A stretch of 64,000 nucleotides of DNA from Lepidodermella squamata (Eukaryota; Animalia; Gastrotricha): positions 124,001-188,000 of the forward strand of contig JBLDXI010000020.1 in the NCBI GenBank assembly GCA_047495785.1, written 5' to 3'. The position numbers and the translations under genes were made by a program. Shown here piece by piece: positions 1 through 64,000 of this stretch; positions within the stretch are counted from its first letter, which is position 1, and every line of letters begins with the position of its first letter. Under the pieces are notes generated by a model. That model worked only from the letters and a program-made list of their open reading frames with translations, had not been told where the DNA came from and searched no databases.

Positions 1-551
1 CAGGGTGTGCAAAAATATAGTCATCGGCGAACGAAAAAATGAAACGGCAAAAAATCTATAATATTCGACAGCGCGTGCCTCACCTTCGTCGCGCAGTGGC
101 GCTGCGTCACAGAACTCGGTCTATAAACACATCAGCCCGAGTAATAAATTCGCTGATTGTGCCCACGGCTTCTCAGGCTAAAGGAATATAAATTTATATA
201 TATGTGTGTGTGTACTTGCGTGTGTCGCATAAACAGCGCGCTTCTCGGATGCGGAAACGATATAAGGAATAAAAGGGGCCAAAAATCGTTAAAATACTAG
301 AGCCGAACGAGCGCGTGCTGTTTGGTTCGCAGAGGAGGCGATCGGCGTCGAATCCCCAGGCTCATCACCAGCCAAGAAAATAATGACAAATTTGTTATTG
401 CCCAAACAAGACGTCAAAAAAGGACCATGAGTCAGCCAATTTATTTTATTATTGCACATTAACGACAGTAACATATAGATTAAACATTGTACATACCAAA
501 ATCACAGGGCGTAACAAAAAGTTTGAAGCACATAATATGATAGGAATGGTC

Positions 552-1068
552 TCACTTAGCCGGGCCGCCAGCCGTCAACACTTTGCTTTGCTGCTGCATG
601 TGAAGGTGAGCTAATTGCTGCTGGTAGAAAGCGGCGTGACGCAGCAGGTCAGCAAGGTTCGCGAAGTGAGACGTGCTCTTACGTAGATCTGCGATCGTCC
701 TCACGCCATATTGCAAGTCTTCACAAGCTTCTTCTAGCCGCGAGTTCGCCCCATCAACCGCTGACTTCCTTTCGATAAGATGAGGTACGCTTTTTCGCAC
801 ATGCTCCTGTAAGCAAAAATCTTAATATCCTGATTAGAAAATATAATATCCAGTAATATACTTGAATTCGGAAGAAAGCTAAGGAAGGTTCATTAGCAAC
901 TCCGTGAAGATTATCCGATAGACGATCCGTTACTTTTGCCGCTTTATTTTCGACGGTGGGATCTCGCAAAAAGGCTGAAACAACAGCAGCCGCGGCGCCT
1001 ACCGTTGGTGGGATTTGTATGTTGCTATCGATGGTGTTTTTTCTCTGCATATGCGCCTGATTCGCCAT
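552..1068 (-). CDS. BORCS8: BLOC-1-related complex subunit 8 (MEF2BNB family), 2 exons
   Basis: Spliced ORFs give KVTDRLSDNLHGVANEPSLAFFRIQ|EHVRKSVPHLIERK...DLQY, the BORCS8 signature. Start is placed at the ATG following an AG. Confidence 0.85.
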
Positions 1069-1153
1069 TTCAAAGTCAGTAATAAAATCTATCATAGATA
1101 ATTACCAATCAAATTTCGATCAATTTAATGGTAAGCAGCAAAAATAAATCGCC

Positions 1154-3408
1154 CTAGTTTTCGGATCCTGTTGAAAGGTCAGCGCAGGTTTCAGTAATAT
1201 CCATTTCGAAGAAATGATTCTTCTTCACTGACCCACGGATGCGATTCTCCAGCTTAATAAGTTCTTTAGAAGCTTCTCGACAACAACGTACCATAACCAA
1301 CTTGCTTTCGTTATTCATCAAAGTGGACATTTGTGACTCGAATGCTTCGATTGAACGGATGAAAGCGCAAGTAATCAAAACCACAACAACGTCGTAACTT
1401 TTACCCCCTATAAGGAAATCTTGTGCATGAATAAAAAATAGGTAGATGTAGCATTTCGTACCCGATACACACCGATTAGTGACTGCCCAACGAACTTCCG
1501 GATGCATAGCATGCGGAAACCGCATGAAATTAACTATTTCATTTGGTATGGAATCTTCGTCAGTGCGAAAGCTGGTCCAAGATTCGACCGACTCCGTGAA
1601 CTTTAGCGCGACTTTGCCAAACAAATGACCGCAGTCGTCGCCCACTTGTAAAACATTCCTCTTACCTTCGCATCCTGATGAGAAAATTTAAAGCTAATTG
1701 CTCCGCATGAGGGCAAATTTCTCACCAAACAATTGACTAAAAATGAGATTTGTTGATAATTGCTGACAGTTCCAATGAGCTGACGATGTGTGGTTCGAGC
1801 AAATTTGGGCGATACAAGATAGGTGATCAGGTTCAGCTTCAACAAGTCGCAGAATCTTTTTAGGATCACTTGGCGACTTCTTTTTCTTATTTTTGCTCAT
1901 ATTTTTGCAGAAACCAGGGGATGCGGTTTCGATACTCAAAACCCGGAGAGCTTTTGATACCGATTTCACCTGGATGGTGCCTAGACGCTGCTTGTTCGGA
2001 GAATCAGTAGAATTCGGAGCAGCTTCGGTCAAGAATGGAGCCTTGTCGGTATCTGGAATAAACGATGGCGGTGCTAATGCCAATGCGCCTTCGTTAAGCA
2101 GTAGCGTCACGTCGTCCAACGAGATATTCCCGTCGCCGCCAGACTTCTCGCCTGATCGCGGAATTATGCAACAAACAACTAAACGGCCGCAGGAAACTGC
2201 TTCAGCTAAATTATTGCGCCCGTCGACAGTCGAATAGAGCTCGTCGATTTCTCTGAAAATCAAAATAATGGTTGGGATTCGGTAGAATTACCTAATGGCT
2301 ATATGACTGATATTAACCTGCCGCACGGCACGACGAAAACTGCGAATTTCAATGATGCTGGAGCAGGTTTGTCTACAACAAATAGCCTGAAACCACCAAT
2401 GGCACTCTCTGATGAGTTTCCAAGCTCAAGCACAACGTCAAAATGTTCTGTGGGTTTGGCGCGGGGTGGGAATCGGCTATTTGCTGATCGAATGTTGTAT
2501 TGAACAACTTGGTGAGCTAACAGCCCGCTTGCCCAAGTCGAGCCATCAGGGCATCGCATGTTCGAATCGAGATGCAACCCAGGACGAGATTGGAGTTCAA
2601 AAATCTGTTCCAAATCCGTAAGAAATTGGTTAGACTTTGAATTAGCAATCAAACCGGATTGGGTAAGTTCATCTTCATTTTCATAACTACAAACACAAAT
2701 ACGGGCAGAGCGAACGAGGTACTATTGCTTGAGCGCTGTGGCATGTGATGAGCTCTTATAACGTATGAACACGGGACAGCTTGCTCAAAATGGCTCCTAA
2801 GCGTCTCCACGACGTGCTTTTGAGCCAGGGACACAATCAGGAAACGCCCCGATGGCTTCAAAACACGCATCGTTTCATTGATCAGATTCTTCACGACATC
2901 CGAGCCTTCACTGCTATTTTTAGGTAGGAGGGCATCTAAAATTGATGTATTGTTGAAATTTGAATAATTCAAGCATGTTGCAACCAACCGATCGTTCCTT
3001 TATCCACTGCGCAATCAAATAGCTCGGATTCGAATGTCATCTATCGGAAAATATATACAATGCAATACTTATATAAATATTAATTTCCAGGTTACTAACG
3101 TTGGTGGCGTCCATTTGCTGATAGTCGCCGAGTGGATATTGAGTTTTCATTTTCGCTATGACTGTCTCGGAAATATCAATATTGGTCACGTGGGACCAGC
3201 CACTGTTAGCGAGAATCGACCCGAGATCAGAATTGCCACAGCCAACATTCAGAATACGGTCCGAACGGCGCAGATATTTTACAAATATTGGAAGAAGATC
3301 TTCAAAATCAGCGTACCATTCGAAAGGTCGATCGTCCGACGATTTGTAAGCAGTATCCCAAAACGACTTTTTGTCGAATGACTGAGGGCATTTGGGCAGT
3401 AGAGACAT
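1154..3408 (-). CDS. METTL13: eEF1A lysine/N-terminal methyltransferase (METTL13), multi-exon, divergent C-terminal domain
   Basis: MSLLPK...FEWY...ILNVGCGNS...NIDIS, SLAQKHV and SFALPVFVFV in the N-terminal part; VVPCGR|EIDELYSTVDGR matches the METTL13 linker. Exons join through GT-AG introns. Confidence 0.85.
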
Positions 3409-6400
3409 TTTTTATAACTCTAAATATAACAGAAAGCTCTGTATCATTGGCACATTCAACAACAGCTCGGAGAAATAATAAACGTATGGTTCCAAATGAG
3501 GCGAAATTCCCAACGTTTACCCCATCTGTGTGCTTTCGCTTCAAAGTTTCATTCCGAAGTGCTATACGCATGACATTGGCCCCAGCGATCATCGCCGTTT
3601 GATTTATTTAGGATAGAGCATAGTGACTTTGATAACTTAACAGTAAATAGCCGAAGATGGGCTTGGTTCACGAAGTCACTCTTCTCTCGCAGCAGCAAAG
3701 GAAAATGGGAAGTCGATACTATCCTGATAACCCAAGTCGATACTAAAGACCCGATCTGCGCCGATCAAGATGCATGCATACATACATACAAACATAAATG
3801 AATGACTGGGCTTTAAATCCATCCATCCATCCAGCCTCCTATATTATATACTTCGGAATGTTAGAATTACCGCGCAATAAGCAATTGTATTGAGAACCTG
3901 CCACCAATTCTGCTGATTTCACGGGCTTGGGTTGGGTTTCAAGTATAGCGCCCAGAAGCTGGTTATGGAACTGTCCGCGATGGATGGAGATGGAGGTTCA
4001 GAAGCAACAACAACAGCTTCTCTCATGATCGATCACTGATCACTGATCCACATCATTTAGGGGTAAAAGGTTGCTAATACTAAACTAGCAATAGTATAGA
4101 ACATCGAAAAATATCAAGAAATGAGAAAGGAATAGGAAAACCGACACCATCTTTAGGTATCGTCCAATCGAGTAACACCGTTGAGGAATATCAAAGTCAA
4201 TTGACTGAAAAACATGAATTCCTATGCCGTGTCTCTAATATTGCAATGGAGGAAAACTACACGGCGCAGTCCATTAAATTAAATTATCCTTTTTCAAGAT
4301 GAATCTGGGGTAAAGCCGGCGCCGCTAACGACTCTTACTCAAGAAAAGCCGAAAATCAAAACTTTTGCTTTTTTGCTTTTGTTTCTTAAAAATACGATCA
4401 AAATTGCTCAATCTATTGCAAGTTTCAAATCGACCTTGAATTTCTGAATGCGCTTGTTCGAAACAGACCAGCCATGAGCCCGCTTTAGCGATCACAAACG
4501 ACCTTGACCGAGGACCAATGCAAACTGATCGCGCGCGCTTATTCTGTATTCTTTTCCCTTTACAGCGGCGGCTCTGTGATCCAAACCTTACAGTGGTCGA
4601 AAGTCAAAACCTTGCCTGCGTAATGCGTGAGGATCACCACCTTACCGAGGAAACCTTACTGCGAGTTCGATTTCGCGCGAATGCTGCTAGTATTGATTTT
4701 ATTCCTTGCCCGATCAGTGATCAGTGCTGTTTTTCCAAATCATAAACGGTAAGTATCTGTGGCATAAGTAGGAGCTGCGGTATCGATTTATGTCTCAGTG
4801 TTCTTAACTGAGAGATCAGCTATTTATGTTTCTAATTCTAAAATTTGTTCCCAAATCTGACAGTATGCCCGTGTAAAACATCGCCACAGCGGTGACTCGT
4901 TTCTGTGATAGCGTACTCCCAACTACCTGCCCATAGAGAAGTCTGCCGTGAGAAGTCTGCAGGGCATTATTTTATACGCGATATCTCAGCAATATCTTAT
5001 AACTTATTTTAAAACTCATAATAGTGGTTGAAATCATTCATGACTATCTAAGTGTCGTCATAATGACCGATGACCGACCGACAGGAGTCATTTTCGATTT
5101 TGACAATGTAGTATTTGACCGTCTAAGTGATTGACCATTCAATCTGCTTATTGCCGATATGAAATACTCATCGACTTCAGCATGTTCATGTGTTTCTCCT
5201 CTCTGTGTACGGGAACAGTGAGTGGCGCAGCGGATCGCTTCATCATGATTGAAGGTCATACGTTCGAGTCAAGCTGCTCGCAGAACTTCACAAAGAAGTG
5301 TTGAGTCTTTGAGTAAGTCACCTGGCGCCCCAACTCCCGGACCTAACAGCAAAGCACGTGCGTGCGCATGAATCTGTATGCATATACTGGGCTGTCTTAG
5401 GGCGTGAGCGTAAAGTGTTTCGAGCTTTTCGGAAGCAGTTGCTTTCAGCTAGTTGGCAGCTGTTCAACTATCAAGCCACACATTTTATATGAAAACTTCC
5501 CTTGAACGATGAATTCTTGATCGAGGTCACAGCTCGGTCAAAATCTGATCAATGAAAGTGTTGCGAGATCAGGCCAAAGCGGGACAACTTACTTAATACT
5601 TGGCTATTTCTTTGAGGATGAACCTCGCATCAAAAAGAGAAGTCTTCGGGTAGCGTTACACGCAATTTTTGATCACCTTATGGCACGTTAGTCAGCGGAG
5701 TTGCCCTGAAAACCTCAGATGCCCGAATCTATCGACGTTGGCAATAGGTTTTTAAGTAAATGAAGTCAAGAAAGCGCCGTTATCGTGAGGAATCTGCTTG
5801 TGAAAACTGATTGCTGCCGCGCTCCGCATTCAGTGCGCTTCCGTTCTTTTATCTTTACGTCTGTTATATATATCTATAGAGATTAGATTATTCCGATGCT
5901 CATGTATAAACCTGACAGATGACTGCCAACTTCAGAGTAGATGCGATCGGCTAGACAGATAACAGCCGCACATCTCGAGTGAGGCAAGGAGTTCGCATGT
6001 GCAATTCCGAAGATTTTAAAATTCGCTACAATTCTTGCGCATTATCTGAACATCATTCTTGGCATTACGCTGGTATGTAAATGAGATCGCATGGTGGAGT
6101 TCTGCAAGTCTGCGTTAGTCGTTGTCTCATGTTTTCTTTTCCTTGGCATTCGATGAGATATTCCAATAGTTGTGGGCTTTTATGGTGTATCATTAATAAG
6201 CTATTTCTTGCCAGCTTTATGCTGCAGTACTGTTAGTTTTATTATTTGTTGACATTGTCATCCAATATGGCTGGTTATATGTTTGTAGTTTACTTTTCTA
6301 TTTAGAGGCAATTTGGTTTTGTATAGCCCCAAGATACTTGAAAATTACTGCAAGTACTAACAATGGTTACACATATCTGAGGAACAGTAGTAGAGCTGAT

Positions 6401-6639
6401 TGTGATTTCTGCTTTCAATGTCAGTCGAATTTATTTACCAACAGTTGACTACTGTTAAATATGAAGCAAAATTCGCTAATTGCAATCAAAGTAACAGAAA
6501 ATAGCTAATCACAATGGGTTTCACGCTATATGGCCCGTCGCGCATCACCGAACTTTAAGCGTGAAAATTAATTTGCAGCATTTTTTGTAAAAGTAGTGAA
6601 GTTACTTTATATAATAATTTTGAGAACCAGTACAAATCT

Positions 6640-8778
6640 ATGGAAAGAGATTACTCCGAGCTTCCCGAATCGGTTGATGTTGTTATTATTGGGACCGGTA
6701 AGAATTTGACCTCTTGTTAAGTTATATCTCTTATAATACGTCTTGCCGAATGCGTTTAGACGTCGCGCAGTCTATTATTGCCGCCGCCTGTGCCCGAAAC
6801 GGAATGAGCGTTCTCCATCTTGACAGAAACGACTTTTACGGCGGCAAAAGTTGCGTTTTCACTCTCAGTGCTCTCAAAGAGTATGTAAATGAGGTAATGC
6901 TTATTTGGTGAAAATATGAACCTTTTATTTACTCGTGGACATTTCAGAGCCGAAAAATAAACACAAAGTCTCTCGCTCCTTTCACTGATCTCGGCGAAGA
7001 CGATGAGCTTTGCCCCTTGCCTCAAGATTGCCCTGATGACTTCGAAATTTTAAAAGACGACTTCCCGTGGAGGTAGAGCATTCTTTTCTATTAATTATGT
7101 TCACATTGTCTAATGCTAACAGCCTCTCCCGAAGTAATGAGAAGCCCGAGCAAGTTGGCGAAAGCATGTTGCCCCACACAAACGAGGGTGAAAATAAGGA
7201 GAGCGAGATGGAACCCTCAAACGAAAATTACCTAACCATAAATCCTTGCAGCTCCCCTGACGCTGCTTGGAGTGAGGAAAAACTAATAGCTTCTTCTCGC
7301 AAATTCAATATTGATATGGCGCCGACCGTAAGTTTTCTTGGATCAAGAAGCACGCCTATCCACAGCTTTTGTTTACTCAAAGTTGGTGTTTTCCACCGGG
7401 AAGATGGTAGAGCTGCTCATTAGCTCCGATGTCGCTCGTTACGTGGAGTTCAAAAATGTTGGCAAGCTATTTGTATGCAATCAATCGCAGTTAGAGAACG
7501 TCCCGTGCTCAAGAGCAGATGTTTTTTCGGACAAGAGACTCTCACTGCTGGAAAAGAGGCTTCTGATGCGTCTATTTGCTACGGCAATGGATTTTGAATC
7601 AAAGCTATCGGAGCAGACAACTGAAACCAGCGGAATATTCACTGATTATCTTCGCTTGAAGTGTGGCTTACCTGAGAAGCTTGTATACTATGTGATTCAT
7701 TCCATCACCATGACTTCGGAAACTTGCTCGACTCTCGAAGGGCTGCGAAAAACGAGAGATTTCCTTAAGTCATGCAGTGTCTACGGACCGACTCCTTTTC
7801 TGTGGCCTATGTACGGCTGTGCTGAATTTCCCCAGGTTTTTACCTTATGAGCAATAATAAGATGTAATTATTCGAAGTGTTTCACATTGCTAGGCGTTCT
7901 GTCGACTGGCGGCTGTCTATGGTGCTGTTTATGTACTGCGATCGTTCCCACAAGCTTTGATCAAAAGTAAACGAGATGGGAAGTGTAGTGGCATTGTGCT
8001 CGACAATGGAAAGCGCATTAATTGCAAATACATTCTTTCCTCTCCGAGCTATTGCCCAAGCGAATTACTTGGAAGTTTAATGCAAAGCCACGAATCGCCT
8101 TTGTCTTACAGGATAATGCTTCGGGCTGCGCTGCTTACATGCAAATCGTTGTTTCCGAATGATGAAGCTAAACAGCAGGTCTCAATTAATTATGCTCGGT
8201 TACCAACGAACCGGTTGTCAGCCGCTTTAATTGAGCTACCCGATCATGCTATGTCCTGTCCTCGCGATACATTCCTCAATCAAATATCCGCGGTGTCTCA
8301 AGTATCGCAAAAAGAGCTTCCTTCAGGCGATTCTTTTCAATCTGATGTTGCTCAGTTTGAAGACTTGCTTCAATCTTTGTTCCATTTCGGCGCATCAGGC
8401 GAAGCCTCCTCGTCGAAACCCGAGGTGCTCTGGCGCTTTATATTTAAATATCCGTTGTTGAATGTTGATGGTCCCATTGACGACTTGAAGCCTGAGTATT
8501 TCAAGCTCCTAGATAACATGTTTGTGATACCTGATGCCTTGAACAATGGGGCGCTCATCGATTATGACATGTCCATTGCGATCGCGAAATTGATTTTCCG
8601 AACTTTGAAACCTGAAGCCGAAGAATTCATTCCCAAGATGCCACAGCCGCCAATATCTGAGGACGTTATTTCAACAGATGTAATAGAGAGTGATTCTCCG
8701 AAAGTTGAGGCATCAACCGATGCAATTGACTCGGCTTCATCAGCCAATGAAGTCATGACTGATGATAAGTTGGAGTAA
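6640..8778 (+). CDS. CHM: Rab escort protein (REP1/CHM, GDI superfamily), multi-exon
   Basis: ELPESVDVVIIGT, IIAAACARNG.SVLHLDRNDFYGG, SRKFNID, LISSDVARYVEFK, VPCSRADVF, PFLWPMYG.AEFPQ|AFCRLAAVYG, with the REP-type insert. Confidence 0.92.
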
Positions 8779-8916
8779 TTGCCATATTTTAAAGCAATCC
8801 TAATTTAAAGTGCGCTGAAATAATTATTCTGTTATATTTTGAACTTTTCAATAATATTGATTGATTGCTTATTTTTCCTCATGAAAATTCTGTAGATTTA
8901 TTAGTTAATTTTTCAA

Positions 8917-11900
8917 ATGGTTCGCCAAACTGTTCCATTGAAAGCTGTATGCGCAGAGCAAATTTCCAAGCTGCAAATTCGACACCAGCATGATTTGGAG
9001 CTTTTGGACGATGTCAGGACATTCTCCAAACAGCGAGCAGCTATAGAAGCGACTTATGCTCAGGCTCTGCTCAAACTGGCTCAACAACACATGCCTAAAA
9101 AAGAGCAATCCCAAAGTGCGGAATCTGAAAATTCATCTGAGAAAATCAGTTCCAATAAGTCGCCGTTGAAGGCGTGGCGTAATTACATTGAAGAAACCGA
9201 AAGGATTGCCAAGTGCCACCAAACTATGGCTGATGTGTATTTGCAGCAAGTTTGCGAACCAGCTCAAATTCTGCGGAAAAGCAAAGCGCAGGTGTTGAAA
9301 AAGGTGGTTGATCAATTGAATATGGTTCAAAAAGAGGTCCTCCAAGCTAGCAACGAGTTGACTGAATGTCAAAAGGTATACATTAAAGAAGAATCAGCCG
9401 CTGCCGAAGCACGCCAAAAAGCTGAGCAACTCGAGGTAAGCTTTTATCCGTCCGCATTTTATCTGTTCACACTGTGTTATATTGTGTATCACAGGACAAA
9501 GTCAAGAAAAAGTCTACTGGTTTGTTTCAATCGATGGCTTCTCTTCAGAAAAAGTCTGATAAAACGTCCACACTGCGCGATCAGTGTGATGTGAAATCTA
9601 CGGCTGCACGCAACACCTATATTATTCAAATGGCCTTAGTCAACGCTCAGCTTACTCGCTATTTCGAACACGATTTGCCTTCGTTGATTCGTCAATTGGA
9701 CTCGAATGTCACTGGACAAATCCAGCAATTTTTAGCAACCATTTGCCGAGCTGAGCTGGAAACCTGCAGCGTTGCCCTGCGAGGTTTCGGCGGCGTCCAA
9801 AGCGATGTAGAACAACTCAGTGGGCAACAGACAATGCAGACGTTCTTCAACGACTACCCAATTTTTAAGGAAGCGCTGCAGTACCAATTTGATCCAGTTG
9901 AGGGCGACCAGGTCGACCACGTGTCGACTCTTCACGGAGGTGATGAAATGATATCGGCCGAAACGCGCAAGTGGGCCAATTTTTTGGTTCAGGAGTCGAA
10001 GAACATAAACGGCTTGAAACGCGAACTTGTGAATATTCGCCGCACCTTGGTAAATGCCGGGCGCCTGGCCAGTCCGGGTGAAGCTTCAGCTGCTGACGCT
10101 GCCAAGTCTACTATGGCGATTGTCGACGACTGTGATGCCCGGCTGGATGATCTGCGTGCTGCCATTCGCCGATCACGAACCAGCAAATTCAAGGCCGAGG
10201 CCGTGCTTAGCTTGTTCAAAGCCGTTGGCATAGATGTCACCCGTCATGCAGATGCATCGGCTGACTCGGAAGAGGAGGACGAGGACGATGAAACAATTTG
10301 CGCTGATATCCGCCAAATGCAGCATCAGTTACGCGTGGGAGCAGTGCAGCCGAATCTGCTGGGGACACTGTCCCCTCTGGCGTCATCTACCGGACGAGTG
10401 TCTGCTTTGAGCGTGAATATTGGAGCTGGCGGTTCATCTGGGTCCGTCAGCCCGTCATCGGCTGTTACTAGCCCGAACATACAATCGACCAACAGAGCAG
10501 ATTCGGTGTCGAAATCTTCTACGCCATCAATGGCGCTGCAACAGGTATTAGCTATTTTCAACTGGTTATTACAGATGATAGTTTCATGTAGATGGCATGG
10601 TGGCTTAAAACCCTGCATGTCATAGTTTGCACTCCTCCAGTAGCCGTATCGTAGTTGTCACTGAATGTTTTTTATTTTGCATTGAAAGCGTTCCACCTCA
10701 CTTTTTACCCGAATTCGGAAGGTATCCATTTTGAGACACTACATTCAACTATCAACTCCCATTTCCATGAAAACCTGAGATACTTTTTGGTCCATTTCAT
10801 GCCCCTGCGGTTTTCATTAGTGCTGTTACAGTTTAAAAGTCGTTGTCGAATTGACTGGACGATAATATTATACTTCCGCACCGCAAGATTCGCACAGCAT
10901 GAAGTCATCGTAAAATCATTTTTGGCAGTGCAAGTTTTTCACGAGGCATGCGCGGGAAAATTCTTTGGATGACTAGATGTCTCGTGTAGATCACCTGTGC
11001 GGAAGTAAAAAAGCACCGTCAATTTAACTTTATCGTCTTGCGTATGTACGTAATTTGTATCATCCACTGTAAAAGCTATAGGTAATGCTTGATTCTCGTT
11101 TCATCAATCAGTGTCGAGATTTATCGTGGAACTGTTGTTAACGAGCTTCAAAACCGCGCGTCCCAATGAACTTTTCAGAACCATTTCCCCTTTCATCCCC
11201 GTGTTAAACCTTTCTCTCGATTTTCGTCTATTTTTGTTCTAATCCGCTTCAATAATAGGCCCGCAGTTTTCGGTCTCCTGTGAACAAAGTCTGTTTGCCA
11301 GAGAGAAGAAATTCGAACGTGATTGTTGTAATGAAGTTCTCATAGTCTTTCTATTCAAGTATTTAGCTAAAAGTGGATTGTATAGCTTGGAGTTAACACC
11401 GGGTAATAAATGGCGAGCACAAGTCAGTAAAACTTATTTTCTTAAATGTATCGGATGGCGATTTATCACTCGAAAGCTATAATTGTTCCACTTTTAGCAA
11501 TGTGATTAATTTTTATATAACGTTTTTATAATTTCCTTACGAACAAAAATTTAATTTATTTTGTGTTATGCAGACCAAACCGGAACGAATGACCTCGGTT
11601 CCCGCATCTATGAGCAATAATCAGCCGGAAATGACACCTAAAGCTACGTCATCGCCGCGTTTCGATTTCAACGCCTCATCCCAAGGGCAGTCAGTGGACA
11701 CTGAGAAGAGCGATGAGGTTAGGAAGACTGGCCAGTCCTTCGACTTCCAGGCACAAATGGAGGAGGAGGAGCGCATCCAACAGGAACTGCAAGACGAAAC
11801 TGCGGCTCCTGCCGAAAAATGGTCATCGGGAATGCGCTTTCCGTTGTTCGCCGTTTCACTTTACGACTACCAAGCAGGCAATTTTGATGAGTTGAGCGTG

Positions 11901-13336
11901 TTTGCTGGCGACCGTCTCGACGTCGTCGGTGATGGCGATAGCGAGGGCTGGTTGATGGCACGCAGCCCGATCGGGCAGAGTGGATTCATCCCTCAAGCGT
12001 ACCTCGCCACTTTCCAAACCGAGGCCGAACTGCAGGTGTACATCGCCAACATGGAACGAGAGAACCGCGAAGCCGCTGCTGCAGCTCTGGCTGCGCAGGC
12101 CGAGGAGGAAGGAGTTGCTGCCGGGGGCTACGCGAGCGAGCAGCCGCAGATTGAAATAAGTGAGGATCAAGCCGAGGCTGATCGGCAAGCCGCAGCAGCT
12201 GTGCCGTCATTCGAGCTGACGCAAGCCAGCCCGACAACTGAGATAGCTGACACTGAGATGAAGCGCATCGCCGCACAGCCCTCGGAAGATAATAATGTCG
12301 GCAACGGCAGCGCTCTACCGCTGACGGGCGAATTGTTTGCGCAAGCGGTTTACGACTTTGACGGAGTAGACGACGATGAGCTGTCGTTCCTGGAAGGTGA
12401 CGTGATTCGGGTATTGGCTCGTGAAGCAAACGGCGTTGATGACGGTTACTGGTTCGGCGAATTGAACGGTGGTCGACGTGGCTGGTTCCCATCGTTGGTC
12501 GTCGAAGTGCTTGACTCGCCGAATGCCGAGGTGCCGCTGCCTGGCGAGCTCAAATCCCCCGAATCAGGGCCACCAGGGTTTTGCCCGCCGCCTCCAGTCG
12601 TGTTGATTGAAGCTACCCCTCTTCCGACACCGCTCGACTCGCCTACTGGTGTGCATGGCTATAAACGAAACAACCGCAATAACAGCAGTGGCCAGCAAGA
12701 CGAGGACGCCGATTCGGGCTTTGGCGGGGCTCAGGGTGGCGCGACAAGCATACCTGGTCAGAGCAGTCAGGATGATGAGGAGCGCCAGGAAGATATCAGC
12801 AACGACACAGACCCCGCTGAGGTCGTTGTCGCACCTCCAACTAAGCAGGTTGACGTAGCTTCTTTATTGCGCAAGCGCGCTGCGGAAATAACCGAATTGG
12901 TGCTAACTGAGGCTCGCGAAGCTATCGAAAAAGGTTGGTGAATCGAGTACATTTTTCGTGGTAGATTTATTCTTGTATGTCCCTAACAGGAGAGCTAGTT
13001 GTCACTGAAAGCATCGAAGAAGAAGTCGCTATGGAAGAGCACGGCCAGAAAGCCGGGGCTGTCGTGAGTAATGCCATCGAAGGTGCCGCTGCCATTGTTG
13101 TTACAAGCGAGGCGATCGAACAAGCCGCTATTTCGAGCTCATCTGCTGGTAACATCGATCCAAAGCAACGTCCGCGTATCTGTAGTGCTTCCGGGGTGTC
13201 TATAAGCAGCGAGGGCGGCGTTAGCCTGGGTGACGAAGACTTCCACTCGGCGATCGTCACCCTTGCGCCGACAGTTGACGTCGCTGAAGTTGACGTCGAG
13301 GAACCGAAAGAAGATGATGAAATGTCTCTACGCTGA
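8917..13336 (+). CDS. FCHSD2: F-BAR and double SH3 domain protein (FCHSD1/2, nervous wreck)
   Basis: N-terminal F-BAR (EQISKLQ..HQ.DLELLDDVRTFSKQRAAIE..YAQ.L) and two SH3 domains (LYDYQA...DGDSEGW...GFIPQAY; VYDFDG...GVDDGYWFGE...FPSLVVE). Introns at about 9436-9493, 10546-11573 and 12934-12989. Confidence 0.92.
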
Positions 13337-15887
13337 AAATCAACGAGTTATATGTGTGTAAGATGTCACCGTGTCTGGTCCTCATTAGTCAACATAAAAT
13401 TTGCTTTCATTCTAATTGACTTATGTAGTGTCGTAAAGCAACGAAAATTCGTGTTTGCTGTTTTACTCATTCCCAAATGCGAGCGCGTCTTTTCTCGATA
13501 AGTTTCACCTCACATCTTTGTGGAATGAATTCGTTCTACTTATCTGTCATGTTGTGCGCAGCTAGATTCTCAAATTTGATTGTCATGCACCATTATGGTT
13601 AAAAGCACAAACTTTAACTATTTATACTCAGCAGTCCATCATCTGTTGCTGCCTTAATTATTGTCCAGTCGCATCAACCATGAAATATCATTAGGAACGA
13701 TTGATTTCTTAATTATAGCTGACATCCATTTAGTTAGTGGATTAGCTTGTTCCAGTGATATATTTTTCGAGTAAGCTAATCTGTATCCCGTGATTACCGT
13801 ATGTAGAGAAATAGTAACCTAGCCCAACTAACCAATAGTTTCGAATTGAAGAATTTAAGTTCTGTGAATGCCGACGTGGAAAGGAGAACTGAGCAGTCGT
13901 AATTTAAATTTGATTGGAGACAATGGTGAAACTCCTTATCTAAACTCGGCTTGGAAATCAGCTTGGAATATGATAATTTTAAGAGTACTGCAGTATTTGC
14001 GTTGTGGTGGCGAATAATTTATACTTTGTAGCAATTCCATTTAATTCCAACGAAATCTCACTTGAGCTCGTGCAATATGAATGCCATGAACAACGATCCT
14101 GATCTCATCAAAATAACTCATTCTCATTTTTATTGTGATCAACCAGAACATCTTTGTTTTGCACCTCATTATTATTCTGCGAACCGCTGTTTTACAAATT
14201 AAAAGTGGGTATTTCTGTCTCTCAAATCTGGTCTGTGCTGTATTTTTCGTGTATTTTTACCCTTGAAATTACAAATAACAGCTGCTTCGAACACGGTGTT
14301 TTCGCCAAGTATGAATATATATAAGTAGTCGTCATTACATCAAATGCTTAAATTAAGCTTCGTGTAACTACCTAACAGTTCTTAAACGCATTTTTGAACG
14401 TAATTTGCGAAAATCGTATTCGAAGCAAACTGCTATGATCTTGATGTGACTCTTGTGATTGCATGCATGCCAACTTTTATTTTATATGCAAATTCGAGTC
14501 GGCTTTGTGCTCCGAGCTTTGTCTTGTCTAGTCATTTATGGCCAATTTTTCTATTGTGTTTCGAATGAGTACTTAACTGCAGCCCTTATTAATGATGTAT
14601 TTCACCTTTTGAATTTCATTCGAATTACATGAATTTTATGTTCGAATCATTGTCGATACACTTGAAATCGTTACAGGCCTATATTATGTGGTGTTGCAAT
14701 CGTTATTTTCTGAATACATGTTAAAAACTAAAGCAAAATAAACGTAAAAAGTTCTAACAAATTTGTGTTCGTATTTATGATCTCATTTGGGAAATGAAAG
14801 GGCTCTAGCCAGGAAAGCTATGACAAAATTCGGCGGCTTGGCTGTGTGTAGCTCCGACAGTGTTTCGAGCTGAAATTGCGCAACTTTCAAAAAAATGATT
14901 CCAACTTGCGCATCAACCGCTCCGCCGATTTTGACCCTCGAAGGATGGTTGTCATCAGCAATTGCTGGCTGTCAGGATCAGTCAGCCGATGGGTAGTCCG
15001 GTTGCCCTTGTGGGCTTATGGGGTGTTGAATTCGTGTCTTTGAAGTCTTCTACTTACTCATTTTTTGTTTAAATCACTTTTATCGATTTTCACCATAGGA
15101 AGTTCGTGAATCATGTTTCCAACTACAGTAAACGGATAAAAATAACTAATAGAAATAAGGGTCAGTCATATTCAGCCCTTTGAAAGGTATCACTGCGTGC
15201 GATGGCAGCTAAAAATAATGACCAGAATATAAGCGGATAATCCCGTCAAGTTTACGTTCGGTTATGAAAGATGACCGATTTTACAGTGTATAACCGTGAC
15301 TCTCACATTATATGACCACGTTGGATTTGCAATGTGATCGCAGTTGACAACAATCGCTCTTGATGATAATTAAAATGCAGAAAGCTTATATGGCTTGAGC
15401 GTTGATAGTAAAATCGATCAAATCCATTTTTCAAACGAACGAGACAGAGTTTGTGACGAAGACAGAGTTTCAACATAATCTAATACAAATCAATGCGCAC
15501 ATGCACGCATGCTGAGCTTTCTTTCGCAGAAAATATCAACTTACTTAGAAATCAAAGTTCGCGCTTCCTCTTACTTTGATGACTGCAAGGCGATAGGTAT
15601 ATCAGCATCAGCAGTCTGAGATGCCACTCACCTTCATCATTTTTATAAACTACCTACGCCTCTGATGAAGGAACGTTACAGCTTCATCGTTGTTGCAAAT
15701 CGATACAAAGCGCATACGCAACGTCATAATTTTATTGCTTCAACCCTTGTTTCATCAATGCTATCAGGCTGTTCGCAATTTTCTTTATCATCTTATTCAT
15801 TTCTCAAAGCCTTTGAAATCGAAATATTTAAAAATTGTATATTAATGATGGTTGCATTATCCACGCTTTAGGTGTCTCATTTTTATA

Positions 15888-18374
15888 ATGCCAAGTGATC
15901 ACCCCACCGCTGATAAATATGTGATACATAAGTATGTCCATGATTTTTTCGTGGAGCATCAGAAGTCGATCCTGGAAAAGACCATCCAGGAATATAGGAA
16001 AACTTTTATCTACGACAATATTCCACTGCTACTCGGTTATGTTTGTTTATTTGTCTTGGGGCTAGTTGCCAATGGAGTACAAATTTACGCAACGATTTTG
16101 CAGGTAAATGCCCTAGATATCAGAACCACCTTCAATATAAGGTATTGTAATCATTTCAGATTCGTAGGCGTGAAAATACTGTCTGCAGTAAAATGTTTCT
16201 TCAGTTAGCAATAAGCCAAACGTTGCTGATTTTGTACCTTATACCAATGGACTATTTGTGGCGCTACAGTCAGGTATGGGAAGCTGGCGAGAACGCCTGC
16301 AAGTTGCTCGTTTGGATGCGGTTTTACCTTATCGTAACTGTAGCAGCCTTTACCGTCTTGCAAACCTTTGTACGCTACAGGGTGATGCGCGCATCAGTTG
16401 AATTGGTCGACAATTTTCAAAAAGTAGCTTCATCAAACATTCCTTCGTCAGCTTCAGGTCAAAAACTTACTGGAACCGAAGATAAATCTACCAGGGGCGA
16501 CGCTGGTCTCGCTCTAGAAATGTCCACGCCGGAAGGTGGAATTCAGATGCGAAAGCGAGCTTCCCTAGCCTGCAACCACGACAAAGCCCGTCATCAAGAT
16601 CCGTTACTTGAAGCCGAAACGGGCAACTGTTCCTGTGAGGCATATAACAACCGGCAATCAACAACTAAGACACAAAGCCTAGTTTTGAAAGGGTGGCTGA
16701 AATGGATTCTTGACAGTGCCATATGTTGGCCTGTGCAGCGAATATTCACCTACTCGAAGGCGGAGGCTGAGTCAAACAACGCCGCACTTTCGTCGAGTGC
16801 ACTGACACCCGAGCCGCTTCGTAGATTCGGCAAACAGAACCGAAATTTCAACGAAAATCGGCTAATCATGCTTGGCTGGTTGCTTCCTCTAATACTCTGC
16901 GCGCCAGAAGTAAGTGAACCCTTGCATTTATTTCAAGAATAAAATGAAATCAGCAATTCCTCATAAAACCCCGCTGACATGACATCACATAGCGGCCATA
17001 ATATGTCACATTAATAAATGAACCTTTACGATTTATGCTTATTTATTTTTTTTTCAGGCCGCTGTGTACAAACTGCACGTTCACAAAGACATAGGTGGCT
17101 ATCAGCAATGCGCCGACATCTTCGCCAAGCAAGAGGAGCTGCTTTTCCCCAAGTTATTTCCACCTTCAGGTGAAGGTGCAGATCACAATTCGAGCTCCGA
17201 AGAGTCATCGACGCTTGCGACACTCATCGATGACATAAACAAGGGAGATTCGTCGGCTGAAGCGCTTCTTGCTGATGAAGGTTTCTTTCTGGGCGGTTCA
17301 GGACACGACGAGGATGGCGCTTATGAACACAGCCTTCCGATGTTGACTGCTGACGTTGGGCTGACGTCGCTCAACGATGAAATGAACGCTAGTCTAACAC
17401 CTGTTCAGATCGTTTACTACTTACTACTTCAGTCTCTAACGTTCGTGATCCCGGTGGGCGCAATTTGCATTCTTAACGCCCTAGTTGTGCGCTGCTATTG
17501 GCAAATTCGGAAACTCAATGCAGCTGAGCAACAGAACGCGAAAACAGATACAACACCTAAGCCGGAAGGCGCATCAGCGCCAACGGTGCCGACTCTTAAT
17601 GAGCCGATAACTAGGCGGCCACCGTCTGGGCCGCGAGTTCAAGAGCAAACGGCGGCTAGGATGCAACAGAAAGAGCTACAACTTCGCGAGTTACGCACGT
17701 GGGCTGCGCATCGAACGCTCTACCTGACGCTGTCGTTCGGCGTCTCCTACTGCGTGTGTTGGTTTCCGATGGCATTGCTGATGGCTATGCGGTGGAATAC
17801 GCTTTTCTTGAAGATACCCACTGCCGCGGAGCATCTGGCGGCCTCGGCACAATTGGCGGACACTGCCGGGTACTCATTCGATGGGGAGATGGGTCAAGAG
17901 GAGCCAGGGTTAGGGTTTTGGTCCTTCGTCGAAGAATGGGCCATCGCTTGGGGTCTACTTATCGGCGTTGTCAACCCGCTTCTCTACGGTTTCTTCCACC
18001 TGATGGGAGGGAACTCGAAGAAGCTCTACGACTTGCAACATAGCGTTATCGCTAAAAACTCCACACCTGCCCGACCTGACGCGGCGGCCGAGCAACCGAA
18101 AAAATTGCAGCAGATGTTCACGGGCAATGCCAGCGAGACGCGGCCAGGCCGCCCGCTCAACAAATTGAGCGTTCGCAGCCGAAACCTCGTATCGCGCTAC
18201 AGCGGTCCGCATCGTCCCAGCCGTTCTTCACAGCGCTCGAGCACGAGCAGCGACCAGGTCCTCATTCCGGGTGTCGGCAGAGCGGCGAGCAGGAATTATT
18301 CGCGAAAATTGGGTGACCGCACAGCCAGCGAGTGTTCCGCTGTGACGATCACCACCGTGGTCGATGAGCAATAA
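15888..18374 (+). CDS. Class A GPCR, GnRH/AKH/vasopressin-receptor-like, 3 exons
   Basis: TM1 GLVANG, TM2-ECL1 PMDYLW..VWEAGENACKL, TM6 CWFP, TM7 VNPLLYG; seven hydrophobic segments after splicing. Confidence 0.8.
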
Positions 18375-18912
18375 TTCAACATAGCTTTCCTCAAAAAACA
18401 ACCCGCGTGAACGTACACAGCACTCGAATTTTATTGTAATCAGTATATGTCAGTAAATATCATTGAACGGATATAACAAAATTAAATAATCATAACAGGC
18501 GTATCAAACTTCGATGAATTGCAAATAACGTTGCTTGATTATCGTTGAACGCTCTCATGCATTGCGTAGCTGTCATTGGCACAGGTCATGTGAGTAAATA
18601 CCATTGATTGTAAACATTTCGAGATTGGTAAACAGGATCAATAAATAATGTAATTCGTAAAAGAAGACAGAGGAAAAAGCACCTTTGGTACAGCAGCAGA
18701 TTCATTAATTCACCCGGATATCAGCAGAGAGAATGAATGGTTTGTTTTAGAATGAATAAATGAGCAAACAGTGAAACGCTTGAAACATTCAAAACACGAT
18801 GACTCAGGGGATGAACTAGATTGAGATAACAACTTGAGATGAAAAGGAAGGCTAACATGATTGAAGAATGCATAGGATTTCTGTAATCACGCCCTTTAAA
18901 CAACGGCAGAAT

Positions 18913-21900
18913 TTATTCCTGAAACTCATTTTCCTCGATTATTTCGCTGATGGTAAGCGGCGTCGATTTGGGCAACGGAACAGGCGTTTCCTCCTCGAGT
19001 TTCTTCTTCTGGATCGCGGCCTCATCTTCGATCTTCGACGGTTCCTCAGGTATTTCGATGAATGGGACCGGCGGCAGCTTACCACTATGCTTTTGCTGTT
19101 TTACCAAACCGTAACCCTGCGCAGTTTGAAGACACTTGTGGGCCATATCGGCCGCTTGTTGCCGCAGCTCGTTCTGCTCCGCATCGCCGATTTTCTGCGT
19201 GACATGGCGCAACAGAGAGACAGCTGTTAGAACCTCAAGCAATGGGCTCATGACGATCATTTCAGCCAAGCTTCGGCCAGCCTCCATCAAATTACGGACG
19301 ATCACAACGCCGCGTATCTGCAGACGAGCGTCTTCGTTGCTCAGCAAATTGCTGACTTTCTCGATCCAATTGTTGACCTCGGTGACGCGATATGCGATCT
19401 CGCGGTCGCGCGTCATCGCTGCTATTCCACCGGAGACAGCCAAAACAACCCCAGGATCCTCGTCACCCATCAAGAGCACCCAGAATTTTAAACGGTCGGA
19501 ATCCTTTTCGCGGAACATGTGCCAGATCGAACTAGGGTGACGCTTACGGCGCTCCAGATCTTTTTTCTCACGCTCCTCGACGCTCAGTTTCGCGTTTTTG
19601 GCACGCTCAGCCTCGTCGAAATCCTCATCCTCCAGGTCACTAGATTGCACGATGTTGCACAGGCACTCGAGAGATGCGCGCTGCAGGTCTTCGTGATCTT
19701 CGTAAGAAAACAGTTCAATTTTCGGAATGCCTTTTTCCGCTACAACCAGAGCTCGAGCTTTGTCATTATTTGCAGTCAAATTGGTAAGAGCCATGAGAGC
19801 TTCGTAGTGTTGCAACGATGCGTTTTCAGGGTGAAGAAGGCGTAAAAGTGGTTTCACCAACTCCAGCGCACGTTCGCCAGGAAACGCGATTTCCGGGTCT
19901 TGTGTGATTGCCATTTTAGCCAGAGCCTGAGCAGCGAAATCGCGACATTTCGAAGAGCCTTCGCGCTTGTTCGCCAGCGAAAGCAAGGTGCGAACTCCAC
20001 CCTGAGCCACCACCAGACCACGGAGGTCTTGGAACTCGACGATCGCCAAGAGAACACGGGCAAATTGCTCACGAGACTGTTCAAGATTGGCGACTTTCTC
20101 CAGGGCGTGAATCGCTGAAACAATATTAGCACCGGCGAGTTTTCTCACTCGCTTGTCGATAAACTCTTGAGCGTCCTTGGTATGTGCTTCTGGAATGTGC
20201 TGTTTAGCGAATTTCGCAAGCTCGACCAGCTCGGCTTCGGGGCTTTTTTTGTCATAAGCATTGCACAAATTAGCGAGAATCGTCGCTACTGGGTAGACCG
20301 CTGTTACTATGCCACTTTTGCCCAACTCAGCTAAGGCCTTAATCGCTGGCACGTTCGACGCGAACTCCTCCTTAACATCTCCGTCTAGTGTCAAAAAAGC
20401 AAGACCTTCGGCAGCCCACAAACGAGGATCGTCATTTTTGTCCTTGCTTTCAGTTGCCGCTGTCAAGTAGCGGCAGCAAGCTTTTGCGAGCACCAATGTT
20501 GAGCCCTCAGCCAAAGGTTTAATCGAAGCGTCGCTGCCACCATGGACACCCAATCGACACAGACCGACAAGAGCTCTGACTTTCAATGCGTCATCATCGC
20601 TGGTTTTGTAAATTTGCTTGAGCAGGGGCACGGCTTTCGTTACGAGGGCAGCACAACGAACGTGCTTGGAAGCGGCATGTACGAGGCATTCAAGAGCTGT
20701 GCGACGCATAATGTCGTTATCATTAGCTTGCACCATCGTTAATATCAGGTCAGTAACGCCCTCAGTACCCAACATGGCGCTGCCAATCGAGTGGGGGCCA
20801 CGCAACAGAAATGACAAACAGTTAATTGCTTCCACTTTCGATTCGATCGACTGTTCGGCAAATAGTTGCTTGAAATAATTTTGGATCTGAGTTGTAAATC
20901 GTTCCCGCTCAGGGTCAGACAGAAGATCGTCGTACATCCGAGACAACAACAGCGAAGAATTCATCGCAGCATCTTCACTAACCTGCATCACTCCTTCTTG
21001 TCGACGAATTCTTGAACTGTAATAGACATCATGTAATCAAATAGAGATGCCAAAAATTTATCATACCAAACGTTTAGCAATCGCTCAATCACATTCCATT
21101 GGTCCAAGAAATTCACCGTCCATCCAAACCCATCCCACCTGGGGAACAGCTTCGTCAATATTTCAAGCACAACATCGCGAGCCACCGCGGTAGCTTTATA
21201 GCTATCAAGTATCAGGCTTAGGTTACGACCAATTTCTTCTTGCCAAACTTTTATCTCTTCTGATGGAGTGTAACGCGGAAGAGGGCCGAGACCTTGGACG
21301 CCATGCAGTCGCTTCTTTTCCTCGTGTTTTTCCAAAGTGTCGCGAAATTTGTCCAGCTCGCCCCCATAAGTCAAGCAAGTTTGAACGAAATGACTCGCTG
21401 CTTTAGTTACCTCTGCAGATGGTTGCTGACATATGAGGTAATTCAACGTTTTCAGCGTCAAAGCATCGAATATTTCACGGGACTAGGTCGTAAAAAAACA
21501 TAATAAATTAACTGTATAAAAAAATGACGAAACAACATACTCTATAGGCGTCCTTGTCAGCGAGATAATCAAGGATGTTGATGCAATATACAACTATTTC
21601 GTTGCATTTATCGTTTCTGATTGTTTCAACAATTTTTGGAACCATGCCAGCACGATACATCAAGTTGACACCTTCCATCTGACGGCTGAGAACCACAAGA
21701 TTGGAAAACGCCTGCAAGAAAGACAGTGGCATTAGTTGAATGACTGAGCAGTTATCAAATATCAAACCTGCTTGCGTTTCTCCGGTTCGGTGTCGTCACC
21801 AAATGCCAATTTAAGCATAGATTGCAATCTAGCAGGAGTGCTATCTCGCTCAATGACCAATGCGTTGATCTTTGCTGTCAACGCGCGCATCATCTCCTGG

Positions 21901-22332
21901 ACAGCCGCGTTCTGGGGTTGGCTTTGTACAAGCTTTCTTCCATCTTCGTAGGCTTCAGGCAGCCTGTTCAATTTCTCAAGGGCCTCGCATCGACGAAATA
22001 AAGCTTTCACATCAGTCGGATCAACTTCCAGTACTAAATAATAAGGCGGGATAAGAGATGCTTAAATACGTAGTTGCAAGGCAATCATCACCTTTAGAAC
22101 AATCCTCAACGGCAGCAGCAAAATTTCCAGTTTTTATTAAACACATGGCTCGATTTCGATACAGATTGATCAACTCTGCTCTGAACTCAGTCACAGATTC
22201 TGACTGATCGGTGGAGCTGTCAGCGAGCTCTATAGCCTGAGAGTAAGTTTTGATAGCATCACCGAAGCAGACAGCTTTGAACTGGGCGTTTCCTTCTTCC
22301 TTAAGATCTTTCAATCGTTGCAATGTATTCAT
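18913..22332 (-). CDS. UNC45: UNC-45 myosin chaperone (TPR + UCS domains), multi-exon
   Basis: TPR (LKEEGNAQFK...YRNRAMC...KALFRR) and UCS motifs KVRALVGLCRLG, WAAEGLAFLTLD.DVKE, ELAKFAKQHIPE, YEALMALTNL. Confidence 0.96.
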
Positions 22333-22500
22333 CACAAATAAATTCTTGATCTAAATACAACAATTACAATGTAAGCTCTAGAAGATTCAGCGCGAATTCG
22401 GCATTCGGGTTTACTCGAAAGGTGCGGTAAGCGCTAAGTTATAGAAAGTGCGGTTCGGGCTAAACGAGCTCTCAAGGAAATGGGAGGCGCTGGATACGCG

Positions 22501-23339
22501 CTGTATACGCGATAATATTCGCGAGGCGATAATTTTCGCGAATTTCGCGAGCGAAAATGGACCTCGCGAAAATTAAATTCGCGAAAATTTTCTCATCACC
22601 AAAGTGCCCATTTCTCGTGAATATGCTATTGGGAACGTAATACATGATGCACGAGAAGTTTTGTCATACAAATATCGTACCTCCTGTTTGTTATACACCT
22701 TATAGAGAGCGTATAAGCCAATTAACTATTGGCCCAATCGTGAGGGTGACTAAAGATCTCATGTTATAACAAAATAAGTATAGCCCATGCTCTTTCCCTA
22801 GGAAACAAAAAAAGCTCAAATTCATGTTCTTAGGCAAAATGTGACACCGAATGCTCCGCCAGGAATTTATGGATACCTTTCGATAGCCCTAGATCACATC
22901 AATCGATTGATGAATTGTCTATGGTGACCCTCACGGCTGGGTTATGGAAGCGATAAAAACATTCCTTCAAGGCTGAAACCCAAGTCGCATCAACTTACTT
23001 ATATCCTCTGATTTCGTTCAATATATCAATCGACCTCTGAGATATAGAATAATGTATGAGAGAGCCTAAAGTGAGAAGTGAGGCGATGAACTAGAAAAAT
23101 AGCACTTCGAGCGATTGCCAGTGGCGGAGATATGGAGTCTCCAGGGGTAGCACAGGCTCGCGATTTGCGATTTGCTGTTTGTATGTACCTTATACACTTC
23201 CTGGGTGATATTCCGAAAATCCCGATCTTCCGTTCACAGAAGGCTTGATCGCGAAAATTTCCGCTCGCGAATATTGTCTACCTCTCATTTTTGGGCCTTC
23301 GCGAAAATTATCTACTCGCGAAAATTATCGCGTATACAG
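22501..23339. mobile_element. MITE (non-autonomous DNA transposon) with CTGTATACGCGATAAT TIRs and TCGCGAAAAT subterminal repeats
   Basis: Left end ctgtatacgcgataatattcgcgag (22501) is the reverse complement of the right end ctcgcgaaaattatcgcgtatacag (to 23339), with 1 mismatch. TA follows the right end; no credible internal ORF. Confidence 0.85.
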
Positions 23340-23368
23340 TACAGTATGCTGGAAAAAAAGTTACGTAA

Positions 23369-23400
23369 TTCTAGAATATCCAGAACATTCTAGATTTTTC
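23369..23400. promoter_or_regulatory. Heat-shock element cluster (inverted nGAAn pentamers) upstream of UNC-45
   Basis: TTCtaGAA...GAAcaTTCtaGAtttTTC; a second element ctctaGAAgaTTC lies at 22376-22388. Confidence 0.55.
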
Positions 23401-24733
23401 CAGGTATTCTCCCATGGTAAATTTTTAAATAAAATGATCGAAATAAACTAAAATGATTTATTGTTGATATCCCTCTAAATTTTTTGTAGTGGCGTCCGTC
23501 GTTACCAATTGGCAAAGCATAATATCGTTCCTCATCCGCGGCTCGACAGCACTTCATTCTTAAGCTCCCTAGCTCGAAAGCCTGTCGCAAAGCCGCCTAC
23601 CTGCAACAATTCCTCATCGAGCAGGTGTCTGAATGGACCAAATAGATCTTAGCTCTTATTTTATAATTTATTTTCGTATCCTATTGTGCCATTCTGCTCC
23701 TAACACCGAATTATCGGTGACAGGTCTAACTTATCAACCCAAGCCCTGTTAAATCACCAGTATTGGTGTCAGGGTCTAACATCCATCCACCCATCCATCC
23801 ATCCATCGTCGGCACTGATCATCTCCAGCCGCCTTCGCTTCCACCTGTGAGTAGCAAACCAGCGGCGTCGACTTATTTTCTCTGCACTATTGTGTCCAAG
23901 AAAAGCGTCCATAGCAGCCCATTTGTTATATTTCTCTGCTCTCTTGTCCTAAACAAGTTATAACCAGTTATGTCTGTGCTTTTAGCTCAAGGTATTTGGC
24001 TGATGTGGTGCGACTCTCGCGATTTCTGCTGCTTCTGACACGGATAATCCTGCAACTACCGCTTTGGGCCGTAGACTTGGGTGGCAATACTTCTCTATTG
24101 GTTGGAGTGCTAGGTATAGCTCGGAGGATCAGACCCAGTTATGGGTTTTAGGAAGAAGGGCTGCGCAGCCAGTACGGTCATGCTGGATGCTAGAGGTCAT
24201 GAAGGGTCAAGCCAAATGAATAGGTAGCTAGCTAGATAATAGGGATTCAGTGACATTCGTGGTAGTTCTGTGGCAGCCTCAGCAAAGTTCTCGGCAATGC
24301 GGTAAAACACTTGAGGGATAGGTACCAGTCGCCAGTCGCATTGTTATTCACAGAGTCAGGTCTTGAACTTGAACTTGCTTAAAGACAGCTAGGTAACTGC
24401 CTCCTCGCTCCTCGCAAATTGAGGAATCAAATTTTTTAGAAACTTAAAGCATAACTTTATACCATATAAAATGCATTTGATCCAATGGTACCAATGTTAA
24501 AGAGTTTTAATGTGCTATCGGCGGAATCACCAAATTTATTGAGACCAATTTTTGAACCTTCTGTTATTCATCTGCCTACCATTATAGACATTTTGAATTC
24601 CATTCCAAAGGATTTTTATCTAATCGTTGAACTAAATATCTACATTTAAAAAACCAAAAGCTAACGGTGCCACTCAGCTATAACTTAGTAACGGCCGGTA
24701 AATTGTTTCGTTCATCATTCTACTACAATTGAC

Positions 24734-26069
24734 ATGGCTGAACGAAACAAACAGGTAAAAGCCAAAAGTCAATTTCTCTTCCATTATTTAATGAAAAATT
24801 CTTAACAGCAGGATTTTATGCGGAAGAAGCGGATAGTCTTATTATGGGTGAGTTCGAGCTTTGATGTAATAATGCTGACACCGAACATCGAACTATTTTC
24901 AATTGAAGTTCTCCAACGAATTATCGTCTGATCAACAAAAATGTTTCATAGACGAGTTCAGCAGTCTCATTCCTCATTCCGACTTTACTCGGACATTCCC
25001 CAGAAACATTTGCGTTCGCATATTTTCACTGCTCGATCCAATATCCCTTTGTCGGTGCGCTCAGGTATTTTATTGGAAAAATAACCCATTTCAATTGCAT
25101 AAGAAATCCTAAATAATTCAGGTCAACTGGTTATGGAAAATGTACTCCGAGGCTGATGTGGTATGGAAATCTAAATGCATCAGGCTGGGCTGCTTCAATA
25201 ATGCCGCTGCTTCTACTATTATTTCGGGCTTCTGGAAGCATACATTTATTACGAAGGTCATGCATCTTCAGCAGGAAGCGATAGAACAGCAGCAGAATGA
25301 GAATTCGGCGATTGAAGATACAGTAACCAGCGAGAATGTGCGATACAGTGACGAAGATGCTGACCCATGGACAGAGTTCGTAGCCGAAAACGTAGCAGGG
25401 GTTAATCGGTCAGATTCAGCTGTTGAACCGCAAAACGAACCCAAGGATGTTAAGCGTAGCTCGAGAAAGCGTGAAATAATACAGGAAGTGGCATTGCCCC
25501 ACAGTAGCTTGGTAAAGACTGGAGACCACCTGGAATATACTCAAGCAGTTAACAACAATCGTAAGTCGCGCTCGTCTTCCGCATCAGGTTCTAGGACTTC
25601 CTCGCATAACTCATCAACTTCTCAACCATGGCGGCCCTCGAATCGAAAACCAAGCGACATTTATCGGAATAATTACCTCGATAATTATGACCTAGTTATA
25701 GCTGCCCGCACTAAGAGACATGAACAGGTGTGTTTAAACATTGCTCCGTATGCTTCAAGCTCTCTCTCTTTCTCTCTCTCATTTTCTTGTTAGGTAGTTC
25801 GTAAGAGCAGAGATGTGACTGGCAACTTGCCTGTCGGAGCGACTTCTCCTGCTCCTCCTTCGCGAGAAACATCATCAGCGAAGTCGATAGCGAAGACTAA
25901 TAATGAAGGTACAGCTGCTTCTAAATTACTATTCAAAACGCCTTCTTATAAACCGCCACTTCCACCCTCTGAGCCAATGCGTTCATCTCCGAAAATAGAA
26001 TCAAAGGTTGAGCACAGCTCAGCTACAATTGATTCCATGCCACCATGGCTAACTGCTCAGAAGTATTGA
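24734..26069 (+). CDS. FBXO16: F-box only protein 16-like
   Basis: DFTRTFPRNICVRIFSLLDPISLCRCAQ|VNWLWK...W.SKC F-box, plus PWRPSNRKPSDIYRNNYLDN resembling the FBXO16 C-terminal motif. Confidence 0.75.
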
Positions 26070-26322
26070 GTACTACATCTGCTTTTTTGCTTGAATTAAT
26101 CACTGCGTTGCTGATATTGAGTCTTGCTTGTCGTTCTGTGATAACAGTACCTTTCAAATATTTATAACTTTTTGCATGATATTTGTATGGTAAATTTGAC
26201 GAGGTCAATAAAAACGACATTAACAGCTCTGTTTTCATTTCTTTATCATCATCCGTCAATAGCAATTTTTAGGGCACAAAAAAGAAAGTGCCGAACGCCC
26301 GACATACATCTCCACAGACTGT

Positions 26323-27112
26323 TTACTTGGACTTCTTCGCCTTGAGCTTGCGCTGATAGAACTCGAGCTCCTTTCCTTCAAGAATATATCCGTCGCAACG
26401 ACCACTCTGTCCGGGGCGGCTGGAAATCGAAGCTAGCAGACGACCAGCGGCGAATTGCTCTTCAAGGGCGGGATCAACCTTGGCAAGCTTTTTGCGCTCT
26501 TCGAATTTGCGAGCGCATTTCTTCGAGCGCTTCTTGTTCAAAGGATCTTCGCCTTCAACAGCCTACGCGAAAGAAAATAATTCATTTTCAACACAATAAT
26601 GCGGCAAGATAGTAATTACCTTGGCGTTCTTTTTGCGGCCCAAAGGAAGAGCGTAGTGAGCTTCGTACCATTGTCTGAAAGGTGTAGCATCAATCTGCAC
26701 AATAGCTCCCTTGACAAGAGTCTTAGTACGGACAAGCTCGTTATTGGTGGCGTTGTAAACGACATCCAAAATTCTGGTCTTTCTTGTGCAGCCTGTATAT
26801 AGTGTGGTCATGATTGAAAACGATTATTAAAAACAGTAAAATCTTACATTCCGATCCCCAAGAGTAATTTCCTTGATCAAGGCGTAGAGCGCGGAATTTC
26901 TTGTTGCCACCGCGTGTTCTAATAGTCGTTACTTTTTTAGTTCCGATCTAAAAACAGCGACATCAAAATGATAGTTTAGAGTGTATTTGGTCAAATCTAA
27001 CCTTAGTGTTAGCTGGAGGGCGACCCAACTCGAACTTCCTCTTCTTGTGGGGCTGAGGGCGACGACCACCAGTGGCTCGGCGCTTATGCCATTTATCGCG
27101 GGAGATACCCAT
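26323..27112 (-). CDS. RPS8: 40S ribosomal protein S8 (eS8), 4 coding exons
   Basis: [16 protein letters not shown]...[50 protein letters not shown]. Confidence 0.98.
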
Positions 27113-27659
27113 TTGGGATAATTAACCTAAACTTTGAAATTGAACGAATTAATCAATTTTTCAAAACCGCAATTGTACGACAAGTTCGAAAAGTCTAGAT
27201 GTTTTCGTTCTAACAAAATTTAAAAGAGAAAATATAGCAATATGAAGGCACATATTAATCATGAATCCCGCAAAAGCAGGTAATCAATCCACTAATCGAC
27301 AGATCTGGCTAAAGATGGCTGGCAACTTCCTCATCCACAATGAGTGAAAACTACATTTGCCGCATGATATTCATATGACACGGTGTTGATTATTTACTGA
27401 AAAAAATGATGAACTTCGTCCCTATGCTTTCCAAAGATGTCTGGATTTATTAAGAAATTAGCAAATGGCTTGCGGTATATGAATACTCCTGCAACAGGGA
27501 GGAGTAGTGCTTCATAATACAAGCTTTGCTACTTACCGTGTTACTAATTTTTAATTGGGCAATAGTCCAATGTTAAATCAATTAATATCATCACCGCTAC
27601 CAGTAACAGAGCTAGAGCAATGCTATATTACAATGTATATACTATGTATGTATATATTA

Positions 27660-27748
27660 GCTTTGAGTGTCACGCCACTATAAACGGAGCATAGTGACAT
27701 GGCACTGTAAAACGAGTTATAGGTTATCGTGGCATGACACTCAAAGCG
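27660..27748. repeat. 19-bp inverted repeat / hairpin
   Basis: gctttgagtgtcacgccac ... gtggcatgacactcaaagc, 1 mismatch. Confidence 0.7.
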
Positions 27749-29199
27749 CGGTAATACGGTAATAACCTCAGGTAAGAACCGGTTCGGATTCTCTGTTATG
27801 GCTAGGTTAGCGGTTAATTACGCCGCGTTTCAAAGCCAAGCTGTGCCAATAGCCAATAGCATTGAACGAAGCCAGCGAGCACGGACAACTGTAATATGAC
27901 ATTCTTGTACCACTGACAATCGCACTGACTTCAGGTCCTTGTTGGGATGACTTGGTCCTGTTAGATTGTCGTAAATTCAATCTCAGCAAATGAGTAAGCA
28001 GTGAGTAGACTTAAGACTCAACGAACTGCATTTTATCAAATAGAAAGGCTCGTAAATAGCGTAAATTTTAAATTAGATATAGATAGAGAATGAAGAGCGG
28101 AGCCATAACAGAGAAGCAGACACTAAAGCAAGCATAGGAGAATGATAGCGACAAAACCACCGACGGAACCATTCATCAAGCCACCGAGCCGGCCAAGGCC
28201 CAACTTGACTTTGCGACCCGCGTTAAACTGCGTGCTAAAAATACAAAATTCAGCATTTTCAGTTAAATTTCTGTTTCTAGGACGAATAATTATTATGTTA
28301 AAATTAAAGTGTAAACAAATTGATCCGCGGTCGGCAACGACTCATCTTTTTTATGTTTGTTGGTTTTTTTCTTGGTTTCTTTTACCGATATACCGACTTC
28401 ACTTTTTTCTTGTTTCTGGTGAACGAATTCTGGCCCCAACCTGAAGAGTCAGACTTCAAGAAGAATTCAAGGCGGTGCTATGTGTGCAAATCTACGCGTA
28501 AAAGTATGTCTACCGTTGCAATGCCTTTCCTTCTAATTGTCACTACTACCTGAGCTTGGGTTTTCATCGGTTCTGTCATTGTCATTGCTATTACCAAACG
28601 CGTCTCCTAAAGTATTGTTTTCTTGAGACATTAATAATGAATGATCATCAAGGCTCACGGAACATCGAGCAATTTTTTAGTTAATCCTGGAAACTGAGCA
28701 TTTAGTCTTCATTACATTGTTTTCTTCATGTTTGTTGTCTATTTAAAAATGTTATTTGGTTGGAATGAATACTCAAATCAGATCGCATATCAGATTGCCC
28801 ATTCCGACTTCACATGGAAGGCTACGTGCTGCGTGATGTCAACTTTCAGCTTATTGCGATTTTTTATCTTTATCTGTGTTTTCTATAGAATTTAAGTTCG
28901 AAATTTTGACTTGAAGATCCACCTTTCTGCATTACTGATTTCGATAGGTATGTCTCTCAGTTCTAGCCTGCCCTTTCGTTGCCTAGATGTGAAGCCTGAG
29001 TAGGTAATGATTTATTGGTAGACTGCTCTCTGCTATCTCAATATGAAGCTAAGATTCTGTATTTCGGCTTACGCCCAGCAGAAATACACCAAATTGCTTC
29101 TAAATTATCGGTTTTCAATGTTGTAGCTGGGAAATATAAGAATTTGCTTTACCAGTTATTTATTAAAACTACACGAAAGATATGCTTTAATCATTCCAG

Positions 29200-29457
29200 A
29201 TGGCGCGATATCCAAATACTCTGCAGCGGCGAGAGCGATTCTTTGATAGGTTGCATCGGACTGTCGTGGGATCACTGATGGTTGCTACTTTATTCGGATC
29301 GCTATTTCTCGGTTATCAAGTGTACGATTACTTTGAACGCGTGAGACCCATGCGTTTAGAGCAGTGGCGCGAGGGTAAAGCGCACGAGCTCTCCGAGGAA
29401 CAGAAGCTCAAAGAACAAGAGCTAGCCAAACTTCAAAAATCGGCCGAATCAAAATGA
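29200..29457 (+). CDS. COX14: COX14-like single-TM cytochrome c oxidase assembly factor
   Basis: 85 aa with one TM segment, D.LHR.VV..L...TLFG...Y..Y.YF pattern and a charged tail; AG immediately before the ATG. Confidence 0.6.
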   Translation: MARYPNTLQRRERFFDRLHRTVVGSLMVATLFGSLFLGYQVYDYFERVRPMRLEQWREGKAHELSEEQKLKEQELAKLQKSAESK

Positions 29458-29548
29458 TATTATATGTTTTATATTAAATGTTCAGCCCCCGGTACATTGG
29501 AAATTGAATCAACTTATTTATTCAACATAGTGCATTAACTTATACTAA

Positions 29549-30303
29549 ATGGCTACGACATCGTTTGTTATTAGTAACTCGAGAAACTCATTAACCACTG
29601 ATCGCCGTTTTACCAATGACTCGAGTATCGGAGTACTCAAAGGGAAACTTGAACTTCTGACCGGAATCATGATGCAGGAAATGAAGCTTGAGGTCTATGA
29701 CCAAAAAGATCAACTAATTGCGACGCTCGATGACGATAATACTTACCTCGGTCACTACCAATTCCCTGATGGAGTGCGATTACATGTGATTGATGTGACT
29801 AATAAGGTTATAAACATGGAAGAGGAATTGTCTAAAGTCAAGAAATTCGAGTTGTCTGACGAAGATTACGCTAAAAGGTTGGTTTAGATTATAGTGATTC
29901 CCTCACTTACCCAAGTGTTAATACCTGAAGGGAAGGAACTGTTCGACAATTTAAGGAGAAAATGAAGTTGAACAATTTCGATGCTGAGAAGCAAGCCAAA
30001 GCAGAAGAGCGCGAAGCTGCCGAGAGGCAACTAGGCTCGTCGATGAAGATTGGCGATCGGTGTGAAGTGGCTGTCGAGGGCCAGCCTACCCGCCGTGGAG
30101 CTGTTGCATTCGTTGGCGAGGTCGATTTCAAGCCCGGCCAGGTGTGGGTAGGCATTCGCTACGATGAACCCTTCGGCAAAAACAACGGCACTGTTCAAGG
30201 AAAAGCTTATTTCTCATGTCCGGATAAGTACGGTGGCTTTGTGAGGCCATCTGCCGTTACAGTCGGCGACTTCCCGCCTTTAGATGACTTGGACGAAATT
30301 TGA
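29549..30303 (+). CDS. TBCB: Tubulin-folding cofactor B (UBL + CAP-Gly), 2 exons
   Basis: LKGKLELLTG, LHVID, IGDRCEV, WVGIRYDEPFGKNNG.V.GK.YF.C, VGDFP..LDEI. Confidence 0.96.
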
Positions 30304-30544
30304 GATGCGACTTAGACCTGTGTGATGATGCACGATTCACCAACATGAAGCTCATTATCTGGATCTTAACCGCACTAGTTTTTTATGTTGGATGTGCGCA
30401 AACGAGTTATCAATAGCATTTTTACTATTTATTCTCTCGCTCTGTGATTATCGCCTCCGAGTGTTGCGAATGATGAAATCAGTCATTATCATTATGTATC
30501 GTTATTCTTTTTAGGAGTTTTAACTGTATCTGTGTGTAGCAAAT

Positions 30545-30991
30545 ATGCCGAACAAGCGCCGCGATTCATCTGACGAGTCAGAGGAGGAAATTGTCGACTC
30601 TGATTCCAGCTCAGAAGCCGAGGCTCCGAAAAAAACGAAAAAGACGAAGCACAGCAGCGATTCCGGCTCTGAAGAAGTCGAAGCAGCGCCTAAAACGAAG
30701 AAGTCTAAGAATGGCGACAAGGATGATGCGAAGAAGCCGGCTAAGAAGGATGAAAAGAAGTCGAAGAAAGATGAGAAAAAACCTTTCAAGGGCGAGTTGG
30801 GTAAGATGAAGTTTGTGACGATTTCCAATTTCAAAGGCAACAAGTACGTCGACATTCGCGAATGGTACACGGACAGAAGCACCGACGAAGACAAGCCCGG
30901 CAAGAAAGGCATCGCACTTGACCTGAACCAGTGGGCTAAGTTCAAGGCTATCATCGAAGAGGTTGATGCCGCCATCGAGGCTGCCAAGTAG
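30545..30991 (+). CDS. SUB1: Transcriptional coactivator PC4/SUB1
   Basis: Ser/acidic and Lys-rich N-terminus; FKGNKYVDIREWY...KPGKKGIAL...QW. Confidence 0.95.
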   Translation: MPNKRRDSSDESEEEIVDSDSSSEAEAPKKTKKTKHSSDSGSEEVEAAPKTKKSKNGDKDDAKKPAKKDEKKSKKDEKKPFKGELGKMKFVTISNFKGNKYVDIREWYTDRSTDEDKPGKKGIALDLNQWAKFKAIIEEVDAAIEAAK

Positions 30992-31200
30992 TTGGACGCA
31001 AAAAGCGACTAGATCTGATAAAAAGCATATACGTTATACGTAGTGACAACTTATCAATCAAATATGCTCAACAGACATTTATCTTTGATTTCCACTCCGG
31101 TTTTTTGAATCTCGTTTTGTGAATGACATTTGATAACACCGTTTAAATGATTATATCGAATTTTCGTAGGCCTTAAATTTTATTTCGTTTCTCTCGCAAC

Positions 31201-32299
31201 ATGTCTTTTGCTGCTTTCGACGAAGCTCCGACCAACGGCGCCGATCCATTTGCCGGTGGCGAAGAGGCCGACCCAGCGGCTGACTTTTTGGCGCGCCAGC
31301 AAAATCAAATGGCAGATCTGGAAGGTGCTAACGATTCTTTCCACGACGATTTGACTCATAACAACGGCAACAATGGCAACAACGGCACCGATGGTTACTA
31401 CGAGGAGGAGGTGCCGACGAACGGCAACGGCGTAGAAGATTCGCCCCAAAACGGTGGAATTTCCACGGTGAGTTGCGTCGAGCTCTCTAACGTGTGCTTT
31501 TGTTGTTTTCGGTGTGTGCTTGTGGCGTGAAGATGGCTTCGAGGTGGTAGAACACTCGGATGATGTAGACTTTTTTGGCGGCGGCGGCGGCGGCGGCGGC
31601 GACGCTGGAGCTAGTGGCTTTTTGCGAGAACCCGCCGCCGTGGCAGACGTCGAGCCCGCCGCCGGCGAAGCTGGTTCGCCGAGCGACGTGAGTTTTGCAT
31701 GCGCTACTCGATCGGACTTGGCTTATAATCAATAATTATTAGCAGCTTAGCTTTCGCAGTAGACTTTCTAACAATCCTATAAGCTATCGATTTGCTTCAT
31801 TAGCCCTTGTTTTTTCTGGCATTGACTCATTTTTTGTCGTGTATTTCCATATCATCAGAACGACTTCTACAGTGCCATTCAGCGCGAAGACCGCATGGCT
31901 CGCGAGCCTGAAAAAATCAAACGCTGGCGTGAGGAATTCGTTCAACGCATCACGGACAAAGACGCTGCCGAAGAGAAGAGGCGCCACGACTTACGGGAGG
32001 CTGCCGCCAAGGAACTGGTCGACTGGCAGCGTCACTACGAAGAACAAATGGAGCGGCAGCGGGCCACTAACCGCGACGCCGAACTTGCCTTCATCAAGCA
32101 GCGCGACGAAACCACGCCAGGCTCAGAGTGGGAACGTGTTTGCTGGCTTTGTGACTTCAACCCAAAAACCTCGAAACAGGTCAGTTTTTAGTTGCTTGAA
32201 CTAGTTTTTCATTGAAATGGATTTTTGTGCTAGGTGAAAGACGTCTCGCGTATGCGTGGTCTGTTGCTGCAGCTCAAGCAGGGGCAAACGACTAATTGA
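31201..32299 (+). CDS. CLTA: Clathrin light chain
   Basis: EEADPAADFLARQQ, EPEKIKRWREE, PGSEWERV..LCDFNPK, KDVSRMR.LL.QLKQ; exons 31201-31467, 31859-32179, 32234-32299. Confidence 0.93.
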
Positions 32300-33029
32300 A
32301 CACTTATCGCAATCTAATACGTTGTCAAACCGAAATGATCGATGTCTTTTCTATCTATATTCAATATTATTACAATGACGATTGACGAAAAAGCAACATG
32401 TTGTTGTAATCATTAACAATAAAACATTCTACAGCAACTACTGAACTAATCAGCGTGCGATTCTCGCTCTGACTCTGTGTATTATTCGCTATAAAAACAC
32501 TCAAATATTCTAGGCGTCGGCTCTAGAGAGCTTTTGCATTGCTAATACCTAATATTTTTACTAAAAACCTAAGCACACATTTTGATACTTGTGCACCGTT
32601 ATTGTAACGAGACGCATGATCAAGGGTGATGATGATCCAGTGGCGCTAATTCGGTTCTATTGCCGGCAGTTTTACGTGTTGTGAATCGTCGCGTCGGTGT
32701 CAGTCTGTGTTCGTGAGTTGCAAAGCTACCCCCAACGTGATTTTACTGCTTGCGCGTTGTGTGCATTCTACTTGTAAAGTGCGAATGAGCCTGGTAAATT
32801 ATCCGAAATTTTCGTTCATAAATTATGTAACTGGAGAAAATCCTTTGAAGCTATAACATTTATTGCTTATTGATCGAAATGAGAATAATTTGAATGGTTA
32901 ATAATTAAATTATCGTTATTAATGTGTAATAGAATTTACTGCGCCTATTAAATGTAATAAAAGATGGAACTTCTACACTAAAATGTGGTTCTTTTGTTCA
33001 TTTCTATAGAAAACTGTAAAATTTCTGAA

Positions 33030-34160
33030 ATGGCTCAGTTAATGGTCAAGCTGTTCGAACCATCGAACGACACTGTAAATTGCATGATGCCCATAGCAGT
33101 TCCTTTTGAGCAGGCGTGTACCGTGCTGGATGTGAAGAGAAAACTCATTACTATGGAAGAAACGCCTCAAACTGCTCGGCAACTCGAAAAAATCCAATTG
33201 TCATTCGATGGGAGGGTTTTAGACGACAACCAGGATATATCGCAACTAGTGGCTGACTCGGCACTGATTTTCGCATTGGTTGGTACCTGTTTCCGGGAGG
33301 CACCGCCCCAGAAGAAGCCGTTGAAGTCGGTGTCAGAAATCGACATAACTCGTATTTTTAACGGTCTGCGCTTGTGCCTGAGTGAACGGACGAAGCGTCG
33401 CCGGCTTCACGTGACCTTGTTGAGCAAAGAGACAATCAAAGCTTTGCTGGTTGAGTTACCCGAACTGGGCGATAACCTCGAGGCTGTTGCGCTGTTAAAG
33501 CATCCGATGTTGATGTACCGAATGGCGGCAGCGTCTGACGAGTGTCACCGGCTCATCTCGAAGCATCCGGTTCTCGGCGAGGCTTTGTCACGTGTTCTGT
33601 CTCAGGTGGCCAATGCTGGGTCCAATGAAGAAAGCGGCGGATCGAGCGCGACGATGTTTAACGACCCTGTAGTTGCCCTGGTCACAGGCCTCGGGCTTCT
33701 CGAGGAAGAAGACGATGGCGGTCACATGGAGGCAATGCAGCGCGCTAGACAGCAGCGTCAAATGCAGCAACAGCGCCAGGCCGCGCAACGACAGGCCGCA
33801 GCTCGCCCACCCGGTCAGCAAAACCAACAGCAACAACAGCAACAGCAACCTGGTGGTCAGACCGCGATTTCCCCTCAGATGCTCACCAACGCTCTTTCAG
33901 CTGTTCTCCTTGGACTTGCCCAGCAGCAGCAACAACAGCAACAACAACCACCGTCGTCTGCAAACCCGGGTCCGCCACAACCGGCTCAGCCGATGTCGCC
34001 TCCGCCACCTGTTGCAGCGCCGCCCCAAGCCCGCTGGGCCGTCGAGCTGGCGACGCTGCGATCGATGGGCGTGCAAGACGAGGTTGCGCTGGCGGCGCTC
34101 GAAGCTTGCAACGGCGATGTCGAGGCAGCCATCAATTTCATTTTCAACGCTATGGAGTAG
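33030..34160 (+). CDS. UBL7: Ubiquitin-like protein 7-like (N-terminal UBL, Q-rich linker, C-terminal UBA)
   Basis: UBL (TVLDVK...L.FDGRVLDD), HPVLGEAL, ISPQMLTNAL, UBA LRSMGV...ALEA.NGDVEAAINFIF. Confidence 0.75.
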   Translation: MAQLMVKLFEPSNDTVNCMMPIAVPFEQACTVLDVKRKLITMEETPQTARQLEKIQLSFDGRVLDDNQDISQLVADSALIFALVGTCFREAPPQKKPLKSVSEIDITRIFNGLRLCLSERTKRRRLHVTLLSKETIKALLVELPELGDNLEAVALLKHPMLMYRMAAASDECHRLISKHPVLGEALSRVLSQVANAGSNEESGGSSATMFNDPVVALVTGLGLLEEEDDGGHMEAMQRARQQRQMQQQRQAAQRQAAARPPGQQNQQQQQQQQPGGQTAISPQMLTNALSAVLLGLAQQQQQQQQQPPSSANPGPPQPAQPMSPPPPVAAPPQARWAVELATLRSMGVQDEVALAALEACNGDVEAAINFIFNAME

Positions 34161-34281
34161 TTAATTTCAACACATCAACTATGATGCATGCTTTCCGCTT
34201 TGCTACGTTTACAAGTTTCGAAATAAAGTTTCGCGTAATTGGTGAAATGTTATTTTCGCTAGAAAATTTACGAGTAGTGTA

Positions 34282-35699
34282 ATGACGGAGTCAGATACTG
34301 TCGTTGAGCTGTTTGCTGGGATTGGTGGATGGCACAACGCAATCAACATGTCGAAAATTTGTAAAACGATTGCAAATTGTTATTCAGCGTTACATGATGT
34401 TTGTGATTTAGTTCATGAAGGGTCTGATGGCATCAAGCTCGACGTTACAGCGGTTGATATTAGCGACATAGTAACATTCTCGAAGTTATTCAATGTAAGG
34501 AAACTTAATCGGATTCCTTTAGGCCTGCAACATATATCGTCACAATTTCCCCGGCGTCAAAGTGTGTTGCAAGTCGATTGAGGTAAATATAATTTCTGAA
34601 AGATATAACTGCGTAATTATGAATAAAAGTCATTTGATTCATCGATTTTCGAAACAAAAGGTTCGAATAAACCGACTTCGATTTTAGCGATGAGCCCTCC
34701 TTGCCAACCGTTCACTCGAATTGGATTGAAGCGTGACTTGGATGATCGGCGAACGAATGGCCTCAAACACGTCTGTGATCTTCTTAGAAAGTTGAAGATT
34801 TAGAATTATCATAATTCGCCGCATAATCAGTTATGTTGCAGGTCTAAGAATGAGTGCCTTCCGCAAATGATTGTCGTGGAGAACGTGGCTGGTTTCGAAA
34901 CGTCATCAGCTCGCGATCTTCTAATCGAAACGCTGATTTCATGCGGTTATTCTTGGCGCGAATACCTGATTAGCCCGTTCGATCTCGGCGTACCAAATTC
35001 TAGAACTCGGTACTACCTCGCTGCTGGGAAACTTCTGAAAACTGAAGCGTTGGTCAGTGATAAGCCTCCAGAAATTCCGCCGTTTATCAACTCAGCCAAA
35101 GATCTAACTGAAAAGATTGACGCTGATTGCAAGCGGCGAACAGTAGCTGATTACTTGGATCCAGATGCGGAAAAATCGCCTGAGAAATACGCTTTGAAAC
35201 CGGAAAAACATTTGCGATACGCCAAGGTTATTGACATCGTCTCGGCGGACTGCACACGATCAATGTGTTTCACATCCAGTTTGTTTCTGTTGAGCGTTTT
35301 TCAATGGGGTCTTCATTGTGTTTCTAGGTTATGCCAGATATATGGAGGGTACAGGTTCGGTTTTGCGAACCTCAGCGCCACTCGATGCGAGATCTGATTT
35401 GGAAAATGTTGATAAGACGAGATGCGAAGTCACATTGGAAGAGCGAGAACGGCTGATAAACGCTGGTGAATTGCGTTTCTTTTCTCCGCGAGAAGTTGCC
35501 AATTTGATGTGCTTTCCCAACAATTTCGGTAGCTATTTTCTGACTTTGTGAAGTTTTTTTATACTCTTTTTTTATTTCAGAGTGGCCTACAACGGTGACT
35601 GATCGCCAGCTTTACAAATGTCTTGGCAATTCGATCAATTGTTTTGTTTCCGCGTGCATTGTTAAGGTTGCTGCTGAATTGTTTAAAAATAATCAATAA
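34282..35699 (+). CDS. TRDMT1: tRNA (cytosine-38) methyltransferase DNMT2, multi-exon
   Basis: ELFAGIGG, MSPPCQPFTRIG, ENVAGFE, PNSRTRYY, CFT..Y..Y.EGTGS, LRFFSPREVANLMCFP, LGNSIN. Confidence 0.95.
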
Positions 35700-36033
35700 G
35701 AAAGAAATAAACATGAATTTTATTACGATTTTTGACTTTTTGACTTACAATGCGACAAAAAATAAAATTGCATAAAATTATTGCGGAAGAGAATATAAGG
35801 CGAAGAATGCACTAAAAAACAAAGGTTCGCCGATCACCGGCTATGCAGATGAAGAAATAACCTATGCCATTGGAAATTGGAATAACGCATCTAATAGCTT
35901 AGAAATTGAGAGCACATTGCAACACCGCGTCGCAACATCAAAAAGGTACAACGACGATGAAAAAATGACATGGTTCTATTTTTGTATTACAGTAAATTTG
36001 ATAAAGTTGAAATGGTATAATCAAATGCGCCTG

Positions 36034-38782
36034 CTACGAGCATGGCTTTTTGACAGAGGCACTTGCACCGATTGGGTTGCACCGGAAGGTGTGCAATTTG
36101 CTGTCAGCGTGCTCGTCGAGATGCAGGCCGGCGGTTCGCATCGAGACATCTTCTTGATTACGCATCAGCCGGATAAGCTCGGTGATTCCGTCTACTATGC
36201 CGGATCCCGTCTTGGCGCTAGTTTCGATGAACAGCGTACCGTACGCCTCCGCCAACTGCTGACCGTCCTCGGTGCGTACTGTCCGCATGTTCTTCGACGC
36301 ACAGAACGGCCGAAGATCAGCCTTGTTTGCGCATATCATAATAGAAACATCAGCATCGCTCGAATCCTGAAAATTAAGACATTTAAAAATTATCCGCGAG
36401 ATTTTCACCAAATAGCTCATGGATATAGATTATCGACTTTCGTGTACATTCGATTCAATCGATAAAATCAAAAAAAGTAGTCAAATACCCTAACGATGGA
36501 GATCCAATCGCGCACACTGAGAAAAGTTTTCTCGCTCGTGACGTCGTAGACGAGTAACACGCCATCGGCTCGACGAAAATAAGAGCTATACCAAGCAAAT
36601 ATCAGCGTAAATAAATTTCTCAAGTCATGGTCGGAGCTTACCGAGCGAGGCTTCGAAACCGCTCTTGGCCCGCGGTGTCCCAGAGCTGAAGTGCAACTGT
36701 CCGTCGCTCGTCGTCATCGATCTGGAATAGGCGGGTGAAAAAGTCGACGCCAAGTGTCTTAAAAACAAAATTAGTTTTAATACAAATTAAGCTGTTAATG
36801 CCGCATAATTTCTTTACCGTAGGGAGGCTGCCAACGAACCGATCCTCGACTAGGCGCATGAGAATACTGGACTTGCCAACAGCCGAATCGCCAGCGAGCA
36901 CTACTCGGTATACTCGTTCGGGCTCGAGCGCCACCGTCGACACGACTTCGCCGCTTGGTGTCGAAGTCATCAACTCGTTTTGGCGCCTCGGGTCACCCCC
37001 GCCGAACACCGTACTTTCCGTGTAGATCGATGTCTGCCGTGGAAGCATCAGCATCTCTTCTCCGAAAGATGAAGCTGAACGATTGGCGCGCTGGTGGCCG
37101 ACCGATCCACTCATCGGGTCGCCGTCTTCATCTGCTATAGTCGCAGTTGGCTGCAGAAGTGAGTTCATTGAGCCAGCCCGGGGTCCCATATTGCCGCTCG
37201 TCACCGAGAGATATTGCTGGCGTGACTTTGTCGCAATCGGAATAGCACCCCGGCTGCGTGGAACTGAAACAGGTGAGAAGTCGTTGCTGGCGGCCACCGA
37301 TCCTGCGTAACGCCCTCCGGTCGATGCCGTCTTAGATTTGCGGAAATGCTGTCCAGGTGCTTCACCACTGCTGCCACGACTGGGTGGTCCACGATGGTGA
37401 TGATGCCGCCCCTCTTCGGGCGCTTCGCCCGCCGGCGATTCCACCGCTTGCTCGATATTATGAAGCGACTGCTGGAAACGCTCAAGTTTAAATGCTACGT
37501 GCTCAGGCAGATTGTTAGGATCGATGAACTCAGGCGGAGTAATTTCCCCGTTATTAGCGGCGTAATCAGTGCCCGCTAGAAGAGCCGCCAAGTTCGCCGC
37601 TTCAGCGTCATCCGTGTCAACGTGCTGGGTACGGGTAATTGCTGCCCTAGAGGGAGAATCGAACGTTGCACCAAGACCCGAATCTAGTTCAGCGCCAGGG
37701 CTAAGCGCATGTGATTGCGCGAGCAGTCGCTGATTGTAACGCTCTGCGTCGACAAGACTGTTGTTCGTATATCGGGAGGACCGTCGACTGGCATATGACG
37801 TGTCGTCATGTGCCCCGCCCGAATCAAGTTGAGAGATGTTGAGGTAGGAGCGCGAACGAGGAGTCCGGCCGCCGGCCATCGCTCCTACTTCAAGGGTGAG
37901 GTTTCGGTCTGGCGGTGGCGCGCGTTGTTGCTGCTCGAGAAGCTCCTGAACTTGCTTGCGGTATTCAGCAAGAGCTTGCTGTGCCGAGACCAGTTCGTGG
38001 CGCAATGACGCTGATTGATCAGCAAGCTCGGTTACCTGGAGTAACATATTAAAATTGTTACAATTTATACGGTTACAAGTTTTTTCATGCGTTAATTGTT
38101 TATCGTTTTATCGAAATTCATTCTACCTGCGAGCGCATCGTCACAAGCTCGTTGGGGGCTATAGATCCACGTCGAGCTGCTGTCGCGGACGTGGTCGCTG
38201 CCGCTTTGCTCATTCGCGCTGATTCTTCATTAAACTACGGAGGGAAATAAATAAAATGAATGCTTTCTTATGATGTTATGGTTTGTCCTACTTTCATCAC
38301 ACTCTCGTGCAACTCAGCCATTCTAGCTTCCATTTGCTTCCGTAGAGAATCCAACTCACGCTGATGCTTATCATTCAACTGTAACGAAGAAGGAGGTTTG
38401 GCAGTTAAAGTACACATAAATATTTCGCAATATGTAATATTTTAAACAATAAATGACTTCAACATGCCTCTTTCTTCACATTGACTTCCACATCTTTGAT
38501 TTGAGCTTCCACGTCGTTCTCAAGGTTCGACAGGTACATGTTATACTTCTGCTTCTCGCTGCGTAAGGTTTGCTCGAGCTCGGTTTTTTCCTTGTTGAAC
38601 GAATTCATGTCCCGAATTATCTTGCTTACCACTCCCTCGTACTTGTTAAGAAGCTCGAGATCGCCGCCGTCCTGTAACTGTTGATATATTTCGTAAATAG
38701 CCTCTTGGGAACTTCGGTCTAGTAGGTCGTAGTCGAGGCTCGTCTGCCCACCCGTCGCTTCCAGTGTCGTTCCGCCAGGCAT
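36034..38782 (-). CDS. RASEF: RASEF/Rab45-like large Rab GTPase (coiled-coil + C-terminal Rab domain)
   Basis: [59 protein letters not shown] and an N-terminal coiled coil; start codon uncertain. Confidence 0.8.
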
Positions 38783-40244
38783 TAGTAACCCAGCCCTATT
38801 AGCTAATACCAGAGAAATTAAGCGTGAAAATGCTGCCTACGCACTGATGAAACGGGTTCGCTTGAGGGAAGCACGTAACTATCGAATAAATGAGATACTA
38901 AAGCCTTCTTCAAGGCTGAGGGGTAATAAATTTCAGTATAGAGATGGAATGCTAAAGCGCATCGGAGCTATACGTGCTAGCTCTTAGCCTCTTAGAATCT
39001 TCCTATAGCGCAGCTGAATCCACACCAGAAGTTCCGAAAAGAGATGACTCATTATTTTTTACTAGAGGTATATCGCGCGAAAATTAAGCTAATACGCTTC
39101 GCTCATACAGCGTCGTCGGGCAGCTATGCTGCTATCAGCGGCATCCGCGGAAGACATGTTTTAAAGATCAATTATATGGGTTTTTGTTCCCGCATCGCTA
39201 TTTGCGATCTTCATGTCACGCAATACTCGTTCGGATAGTTGATTCTTACGCTGCATCTGTGCCGCTGTTAAGTGATGTACTTTAATCGAGCTGATCTATA
39301 TGTGCGCCGGTAGAGACCCCGGTAGAATCTGAGGCTTGAGGAAAAATTATTATCGATCACAAAAATTATCGGACAGCCGAATAATTACGAACGCATCAAT
39401 ACCTAAATGCGACTTTTCTTCTCATCAAATCAGTACCAGCATTACCCATGACCATATTGCATTTAGCTCAGCAATGCTTTCATAATAAGTTTTACAAAAA
39501 TGACAAGATTGTAAAATACAATCTGGCAACTTGGCAGCCTGAAATCAGCGTACATCAGAGTAACTCAGGATTTATTCATTCCATATATTTCACGTTGACC
39601 AAGACATGTTATTGAGACTGGAATTGCTTGTGGCGAGTTATTAATGTCACAAATTCCTAGAATTTTAAAAATTAAGACACGCATGAAAAGGCTCCGTATA
39701 AGTACAGATGCGTTACACATTTGAGGTGACTACACATTACTAAATGAACGCGAATAATCGATTTTTCAAAATCTTATCCAGCCTTCCATATGCATTCGTG
39801 TGTTAAATCAACCGCGGAGCTACTATCAGGATTCAGGATATCCTAGCCATGTCATGCATTTTGTAGCACGGCCGCATGTTGGCGAAAATACGCGCGCTGT
39901 CAAGTCACCCGGTGAATAGTGAAAGCGATTTTGTCGCTTGCTATTAAGTCGCCACACATACTTTTATTTTCCCATCAGACGCACAGCGAATAAATGTATG
40001 TAATGCCTGATGGTTTTCTCGTTTTAACCTATAAGCCCGGTTATTTGCTAATTATGGCAAGCCAACTTTATTTACAGCTTGCAGTAATTGGTTCTTGGCA
40101 AAAGTGACACAGTTAAACCGCCAAATTTATTGTGAACAATAAAAAAGTTACACGTTATATGTACATTACACAATTAAGTGCTGACAACTTAAATTAAATA
40201 TTCGGTGTAAGCAATAAAGATTCATTGTCACTTCAAGCCATGTT

Positions 40245-41537
40245 TCAGTCTCTTCCGCTATTTTTTTGCTGCTGGGCAAGTGCGGCTTGGGTTTGACGAT
40301 AGCGCTCCTCACTGCCGGCGATTTTCCCGCCAAGTCGACCCGCGCGGTAATCCGAAATGGCTTGCTCGATTTCCTCATGAGTGTTCATTACGAATGGTCC
40401 ATAGCGAGCGACTGGTTCTCGAATCGGAAAGCCAGCCAAGAGTAATGCGTACATCACGCCTTCTCCGCCCGCTTGCAGCGTCGTCGAGGCATCAGAATTC
40501 TCGTCAATTGCGAAAACCGCCCCCTGACCCATCTTCAGATGATTTCCATCGCATTCACCTGCGCCTCGCCAGCAATAAACCATCGCGTTCATGCCTTTGG
40601 GTATTTTTAGAGTAACATTGCCTTGGCTTTCTAATCGGATATCTTGAAGTATCGTTGGGGCGTGAGTTTCGACAGGCGACTTGTGTCCTTGGAACTCGCC
40701 GGCAATTACTCTGACCACAGATTTTCCGTCAGCCAGCGTTACAGTCGGTATCTTCTTAGGAGTGATGTCTTGATAACGAGGTTCGGTCATTTTCAGCTAA
40801 AATAAAAATGAAGAAAGCTAGTGATTGATACTACAAATTGATTAGTCACTGCTTACCTTCTTCGGTAGATTCACCCAAATTTGAAAGCCTATCAGTATTG
40901 AAAATAATGACAGAAATTGCAAGAAATTTGAATTAAATCCTGGAAATCTTTACCTTCAAGATTGCCGCCGTTTTTCATGACTTCATCGCCAGGCATTTCA
41001 GCGTGAACAACACCGCGGCCCGCTGTCATCCACTGCACACCGCCTGGTTGCAGGGTTCCTCTACTGCCACTGGAATCAATATGCTGAAATGCTCCTGTCA
41101 ATTAGACGATTGTACATCGGAAATAGAAGTAAAAATTTCTAACAAACCATCGATGCAGTATGTGACAGTCTGTAAACAGTTTCACAAAGAATTAAACTCT
41201 ATCGAGCACAGAATAAGATATTTACCTGAAAACCACGATGAGGATGATCAGGGGCACCAACAGCTTCACCTGGCTTGTAACTAGTAGGTCCTGATTATGT
41301 GTGGATAATATTAATATCGAGTAACTTCATACAAGGCATTACTTACCCATATGATCCAAGAGCAAAAACGGGTCAAGTTCACTCAAAGAAGCATCTCCTA
41401 TCGGCCTGCGAACAAGGAATCCTCCTCCTATTCATATCCAACAATTAAATAGAACAGCAATAAAATAATGCTTAATCCTTACCTTCACGCATTTGCTTCG
41501 ACGTCACAATCTTCGATATTTTCCTAACAACTGACAT
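40245..41537 (-). CDS. PIR: Pirin family (cupin) protein, multi-exon
   Basis: [71 protein letters not shown]. Confidence 0.92.
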
Positions 41538-42059
41538 CGTTTCACAGCTGTCCGAGCAAGTTTCGTCAAGTTCGGCTTTAATATACTTGGCTAATATATA
41601 CATAAATTAAAAAAATCAGAATAAGTGTGCTCTGTTTTTACAGGGAGAGTTTTCAGCAAACGTTTGAGAAGTAATAACAATCACAATCAACCAAACAGGC
41701 AGGGCCATAATGTTGTAATTAATCTGTGAATTAAAGAGAGCAGTGAATTAAGCAAGCGCAAAGAATCAGGGTATATATACCATGTGTCTAGTCAGGTCGA
41801 AATTTTCAAAATTGTTCGCGCACAGAAAATTGCAGTTTGAATGTGTCTTAAGCGGTCATAGACTGAAGTACCTATTTCTGATGTGTCTTAAGCGGTCAAA
41901 AAAGGTTCGTAAGCACGGACGCGTCTCTCAGGACTTCAAAAAAATACCGCCTTTTCAAAAACAATTTATTGCAAAATACATTGAATTAATGTTTTATGAA
42001 ATTTAGGTAGTCACAATAAAATAAATGTGAAATCAAAAACCCGTGAGCGCGGGAATTGA

Positions 42060-42233
42060 GCTGTTTGATTATTCTGGAGGAGAAGTTAGCGTAGAAAGCA
42101 ATGTGCCCAGAAAGCAGCTGCTTTCCATGCAGTAAGCCGTAATGAGCGTATGCGTGGAAAACACTGCTTTCCAGGCAATTTGCCTGCTACGCACTAGCAC
42201 TGCGCTCTAGGCACTGCTTTCCAAGCAAATTTC
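42060..42233 (+). repeat. Left TIR (about 174 bp) with internal CTGCTTTCCA subrepeats
   Basis: Near-identical reverse complement of 49588-49761. Confidence 0.92.
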
Positions 42234-42731
42234 TCCCGGAGTGCTTAGAATGCATTCTTGGCTCATTTCGCGTAGTTTTGCAGGTTGAGAATTACTGTTT
42301 CTGATGTTTGGGACACTTTTCTGTTATTTTGTCTAATTTTCGTACTCACACGCTTTACTCTGTACTATCTGGGCGATAGTATTTTTGAATTATGCTATTA
42401 AATTATTATTCGAGTACATAATAGTTTGATAAGGGTGTCACGTGTGTATCCGGTACAAGGGCGGGTCGCGTGGCGATTCCTTTTGCATCAGCTGTGCAGC
42501 ACTTTTGTGGCGCGACAGTCTTGTGGTGCGTAAGCCATGCCATAAAACACAATTAGATAAGGATAACTCTCTTAAGTATACCTGGAACTACGCTGTCTTG
42601 TATTCCCTGTATGAGAACTGTTTGCCAAGTTTGAACCGCAACTCTGTACATTGTTAACGTTTATTCTCTTTTAATCCATAGGCTTTCAGTTATTCGCTTT
42701 TGTAAGCTTATTATTGAGTTGTTTTCTATCA

Positions 42732-45700
42732 ATGAGTCTCTTCGACGAGATTCGTCGTATGAACAAGAAAGTCATAAAAAAGGATGACATTATCCTCGCT
42801 ATGCCGCCAGCTTTTCATGGCGATTTGCTTCTGTTTGCTGCGGACTATTTGAAAAAATTGGAGAAGGTATGCATTGGTACATTTTACTTCCAGTCATATC
42901 TGTTTGCTATCTTATCTTATAGGAGGAAAAACAGATTTATTCCCACCCTAAGGACCACCTGTATTTCGACGAAGGAGAGGGGGGTGCTTTGAGAGCCGTT
43001 TCTTTCCGGTTAGTTGTTGATTTTGCGGTTAATTTAATTGCAAACATTTTTCTTCATCCCTAGCTGTGCTGCGGGTTTCTCCGATGAGGCGACGATTAAC
43101 CCCCGAACCCAGCTAGGTTGCAAAGCCTTCAAGCGCTTCGTCTTGGTGAAGACAGCGCAGGAGTATTTTGTGGCTATTCGTTCCGGTCCTCAGCCTCACA
43201 ATCATGGCGACAACCTGAATAACCAGGAAAGTGTGATTCGTCACCTGCGCCACGATCAGGAAACCCTCAGGGCAGTAGAAGATCTGGTATCTACGAAGCT
43301 CTCAGCCACTGAGATTTCGAAGAGATCCTGTGAAGCTGCTGTCCTGGAGAAGAACTCCATTGCCGATCGTCGCAAATGCCTTGATCAACTCGACGTATAC
43401 TCGTTCAAAAGACGAATTATGTCGTTGAAAGGTGCGCGGTAAGTGATTTTTATTTACCATGGTATCAATCAGGGACTACTTGTATGTTACAATTGATAAT
43501 AGACTGGACAAAGTTGAATTCCACAGTGTGGAAAAGCTGGTGGAAGCCGACAGGGGGAAGCAGGTTCAAGAAGTTATTCATTACACTCCCGGCGATTCTC
43601 CGTCCGGTTTTGTCTTGGCAATGATGACGCCTCTCCAGCAAGCTCTCGTTGCCAACAATGAGATTTACGAAACTGGATTTCTGGACGCGACTTTCAAGGG
43701 CGTAACAAAGCATAATTACGCTCTCTATGCCATCGCCGCCGTTCAGAAAGGAGTCGAAAAATCTTTGCCGCTTGCGTTTGCCATCTTGGAACATGACGAT
43801 GAGGCCAGTTTACGCCTATTTCTCACAGCGCTTCGCGACAAATGCATCAGTCTTAATCCTGCGTTCAAGTTTAGGCATGCCTTATCTCACTATCTTTTCA
43901 GTCAAGAATTACTGGGGTATTTTTCAGGACGATTGTCATCGATAAAGACCAGAAGGAGATCTCGCTAATCAAAGAAATTTTTGATTGTTGCGTTGTCCTG
44001 TGCTACTTCCATCTGCTTCAGGTAATTGTTCGAATACTTAAATAGGATTTTTACAATGTGGCTGTGTTATAGGCTGTAATTAGATGGCTTCATGGCGAAA
44101 AATCTGGTTGTTCCGGTCGCTCTGAGAAGGCCAAGGCGGAGCGTTGCGCTGTAATAGACCTGATAGAGACCATTCGAGCGTCTGGCAACTACGAAGAAGT
44201 GCAGAAAAAGTGGCGAGAAGGCAGCCCGAATCTGTCGCCAAAAGTCCGCACGTATCTTTGGGAATTTTGGGTTCAGGAGAAATATGCTGTGTTGTGGTGT
44301 CGCTATGCGCTCAAAAATTACCATCTTGACCAGGCTACCAATAACATTATTGAGGTGTAATTACTGATTTCGACTGAAACGACTTTATTATGTTTTCTTT
44401 TTTTTATTACGGTAGAACTTCTGGTTTTGCCTGAAATACACTTTCTTGAAGGTTTGTCCAGCTAGCTATACATCATTTTATTCATTTCTGTTATCTTGTA
44501 TCATTTCAGGGTTCTTATAACCGCCGGATAGACGATTTGGTATTTTTGCTTTCTAACGAGGTCATGTCATATTACGCGCATCTAATGAACCTCGATGCCC
44601 ACGGTCGAAAAATCTTGAAGCTGAAGCATAAGCCGGAGCAGTTGGCTACGAAGCAAGCTGACAACGACCGTTTCTGCTCTACGGTCGTCTGGGGCGATGA
44701 CCTCGTTACCGTACCGTCGTTCACGCCCAACGAATTCGACATCAAGTACGAGGTGAACCCGGCAGAGCAACGGTGTTCATGTGTCTACAGTATTCACGGA
44801 AATATATGCAAGCATTTGCATTTCGTGCGCAAGTTGAATCCGGATAAGGTAAGACTTGGTTATTTTCTTCTATAAAATAATGTTAATTTTGCGTGCGGTT
44901 CATTCAGATATCCGTTTACCGTGATCGTCTTACGAAGTCAATTGTCGACGAAGGCCTCTGCGACAAGTTGGGCGATGAGCTACGAGTGATGAGCCCAATT
45001 AGCCATCACGTCAGCCTGGTCGACCTGAAGACGATGAGATGCGACTGCATGGCGTCGAGTTATGCGCCGGATAAGGAACTTTGTTGTTGTGTTATGGCCG
45101 CTCGCCAGCTATTCCCAGGTATATTATTAAACAGTTATTCGATTTGCTGTTTTGTCATTTCATATGATTCAATTTTCAGTTGAAGCTGAGGCTGCTGACC
45201 AACTGCTAGTTCAAGCTCGTTCCACTGCGCCTAGTGTGAAAGATGCGGTTGCGGCATTTTCAAGCAACAAGGTTGCTCCGGCAACCAAAATGCCTGCAAC
45301 GACACGCAACGCTCATTTCTCGAAAACCGGAATAAAGCGCTCTGCTCCTATCGACCCGGACGAGCCAAGCTCAAGCGGCGATCATCTTGCTGATCACTGC
45401 ACGAGTGCTGACCCCCTTGCTGATCATAGAGTGAAGAAATTCAGAAGCTCTAAAAGAGGAAGACAAACGCACAACGTGATGGCGAATTTCAGACGCCAAA
45501 ACTGTCCCTCTGATGTGCCTGCTGATGTTGCCGCGCGACTTGCGTCAACGTCAAATGCACCGGAACCGGCATGCACTCCCACCTCGCGCCTCGTTGGCCT
45601 GAGTCTACCCGGTCTGCGTATTCCTGGCCCGCTGCTCGCTGGAACCGGTTTGCGTATTCCACGCCCGCCGCTCCCTGGAACCGGTCTGCGTATTCCTGGC

Positions 45701-45832
45701 CCGCTGCTCGCTGGAACCGGTTTGCGTATTCCACGCCCGCCGCTCCCTGGTGCTGGAATAGCGGTTGTTAGCCCTTCCGGTGTGGTGATTTTGCGCCCTC
45801 CGGGCGCGGCTAATACAAATAATATCAACTAA
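42732..45832 (+). CDS. MULE transposase, 10 exons, 858 aa: WRKY/FAR1-like DNA-binding domain, DDE, CxxH, two SWIM-like fingers
   Basis: Exons 42732-42866, 42923-43008, 43064-43438, 43503-43868, 43928-44021, 44073-44354, 44416-44451, 44510-44848, 44908-45118 and 45180-45832 sum to 2577 nt, in frame. Motifs: C..GCKA..HNH, FLDATF, IVIDKD, LCYFH, TNNIIENFW, NRRIDDL, CSC..CKH. Confidence 0.9.
45608..45751 (+). repeat. In-frame tandem repeat, 4 x 36 bp in ABAB order (TGLRIPGPLLAG / TGLRIPRPPLPG)
   Basis: Directly visible in the last transposase exon. Confidence 0.95.
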
Positions 45833-46618
45833 ACTTTCGCTATTAGCTCTCCGCTTAATCCTTTGTGTTTGCTCAACATCCGGCTTCTTGCATCCGCATG
45901 TGTGCGCATTGTGCGCGATGAGTGCCACTTCTTACACACTCATTAGCGATGACCGCGCGGAATTCATACTCATAGTTGACTCGAGTATAATTGAAACGAT
46001 GAATGCCTCTTTCAACTTCGACACTGTTTTTCGGTTGTAAAATGTCTTTCTATTTTGCCGCATCGTGCGTGGAAATTGTTTACTATTGTGAACAAATTGC
46101 GGCTCGAGCCCGGTTATGGTGATTAATAGATCAATAATTAAATTGTGATAACAGATAATTGCAATTCAGGCGTAATAAATTGCGGTTTTCTTGCATCCTT
46201 GTGTGACATGTCTCATACCTTACACACGTGATATGCAATTTCGTTTTTTTTTAAAGTGAAAATGATACCAAGCTTGATGAATAAACATTCCGTTTTCAGT
46301 ACACTTGTGGTTTTTTTACATAAATGACCCGATGTTCATGTTTATGGAAATATCACAGCTGACGTTTCACGCTACCCAAGTGCGTCATCCACTTGAGAGC
46401 GCGCTTCTTTTAGCGGCGGGACCAGCTCCTTATGTCGACTGGTTAATAGCAAGGCGTACAGCCTCTCATGTCAGGTGTGGGTAGCTTACCGACAAAGCGG
46501 CCTAACAGGTGTCGAAACCATGCCGATTTCAGAGTCCAAAACACGAAAACAAATTCGTATCGCATTTATTTTGCAATTTTGTAATTCACATTAAAAGTCA
46601 TCATCATTATTCATCCTT

Positions 46619-48376
46619 ATGGCTGACCGCAGGAAGGACGTTGAATGTCCCGACCTTGTCGACTCTCTTCTTCTTTTTCTGTCGCCGAACAATGGCCTGC
46701 TACGCACTTGGTCAGGACTTGCCAAACTGACATTCAAGTCGAACGCGACCACCAAGGCTGTGATTCGAGCGGCCTATTCAGGCGACTCACGTTACTACGT
46801 GCTGCTGAACGCAATCAGGTTGGCTGAGAAGAAAACTGCAAAGGAGCGCGACGACGGCTATTTCACCACCGTTACCCGAGAAGACGCTGTTAAGCCGATC
46901 AAGGTGATTGAAAGCGCTCTGAGGCTTCGCGTTCCGCTCATCAAACGCATCGATCTTCAACTGCCCAGCTTTTGCGATGATCCGCGCATGTTCAACCTGA
47001 CCGCAGAACAAACAAGGTTAGTAATATAGAAGTATACGTTTTTACAATTTTTAGGCTATTTTTGGCTATTTTTGGCGTATGTACAGCGTCTCCCAAAAAT
47101 TGCGAAAATTTTTTTAGTTTAGGTTGGTTTTAGATGGTAACTGGCTCGGTAATTTTCGGTATTTTACCCGGTTGGGCCAAATTCCTCCGGACCTTTTTAA
47201 TCCCGTAAACCCGTTAGTGGCATACTTAATTATATTCTCGTGATTTTTGGATATTTTTATAAAATTTCTGGCCGTAAGATGGGACTTCGTCTCTCATTTA
47301 TGAGTTTCTGAAGCCTTTTCCGTGCATTTTCTCCGCTTGCTGTACATATAAACTGTAGTTCCTCTTTAGCGCAAAACGAAACCTCAGAAATGTTAATAAG
47401 GTCCCTCCAATTAAGATAATTTGCCTCGTTATATTTTCAACAGAGAGTTCCTGAAATCTTTCAAGGTTCTGATCAGTCGCGGCCTACCGTCTGACGAAGT
47501 GACCAAGGGGGCTTCTAGCGTAGCGTTGCTCGTCGCCATCGATTTCATCGACAGGTCTATTGCCAGCATGTTGAACGAGCCAACGGCCATGTTGAACGAG
47601 TCCGTCGCGGTGTACGACAAGCTGGCGACCGAATTCATCGCGAAAAACAAACATCTTCTTCGCCCGAATTTGCCAATCATTCAGGGCAAGGTCAAAGTGA
47701 AGCCGCAGGCCATCGAAGAGGCTATGGCGAGCCCAGATGAAGAAATCGAATTCGATCGCCCAGGCTCAAGCGCGTCGAGCATCTCGCTTTCTTCGTTTTC
47801 CGAATCGAGCCATTCCGTTTTAGACCTGGAAGACGATGTCGATGTACTGAACCAACTGGCCGGCAATTCCGCTGACCAAACGATCGTCGCTGCTCCTCCT
47901 AATGAACGACCAGACAGCAGCGTCAGTAATGCCTCGCGAAAACGCCAACTGTCATCAGCCACGACCTCTTCAACCTTGCCGTCTTCGTCTTCTTCTACAC
48001 CAATTGACAACGAGCCAGTCATACCTGAAACTGCAAGCGACGCTTCAGAATCTAAAAAGGTAATATCCATCAACTGTGTTGCAGCTTTTCCTAAATGATT
48101 ACCTTACTTACCTAGATTCGAGTGGACGAGACGAAGCTGTGGCGGCACATCTTCACGCCGAATCCACAAGACCATCGCTTTCTCGACTTGACGCACCAAT
48201 TCCCGCTCAATTGGCCGGCCGAAAATGTGCAGCTGCCACCCGAAGTCCAGGCTTTCAGCGACATGGTCTCGAATGGCGCGCAACCTGAACACGCAGCAAT
48301 GCTCTGTTATAGAGGTTCTGAATTCTCTTGTGAAATCATTCACCATACAATTGATGCAATTGAAATAACTGTTTGA
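46619..48376 (+). CDS. Transposon-borne accessory protein of unknown function, 3 exons, 424 aa
   Basis: Exons 46619-47016, 47444-48059 and 48116-48376 are joined by phase-compatible GT-AG introns (1275 nt including stop); AATAAA at about 48528. Confidence 0.75.
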
Positions 48377-49587
48377 ACAACTAATCGATTTTCATTCGCT
48401 ATTTCTTGTTTTCGACAGTTTCCGCTATCCTGCTTGGTTAATTAATTGATAGCTTGTGTTACGATGAATTTGTAGTTGAGACAGCATTGCAGTTTGCTAA
48501 TTGACAGGCTTGAGCGCTCAATTTTATAATAAAACGTTTCCAATCAGCATATTTCTTTTCCGTCGCTCTATAAAGGAGCCCTAAAAAGGCAGAATTCGTA
48601 AGTAACACGAAACATTTAGACAGACAGAAAGACTGTGAGAGGTAACAGAAAAGTTGAACTCAACTTTTTTGATGATTTTACGATGGGCGTCTAATCGAGA
48701 CGAATCACACATAGGCGGTGAGGCGCCCCGACCGTTTTTAATTGCTAAACGTCGCGAGACAAATTGTAAAATAAATCAGTATATCAGGGTGTCAGTTTAC
48801 ACCAGCTGTCAGATGACGTGGGACACCTCGATGTTTGCACGAGTGCGGTGACATTACTTCAATTAACCAGCCCGAGATGAGCTGGTCTCTTGTCTGTTAG
48901 TTGCATGTCGCAACTGTTTTTTTATTCCAGTGTAAAAAAATTCCTAATCCTGCCTTCTATGATAGGATAAAGGTCGGAGAAAGTAGAAAATTTCAATTAT
49001 TTCAATCTTGGATGGGATAAAAATCAAGATTAAAAAAAATTGCTACCCTGTTGCATTCGAACTTCCATAGAACGCGCACCGATGTGCGCGACCAGGATCA
49101 GGATCAGGAATTACGATTTCTCCTCGCCCTGACGGACTCAAGCTTTCGCCATACGGCGGAGCTGGTGAGACAATTGCGACCTCACGCTCCAGGAAAGTTT
49201 GGTCTGGTTTACTGACTACTTAATGAATTTCCTACCCCTGGTACCCCAGTTACTGCTGACTGTTTCTCCAGGGCCAAGGCATTAGTGCCCAGTAAATGTT
49301 CACTTGTTTCACGGTGGCAAATGGCAAAAATACGCGTTCCTCCTGAAGTAATGCGTTACTCAAAAAAAAGTAAAGTAATTCGCTATTTTGGCTTAAGTAA
49401 CGCCTAAACACCTAATAATCACTTGATGGATGACCTAACGGCTAAGCATGGGGTCAAGGTCTAAAGAAAATAACAGTCATAATGAAGCGTTTGAAAAACC
49501 TCACAAATGGTGTTTCAATAATATAACTATATTTTGGAATGTAAACCAACAGAATGGCGGTAAAAACGCTTAGAAAGCAGCGCTGGC

Positions 49588-49761
49588 GAAATTTGCTTGG
49601 AAAGCAGTGCCCGGAGAGCAAAGTGTGTGCGTAGCAGGCAAATTGCCTGGAAAGCAGTGTTTTCCACGCATACGCTCATTACGGCTTACTGCATGGAAAG
49701 CAGCTGCTTTCTGGGCGCACTGCTTTCCATGCTAACTTCTCCTCCAGAATAATCAAACGGC
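49588..49761 (-). repeat. Right TIR (about 174 bp)
   Basis: gaaatttgcttggaaagcagtgc...cctccagaataatcaaacggc is the reverse complement of the left TIR. Confidence 0.92.
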
Positions 49762-50531
49762 GGAATTGATATGTTCTGCGCTTTCCGCTGTCCGATTTTG
49801 AGAAGTGACGAGAGCCAGAGAGAAAGAGAGGACCCATCGAGATACACACCTGCATCGGGCGCGCAAATCGCAAACGGTGCACGCCAGTTCTGTCGATGGT
49901 TCAAGGTCCACCATCCTTTTCTCACTCTCGTTATCTTGTGATTCCCGATTTCGGTCGCAACCTGTTAAGAGTGAAGCTTATTTCTCGCATGCAGAAGTTC
50001 CTGGCAAAAGTAATACAGACAAACCGCCGGTTTTTGGATCACGTTTAACGTAGTCTTTTTAACGTGCTACTTCCGCAAATCTTTACGATCTAATGCCGAG
50101 GCATGGTCGATTCCTTATCGTCATCTCGAATTAACAATTCCTCAACATTCACTTTGCCCTAGGGGCTTTAGCTTTGCCATTAGAACAGCCAAATTATGGA
50201 ACCTTTTACCTGCCTCTATCACTAACATTACTTCGATGAATCTTTTTGTTAACTCGTGCAAAAAATTTATATTGGGAGAATGGCCTGTCCTTACAAATTT
50301 GGCCTTAGCTAAATAAAACTAATTATTATTTTTAATCACCTTATCTAATGTATGCGTGCCTTGTGCGCATCATCCTATAATAATCATTCTAATATGCTGT
50401 GTACGGTCGCCTTACTTCTGCGCTCGGTCGCCTTTCTAATCCTATTGTTTTAGTTATATGATATTATTATTTCGAGCCTATTGCTTTCAATGTAGAGCTT
50501 TTTTTTACATTGATCGTCCGAGCTGTTAATA

Positions 50532-52513
50532 ATGCAGTCGGTGAGTAATTTTTAATATTTAAACTCTTTCATTCGGTATTGAGGGTATTTTACTTGATAT
50601 CGGTTCAATTTTAAAATGCTCGAAGAAATCAGGACTTGAACCATGTAGAGCAGTATGAATCTTCGTAAGCTTATAGGTTCGGGAATGCTGTGAACATAGC
50701 TTTTGGAGGAAGGATAACTGATATTACTATAGATTCTTCCGTTGGTCTGGTAGGGGAATGTAGCACCGAGTAGATTTGATTCTATCGAAGTTATCGTAGT
50801 TACTGTAGTAATTGATGATTTTGCTGTGAAACGGTGATGTTTGCCGATTTTATATTTATACAAAATTTCAGTCGCTGTCTGAATCAAAAAGCTCTATGAA
50901 ATTTGCACTGCGATGATTTAAAGATGTTTCTAATTTTAATGGCATGGGGCGAGAACATAAATTAGTCATTATATCTTATCTTTCATTTTCTACAGCGAGG
51001 CAGAGAAAAAGAGCGTAGTCGCTATGATGAGCAAGTTCCCGAGAACAAATTATACATTGGTGGGTTGCCTGTCGACGTTGGAGATAGCGAGTTACGCGAG
51101 ATGTTCATTAAATTCGGCGAGATTGAAAACGCGACGGTCATGAAAGACCACGAAGGAAGGTTAGTATTCAGGGTTGAAAACTGTGCTATACTGGATGGAC
51201 GAGATGAATATGAAACTAGCGATTTTCTTGTGATTGAACATTTTTAGATCGCGATCGTTTGGATTTGTGCGATTTCGCGACAGCGAAAGCGTAGATGAAG
51301 CAATGAAAGGCCGCACAGAGGTCACAATTCGTGGAAGAAGCATTGAAATCCGAAGAGCGTTTCCTCGAGAAATGCCCAGTGAACAGCAGGTCAGTTCAAC
51401 GAAGCTTTTTGTTGGCGGCTGTCGAGGGCCAGTTGATGAAGCGGCCCTTCGAGAGTACTTTTCGAAGGTGAGAATGAATACCGGAGATTACAGAGAAATG
51501 CATGAGCTTCAATTTTGCAGTATGGAAACCTCGTATCAGTTGAAGTTATCAAAGATAGAGCCGGAGAGACCAGAGGGTTCTTTATTTATGAGAAAATATA
51601 GCCTTAAATTATAGCTTCGATGTTGAAGGTTTGGTTTTGTGGAGTACGATGACTTTGATCCTTGCGACAAAATTATACGTAAGTTTTTCCTTTGTTCAAT
51701 TTCTTAAGAAATATGGCGTCTGTTAATAGTCGAAGGTGAGCATCGCGTTGCCGGAAGAACCCTTGAAGTTCGAAAGTATCTGAACCGTGAAGTCATCGCT
51801 GAGAAGCGCCGTGGCCCTGAATCTGACAAGCATGGTCTGTTATTTTCAAATTTTCTAACAATTGGAAGAACGAGTCGTGTCGTTGTACAGGTCCCCCGCC
51901 ACCTTATTTGCCACCGCATCATTATTCACAGGGGCCCCCACCGGGCGGAAGAGGCCACTATGGAGAGTTTGAACCTGATCGATCTGCTATGCCCATCTGG
52001 GACCGGTTGTATGGGTTATCCGAGGACGAAAGGGCGCGCGAGTTACTTCAAATCGACGACGATTACTTTGTATTCGAACGCGAGCGACTGGAGCGCCAGC
52101 TCAGAGAACTGACTCGCCTGGAAGTAGATCGCAGACGAATAATCGACCGGATGCGGGGTGAACGGGGTAGCAGGTATGTTCATTTACCAGCCTAATATTT
52201 TTCGAGATCTATCGGGTTTTCTCTAAACAGTTACCGAGATCGTTCTCCGATAAGGGGCGGGGAATACGACCGTCGCGGCCCACCTAGCGATTACCACTCT
52301 TACGGTGAAAGTGCCTATTATCCGCCCCAACCGCAACAAGGTGGTCGCGCGAACCCTTACGCGGGTGGCTACGAACCAGAGAGTCGCAGATATGACGACT
52401 GTAAGTTTTTATTGGATTGTCAGCTGCGTTTCTTATATTATCATTTTTACCTAACAGATCGTGAACGAGATCCTTACGGTCCACCGGTCCCGTCATCTGG
52501 TTACCGCCGTTAA
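50532..52513 (+). CDS. Two-RRM RNA-binding protein (hnRNP A/B / Musashi / DAZAP1-like) with R/D/G/Y-rich tail
   Basis: KLYIGGL, SRSFGFVRF, IEIRRAFPRE, KLFVGG, RGFGFVEY; 9-nt first coding exon ATGCAGTCG|GTGAGT is inferred. Confidence 0.8.
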
Positions 52514-53546
52514 AAACTCAGATCGAACATGACGAGTAGCTCAGTTTTGTGTACTTCTTCAATCGGGAAACCTTTAATAAAAGTGCTACCTAGGTGTGCT
52601 ATTCTTTATGTTTTATTTCATGCCAACATGTCGCGTATAATACCATGTATATATACAGGCTATAAGTAATATGCAATAAGCTTGACAACATAGGTATCTA
52701 ATAAGGTTGAATAACATACAGATACAAATTTTAGCAGTGGTTAAAATGGCGCAAGCGACGAGATACTTTGGAGACTATAACGGTTACGCTGAGGTCTGTA
52801 CACAACTGCAGTAATAATAATAATAATAACAATAATAATGTTACTGTTAAAAAACAAAGCTAATAAACGCAAGCTGCGAGGGCGAAAAAATGTGTCCGAG
52901 GCTAAATACTGTTCAGAGGGATGATGAGTGTGTTTGTGAGTGTCAGAAAAGACGGCGTAGGGTGAGAAGACTGAACTAGGCGTGACGAGAGGAAGTGACA
53001 CGAGACAATCTCCTAAAATATAATATTTTTTCTCACATTTGTGACAACAGGTTTGCGGCATAGGCATAGAAGAGATGCGACTTCCGAGACGTCAATGCTG
53101 AAGTATTATGTCAACCAGCAGCGCGAAAATCTACCTTAATCATAGTCACAATCATGCACAGGCTTGAATTGTCAGCCGGGTCTTAATTTAGAAATAGCAG
53201 GTCAAGTTGAAACAGTCAATGGCAGCAAGCAGTCGAACGATCAAAACAAGATTAGGTAATATCCAGGAATGTAGATAATAATCCAACAAAACAAAACTGC
53301 ACAAAATGCACATCCGCACCGAAGAAAATAATAAGATAATAAGCTAACGATTTGGCTCCATTCGCTTCGTCATATCTTTGTACAATACTGAACCCGACTA
53401 TAATAACGGCTCAAAAAAAAGAAACAGATTATAGCTACTAGAATGTGAAGCGCATCACAAGAAGTGTCAGTGCTAAGGGAACATATAATTATTATCGTCA
53501 ATTTCGAAAACAAGTGACTAGAGCTCATCGCGTCGAATCGGTGCGC

Positions 53547-56500
53547 TCAACCGGCGACCTGGTGCACGTGACCTGAAGGAGCAGCCGTGTTGGCGGTTGA
53601 TTGCGGCGGCTGGGCGAATGTGACGATCTGGAAAGGGTTGCCGCCATTGCTGCCACGCATCTGCATCGAAGTTGCGACTGGGCTCACAGGAACAACGCCA
53701 CCAGGAACAAAGGCATAACCTTCAATAAAATAGAATTTAAATAAAAATCCAAAATTTTTACAAAATTAGACTAAATAAGTATTATAGCTAATAAGCGCAA
53801 GCCAACAAACCATCAGCGACGTTGTAGGACGGAGTGAGCAGCCAGTTGCAAGAGGCGCTGCTGGTCGGAATTGAGATGCCAGAGCTTGTTGAGGAAGCTG
53901 TGTGCTGCGGCGCGTTCAGGTAGGCGTAAAGCGAATCGTGGCTACCGTTGATCGAGCTACCGGTTCTGTCGTCGAGCAGCGACAACGGCGACAAGTCCGG
54001 CGGCGAATAGCTGGCCTGTACCAAAGAGGAAGCTGACGACATGGGTGGCGATGGGTACAGGTGTTCATCAGTCTTAAAAGCTGCTGCAGCAGCAGCGCTA
54101 TCAGCTGTGAAAAAGCGAGCGATGCAAGCGTTTGATAAAGAAGCAAATTTGCAAAATTTGTCAAACATACCAGGCGAAGACAAGAAACCGCCTGAGTTGG
54201 CACCGAGTTGCGACAGGGCATAGAATGCGGCCAGGTTTTTCGCCTCGTTTTGATCGGCGGCGAAGCGCGGCGACGGCGCCGATAAAACGCCCGGAATCGT
54301 AACAACGCAGGCGAACATGGGCGTCTGGACAGTCACAGGCACGGCACGAGCGGCGTCGCTAGTCGGCGAAGACTTGTTATCACCGCCCTTTTCCCCACCA
54401 GCCGATTCATCTACGGAAGGGGTAGCTGAGGGTGAGGCGGCACTAGGCGAAGGCGTGACGAACGCAGCAGTTGGCATGTACTGCACGTACATCTGGTACT
54501 GCGGCATCGGGAGGCCGTTTATCGAACAGAACTCTTCGAGCACGTTGTGAGCCATCTTCGACGACGATGGAACGAACGGGGGAGCCAGCAACGGGTGCAG
54601 GCCCTGGCTTTGCTCAGATGCAGGCGCCGACTGATCTTGGTTCGGGGCGGACGCGGACGGAGCTTGAGGCCCCGAGCCGCCGCTTGCCTTGATGGCGTCC
54701 TGCAGTGACGACATCAACTTGTTTTGCTGCAGCAGGGCCGAGGCGTCGAATCCCGGTTGGCTCATCAGCATTGCAGCAGCGGTCAGAGACGGGTCGGCGA
54801 AGTACGAGTCGCCGGCTGGTCCGCCGAACGCAGACTTGGCATCAAGGACAAGCTGATGTTGCGCATGAAGGCCCGGGAACTGGAATCCGGCGTGGTGCTG
54901 CATCGGCTGGGCGCCGTTGCGCATGCCGCCGCTCGTTCGATTAGCAGATCCACCCGGGTTTAGTCCGGCGTGCTGTTGCTGTTGATGAGCCATCTTCCAC
55001 GAAAACTTGCTGTTCTGGCCGGCCAGATTAGGCGCGCTCATACCAGCAGAGCCGTTTCGAGCTCCATACTGTTGCAAGCCAGCGTGACCAGGAATGGCAT
55101 TTCTAAAAATATTGCAAAAGAAATTATTAAAACGAGGAATTCGAAAATTTTCCGAGCGTAATAAGCCTGGAAAAAACGGAGAAGAACTCACAGTGCAGGG
55201 TTGGCATTTGCTGCGCCAAACAGCTGCATGTGCGGCGCGAAAGCAAATAGCGGAATGCCGTTGTACTCGAGAGCGCTGACCATCTGAAGCAAGAAATTCA
55301 AATAAATTAAGGTAAGGGGAGGGAACGAACGAAAACGAAATATACATACCTTAACTGGCGAGCCTTGCAGCGAGTGCTGCATGCCCTGCTGTTGGGCCTG
55401 TTGCTGTTTCTGGGTCGTCTTGTCTGGGGGCTTGGCAAGAGTGATCTCAATGGCGGTGTTGTCGAGAACGCAGTTGTTGAACTTTTCAAGGCAGCGCAGG
55501 GCGTCATCGCGTTCGTTGAAGTGGACAAAGGCAAAGTCGTTGATTTTCTTGACGCGCTCGATGGCTTTCGGTTTCTGCAGGAAATTGGTGAACATTTGCT
55601 CGATTTGCTGCTCGGTCGTCGACATCATCAAATTGCGCAGGTACAGAATCTTCACCTTCGACATGGTGTCATCGTCGACAGATCGCTCAGGCTCGGCCCA
55701 GTCAACCGCGACTTGCTGATTCCACAGTTGAATGCGGCCAGGAATCAACTTGCGTCGGGCCATGGCTGCCGCTTTGTGGCTCTAAAATGAATCATCGTTA
55801 TATTTTTAGAAAAATATCGAGAAGAAAGCGAGATGACTAAAAAACCAGCCGATGAGAAAAACAAAAAAAATAAAAAATTACCTCGTATTCAACGAAGGCG
55901 AATCCCCTATTTTTCGTTTTGTCCAGAACGGACGGATACATAATCACATCGACGACACCGCTGGTGATTTTCTTCATTTCTTCGAGCGTTTCTTCTTTCG
56001 TCTTCGACTTTGGAATACCGCCGATGAACAGACGGCAGTTGTCGACAGAAAGGCACACGCCGATTGAACGGCCTTTGCGAATTTCGAAGTTGTTGAGCTC
56101 GCGAATCGCACGTTGCGCTTCGCTTTTCGACGTGAACATGACGAAGGCGTAGCCGCGATTTTCGCCGCCGAAATTCATCATCAGGCGTAGTTCGTAAATG
56201 TGCCCGACCGTTTCGAAGAGTGGAACCAGCTCGTCTTCGTAGCAGTCACGTGGTATTTTGCCGACGAAGACTTCACAACCACGCGATGGCGCAGGTTTGT
56301 TCTCCGGCCAACCGGGTGGTGGTCCGCCGTAGCGGCGCTGGCCGTTTTCTTGCACAATCTTGTAGCCAGTGCGCTTCATCAGGGCTAGAATTTTGGCGTG
56401 CGACTGAAGCTCAGGCGGAATTTGCTGATCTTGTTGACCTGGCATCGGTGACATCGTCATTGGGGAGTCAGAGGCCGGTGGTGACGGCGAAGGCGATGGT

Positions 56501-56583
56501 GAGTCTATTTTGTTAGAAGTTAGAGAAATGAGCAGCGAGAAAAAATGAGCCGACTTACTATCGTTATCTTCAAGCACTGGCAT
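53547..56583 (-). CDS. A1CF/RBM46/RBM47 (dead-end-related) family protein: 3 RRMs + C-terminal dsRBD-like domain
   Basis: [90 protein letters not shown]; LEEFC..GLPMPQY...AKNLAA.YAL. Confidence 0.9.
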
Positions 56584-58338
56584 GATGAGGGATTTTTTGA
56601 TTTCGCGTGAATCGAAGCGAATCGAGTAGGTACAAGTGATAGTGATTAGCAGGAATTAACCACAAATCAACGTTCAAAATCGACACCACACTATAATGGT
56701 AATAGAATTAAAATTATTGCAGCACTATTTCAAAGCATGCTTAGAAACTGAGAGCGGGCTCAAGTGAGGCTTGTAATGCGCTTGTTATCATAATCTAGTG
56801 ACTTTTAATGGCTTTGAGTGCGCGTTTATAAAGTCACCGTATCGTCGGCAGGCAAATCCCATCCGGGCTGCCGGTCGCGATATCGTTGTTTGCTCACGTC
56901 GCAACAGCCGCGCAGTAACCGGGAGTAAAAGAAAGGCCGACTGCGCGGCGGCGACGGTACTCGTGACGCTGCAAAAGGCGAACCCGGGGGCGACGGGAAG
57001 TTCCCTATCTTTGACTTTTTATCTATATGCTGAGCAACAGGCTGAGCAATTAACGGAACTGAAACAATTTGGAGCGAGTTAGATAACGCGCAAGCCACTG
57101 TTTAATTTCGGGCGAAGAGATTACTGAAATTTCGAAACTACAGAAACCGTGTTTCTTATCACTGCAAATACACAATTTCTAACCCGAATAAGTGTTTTCA
57201 AACATGAAGGCAGTGTTTGCGAACTAAAGAACACGCAGAAGAATATACACTTAACCGCATGAATAAATATTCACGGAAAACCCGTTATCATTGAAGAAAA
57301 ATTATGCCACTAGCTCTAATAGCGCACTGACAAAATGAAAGAATCGCGCTGGGACAGCTTAATTCCGAAGATTTCATAAAATAAGAGCGAGGAAACTATT
57401 TCGAACGGGCGCAGCCGAGATTCGAATTAGCGACACGAAAATAAAAAATACGACGTGCGTTAACGGCTTTTATAAGGAAAGTGAGCATCGCTGTTTGCTG
57501 CTCGCACCAAATTTTGAAATCCGCGGACCTCATAATTGTCGCTCACGCACAGAAAGCCACGATCATTAATGATTTTGCAGACCCATGTCTGGGCTCTCGG
57601 CCTCAACACGCAGGTCAAGCATCCACGCAGAGTCCTCGGCCTCGAAAACTTGCAGAAAATTATTGCCAGTGCAGTCAGTCATTCCACGCGTGTAGTAATC
57701 AGGTAGTAATAGACTGTACATCTACTGACTTTTTGAATCGAAAACTTGGCATAAAAAACTTTGCTGAAAATTTGAAAGAAAGCAACAAAAATAATAATAA
57801 TGTTATAAATGTGTATTGTTGGGGCTAGGTAATACGTCCGGTTTGATCGCTTCGTATTTATTGACTGGCAGATTTCAACCACATCGGGAGTGGGAGTCAT
57901 TAACCGCTGCATCATTAAGGGTCATTATTAGTCGTTAACGCATTTGGTAATGACTAAAACCTGAGTTGGCAACAAATTGGCTGCCTACATTACTTGCGCC
58001 GCCGTTTTATTGACGTGTTTAATGATAGGCCGTTTGATGTAGCCGATCGGTCTTCCTCTTCCTTCTCTTATTCTTCCCTTCTTCTTCCCTCTCTATCTTC
58101 CAATCTTCCAATCTGTCTTCCAGATTGCGCCGCGGCTCTGACGCGGCGCTCTTCCTTTCTTCCCTTTTATAGGTAGACAAATTTCTGTTACTGTTTTGAG
58201 TCATTGACGCGAGCCAATCACAATTCGACAAATTGCAATTTGAAAATTATTAAGGCGCATTTTTTATTTTGTTGCTTTATTGTCGCACACATAAAAATGC
58301 GTGCATTATTACCTATTTTATATATGTGTGTGTGTGTG

Positions 58339-58819
58339 CGGACGCAGGACTACCCGATTTTTTGCCTGAGGTGCGTTTTTTATTAAAACCGAGGTGCTAT
58401 TGTTCAGCGCTGCGATCAATTTTTCGGTGAGATTCGCAACAGAGAAATCACAATCGGCACGTCTATCATGAACTGACCGGCTCGAATTGCGGTCAAGGCC
58501 GGTCAGAAAAGACAAATCCCCGCGCGGATTAAGAACATTTGGCCGCGGCTAAATCGTGACATGGCTGTAATTAATTTACGACCATGTAACATGTGACCCT
58601 CGTTAATATCTGACCACATGTCTTAAGAGCTAATTTTATCAAAACTACGCAGAAAAGGTTTTTTATTTTCTCCGCAATTATTGAACATGAAATCGATTTT
58701 AAAAAAAAATCGATCAATTTGGTAAAATTTATGAAAATCCAAAGCGTTTTAGGCAATTTCTGACCATTGTTTTGAATCCAAATGTTTTCAGGCAAAAAAT
58801 CGGGGTAGTCCTGCGTCCG
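58339..58819. mobile_element. MITE-like element with about 31-bp TIRs CGGACGCAGGACTACCC(C)GATTTTTTGCCTGA
   Basis: 58339-58369 is the reverse complement of 58788-58819 (one indel); AT-rich non-coding interior; no clear TSD. Confidence 0.75.
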
Positions 58820-60978
58820 TCAACATCTACGTCACATGACTTGGAAGCAAAAAACAACAGCATCATAGATGCTCTCAGCGCAAAAGCCGCTCGTGCTGCA
58901 TTTTATTTGACACGAGAGCATGACGAGAGGCAAACCCGCTTAGATACAGCCGCAGAGACTTTTCCGTTAGCTTATAAACTTGTTGTTGTTCGGTTTTTAG
59001 TGTCATCGCAACGGTTGTCAGTAGTGTTTCTATTCTGGCGTCAGAGATTCATCAATACTTGATCCAATACTTTAGCGTGTACAGCAACGGCAAAACCACA
59101 CACAAACCAAAACTCATTCACTTGATAGTCAACCAAAAAATGGAAAAAACCGAACCTTGCGAGCTTCATCATCATCTCTTGCTTTATTATTTCGAACGCA
59201 CAAATAAGTAATGATTAAAATAAAAACGAGTCACTTTTGGAAATGGAAAATCTCACCTTAGACAAGAACAGCTTGCTGAGTTCGTGGCCACGGATGTTCT
59301 CGAAATGGAGATTGCCTGCGACTATCGACATGATTGTCGCGCGGCGGTCGGTTGCTGCAGTGGACGCTTGCTGAGTGAAGAACAGCGCGCGACAAGCGGA
59401 AGCTACGGCGGATGAGGACGACGATTTGAGTGATTGTGTCATCGAAGATGCGCAGCTGCTGCTGGTGCGGCTGGCTGCCACTGTCGTTTTGTAGCCGAGC
59501 TGAAGCCTTGCTGCACTGCAGGAACTTGGCTGCGACTAAATGTTTGAAAATTATCGGCGGCGGCTGAAGCTTGGTAGGGTGATTTTTGTCGTTCTTGAAC
59601 ATCAGGCTGTCGTTCACAGAATTGGCCAAAGGTGTTGCCACATGTCGTCACGTCGCCAGAGGGCGATAACTTGGATTGGAACAGGAAAATTTTCAGATTT
59701 GCCCTTTCCTGGTGCCTGCTCAGCCTGCTCAGAATTCGACATTCTTCTGGTTCCAGACGGTCACCTCTGCGAATCACAAAACAATAAATTATGGCATTTT
59801 GAACATATTATGCCATAACGAGGTCTTATTTCGCATTATTATTATTAATGAACAAGATATTTTCTACCATCGAAACTTCCGATATTGTGCTTTTTCGGTG
59901 ATTGCATTTAAACAACCTACCTACTTAAAATCCAAAATGGGGGGCGTGCAGGGGTTGTCAAAACTCGTGGATGCTGTTATTACGCAAATTTCACAGAAAC
60001 GAAGTGTTGCCTATTTTTTTTTAGGTTGAGGCTATGTGCACCCCCTAAAAATTAAAACTAATAAATTGCTATGTGCATCTATATTTGGGGTAAAACCAAT
60101 TAGCTGTGAGTACCCACCTCAAAAACCTTATTGAAAGCTATTGAAAATGATTCGAAAATAAAGGAAATTATCGCACTTGGCGATTAGGACCAAGCTGGCT
60201 GCTGAAGTAGCTCTTTTCCAAGATGCCGCTAAGGTGTGAATTTTCGGAGGAAACTGGGACATCATTAGCTCTGTCGCCTTGGGATAAATTGAAATCTAAC
60301 CGCCAACACCTATTTTAAGTCGCCTAATTCGGAAACTGGCGTGTGCCGATACCGCCATTCTCAGAATTCAGCATCATGCAGAGGACCAGCAGCCAGCAGC
60401 CAGCATTCGAACACGAAGCTGACCGGCTCGTCGACAGCAGTAACTGAGAACGATACCGCCCTTTATATGTAAATAACATCTGGATAAGCTCTTCAATTGT
60501 TTTACTTGGTATCAACGAACTGTTCTCACACAACGGTTGCTCCTTGGTTGCTCCACCACTGGTAAAAATACTAAGAAATCCATCATATCATTAAAATTGG
60601 CGAGTTCGAAGTTCGAACGCAAACGTCGGCCTTTGAATGCGACGAGGATCTGAACCAAGAAATACTGACGGTAACCGCCCAGACGCGGATCGATTAAAAA
60701 GCTACTCGATCCCAATACCAACGTTTGCAACCAATTGCAACGTTTGATGTAGCCGATCGCCTACCGATGACCTGAGCAGCTGACCTGTCGAATACGGCCC
60801 ATTCAATAAAGTGAAATGATGTGCCAATCTTTATTATCGCCAAACAGTATAGTACATGGACAGTCAAATAGTAAAGAACGTTGCTTTCATTAAATATTAT
60901 TTTGCAAAGTTTCATTTCGTTAAAACACGACATTATCGATGTAATATTTGTACATTTCTGTTCTGGATTGACGATTCG

Positions 60979-62154
60979 TTAGTAATGGTACACTCCAAAA
61001 GCAGCAGCTAGGCAAAATATCGAGTCCTGAACGACAAATAGAATTATTAGCGACCATAAAAGGAAGGAAAACTTTTACATACATTGGCGAACATGTGGTA
61101 AGCGACGGAATCCGTGTCACTGTCCCAAAAACATCTCGAAGCCATTCTGAAATTATTCGTTACAAAAATTATAACGGCGTAAAAATCAAAGATTACCTTG
61201 AACCCTGGCCTTTTTGTTCGCCAAGAACGATTTGCACGACAAATTTGTATCGGTTATAACTAAGATCTGAAAATAAAATAATGTGTCTTAGCTTCACGTG
61301 CATGTTGCGATTAGTTAAAAATTAAAACTCGATTATGATAATGTTTCTGTGCCTTTCAATTGCTGTACGAAAATAATAAAAAGCATCCAGAGCTCAATAC
61401 GGACTATGGCAAACGCAGGAATTAATTTGTTCACTTGTTGGTAGAAATTAAGCGCTTTTACATCAATACCTGCAGCGGGAGCGAACAAGAGTGAAAATTG
61501 CGTAACCACTTCCGGCGTTTACACCAAGGCAGCGATGAGGCAGCGGAGAGAGCGAAAAAAGAGCTGACTGAAATACTTTTTTGCGGGTTTTATGTTGCAA
61601 TCAGTTTTTCACAAATATGTAGCTTTTAAATAATGATTTAATTGCTATGAAAAGGCAAGGAGATATCACAGGCACGTGGCATTATTTGTATGTAAAATCC
61701 CGGAGCTTCGCAGTGGATAATAGAGCAAGGTAAGTTGGCCCGTTTCTATTATTTTAAAGTGCCAAGCGGTTAATCGCAAAATCTTGGAAAAAGACCTGCA
61801 GCGCAGCAACACTAATCAAATAACAGAAACATGTTAGAGGGCATATATTTTCGAATCTAACATTCCTTACGAATAGTAAAGATTGCTAAAACTAGAAACC
61901 CACCTTTGAGCCGATGTTTGATGGTATCAGTCAGCTCTTTAGTCAAATCCACGATCTCTTCGGCATTATAAACGCGGCCCTCCAATTTTTCTTTTAATAT
62001 GTCGTGAAGCAGCTGTTTAACAGCTAACACTCGAAACCTAAGATTGGTGACTTTTTAATCTGGGTGCGAGAGTTATTCAAGAACCTAACTTGTGTTGAAA
62101 GGCTGGACGAATCTGGTAGGTTCCAAGTTTGTCACCATCGTTTTCATCGGGCAT
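60979..62154 (-). CDS. DYNLT2B: Tctex1 domain dynein light chain (DYNLT2B/TCTEX1D2), 5 small exons
   Basis: Manual splice gives MPDENDGDKLGTYQIRPAFQHK|FRVLAVKQLLHDILKEKL...IKHRLK|DLSYNRYKFVVQIVLGEQKGQG|MASRCFWDSDTDS...FAN|DSIFCLAAAFGVYHY*. Confidence 0.93.
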
Positions 62155-63659
62155 TTTTTTAGAAAATTCCTAGAAAAGAATAAAGCAGACAATTAGGATA
62201 ATTTTCGAAAGGCAGGGTGCATCGATAATCCCACACATCCATGCACGAACTGCAAGAAATTGAAACATGAGTTTGAAAAATATGCAATTTGATAACGAAT
62301 TGACACAGCTTCACAAACAGAACGCGCAAAATCTTGTAGACCTTTTGCAGTAGGTATGGTATTTTAAAAATATTAATTTCACCAGGTTTATGAATAAGGG
62401 ACGGAAAACGGAATGTGTATGCAAACAACATGAAGTAGAATATAGTTATTAGGATCAGAATCTGGAACCCCAAAACTGTTGATCGAACTGTCTCAACTTC
62501 GCAGTTAATTGACTTCTTTAGAACTAAAGCTATTCACTCAGCATCTGTGATCGATATGAAAATCAATCTAGGTAATCTGATGATTTTTCGTTCGAATGAC
62601 CGAGTTAAGCTGTGAGCATCTGTCATGAAAAACTTACTTCAAAGGTAGCAAGTGCGCAGCCTAGTTAGTCATAATGAAGAACCATGAAGAACGTTTCGCA
62701 TGAATGATTGATGTTGTCAGCGGAATTGAAATGAGTACCAAAACTTGTCACCAATGATTCTGCATTTGGATAAATAAGGCTCAATGGAGAGCAAAATAAT
62801 ATGAAAGTTAGAGAGCACGCTAGGCCGATATGCCAACTCAGGCATCAGCTCGGTACGGAACTCGAAGCAAAATTTCAGCACATAGGCAACTAGGCGACGA
62901 TTTCAATTGGCAACTGAAGGATTCACTCTAAATATGAATCTACACATGCTTGTAATTAATAATTATACGTCGTACTCGCTACAAGAGCTTTTGTCCATTT
63001 AACGGGCGCGAATGGGCGAATGGTAGAGTAGGGGTAGGGTACTGACAAGCCTGGCGCCACGAACGACTCAACGACATGACCATAAGGTCAGCGTAGAGGC
63101 TAGTCCGACAGGCATCCAACAGGACTGTACTGGATGCACAGCACTTCTGCTGAACGCCCCTCACTGGACCTGACTGAGGATAGCGACAAACAATTTAGAT
63201 GTTGGTTCCTCTTAGATTACGACCATTAGAGGAGTGTGGCATCCCACGTCTAAGCCCTTAAGCGGTGGCTGCGAGTCAAAAGCTCGAGATCGAAAGTCGC
63301 ACAACGTCACTCAAGCCTTAAGCTAAAAGCATCCAAGAGCGACACCATTCGATCGCACTTCTAAGGTGGGAGAGTAGATCCTCGCTTCGAGAAAAACGGC
63401 AACGTTATGATGACACTAAGGACGCTATTTTTGTTATTTTTCAAATTCATCTGAAAAATGTTTTATAATTTTAATCTTATTTAGTTATTATTATTCTGGT
63501 GAATACTTATTACATAGCAACGTGGTGGCAACGCCGCTAAGTTTTTCCGTCACTTGAGCGCCTTAGTCAGGTTACACCACAAGCCCCGTTCGTCAAAAAT
63601 TTCAGCAAATAGCAGCGGTCTATCATCATGCCATCTTCTACCTGACTAGCAACAAACGG

Positions 63660-64000
63660 ATGAGACGCAGTGGACACCAGCGTTGGGCATTGGTGAAAAC
63701 TGCCCTAGGAAATCAGGCGCTTTCGAAAAAACTGAGTGAAGAAAAACCTCGAAAATTGAAAGCACTGGAACATGGAACACGGGACGTTTAGCTGGATAAT
63801 TTATTGATAAGATGGCATTTTTAGCGGATGCTTCTTGTCACCTATATAGAGTTGTTAATTGATGGAATGAGCCGCTATTATTCAGAACTGCGGCATCAAA
63901 TTGAGGAGCATTCCGAGTCACTACTTGCGAAACGCTATTTGGAACTGCTACATTTGCTGAATGGTGACGTTGAATGCTCTGGAAGTGAACTCAGTGACTT
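63660..64000 (+). CDS. 5' part of a probable gene running off the window, weakly TTC29-like
   Basis: MRRSGHQRWALVK...HGTRD|RMLLVTYIELLIDGMSRYYSELRHQIE... stays open to the edge if a 39-nt GT-AG intron (63786-63824) is used. Confidence 0.3.

Follow-up and report, generated by a model that had tools for sequence, protein, structure and literature searches.

Cut-and-paste transposons with accessory genes are few, and the studied cases cited here among Mutator-like elements (MULEs), mudrB of MuDR, vanC of VANDAL and mutB of Mutyl, come from plants and yeast. In maize MuDR, transcription of mudrA and mudrB starts at opposite ends of the element and converges. Among animal-borne cut-and-paste elements, PIF/Harbinger needs a second element-encoded nuclear protein, a Myb-like DNA-binding protein, for transposition. 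In MuDR, mudrB is apparently required for integration (PMC6446971). The same 2019 survey of MULE diversity assigns '1 or 2' ORFs to the invertebrate Phantom group, with a table entry that is silent on the nature of the second, and records a second ORF for aphid Spectre, where it is of the C2H2 type, and for filozoan MULE-Co, where its nature is given as unknown (PMC6446971). A first-pass annotation of the locus described below had stated that animal MULEs are usually described as transposase-only, which these entries show to be overstated. Animal MULE second ORFs have so far been table entries, without evidence of their importance.

The window analysed here, a stretch of 64,000 nucleotides from the gastrotrich Lepidodermella squamata, contains a Mutator-like element of 7,702 bp at positions 42060-49761, with inverted ends of ~220 bp. 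Its family, which we call A, has five full-length copies in the 121-Mb genome, and the element limits 42060 and 49761 are the exact points where homology with the four other copies ends. All five are flanked by a perfect 8-bp target-site duplication (TSD) that differs from insertion to insertion; in the window, comparison among copies places the TSD GGAATTGA at 42052-42059 and, in the same form, at 49762-49769. An inverted-repeat search returned a pair at 42054-42278 and 49543-49767 that is 225 nt long and 84% complementary. Combined with the homology limits and, on the right, the TSDs, it defines a left terminal inverted repeat (TIR) at 42060-42278 (plus strand), which begins with the tip GCTGTTTGATTATTCTGGAG, and a right TIR at 49543-49761 (minus strand). 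The left arm contains three units of the sub-repeat GCTTTCCA and the right arm four (3+1 by strand); the remainder of the element has none. The TSD length lies within the 8-11 bp of MULEs, being 8 bp in 5/5 copies of family A and 2/2 copies of a further MULE family, C, in the same genome, and the ~220-nt arms with their GCTTTCCA units have the form of long MULE TIRs with sub-repeats. Two pairs of family A copies are 100% identical across 7.7 kb at separate sites. The element is young, low-copy and recently active, and probably still mobile. An Rfam scan of the window gave no match.

The transposase gene occupies 42699-45832 on the plus strand and comprises about ten exons separated by introns of 45-65 bp, delimited by coding blocks conserved in frame with a diverged sister element, B (contig L027), and by A/B alignments across the introns. 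It encodes a putative MULE catalytic domain, a candidate SWIM finger and a basic and proline-rich tail. An intron divides the match to the Pfam MULE profile PF10551: one exon covers profile positions 4-56 at 19.4 bits and the following exon, collinearly, positions 66-98 at 14.1 bits; each piece falls below the 27.6-bit cut-off and their sum exceeds it. The sister transposase shows a MULE match split in the same manner and a ZSWIM1-3 RNaseH-like match at 24.7 bits. In both families the SWIM profile PF04434 reaches 13.7-14.7 bits against a cut-off of 19.6 bits, and the CxC...CxH pattern is visible (CSCVYSIHGNICKH). The gene is uninterrupted in all five family A copies, with no frame-breaking indels and only in-frame length changes of 9 bp and 72 bp. 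The 72-bp change reflects the copy number of a 36-bp minisatellite within the last exon (45609-45750, plus strand; Tandem Repeats Finder), which has 3.9 units in the window and encodes GLRIP(G/R)P(L/P)L repeats. A word search with the MULE exon of the transposase and a scan of virus contigs with a transposase profile were without match.

Between the transposase and the right end, and co-oriented with the transposase, lies a second gene, ORF2. The first-pass annotation had described it as an intact, independent three-exon gene of 424 aa with its own AATAAA inside a Mutator-type element, and a base-by-base check bears this out (132+1+205+86 aa; all features on the plus strand). Exon 1 (46619-47016) opens with the ATG at 46619 and encodes aa 1-132 and two bases of codon 133, up to the donor GT at 47017. 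Intron 1 (47017-47443) is a GT..AG intron in phase 2, and the first base of exon 2 (47444-48059) completes the split AG|A arginine codon. Intron 2 (48060-48115; GT..AG, phase 0) measures 56 bp and exon 3 (48116-48376) encodes an 86-aa C-terminal domain and the TGA stop at 48374-48376; the AATAAA follows at 48528-48533, ~150 bp past the stop. Nested in intron 1 is a 217-bp fragment of a dispersed repeat (47133-47349), recognised from more than 35 genomic copies at ~80% identity with sharp common boundaries. This repeat family is unrelated to the element, and its genomic copies reach beyond the fragment at both sides.

The sister element has the same order of parts as family A (end, transposase, ORF2, end). 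Its left tip is damaged and the copy is probably immobile, and all exons of its ORF2 are open. The splice sites agree with those of family A, as do the positions and phases of both introns, in keeping with the earlier remark that the introns are phase-compatible; intron 2 is 60 bp long in the sister, and an AATAAA lies ~165 bp past its own stop. In A/B comparison the ORF2 exons stand out, while the introns, apart from their positions, and the 3' region are unalignable. Between the two lineages, both taken from one genome, ORF2 gives pN 0.250, a saturated pS of 0.708 and dN/dS ~0.14 (synonymous versus nonsynonymous, Fisher p = 2e-44). The transposase gives pN 0.216, pS 0.708 and dN/dS ~0.12. 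The equal pS implies that the two genes have been inherited together since A and B split, and the retention of open exons, splice sites and phases in a sister whose synonymous sites are saturated takes ORF2 far beyond chance. These comparisons place ORF2 in the common ancestor of the two element families. Purifying selection has acted on it as strongly as on the transposase, and its intron positions have been preserved.

Within family A, the ORF2 protein is 100% identical in all five copies. These represent five independent insertions, in each of which ORF2 was carried along with the element. Its 1,275 coding bp contain one synonymous change; by comparison, the transposase exons have 39 changes in ~2,750 bp (p = 8e-6), and the neighbouring non-coding DNA has seven in 1,269 bp (p = 0.04). 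The low divergence among A copies across 45833-48376 includes non-coding DNA, and part of it may stem from recombination rather than selection. The identical proteins and the constraint relative to the sister show that the gene is not decaying, a question raised with its first description.

Homology searches and structure predictions for ORF2 were run exon by exon. Exon 1, whose product is basic (pI 9.4), is the best-conserved protein segment of the entire element, with 79% amino-acid identity to the sister and dN/dS 0.11; folded alone it gave an unusable model (pLDDT 38). Exon 2 is 57% identical overall and 64% identical over its first 105 aa. The ordered N-terminal region takes its second half from this exon, including the invariant motif KNKHLLRPNLP.IQGKVKVKPQ; after it comes a linker that is rich in Ser/Thr and acidic residues (34% Ser+Thr, pI 4.2) and contains SRKR. 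Exon 3 retains 41% identity at dN/dS 0.17, and its AlphaFold2 model has a mean pLDDT of 70.8 (45 to 71 among the five models), a pTM of 0.61 and the order beta-beta-alpha-alpha-beta-beta. The motifs quoted in the first description, SSASSISLSSFSESS, DLEDD, RKRQ, KLWRHIF and FPLNWP, are all present. The exon 3 model found no match in the PDB with Foldseek at E up to 0.001 and no fold match in a wide VIA-align search (best Z 3.6), and an Atlas shape search with it stayed below TM 0.5 by query. A complex prediction for the C-terminal exon of the transposase with the C-terminal domain of ORF2 scored 0.00, a value that bears neither way on binding.

The earlier impression that ORF2 has no recognisable domain was likewise borne out by sequence searches. 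Pfam gave no match for any exon at E up to 10, including PMD, Peptidase_C48/Ulp1 and Myb/SANT, and PDB sequence profiles gave none for the three parts. No match came from an ESM Atlas feature search or from metagenome scans with exons 1 and 2, or from a scan of virus contigs with an ORF2 profile. Word searches with exons 1 and 2 were also without match among the proteins visible to them, of 73-231 and 113-359 aa, respectively, a range that a 424-aa product would escape. When the exon 1 profile was run against 1.84 billion proteins, only two bacterial STAND-WD40 proteins were returned. We rejected WD40 kinship: one 34-aa stretch (aa 28-61) is matched six to ten times by near-identical repeats, which inflates the score, and this single unit-like stretch is accompanied by no Pfam PF00400 match even at E = 10.

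Taking together its copies, its conservation in the sister, the lack of a host parent described below and the absence of a relative or domain in these searches, ORF2 is a genuine orphan gene that is carried by the element and kept by selection. Since this selection matches that on the transposase, the product is most likely a helper protein that works. That ORF2 is an accessory gene maintained for the element's own propagation is the reading we favour, with moderate confidence. Which role it plays, as transposase cofactor, DNA binder or anti-silencer, we can only infer, and any specific mode of action is a guess.

ORF2 might instead be a captured passenger, taken from a host or foreign gene in the manner of a Pack-MULE or Pack-TIR element, that does not serve transposition and is conserved for other reasons or only in appearance. 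MULEs are known to capture host sequence, and Pack-TIR elements exist in animals, according to PMC6446971 and PMC8277862; the WD40-like stretch of exon 1 could be the relic of a captured fragment. Yet that likeness is a sum over ten near-identical units to which Pfam is blind, and the 121-Mb genome, searched with HMMs for each of the three parts, yielded no host parent, nor any paralogue outside the element family. Genome-wide, the matches consist of six element copies and decayed pieces of exon 2, two of which adjoin transposase pieces of the element family and one an end-repeat remnant; one further decayed, B-like exon-2 fragment, on contig C42, has no recognisable element DNA around it. Useless cargo would be expected to decay or vanish, yet ORF2 is intact in 5/5 full-length copies, is older than the A/B split and has a dN/dS equal to that of the transposase. 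Classification of the element itself as a Pack-MULE or Pack-TIR was rejected, as all five copies have an uninterrupted transposase and a parent gene was not found in this genome. We consider the passenger explanation unlikely.

A second alternative keeps ORF2 in the service of the element and removes it from cut-and-paste: it would be a functional analogue of Arabidopsis VANC, attaching to non-coding sequence within its family and lifting host silencing. Binding of VANC proteins to non-coding regions of the elements that encode them is described in PMC5735166 and PMC10398659, and a possible platform for such a protein exists here. Past the transposase stop, a non-coding block at 45840-46205 (plus strand) is 71-86% identical to the sister, as compared with ~30-48% for neutral DNA, and ends with an AATAAA at 46174-46179. 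The block probably serves as 3'UTR of the transposase and/or as a cis element, and showed no RNA-structure signal (fold z = 0.13). The basic product of exon 1 and the low copy number and recent activity of the family also suit an anti-silencing factor. However, the targets of VANC are described in the same papers as evolving in an arms race, whereas this block is conserved, and the searches above gave ORF2 neither similarity to known proteins nor a DNA-binding motif. The data fit a transposition cofactor equally well, and a role confined to anti-silencing appears distinctly unlikely.

It is highly unlikely that ORF2 is not a separate gene at all and that the transposase transcript uses its three exons as alternative 3' exons, after the pattern of TnpA/TnpD in CACTA elements. 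The shared orientation, the spacing of only 787 bp and an in-frame AG 21 nt 5' of the ORF2 ATG would permit such a transcript. Against it, both families retain the transposase stop and, downstream of it and upstream of ORF2, an AATAAA. Conservation of the coding type sets in precisely at the ATG; the sequence directly 5' of it is different in A and B, so that the candidate acceptor is not conserved, and 46210-46460 cannot be aligned. Between this stretch and the ATG, a putative ORF2 promoter and 5'UTR (46468-46618, plus strand) has ~62% A/B identity with conserved blocks that include the motifs TACCGACAAAG, CAGGTG and GTATCGCATTTATTT. Finally, insertion of ORF2 into the MULE as part of a different mobile element with its own ends, to which a 16-nt AT-rich inverted pair at 46564-46579 and 48761-48776 that brackets the gene might point, has a negligible probability, since the pair is short and its right arm lies in DNA not conserved with B, no terminal repeats or duplications flank ORF2, the gene occupies the equivalent position in the sister family, and all copies of the ORF2 segment except the fragment on C42 occur with remnants of the element family.

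Returning to the favoured reading of an accessory gene that serves propagation of the element, we propose the following course of events. ORF2 would be transcribed from an internal promoter just 5' of its ATG; two splicing events and polyadenylation at its own AATAAA would complete the mRNA. The resulting protein of 424 aa would consist of a basic, mainly helical N-terminal region of ~235 aa, a flexible Ser/Thr-acid linker and a small alpha/beta C-terminal domain. It could enter the nucleus by means of the invariant KNKH-x12-KVKVK, which resembles a bipartite nuclear-localisation signal, and/or SRKR, and act there in trans on copies of its own family. Its likeliest role would be that of a cofactor that binds the transposase and/or DNA of the element, either at the terminal GCTTTCCA units or at the conserved non-coding block inside it, which would raise expression or transposition of the element in the way of MURB, MutB, VANC or the Myb-like protein of Harbinger. 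A bolder version is a long shot: ORF2 would be the first animal sequence-specific DNA-binding factor of the VANC or MURB type, recognising its own internal block and/or GCTTTCCA and activating the family or shielding it against silencing, and the second ORF of family C, as a variant of the same system, would differ in specificity through rapid co-evolution.

For the possible role of ORF2, PIF/Harbinger provides a working model; it belongs to another superfamily and differs in its Myb-like partner, ORF2 having no Myb/SANT match in Pfam. Two plant systems are compared here by description only. MuDR, with mudrA and mudrB, shares with the window element the Mutator superfamily, the long inverted ends and a second, domain-less and lineage-restricted gene; it differs in its plant host and in gene arrangement, as ORF2 is co-oriented with the transposase and seemingly has an internal promoter. 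Arabidopsis VANDAL/Hiun, with the transposase gene vanA, vanB and the anti-silencing gene vanC, is likewise a MULE with fast-evolving accessory genes of no recognisable family, and its accessory protein targets non-coding sequence within its family (PMC6446971, PMC5735166 and PMC10398659). In contrast to the window element, VANDAL has two accessory genes instead of one, and the non-coding block of family A is conserved rather than rapidly changing.

A further counterpart is found in the same genome. Family C (L031, 1823-7204) resembles family A in its GCC...GGC tips and 8-bp duplications, and its transposase is 31-48% identical to that of family A in the aligned core exons and 23% identical in one upstream exon. 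In the slot of ORF2 it carries a co-oriented ORF of 328 aa, again with an ordered N-terminal part, a Ser-rich linker and a tail of ~85 aa; this ORF differs in having no introns. Alignment of the ORF2 parts to it with hhalign gave no similarity (probability below 1%), and it may be either a very diverged homologue or an independent acquisition.

The evidence for the importance of ORF2 is unusually clear: it comes from a young, low-copy element whose copies are all intact, and from a saturated sister lineage in which the second gene proves as constrained as the transposase. With 7.7 kb, two genes and defined ends, the element is a tractable system for a transposon-encoded helper in an animal, and ORF2 would add a protein family without known relatives. 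Among described animal MULEs, the Phantom group including Muta1 (group 20 of PMC6446971) matches in table features alone: TSDs of 8-10 bp (8 here), inverted ends of 18-613 bp (~220 here), a SWIM finger (a candidate one here), a minisatellite where the transposase ORF ends, which here lies inside the coding tail and not after the ORF, '1 or 2' ORFs and invertebrate hosts. For Muta1, a heterologous transposition assay in yeast is on record (PMC5225508). The suggestion that the locus represents a new two-component animal Mutator system therefore holds in part. Since second ORFs are on record for a few animal MULE groups (PMC6446971), the architecture was already known, and ORF2 would be a new and unrelated accessory gene within it.

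Sequence comparison points firmly to ORF2, the putative accessory gene of the Mutator-like element (MULE), as an element-borne, co-inherited and selectively maintained gene. Base-by-base reading on the plus strand places exon 1 at 46619-47016 and exon 2 at 47444-48059; exon 3 (48116-48376) ends in TGA. The GT..AG introns occupy 47017-47443 (phase 2) and 48060-48115 (phase 0), in exact agreement with the three-exon gene at 46619-48376 proposed in the first-pass annotation. The product is 424 aa long (132+1+205+86), and an AATAAA lies at 48528-48533. Intron 1 contains a 217-bp piece (47133-47349) of a longer dispersed repeat with >35 genomic copies at ~80% identity.

Inverted repeats of 225 nt, 84% complementary, lie at 42054-42278 and 49543-49767. 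The genome (121 Mb, 151 contigs) holds four full-length copies besides that in the window, here termed family A together with it. Their homology to the window begins at 42060 and stops at 49761, giving an element of 7,702 bp. Each of the five carries a perfect 8-bp duplication of its own (GGAATTGA, ACGCAAGC, TGAAATAT, TTAAAAAA, GCTGACTT), and they are therefore independent insertions that did not originate by segmental duplication. Two pairs of copies are identical along the entire element and the subgroups differ by ~1.1%, which indicates that family A moved very recently. GCTTTCCA sub-repeats occur three times in the left arm and four times in the right, and are absent from the rest of the element. 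Genome searches with the end repeats returned only the five A copies, one copy of a diverged sister family (B), a 714-bp derivative of a related family and one remnant. The derivative (G000:C20:1067092-1067805, on contig C20 of this genome, G000) is made up of two inverted end repeats with 76% identity to the element ends and is probably a miniature non-autonomous form. In the element's non-conserved 3' region, 200 bp (49093-49292) match positions 50-250 of another locus, L021, at 90%, outside another element copy; this stretch is a further dispersed repeat that either inserted into the element or was captured by it. Some 1 kb to the left of the element, the minus strand holds exons (40245-41101), including a 181-aa ORF at 40245-40790, of a gene that we take, by eye only, to be pirin-like.

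The transposase gene lies upstream of ORF2 and co-oriented with it (plus strand, roughly 42699-45832), with ~10 exons and introns of 45-65 bp. A Pfam MULE domain is split collinearly across two exons (19.4 and 14.1 bits) and followed by a SWIM finger (13.7 bits), each below its curated cut-off; family B has the same pattern. When the long inverted ends and 8-bp duplications are also considered, these domain pieces make the Mutator assignment sound. The last exon encodes a basic, Pro-rich tail holding a 36-bp minisatellite (45609-45750), whose units encode GLRIPGPLLAGT/GLRIPRPPLPGT and which varies between element copies by a 72-bp copy-number change.

All five A copies encode an identical ORF2 protein, with one synonymous change in 1,275 coding bp, against 39 changes in ~2,750 bp of transposase exons (Fisher p = 8e-6) and 7 in 1,269 bp of adjacent introns and intergenic DNA (p = 0.04). 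Recombination between A subgroups may contribute to this low divergence, because the entire 45833-48376 block diverges less than the remainder of the element. The sister element (contig C17, locus L027 551-7791) has the same order of end, transposase, ORF2 and end. Its ORF2 (L027 4788-5185, 5679-6300 and 6361-6609; 422 aa) retains the ATG, both GT..AG introns at equal positions and phases, open exons and the AATAAA. Between A and B, ORF2 has a synonymous divergence (pS) of 0.708, which is saturated, and a nonsynonymous divergence (pN) of 0.250, corresponding to a dN/dS of ~0.14 (0.11 in exon 1, 0.17 in exon 3; synonymous versus nonsynonymous, Fisher p = 2e-44); for the transposase the values are 0.708, 0.216 and ~0.12. 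The equal synonymous divergence implies that the two genes were already linked before the A/B split and have been inherited together ever since, and the equal constraint that ORF2 counts for as much in the lineage as the transposase does. Exon 1, at 79% amino acid identity, is the most conserved protein segment of the element, and in a global A/B alignment the ORF2 exons stand out, as the transposase exons do, while introns and the 3' region show ~30-48% identity. These four lines (copies, sister element, dN/dS and global alignment) indicate that ORF2 is a real, selected gene; with five of five copies intact and this dN/dS, the neutral decay considered in the first-pass annotation is not seen. 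In the sister element, ~126 bp of intron 1 (L027 5224-5349) belong to the same dispersed repeat (~78% identity), and the remaining intron is unalignable. At its left tip (L027 546-560; G000:C17:3841545-3841559) the terminal GCCGT is missing and part of the sequence is locally duplicated (TGATTTTTC TTGATTTTTCTG), and its flanks have no recognisable target duplication; the copy is thus probably immobile, though both genes are open.

Expression of ORF2 through a read-through or fusion isoform with the transposase is a less likely possibility. The data favour ORF2 as a separate gene with its own internal promoter, because the transposase stop is kept in both families with an AATAAA downstream (46174-46179), 46210-46460 is unalignable between A and B, and coding-type conservation starts at the ORF2 ATG, preceded by conserved motifs in the last ~150 bp. 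Neutral DNA is saturated between A and B, and high-identity islands lie in non-coding DNA 3' of the transposase stop (71-86% in 45840-46205) and within the last transposase exon (93% at 45460-45559). Cis-regulatory function, a platform for protein binding and recent gene conversion are possible causes; the 45840-46205 block gave no RNA-structure signal.

As to its origin, ORF2 may have been captured before the A/B split, from a since-lost gene or another organism; even so, selection has kept it since. Capture from a parent in this genome and a separate nested element, both raised in the first-pass annotation, were rejected, since genome-wide profile searches with each ORF2 part returned only the six element copies and decayed exon-2 pieces, and the only brackets around ORF2 are a 16-nt AT-rich inverted pair that B does not conserve. 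Two of the decayed pieces adjoin same-family transposase pieces and one an end-repeat remnant, and they look like leftovers of broken elements rather than host genes.

Searches and folds of ORF2 were run exon by exon. No family match was found in Pfam, PDB profiles, two word searches or Atlas features, nor in metagenome and virus scans, consistent with the earlier impression that the protein contains no recognisable domain. With exon 1 as query, an exhaustive profile search across 1.84 billion representatives yielded two bacterial STAND-WD40 proteins only, each with six to ten matches to one 34-aa stretch (aa 28-61); a WD40 relationship was rejected because repeats inflate the summed score and Pfam WD40 gives no match. 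Exon 1 is basic (pI 9.4) and gave no fold alone (pLDDT 38). An invariant block, KNKHLLRPNLP.IQGKVKVKPQ, resembles a bipartite nuclear-localisation signal. The linker of ~100 aa is acidic, 34% Ser/Thr, with conserved motifs RPGSSASS.SLSS and SRKR. Exon 3, the 86-aa C-terminal domain, was modelled with moderate confidence as beta-beta-alpha-alpha-beta-beta (pLDDT 70.8, pTM 0.61), and structural comparison gave it no credible neighbour (no Foldseek hit with E of 0.001 or below; best Z 3.6; TM < 0.5). The ORF2 product would be a nuclear helper working in trans on its own family, most likely by binding element DNA and/or the transposase. It may act on the transposition reaction directly, as has been reported for MURB, or instead favour expression and silencing escape in the manner of VANC.

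Two-gene MULEs are known from plants and yeast. A second, distant MULE family (C) in the same genome, at L031 1823-7204 (G000:C15:126322-131703) and L032 1841-7680, the latter broken by a 476-bp insertion, has 128-nt ends and shares the GCC...GGC tips and 8-bp duplications of family A. Its transposase is 31-48% identical to that of family A in aligned core exons and 23% in one upstream exon. A co-oriented 328-aa orphan ORF (L031 5749-6735) occupies the ORF2 slot, flanked by the transposase and the right end, and shows a comparable division into three parts. It is intronless and not detectably similar to ORF2, and represents either an independent acquisition or a homologue that has evolved very fast. 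In tabulated features only, family A resembles the invertebrate 'Phantom' group of a 2019 MULE survey (PMC6446971): 8-bp target duplications, ~220-bp ends, a SWIM finger, a minisatellite at the transposase 3' end and one or two ORFs. Second ORFs are tabulated there for some animal and filozoan groups. What is new in the element described here, which offers a testable system, is an animal MULE with an unrelated accessory gene and clear evidence of long-term selection.
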